IMG/VR virus record: IMGVR_UViG_2579779084_000015
Length of the DNA: 2,994 nt
Direction: 5' to 3' (one strand)
Source of the DNA: a virus
Lineage: Duplodnaviria; Heunggongvirae; Uroviricota; Caudoviricetes
Of this stretch, positions 1 through 2,994 are shown one piece after another. The notes beneath the pieces were generated by a model that was not told where the DNA came from, did not search any database, and saw only the letters and a program-made list of their open reading frames with translations. Within the stretch, counting starts at the first letter, position 1; every line of letters begins with the position of its first letter. Position numbers and translations under genes: made by a program.

Positions 1-1005
1 TTAATCCTCCGTGGACACTGCGTGGACACTTACGCCACCTTTCAGCGGATTAAGGGCCACCGCATCCTGCAGGTAATCCGGTGCAAAATGCGCATATGCC
101 ATTGTTTGCTGAATGGTTGCGTGACCAAGAATCTTCTGAAGCGCAATAATGTTTCCTCCGTTCATCACAAAATGGCTGGCGAACGTATGCCGCAGCACAT
201 GTGCAGCCTGGCCTTTTGGTAAATCGGGCTTAACTCTTTTCAGCGCCAGGCAGAATTCCCGGTACTTCACCTCAAACAAGCCGCCTGTTTCTCTGGTTTT
301 GATCGCCTCACAAACTGCCTGCGAAATTGGCACTGTTCTCTTCCGGCCATTTTTGGTTTCAAGAAACGTTACACGGTTATGAACTATCTGTTCACCACGA
401 AGCTTACAAGCTTCACTCCAGCGCGCCCCTGTGCTTAAACACAAAAGCGCAACACGCCAGTAGTCGCCCTCCAGTGTATCGAGCAATAGCGCCACTTCCT
501 TCTGTGACAGGAACGCCATTTCTCGTGGAGATACATAAAGAATAGAAATTCCCCTTACTGGATGTTCTGCATCCCAAAGACCTATTTTTTTCAGCACGGT
601 AAACATTCCGGATAACCGATTCATGTACCTGTTAGCAGATGACGGTTTCAATCCATCAGCTATCTTTTGAGAACGCCACGCGATAATTTTCAGCTTATCA
701 AGATCCACAGCCTGCATATCAGCGCCAAGCTCATTAATTATGTTGCGCAGTTGTTTTCGGTCTTCTTCCGCCTTACGCCTGTGCTGGCCGTGATACATCC
801 ACCACAACTCAAGCAAATCATTTAGCGTTCGACGATCACGGTAGCCCTGTATATATTCCCGCTTTTCAGCGTTCGCCATGATGTAGCGTTCAGTGGCCAC
901 CGCTACCGATTTTTTGTCAAATACCTTACGCACGCGCTTTCCCTTGCGTCCGTTCGGCCTGATGTCCAGCAAATAACGACCATCTTCGAGCTTCTTAATC
1001 GACAT
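1..1005 (-). CDS. int: P2-family phage integrase (tyrosine site-specific recombinase)
   Basis: 334-aa ORF from ATG at 1005..1003, preceded by the SD GGAGGG (minus-strand sense, about 7 nt upstream); stop TAA at 3..1. The N-terminus MSIKKLEDGRYLLDIRPNGRKGKRVRKVFDKKS closely matches my recollection of the P2 Int N-terminus. Catalytic-region motifs of tyrosine recombinases are visible: LSTGARWSEA, HVLRHTFASHF and the tyrosine-containing TMAYAHFAPDYLQ. The track's TTG start at 1020 adds 5 residues with no RBS and is not preferred. Confidence 0.93.
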   Translation of the reverse strand: MSIKKLEDGRYLLDIRPNGRKGKRVRKVFDKKSVAVATERYIMANAEKREYIQGYRDRRTLNDLLELWWMYHGQHRRKAEEDRKQLRNIINELGADMQAVDLDKLKIIAWRSQKIADGLKPSSANRYMNRLSGMFTVLKKIGLWDAEHPVRGISILYVSPREMAFLSQKEVALLLDTLEGDYWRVALLCLSTGARWSEACKLRGEQIVHNRVTFLETKNGRKRTVPISQAVCEAIKTRETGGLFEVKYREFCLALKRVKPDLPKGQAAHVLRHTFASHFVMNGGNIIALQKILGHATIQQTMAYAHFAPDYLQDAVALNPLKGGVSVHAVSTED

Positions 1006-1101
1006 TACGAAGCCCTCCAATGAACCGCTCTACAATTTCTCCAGCCTCTTTCCAGCAATAATCAGACCAGACAAAAAGCAGGTCTAACCAGTTTTCTGGC
1101 C

Positions 1102-1689
1102 TCAGCGGGATAATTTTTGTTTTGTTTCGGTTGAACTCTGATCGCCCTCCGAATCGAAGAAGCCATCAAGAGAGAGAGGCGGAGCAATCTGCCCCGTAGC
1201 AGCATTAACTTGATTAAACATCACCCAATCCGAATACTTCCGAAAACGAGGGTGATTCAAAATCAGGAGTAACGTTTCTCCAGGTATCATTCTTCCCAAT
1301 ATTTCATAATTTTTGAGATTGTTTTGAGATACCCCTGTCACCTCTTCCATCGCTCTACGCGACAATCCCTCTGCCTCTCGAATCAGGCGGAGTTTTTCTC
1401 CAAGCTCAGATACCACTTCAGATCCATTACCAGCCAATGGCGTGGGTTCAATTTGCCCATTATCTGGAGACACTTGCCCAGTCATAAGCCAAAGTGCGTA
1501 TTTTTTGAACCTATCAATCTGTAAAACTCGCTCAACCAACTCTGCTCTAGCAGGCTGATGACCTGTTTCATATTTCTGAATAGTATTAAGTGGAATCCCT
1601 GTAATATCAGAGAATTGACGTCTGCTTAACTCTTCCGCCTCCCTCATTCTCATGAGCCTTTGCGAATAGTCTATTGACACGTTTCTCAT
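1102..1689 (-). CDS. Immunity repressor built from two tandem P2 C-like helix-turn-helix modules (single-chain pseudo-dimer)
   Basis: 195-aa ORF from ATG 1689..1687 (MRNVSIDYSQRLMRMREAEELSRRQF...), with the SD AAGGAG at 1707..1702 (12-nt spacing, somewhat long); stop TGA at 1104..1102. Residues about 1-95 and about 100-195 each align to the roughly 99-aa P2 C repressor as I recall it (LMRKSEYLSRQQLADLTGVP...FTKYTLWFMTNQIAPESGQIAP). Module 1: LMRMREAEELSRRQFSDITGIP...RFKKYALWLMTGQVSPDNGQIEP. Module 2: LRLIREAEGLSRRAMEEVTGVS...RFRKYSDWVMFNQVNAATGQIAP. It sits where C sits in P2, between int and a divergent cox. Confidence 0.8.
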   Translation of the reverse strand: MRNVSIDYSQRLMRMREAEELSRRQFSDITGIPLNTIQKYETGHQPARAELVERVLQIDRFKKYALWLMTGQVSPDNGQIEPTPLAGNGSEVVSELGEKLRLIREAEGLSRRAMEEVTGVSQNNLKNYEILGRMIPGETLLLILNHPRFRKYSDWVMFNQVNAATGQIAPPLSLDGFFDSEGDQSSTETKQKLSR

Positions 1690-1703
1690 GTGAGAAATAT
1701 ACT
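1674..1703 (+). promoter_or_regulatory. Candidate early promoter (Pe-like) directing rightward transcription toward cox: -35 TTGACA (1674-1679), 18-bp spacer, -10 TATACT (1698-1703)
   Basis: The -35 is a perfect consensus and the -10 matches TATAAT at 5 of 6, read directly from the sequence. The -35 lies inside the 5' end of the repressor coding sequence and the -10 overlaps the repressor SD on the opposite strand. This fits the face-to-face Pe/Pc arrangement known for P2 and 186. The predicted start site is near 1710. Confidence 0.5.
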
Positions 1704-1722
1704 CCTTTCTAAATTGAGAAAT
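1691..1722. promoter_or_regulatory. Candidate repressor operator: two 8-bp direct repeats TGAGAAAT (1691-1698 and 1715-1722), 24 bp centre-to-centre, flanking the -10 of the candidate Pe
   Basis: Two exact 8-bp direct repeats, seen in sequence. In P2 the C operator is a pair of 8-bp direct repeats flanking the Pe -10 at about two helical turns; this arrangement is analogous. Assigning them to the repressor is inference. Confidence 0.4.
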
Positions 1723-1740
1723 GCAAGAACAACTCAAATA

Positions 1741-1780
1741 GCCAAAATAAGCCTATATAAGCCATTTTTGGCCATTTGGA
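1741..1780. repeat. Four tandem 10-bp-phased repeats GCC-N7 (GCCAAAATAA GCCTATATAA GCCATTTTTG GCCATTTGGA); candidate Cox-box array and/or Pc region
   Basis: GCC recurs at exactly 10-bp intervals four times (1741, 1751, 1761, 1771), each followed by an A/T-rich heptamer, so the units sit on one face of the helix. P2 Cox is known to bind multiple directly repeated cox-boxes with helical periodicity in the Pe/Pc region. The array lies between the candidate Pe start site and the cox start codon. Confidence 0.4.
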
Positions 1781-1801
1781 CGAATTAAGGAGATTACCAC
1801 A

Positions 1802-2089
1802 ATGAGCGAATCAGAGCTTGAGGGGTTCATTCAGGTAGCACCATATCCACTTGAAGCGGTGCCATATCAACTATTTGCCAAGATGATTGGCCGCAAAGAA
1901 TCAACCGTCAGAACCATGATTGACGCCGCAAAGCTACCAACAATTGACTTTGTAAAACCGGGTTCAGCAAAGACGCGAGCATCAGAAAACTGGGTATATC
2001 TGCCAGCATTTAACGCAGGTATGCGCAAAGCATTTTTTGATCAGCCGAAAGAGCGCCGCGACGCATGGTTGCTCTGGCTGGGTCTTTGA
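1802..2089 (+). CDS. cox: Cox-like excisionase / directionality factor and switch regulator (P2 Cox family)
   Basis: 95-aa ORF starting at ATG 1802, with SD AAGGAG at 1787-1792 (9-nt spacing); stop TGA at 2087-2089. The sequence ...VPYQLFAKMIGRKESTVRTMIDAAKLPTIDFVKPGSAKTRASENWVYLPAFNAGMRKAFFDQPKERRDAWLLWLGL matches my recollection of P2 Cox (...IPYQEFAKLIG...MID.GKLPVID...WVYLPAWNNG...PKEIRDGWLMWLGL). It is divergent from the repressor, as in P2. Confidence 0.88.
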   Translation: MSESELEGFIQVAPYPLEAVPYQLFAKMIGRKESTVRTMIDAAKLPTIDFVKPGSAKTRASENWVYLPAFNAGMRKAFFDQPKERRDAWLLWLGL

Positions 2090-2100
2090 CGAGGATTTTT

Positions 2101-2442
2101 ATGAGACAACAACGTAATTCACGCTTTCGCAATGGCGCAGAACGCCATGCTAACCGTTTCGCTACCAGTGCATCACGCAGCAGCTCTCGCTACAGCCTGA
2201 GCGAAACACACGCAACGCCGGATGGCTACCCAGTAAAACAAATCGGCGAGCATACCTGGCTGATTGAGAAAGCTGGAATCGTGGTCCACAAATGCCCACG
2301 CAATCCGTTTACCGGAAACCGCATTTTTGCACTGAGCAGCGGCGACAATCAGTTCGGGCAGGATTTCACATTATACGAAGCACTTCGCACGGTTGATCGT
2401 CTGCTTCGCGGGCAAAGTTTTATTAAACAGGCTGATTTATAA
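2101..2442 (+). CDS. Hypothetical early-operon protein with an Arg/Ser-rich N-terminal tail (113 aa)
   Basis: ATG at 2101 preceded by SD GAGGA (2091-2095, 5-nt spacing), 11 nt after the cox stop; stop TAA at 2440-2442. The N-terminus MRQQRNSRFRNGAERHANRFATSASRSSSRYS is strongly basic and serine-rich. The track's upstream ATG at 2065 overlaps cox, has no SD and is not preferred. I do not recognise the family. Confidence 0.7.
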   Translation: MRQQRNSRFRNGAERHANRFATSASRSSSRYSLSETHATPDGYPVKQIGEHTWLIEKAGIVVHKCPRNPFTGNRIFALSSGDNQFGQDFTLYEALRTVDRLLRGQSFIKQADL

Positions 2443-2452
2443 CAGGTGCTTT

Positions 2453-2740
2453 ATGACCAAAGACCATGCACAAGGTGTATTTATCCGTTTTATTGATTTT
2501 CGCGGTGAACTGTTATTACGTGCATCCGCTATTGACGGAGTGACTCCGGCGGGTAAAAACGGAGCCGACGAAGCCACTTACGTTTATCTGAACGGCACGC
2601 GACTGCTTGTGGAACTTCCGTACCAGACCGTACGAGAAATCATTAGCGAAGCTGAAAAGGCACGCCAGGTTAATGGCGATGAACCCTATATCGAAATTAT
2701 TTGTATGGATTCAGAAGCTGAAATACAGAAAGCAGATTAA
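2453..2740 (+). CDS. Hypothetical early-operon protein (95 aa, acidic C-terminus)
   Basis: ATG at 2453, 10 nt after the upstream stop, with a weak SD AGGTG (2444-2448); stop TAA at 2738-2740. Same strand and close spacing as its neighbours suggests translational coupling in the early operon. The track's start at 2393 would overlap the upstream gene in another frame without an RBS. I do not recognise the family. Confidence 0.68.
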   Translation: MTKDHAQGVFIRFIDFRGELLLRASAIDGVTPAGKNGADEATYVYLNGTRLLVELPYQTVREIISEAEKARQVNGDEPYIEIICMDSEAEIQKAD

Positions 2741-2751
2741 AGGGCGTTGTG

Positions 2752-2994
2752 ATGGGCAAAGAATATAAAACTCTCATTAACAAAGCACTTGAGCGTTTTT
2801 ATTTTCGCTTAAGTGCATCAGGCGCTCATGCTGAACGTGCAGCCCGTGACTCATTGACCAGAGCAATCCGAAGTCTGTATGACGTGGCTTTTTACGCTGA
2901 TGATCTGGATGCACTTAACGAACTTTCCGAGCTAATCTGTGCCGCAGAATGCGGGGAACATATTGAACCGTATAAGCTGGGGAATATCGCATGA
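2752..2994 (+). CDS. Hypothetical early-operon protein (80 aa)
   Basis: ATG at 2752 (GTG at 2749 is an alternative), with SD-like AGGG at 2741-2744; stop TGA at 2992-2994, exactly at the window end. It follows the preceding ORF by 11 nt on the same strand. I do not recognise the family. Confidence 0.65.
   Translation: MGKEYKTLINKALERFYFRLSASGAHAERAARDSLTRAIRSLYDVAFYADDLDALNELSELICAAECGEHIEPYKLGNIA

Follow-up and report, generated by a model that had tools for sequence, protein, structure and literature searches.

A two-module C-type immunity repressor in a P2-like prophage: apparent fusion of repressors of two immunity types

The immunity repressor gene found in a 2,994-nucleotide stretch of a Caudoviricetes record (IMGVR_UViG_2579779084_000015, here called the window) encodes one protein with two consecutive modules of the P2 C family. 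By sequence comparison we could show that this gene originated by fusion. Our full reading, in which repressors of two different immunity types have been joined so that module 1 acts in cis and module 2 is likely directed against type B phages, is in our view probably correct. What module 2 does is the less certain part, and a second immunity specificity is our leading guess from the sequences.

On the minus strand the reading frame runs from the ATG at 1687-1689 to the TGA at 1102-1104 and gives 195 aa. The identical 588-bp CDS is present in RefSeq as WP_001560989.1 in two complete E. coli genomes (BCE049 and SC418). The layout with int (-), repressor (-) and the divergent cox (+) is that of the P2 C family, related loci are arranged alike, and in related genomes the prophage adjoins pdxB. 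This gene order bears out the first-pass annotation of the gene as the immunity repressor of a P2-like prophage. An Rfam search of the window gave no match, and NCBIfam offered no specific model for the protein but only generic helix-turn-helix matches below threshold. All features are collected in Table 1.

Table 1. Positions of the repressor gene, its parts, the predicted control sites and the neighbouring genes in the window
Feature	Position	Strand	Remarks
Tyrosine integrase gene, 334 aa	1..1005	-	Pfam Int_N and Phage_integrase; BCE049 annotation; lysogenic operon, downstream of the repressor
Two-module C-type immunity repressor gene	1102..1689	-	195 codons and stop; ORF and translation; phrog_147 matched twice, E = 2e-50
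Disordered C-terminal tail, codons 171-195	1105..1179	-	pLDDT <50 at residues 173-195; dN/dS ~1 or higher
Module 2 core, immunity type 'B', codons 96-170	1180..1404	-	P2 C match; pLDDT ~85-91; dN/dS 0.05-0.11
Module 2 predicted recognition helix QNNLKNYE, residues 122-129	1303-1326	-	
Linker TPLAGNGSEVVSE, codons 83-95	1405..1443	-	pLDDT <50 at residues 86-93; dN/dS 0.3-0.5
Module 1 core, immunity type 'A', codons 1-82	1444..1689	-	P2 C match; pLDDT ~85-92; dN/dS 0.07-0.15
Module 1 predicted recognition helix LNTIQKYET, residues 34-42	1564-1590	-	
'Type A cassette', 330 bp (operators, module 1, linker)	1405..1734	.	replaces ~65 bp of a single-module type B prophage
Candidate early promoter Pe (TTGACA, 18-nt spacer, TATACT)	1674..1703	+	toward cox; 11/12 consensus matches
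Direct repeats, 22 nt	1677-1698 and 1701-1722	.	24 bp apart, flanking the -10 TATACT
Predicted operator O1, TTTCTCA-TG-TGAGAAA	1682..1697	.	perfect palindrome with 7-bp arms; fills the Pe -35/-10 spacer and spans the repressor start codon
Predicted operator O2, TTTCTAA-AT-TGAGAAA	1706..1721	.	24 bp from O1, just downstream of the Pe -10
Inverted repeat in the intergenic part common to the immunity types	1735..1778	.	also in STEC316; conserved in type A, B and D loci
cox, 95 aa, first gene of the early operon	1802..2089	+	Pfam Phage_Cox E = 3.4e-23; relatives annotated as Cox family protein

The two halves of the protein (residues 1-95 and 96-195) align with 31 identities over 80 positions (39%, E = 2e-17), which agrees with the earlier estimate of two modules with a shared skeleton and about one-third identity. 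Searched separately, both halves and not only one of them match the P2 C / helix-turn-helix repressor family. They exceed the curated cut-offs of Pfam HTH_31 and HTH_3, they match the 100-position profile phrog_147 with E = 1.9e-26 (module 1) and 3.4e-22 (module 2), and they match the P2 C chain 2L49/2XCJ, the only match of the PDB sequence search, with E = 3.2e-18 and 3.4e-13, respectively. The family signature ‘F-KY-LW-M ... GQI-P’ occurs twice, starting from residues 61 and 149. With its two modules in 195 aa the protein departs from the single domain of ~100 aa typical of the P2 C family, and the median length among relatives with one signature is 105 aa. As in P2 C, each module of the AlphaFold2 model has five helices together with a short beta-like segment. 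A Foldseek search of the model against the PDB returned 2xcj_A as the best hit (target TM-score 0.82, rmsd 1.3 Å) and no solved chain that spans both modules (query TM-score ≤ 0.37). The packing of the two modules like the subunits of a P2 C dimer, which had been proposed as a structural check, was not seen with confidence: the modules fold but the linker is disordered and the pTM is 0.44, which is weak evidence because the input alignment was shallow (11 sequences). By eye the linker TPLAGNGSEVVSE resembles the tail of single type A repressors (‘ALSLDGACNSEGDRVSTE’), and it is apparently a truncated remnant of that disordered C-terminal tail. Both the linker and the junction codon are kept in the A+B form and in a sister form, A+D, in which the same module 1 precedes a type D module. 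The tail at the C-terminus of the protein is common to the single-module C proteins of this phage group, and in P2 C the corresponding tail is disordered with the last 9 residues being dispensable (PMC2995052). A separate translation of module 2 was considered and rejected, as the sole in-frame methionine near its start, M114, lies within helix 2.

That the long reading frame is genuine, as the first-pass annotation had held, follows from its recurrence. The exact protein is recorded on 36 contigs, near-identical 195-aa variants on 416 and 193 contigs, and the A+D sister form on 600 and 404 contigs. Together A+B and A+D account for well over 1,000 contigs, and the five free-standing type A clusters comprise one contig each. 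Nine of the 5,426 complete E. coli genomes carry the type A cassette, which in all nine is part of a two-module gene (in three strains by annotation and in the others by full-length coverage); for comparison, complete genomes contain ~70 B-type and at least 276 D-type single-module prophages. A frameshift or mis-join merging two adjacent genes of ~100 aa would have to explain why the same 588-bp ORF is present in independent complete genomes from China and the USA and on hundreds of contigs from several sources, why neither a stop codon nor a promoter lies between the modules and why the differences between variants are mainly synonymous in both module cores, and we regard an assembly or sequencing artefact as practically negligible. 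No close two-module C was found among 50,697 phage records. A full complement of P2-like genes is present in the BCE049 prophage, and by its gene content the carrier phage looks viable.

The origin of the gene can be read from its relatives. Module 1 and module 2 are 39% identical to each other, module 2 is 97% identical to free-standing type B repressors and module 1 is 73-78% identical to free-standing type A repressors, for which the single-module 107-aa C proteins P0027-P0031 served as comparison set. At the DNA level positions 1102-1404 share 292 of 303 nucleotides (96.4%) with the free-standing 106-aa C gene of STEC316, beginning at its codon 7, and the C gene of the Citrobacter phage Shae_phiSM matches the module 2 core with 96% identity. 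An alignment of the window with BCE049, SC418, STEC316 and 266917_2 places sharp breakpoints of the type A cassette at 1404/1405 and 1734/1735. STEC316, a prophage with a single type B repressor, encodes Int and Cox proteins identical to those of the two-module prophage BCE049; the int and cox DNA of the window itself is ~97% identical, unlike the identical proteins of that pair. Against a prophage with the same int and cox genes the homology breakpoint at 1404/1405 coincides with the module boundary. The same cassette with the same junction codon precedes a D-type module in H9Ecoli, and the Int and Cox accessions of this A+D prophage are identical to those of the D-single 266917_2. Other pairings of types exist as well, with E+B' in the protein P0025 and with the further two-module proteins P0032 and P0033. 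All three are encoded in P2-like early regions, flanked by int and a divergent early operon, and in P0032 and P0033 the two modules of the protein are 53% identical. In total ~7 of 140 clusters at 50% identity carry tandem C-like modules, and two-module C proteins recur in unrelated P2-like lineages. A MAFFT alignment mixing single- and two-module proteins misplaced P0032 and P0033 and was not used.

These data contradict the old intragenic duplication favoured in the first-pass annotation. If one C gene had been duplicated in tandem and its copies had then diverged to 39% identity, the collinearity of the modules and their common family skeleton would be accounted for, and the 53% identity between the modules of P0032 and P0033 would suit such a history too. 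Against it, each module is far closer to free-standing proteins (module 2 with 97% and module 1 with 73-78% identity) than to its partner, the breakpoints fall exactly at the module boundary in comparison with a prophage having the same int and cox genes, the linker looks like a truncated C tail and not like a duplicated junction, and one and the same module 1 precedes second modules of two kinds, which leaves a duplication very improbable. Given these relatives and the position of the breakpoint, the 39% reflects the divergence between two immunity types before they were fused. In the fusion a type A segment took the place of the operators and the first six codons of a type B gene within a Xuanwuvirus/P88-like prophage. 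The simplest route would be a homologous crossover in the conserved cox-proximal region combined with an illegitimate one by which the type A tail was attached to the type B gene at codon 7. Since the type A repressor in this segment extends into its disordered tail, a ready-made linker of 13 residues came with it. The junction spread later, and module 2 was exchanged by homologous recombination with single-module phages, giving rise to the A+B and A+D forms.

As in the P2 C family, two directly repeated sequences are located at the early promoter, each of them here being a near-palindrome as well. Pe is the only match of a promoter scan of positions 1000-1900, whose minus strand contained no convincing Pc, and we infer the function of Pe from the layout of P2 (PMC1904263). 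The inverted repeat next to the cassette is a candidate for a Cox/Pc control region. Judged by their sequences, the predicted operators match the type of module 1 only. Across type A single, A+B and A+D loci the arms of O1 are invariant with a variable 2-nt centre and O2 is conserved, and the helix-turn-helix segment of module 1 is invariant among all fused and single type A proteins. Free-standing repressors of types A, B and D (106-107 aa) have their own operators immediately upstream. The type B repeats were defined by eye from STEC316 and Shae_phiSM, where a repeat finder gave no direct repeat, and a search with these 18-mers (≤4 mismatches) and with the ATGTRAT core found no type B operator in the window. 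In the 42-kb stretch with the complete BCE049 prophage a single type B operator match was detected, with 4 mismatches in 18 positions and located in host DNA outside the prophage.

The dN/dS ratios indicate that both module cores are under purifying selection, those of module 2 (0.05-0.11) being obtained with dS of up to ~1.1. Its recognition helix QNNLKNYE is the same in the free-standing STEC316 protein and differs by one residue in Shae_phiSM (QYNLKNYE). The module 2 sequences of the A+B genes are not monophyletic, with that of the window showing 96.9% identity to free-standing type B versus 85-90% to other A+B genes, and for this reason the signal of purifying selection may be partly imported from single-module phages. 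A Citrobacter A+B gene differs by 12-15% at the DNA level from every other module 2 examined, free-standing type B included; its frame is intact and the dN/dS of its module 2 is 0.05-0.10. Segments of helices 4-5 corresponding to the interface are the same in fused B and D modules as in the free-standing forms. Between fused module 1 and free-standing type A proteins 9-12 of 28 positions differ in the C-terminal third versus 6-9 of 54 in the first 54 residues, and it is the region equivalent to this third that holds the dimer interface in P2 C. In addition, at the position equivalent to Leu53 of P2 C every fused form has Leu and every single form has Ile. Based on these differences the interface of module 1 could have been remodelled for an intramolecular partner.

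We propose that module 1 is the cis-acting immunity repressor and that two chains pair via their type A modules on each near-palindromic operator. The operator-bound dimers would bracket the -10 of Pe and thereby keep cox and the early operon from being transcribed. Module 2 would be an intact, independently folding B-type unit for DNA binding and dimerisation, held on a flexible linker and lacking a cognate site in its own prophage. Most likely it would pair with its counterpart in the other chain and recognise the operators of type B phages entering the cell, and this additional self-association may also stabilise or bridge the operator-bound dimers. The disordered linker, the pTM of 0.44 and the unchanged interface helices of the B and D modules fit this picture of modules that behave as independent units. 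A natural bispecific repressor, making the lysogen immune to its own type A as well as to type B phages (type D for the sister form) competing for the pdxB site, is a possibility that we put forward only tentatively. As the fused phage has retained only type A operators, it would itself be insensitive to a B or D repressor. If the bispecific reading is true, immunity would be asymmetric and stackable through module swapping.

Two other roles of module 2 have to be weighed against a second specificity. The modules of one chain could pack like the subunits of the P2 C dimer, as a covalent pseudo-dimer with one chain per operator repeat, module 1 reading the repeat and module 2 adding less specific contacts alongside. 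In its favour, the N-terminus (Ile5) and residues 73-74 of P2 C are both at the dimer interface, and the ~16-residue connection from the equivalent of Gln76 in module 1 to that of Ile5 in module 2 could plausibly bridge two subunits. The repeated emergence of tandem C-like modules (~7 of 140 clusters), the unlike interface third of fused module 1 and the ordinary non-palindromic direct repeats upstream of P0032 and P0033 point in the same direction, and a B-type or D-type module 2 without any change of the operator is expected if its specificity is irrelevant in cis. However, the type A operators are near-palindromic with two equal half-sites whose arms are those of a single-module type A prophage, and because of this a symmetric A:A dimer fits them. 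Moreover, the interface helices are not alike in the B and D modules and each is as in its free-standing form, so that one module 1 would have to fit both unadapted; AlphaFold2 gave no confident packing, though from a shallow alignment, and according to the paper on P2 C, conservation of the dimer interface does not extend across the family. The evidence thus leans against a pseudo-dimer with hybrid half-sites and a new specificity, the operators also staying unchanged whether a B-type or a D-type module follows module 1 and the linker, and we consider intramolecular pairing unlikely.

Alternatively, module 2 might be a passenger without a DNA target that is tolerated or that provides extra self-association for the stability or cooperativity of the module 1 dimer, its conservation being only apparent and due to frequent re-import via single-module phages. 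Module 1 and its operators would suffice for lysogeny, a search of the related BCE049 prophage found no type B operator, the mosaic module 2 and int often have their nearest relatives in single-module phages, and the fused form is rare among complete genomes (9 of 5,426 versus the ~70 B-type and at least 276 D-type singles), all of which would agree with such a role. It is at odds with the Citrobacter gene, whose module 2 is diverged by 12-15% and still has an intact frame and a low dN/dS, with the fused forms being on more than 1,000 contigs compared to one contig for each of the five free-standing type A clusters, and with the recurrence of two-module C proteins in unrelated P2-like lineages. 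A passenger role appears rather improbable to us.

The C protein of P2 (2XCJ / 2L49) and the heteroimmune C proteins of W-phi and P2 Hy dis have the fold and belong to the sequence family of each module described here. The P2 C gene likewise is the first of the lysogenic operon, upstream of int and facing cox, and its protein also has a disordered C tail and no peptidase or RecA-cleavage domain. The operator logic is alike with two repeats bracketing the -10 of the early promoter (PMC1904268). In contrast to the single module of P2 C-type proteins (~99-107 aa) two modules of different immunity types are present here, each repeat is a 16-bp near-palindrome instead of a non-palindromic 8-bp repeat, and for one module the search of BCE049 found no cognate operator within the prophage. 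The closest relatives of the individual modules are free-standing C proteins of Xuanwuvirus/P88-like prophages at the pdxB site, namely the type B proteins of STEC316 (WP_021580164.1) and Shae_phiSM (WOZ57160.1) with 97% identity and the type D protein of 266917_2 (WP_001390705.1) with 92% identity, followed by the type A proteins P0027-P0031 with 73-78%. The free-standing B and D strains share the genomic context of the two-module strains, but their repressors are single-module proteins of 106-107 aa.

Phage 186 CI (192 aa) is comparable in length and plays the same part in its P2-like phage. It consists of an N-terminal helix-turn-helix domain with five helices (PMC3448106) and a C-terminal beta-sheet oligomerisation domain through which seven dimers assemble, and it is partnered with the gene apl. 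[quoted passage not shown] An SOS-cleavable repressor of the LexA / lambda CI type was discarded too, since the Pfam scan gave no Peptidase_S24 at E up to 1. Engineered single-chain repressors include single-chain 434 repressor and single-chain Arc, and heterologous constructs of this kind recognise asymmetric operators. Engineered single-chain TetR likewise consists of two DNA-binding units joined by a flexible linker (PMC1557800). All of these were designed in the laboratory as intramolecular dimers, whereas the protein described here is a natural fusion of two different specificities, whose model (pTM 0.44) gives no confident pairing within the chain. Repeated modules in one chain also occur in Wmk of a Wolbachia prophage, which has two HTH domains (PMC12889037). 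The multi-module XRE-type proteins that we found are often phage-associated, show 25-33% identity and mostly lack the C-family signature. Unlike the two-module C, these proteins and Wmk stand outside the context of an immunity switch.

P2 C is the textbook case of a small symmetric dimer reading direct repeats, and a P2-like immunity type is treated as one repressor with one set of operators. We found no description of tandem or fused C repressors in the literature, and a survey of P2-like regulatory regions from 2011 does not mention them. Seven classes of P2-like immunity have been described (PMC2995052). If both modules work, immunity could be stacked by recombination and a prophage could exclude a competitor without becoming sensitive to the repressor of that competitor. 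If instead the modules pair within the chain, the protein would be a natural single-chain repressor that could be used for asking how C proteins read asymmetric sites. With more than 1,000 contigs the two-module protein is common enough to matter in the typing of prophages. Its annotation is merely “helix-turn-helix domain-containing protein”.

The window covers the left end of a prophage that is P2-like and belongs to the Xuanwuvirus/P88 group. In related complete genomes pdxB adjoins the prophage, and the one in Escherichia coli strain BCE049 has a complete complement of P2-like genes for replication, head, tail and lysis. The two halves of the repressor are 39% identical to each other over 80 residues (E = 2e-17), and, taken singly, both score above the curated Pfam thresholds of HTH_31 and HTH_3. 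Searched separately, both halves matched phrog_147, a 100-position profile of P2 C-type regulators (1.9e-26 and 3.4e-22), as well as P2 C itself, the structure of which is solved (2XCJ/2L49; 3.2e-18 and 3.4e-13). In the AlphaFold2 model both have a pLDDT of about 85–92 and show five helices and a short beta-like segment as in P2 C, the top Foldseek match being 2xcj_A (target TM-score 0.82, rmsd 1.3 Å). As the mutual alignment, the family matches and the predicted fold agree, the first-pass annotation was correct in describing two C-like modules within one ORF. In sequence and fold, and also in the position of the gene and the layout of its operators, either module is a P2 C family member, whereas the whole two-module protein departs from the single-domain build of this family.

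Features of the repressor locus and its control region
Feature	Position	Strand	Remarks
Tyrosine integrase gene (int)	1-1005	minus	
Two-module C repressor ORF	1102-1689	minus	ATG 1687-1689, TGA 1102-1104, 195 residues
Control region			112 bp, between repressor ORF and cox
Direct repeats	1677-1698, 1701-1722		22 nt, control region
O1, TTTCTCA-TG-TGAGAAA	1682-1697		16-bp near-palindrome in repeat
O2, TTTCTAA-AT-TGAGAAA	1706-1721		16-bp near-palindrome in repeat
Candidate early promoter Pe, TTGACA-N18-TATACT	1674-1703		towards cox; only strong promoter match in region
Inverted repeat, CAAATAGCCAAAATAAGCCTAT / ATAAGCCATTTTTGGCCATTTG	1735-1778		22-nt arms; control-region part conserved across types A, B and D
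cox	1802-2089	plus	
DUF4761 gene, then small ORF, then DUF4754 gene		plus	after cox

The gene is genuine and not an assembly artefact, since it recurs on many contigs and in complete genomes. The exact protein is encoded on 36 contigs and 96%-identical variants on 416 and 193, and the identical 588-bp gene is RefSeq-annotated in two complete genomes, one from a cow in China and one from sediment in the USA. Databases give the repressor generic names only, occasionally "W-phi protein C". No close two-module C form was found among 50,697 phage records. Tandem or fused C repressors are described neither in the literature searched (most subscription journals lay outside its scope) nor in a 2011 survey of P2-like regulatory regions; provisionally, they count as undescribed.

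Among 5,426 complete E. coli genomes only two matched the repressor region over its full length, and about 70 matched 56% of the query with about 96% identity, in a stretch 264 bp shorter. One of the latter, strain STEC316, has a single-module C gene (106 aa) flanked by Int and Cox identical by accession to those of BCE049, which carries the two-module form. Alignment of the window with STEC316 revealed two sharp breakpoints. Positions 1102-1404 (module 2, tail and stop) are identical to the STEC316 gene from codon 7 on at 292 of 303 positions, near-identity resumes at 1735 and extends up to cox, and the 330 bp between (1405-1734) stand in place of about 65 bp comprising the operators of STEC316 and its first six codons. 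A single-module repressor of this kind, termed type B here, is also carried by the isolated Citrobacter phage Shae_phiSM. Module 1 has free-standing relatives of its own (type A), namely 107-aa C proteins starting with MRNVSIDYSKK that are 73–78% identical to it, one of them likewise in a cox-C-int-pdxB layout, and the linker TPLAGNGSEVVSE resembles the start of the disordered tail ALSLDGACNSEGDRVSTE in free-standing type A proteins. Judged from sequence, the repressor is a fusion of two heteroimmune C repressors of type A (module 1) and type B (module 2). While the two C modules and the real gene of the earlier interpretation stand, the old intragenic duplication proposed to explain them is contradicted by the breakpoints and by the free-standing relatives of each module, so that the 39% identity reflects the distance between already diverged immunity types and not divergence after duplication.

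A sister protein joins type A to a third type, D. This A+D cluster (P0024, WP_023277586.1; 600 and 404 contigs) has module 1 and the linker as in the window and a module 2 that is 92% identical to free-standing type D. In the A+D strain H9Ecoli the gene is flanked by Int and Cox with the same accessions as in the type D single-module strain 266917_2, and its junction codon is that of the A+B fusion. The type A cassette (1405-1734 in the window) occurs in nine of the 5,426 complete genomes, every time within a two-module gene (two A+B, seven A+D), and fused forms are found on far more contigs than free-standing type A genes. Module 2 of the window is 96.9% identical to free-standing type B genes versus 85–90% to module 2 of other A+B fusions. 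The int gene of the window is 99.8% identical to that of the 266917_2 prophage and only 97.5–97.8% to those of BCE049 and STEC316, which shows recent recombination directly downstream of the repressor. The simplest history is that the junction arose once, in an ancestor, and that module 2 and int were replaced again and again by homologous recombination with single-module phages. Other combinations exist as well: P0025 joins a fourth type to a B-like module by another linker, and P0032 and P0033 are two-module proteins of other P2-like early regions. When 1.84 billion representative proteins were searched, roughly seven of the best 140 clusters had two or three C-like modules, the median length of single-module relatives being 105 aa. 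The same search returned P0084, with three C-like modules in at least 229 aa; P0081, P0087 and P0096 are very long proteins (2,787, 850 and 2,059 aa) with 7–9 matched helix-turn-helix stretches.

The predicted operator O1 fills the spacer of Pe and spans the start codon of the repressor itself, and O2 follows just downstream of Pe. P2 has the same layout, with two repeats bracketing the -10 element of Pe. Each type A repeat is composed of two equal half-sites, whereas non-palindromic direct repeats are regarded as typical of P2-like C repressors (PMC2995052). The operator arms are identical in the free-standing type A locus and in the A+B and A+D loci, with variation confined to the 2-nt centres, and all type A proteins share one and the same helix-turn-helix in module 1 or its counterpart. 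The repeats of type B and type D phages are quite unlike those of type A; type B repeats had no match in the window and a single weak one (four mismatches) in the 42-kb BCE049 stretch, in host DNA past the prophage. Module 1 is therefore matched to the operators that its own phage carries, and for module 2 there is no cognate site in cis. The inverted repeat nearer to cox is a candidate Cox binding region or site of the repressor promoter Pc, for which a promoter scan gave no hit. Two terminator-like hairpins on the plus strand, antisense within the repressor gene (1369-1392 and 1549-1567), are probably due to chance, as 0.7 were expected from shuffles.

Module 2 is intact and constrained. Among two-module genes dN/dS is 0.05–0.11 for its core and 0.07–0.15 for that of module 1, with dS up to about 1.1, and 0.3–0.5 for the linker; its recognition helix QNNLKNYE and the helix 4–5 segment are the same as in the free-standing STEC316 protein. 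Since single-module phages and fused genes exchange this module, part of the constraint may derive from the single-module forms. In the tail (1105-1179, codons 171–195) many non-synonymous and almost no synonymous differences separate the lineages, and dN/dS, calculated from few sites, is about 1 at the lowest and exceeds 5 at the highest. Mosaic recombination may account for this, or diversifying selection, or else a constraint imposed by an overlapping signal needed to express int.

Beyond the fusion origin, the match of module 1 to its operators and the state of module 2 with its missing cis site, the mode of action is what we infer. Probably the modules act independently of each other, joined by a flexible tether, as the operators are palindromic and unchanged, type B and D second modules have been swapped without adaptation in either partner, and the linker is disordered in the AlphaFold2 model (pTM 0.44). 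Type A modules of two chains would pair on each palindromic operator and switch Pe off, while the type B modules would pair with each other and so be free to bind operators of incoming type B phages, conferring a second immunity specificity. Such dual immunity, as one form of independent action, is only a tentative proposal; self-association of the type B modules may also stabilise or bridge operator-bound dimers.

The main rival is the covalent pseudo-dimer suggested by the first-pass annotation, which we regard as unlikely. It would fit with P2 C, whose dimer is believed to read the repeat through a single helix and has both ends of the chain close to its interface. Furthermore, in the third of fused module 1 that corresponds to the interface (residues 55–82, 1444-1525) 9–12 of 28 residues differ from free-standing type A versus 6–9 of 54 in residues 1–54, and at position 56, corresponding to Leu53 of P2 C, every fused form has Leu whereas the five single forms have Ile. 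The palindromic operators, the swapping of second modules and the disordered linker speak for independent units, and nothing indicates that the fusion created a hybrid specificity for operators. That module 2 is a passenger or has a purely structural role is rather improbable.

With a helix-turn-helix module as its second half and cox as its partner gene, the protein is not of the 186 CI type; an S24 cleavage domain is absent from the repressor. Engineered single-chain repressors such as those of 434 and Arc are functional analogies and not relatives. With a two-module repressor one can ask, in a simple and testable way, if a single protein can stack phage immunities. The BCE049 prophage also carries ParM-like segregation genes, a Doc/Phd toxin-antitoxin pair and a gene (5308-5538 of the BCE049 stretch) whose product is annotated as 'derepression protein', the name given to the P4 epsilon antirepressor; where the repressor has two modules, such an antirepressor may have a bearing on how the phage is induced.

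Follow-up and report, generated by a model that had tools for sequence, protein, structure and literature searches.

A probable Cox operator of phased boxes between the early promoter and cox in a P88-like prophage

Organisation of the switch region

The window, that is the whole stretch of 2,994 nucleotides analysed here, comes from a P88-like (Xuanwuvirus) prophage of P2 type and carries its int / repressor / cox switch. A megablast search with the window returned P88-like P2-type phages (Xuanwuvirus), e.g. Citrobacter phage Shae_phiSM and P88_4B11. Escherichia coli BCE049 contains a prophage that is 97.5% identical to the window and adjoins pdxB; its RefSeq annotation has the same int, repressor and cox genes, with the repressor start at the equivalent of window position 1689. 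Small early genes are located 3' of cox in the window. The genes and control features of the region are as follows.

1..1005, minus strand: tyrosine integrase, in the lysogenic operon and downstream of the repressor gene
1102..1689, minus strand: immunity repressor of 195 aa with two P2-C-type HTH modules, on the expected Pc transcript
1674..1703, plus strand: early promoter Pe, consisting of TTGACA (1674-1679), an 18-nt spacer and TATACT (1698-1703)
1682..1697: probable operator O1 of the repressor, palindrome TTTCTCATGTGAGAAA, located in the spacer of Pe and covering the repressor start codon (1687-1689)
1706..1721: probable operator O2 of the repressor, palindrome TTTCTAAATTGAGAAA, 24 bp from O1 and immediately downstream of the Pe -10
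1754..1759, minus strand: candidate Pc -10, TATATA, at the position equivalent to the annotated Pc -10 of P2
1802..2089, plus strand: cox, 95 aa, Pfam Phage_Cox, with its ATG at 1802; its product is the proposed binder of the boxes described below

The early promoter matches the consensus at 11 of 12 positions, points toward cox and is the sole consensus promoter within 1600-1900. The ribosome binding site of the repressor gene, AAGGAG, overlaps the Pe -10. Since the repressor ATG (1689) sits within Pe, the leftward promoter Pc has to lie within a 66-bp stretch or inside cox. A consensus promoter scan of the minus strand for Pc returned weak candidates only, with no credible -35; as a control, the same scan also missed the annotated Pc of P2. 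The candidate Pc -10, TATATA, is without the conserved final T, and its last base is A, C or G among the relatives.

The 16-bp palindromes O1 and O2 flank the Pe -10 and have no other occurrence in the window. They resemble the O1 and O2 operators of P2 C in being present as two copies that flank the Pe -10, 22-24 bp apart, and both modules of the window's repressor are homologous to P2 C. The two systems differ in that the window operators are each palindromic, whereas those of P2 are 8-bp direct repeats.

The prophage insertion point is found directly upstream of the pdxB start codon (positions 1296-1320 of locus L060 and 2795-2815 of locus L002), with a common core of approximately ATTTTC(A/C)TCAACAAGGATTTTT. 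Two direct repeats of GTGGACACT lie within the 3' end of int, at window positions 11-19 and 22-30. They fit the arm-site consensus of P2-type Int proteins, tgTGGaCa (PMC3448106), and occupy the position of the annotated P' arm of P2, so that the attP P' arm overlaps the end of int. The distance from the attachment core to the P' arm repeats is about 200 bp, roughly twice that in P2. TGGAC within ATTTGGACGA was also considered as an Int arm-type site and was dropped because it is not conserved, most relatives having TTCGAACGA.

The phased array and the cox-boxes of P2

Between Pe and the cox ATG, 38-77 bp downstream of the Pe -10, the trinucleotide GCC occurs on the plus strand at positions 1741, 1751, 1761 and 1771, i.e. 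exactly 10 bp apart. This agrees with the initial annotation, which had described four GCC-N7 units phased at 10 bp between the early promoter and cox. The pattern GCCN7GCCN7GCCN7GCC has a single match in the window (1741-1773, plus strand), and the fourfold GCCN7 pattern was matched in none of 200 dinucleotide-preserving shuffles. When any trinucleotide was allowed, first-order Markov simulations gave a fourfold array at period 10 in 50 of 3000 runs (1.7%), and at periods of 9 to 12 in 202 of 3000 (6.7%). Taken in the window sequence alone, the array is therefore only suggestive and its a priori significance is less than it looks; we judge it to be real because of the comparison with relatives, in which the block is kept in 291 genomes and nine of 12 diverged loci are periodic.

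The four heptamers that follow the GCC units (AAAATAA, TATATAA, ATTTTTG and ATTTGGA) contain 7/7, 7/7, 6/7 and 5/7 A/T, respectively. The earlier description of A/T-rich heptamers behind a GCC anchor thus holds for their composition, while the unit itself had to be redrawn: the natural register of the repeat is about wwATAAGCCA rather than GCC plus the following heptamer. The array then reads as four boxes.

1735..1744, plus strand: box B1, CAAATAGCCA, with GCC at 1741; present with repressor types A and B and absent with types C and D (see below)
1745..1754, plus strand: box B2, AAATAAGCCT, with GCC at 1751
1755..1764, plus strand: box B3, ATATAAGCCA, with GCC at 1761; positional equivalent of TTATAAGACA in P2
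1765..1774, plus strand: box B4, TTTTTGGCCA, with GCC at 1771

Neither flank of the array showed additional boxes in phase. On the minus strand B4 reads CAAATGGCCAA, and it can also be taken as B1 in inverted form. TATATA is at the centre of a 13-bp inverted repeat, CAAATAGCCAAAA / TTTTGGCCATTTG (12 of 13; window 1735-1747 and 1766-1778), which types A and B have and which is missing where B1 is missing.

The cox-box consensus of P2 is TTAAA(G/C)NC(A/C), with a spacing of 10-11 bp, over the -10 and -35 of Pc (PMC3936717; PMC5009727), and each target of P2 Cox holds six or more boxes and gives a footprint of 70 nt or longer (PMC3936717). The GenBank record of P2 has annotations for both elements of Pe and of Pc (-35 and -10 in each case) and for the operators O1 and O2. 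In the stretch before its cox gene we found the 10-bp-phased boxes CTAAAAGGCA, TTATAAGACA and TTAAACGCA, the second of which contains the annotated Pc -10 (2131-2136; ATTATA on the plus strand, TATAAT on the minus strand). In both P2 and the window the boxes are direct repeats on the coding strand of cox with 10-bp spacing, and they have in common the 3' half A-A-G-N-C-A. The last box is 24 nt from the cox ATG in P2 and 28 nt in the window. One box contains the Pc -10 in P2, and the TATATA of the window is at exactly the same place, the distance from the Pe -10 being 55 bp in P2 and 56 bp to the candidate -10 in the window. This agreement in position supports the earlier proposal that TATATAA could serve as a weak -10 of the leftward repressor promoter, and by analogy with P2 we infer that TATATA (1754-1759) is the candidate Pc -10.

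The boxes of the window nevertheless differ from those of P2. Their 5' half is wwATA as against TTAAA, and N is always C; on this alignment of motifs, the GCC of the window is the G-N-C of the cox-box with an invariant N. The dimensions agree with those of cox-boxes (boxes of about 9 bp, with starts 10-11 bp apart), whereas the number does not, with four clear boxes in the window and three in most relatives against at least six in P2. In a scan with the P2 consensus only B3, as TATAAGCCA (1756), was within 2 mismatches among the window boxes; the others share with the consensus only the A-G-N-C-A half, while the boxes of P2 itself are here 0-2 mismatches off. Judged by their sequences, the boxes of the window look like a variant consensus for a diverged Cox.

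A gene of the Cox family is found just downstream of the array. Its product matches Pfam Phage_Cox (PF10743) with E = 3.4e-23 and 81.7 bits, against a cut-off of 27.5, and aligns with the P2 Cox protein of crystal structure 4LHF over 79 residues (E = 1.7e-26). A search of the genome contigs with the Cox peptide found one locus only, a distant one. Of the P2 Cox residues that are reported to be important for DNA binding or oligomerisation (PMC3936717), R29, D33, R51, K75, R78, W81 and W84 are conserved in the window's Cox according to the alignment with 4LHF, and T25, R30 and R73 are E, T and Q, respectively. T25 of P2 Cox has been proposed as a specificity determinant (PMC3936717), and the changed residues would fit a related but shifted box. 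A comparison of recognition-helix residues with box sequences in 12 homologues gave no clear correlation; the Cox proteins of SEN4 and phiT5282H are almost the same, but phased boxes are present only in phiT5282H.

In two close relatives, L002 and L060, the attP/attL arm was scanned with the P2 consensus and with a position-weight matrix derived from the four window boxes. Neither scan showed enrichment, and the same scans missed the annotated attP Cox site of P2 itself; the lag-10 periodicity in the attP arm was at most 0.49, with only 0.40 for P2's own footprint. In the attL arm, outside the window (L060 1476-1510), TTTAAGCCG, TTAAAGGGC, TGAAACGGC and TTAATCCCC are within 2 mismatches of the P2 consensus, as a cluster that is not statistically enriched; these four matches abut the P' arm Int repeats, which is the place of the attP Cox footprint in P2. 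The word CCATTTGGACG (1772-1782), which agrees with CCATTTAGACG of the attP arm (L060 1431-1441) at 10 of 11 positions, was dropped, as we estimate that chance alone would give about 0.5 such matches in regions of this size.

Conservation and exchange of the array among relatives

We compared 47 related loci, which represent 28 distinct upstream sequences. Across these loci the 62-67 bp adjoining the cox ATG, with the array among them, hardly vary, while the sequences left of about position 1735 fall into four unrelated classes. Every class combines a repressor of its own with a repeated motif, likewise peculiar to the class, around its Pe.

Type A: TTTCTCAnnTGAGAAA palindromes; repressor as in the window, and also single-module forms (L006, 107 aa; L004)
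Type B: ATGTGATnnAAA direct repeats; repressor of 106 aa
Type C: CAyATCGGGCA direct repeats; repressor encoded by a 117-aa ORF (annotated CDS about 100 aa)
Type D: represented by L046; repressor of 109 aa

Because the array stays nearly unchanged beside four repressor/operator types, it travels with cox and not with the repressor. The O1/O2 palindromes, by comparison, change wholesale with the repressor type. The array thus lacks the two marks of an immunity operator: it does not change with repressor specificity, and it neither overlaps nor flanks the Pe -10.

Among 5426 complete E. coli genomes, the block adjoins cox in 291. In 69 of these the match begins almost at the start of the query, with 95-99% identity, consistent with the four-unit form; the other 222 match only from window position 1745 on, consistent with a three-unit form without B1. 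The box count is not fixed at four and varies among lineages. The mosaic joint between immunity region and cox passes through or beside the first box (window 1741-1750 compared with L002 4470-4490). Within the close lineage the GCC columns showed no extra conservation over the spacers (1.17 vs 1.21 variants per column), as the whole block is nearly invariant there.

To look beyond the close lineage, the stretch from -75 to -20 was scored at 12 diverged cox loci; the Cox proteins encoded there have 41-78% identity to that of the window. The lag-10 autocorrelation was 0.40-0.60 in nine of the 12, including P2 (0.51) and the window (0.56, in the top 0.1% of the null). The null had a mean of 0.255 and a 99th percentile of 0.42; each of the nine periodic loci was in its top 3% and most were in its top 0.6%. 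The repeated cores in these relatives are AGCA, GGCA, AGCC or AAGC, i.e. (A)AGC(A/C) or GGCA. The remaining three loci, SEN4, SW3 and Wphi, had no lag-10 periodicity. For Wphi (lag-10 = 0.29) this is expected: its gene order and the role of its Cox at Pc are the same as in the window, but Wphi Cox recognises a 12-nt direct repeat and not phased cox-boxes (PMC5009727). Site architecture therefore varies within the family.

In the repressor two P2-C-type modules are naturally fused in tandem, with 42% and 36% identity to P2 C. The type-A module (residues 1-90) is 75% identical to the single-module 107-aa repressor of L006, a locus with the same TTTCTCA/TGAGAAA operators as the window. The type-B module (residues 94-195) shares 93% identity with the 106-aa repressor found in heteroimmune type-B phages (L009, L001). 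In a sister lineage (L031) the same N module is fused to a type-C module (87% identical). The type-B operator was absent from the window. From these module relationships, the fused protein may be a dual-immunity repressor, and it is more unusual than the GCC array.

A proposed Cox operator over Pc and alternative readings

In our reading the array serves this P2-type prophage as its Cox operator, with three to four direct cox-boxes, one per helical turn, lying over Pc; we assign this reading a probability of about 0.8. The suggestion in the initial annotation that such an array marks a Cox-type protein fits well with a true Phage_Cox neighbour, with the 10-bp-phased cox-boxes over Pc in P2 and with the linkage of the array to cox regardless of the repressor. 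P2 Cox forms a helical filament that has been proposed to wrap DNA (PMC3936717; PMC5009727), and on the same model we infer that Cox would bind at the array, that Pc would start there and that binding would take the filament or wrapping mode.

By analogy with P2, after infection or derepression Pe would transcribe across the array into cox. The winged-helix Cox protein would occupy successive boxes on one face of the DNA, oligomerise via its C-terminal part and wrap the DNA, and the oligomer would occlude the Pc -10 (TATATA, minus strand). Synthesis of repressor and integrase would then stop, leading to lytic commitment. With more Cox present, the filament would extend toward Pe, at a distance of 56 bp, resulting in autoregulation.

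In general, recombination directionality factors bind to direct repeats spaced by one helix turn (PMC7498355). Apl of coliphage 186, with sites between pR and pL, and Xis of lambda are, like Cox, small winged-helix excision factors that are also switch regulators and that bind repeats of this kind (PMC7498355; PMC3936717). They belong to other protein subfamilies and have other site sequences, and the link is one of principle and not of site homology.

The best surviving alternative holds that the block is the promoter region of Pc, in which phased A/T tracts act as curved or UP-element-like DNA to help a weak promoter and the GCC phasing is an unread by-product. It draws on the A4, T5 and T3 tracts that the heptamers carry in 10-bp phase, on the confinement of Pc to the 66-bp stretch or the inside of cox, and on a conservation within the lineage that extends evenly across all 62 nt without a focus on GCC. 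We regard it as improbable, since the homologous phased boxes of P2 lie in a Cox-bound Pc region, protection of Cox targets from DNase I has been reported (PMC3936717), and what the diverged relatives share is a G/C-containing core (AGCA, GGCA, AGCC) and not A/T tracts. Intrinsic curvature from the phased A/T tracts may contribute, but it does not account for G/C cores that are conserved family-wide.

The initial annotation had also raised the possibility that a two-module repressor dimer, with its four reading heads, reads the four units, in which case the array would serve autoregulation of Pc. The repressor does have two HTH modules, and the P2 repressor C influences its own expression (PMC3448106). 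The comparative data speak against this idea, which we now hold to be very unlikely: the same array stands beside single-module repressors of three or more other specificities, the sequences specific to the repressor are its own palindromes (1682-1697 and 1706-1721), and the array is dissimilar both to TTTCTCA/TGAGAAA and to the type-B operator ATGTGATnnAAA.

Equally slight is the chance of a role at the RNA level, with the inverted repeat 1735-1756 / 1757-1778 forming a hairpin in the cox 5' leader or in an antisense Pc transcript. Although its arms of 22 nt are 77% complementary and are used in the minimum-free-energy fold of 1711-1815, this fold is no better than those of shuffled sequences (z = -1.69; 14 of 200 shuffles at least as stable). 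The three-unit form, which is in the majority, lacks the left arm (B1), so the hairpin cannot form there; no Rfam match was found, and no stem-keeping compensatory changes were seen in the relatives. Chance periodicity in A/T-rich intergenic DNA, for which the 6.7% of simulated windows obtained with full look-elsewhere correction (period 9-12) leaves some room, is contradicted by the comparative data, with nine of 12 diverged relatives 10-bp periodic at the same place and the block kept in 291 genomes, and is the least credible reading of all.

The Cox operator reading can be extended. The array could be a portable cassette of Cox operator plus Pc, which recombines with cox onto different immunity modules through a joint at the first box; three or four boxes would then set different Cox thresholds for the shut-off of Pc, and in the lineage of the window the cassette would be paired with the fused two-module repressor and possible dual immunity. 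We offer this as a tentative proposal that is more likely wrong than right; if it were true, the switch could combine a standard Cox operator with dual immunity.

We take the array to be the local member of a well-described kind, the cox-box operator of P2 over Pc, with a variant box, and it is ordinary for this phage family. The mechanism is already established for P2, and the array opens no new question about it. The P88-like group, beside pdxB, is found in about 5% of complete E. coli genomes, and the lysis-lysogeny switch of the group can now be annotated by homology with Pe, the repressor operators, a probable Pc and the Cox operator. Taken with the substitutions in Cox (T25 to E, R30 to T), the variant cox-box ATAAGCCA could be of use in working out how Cox proteins select their sites.
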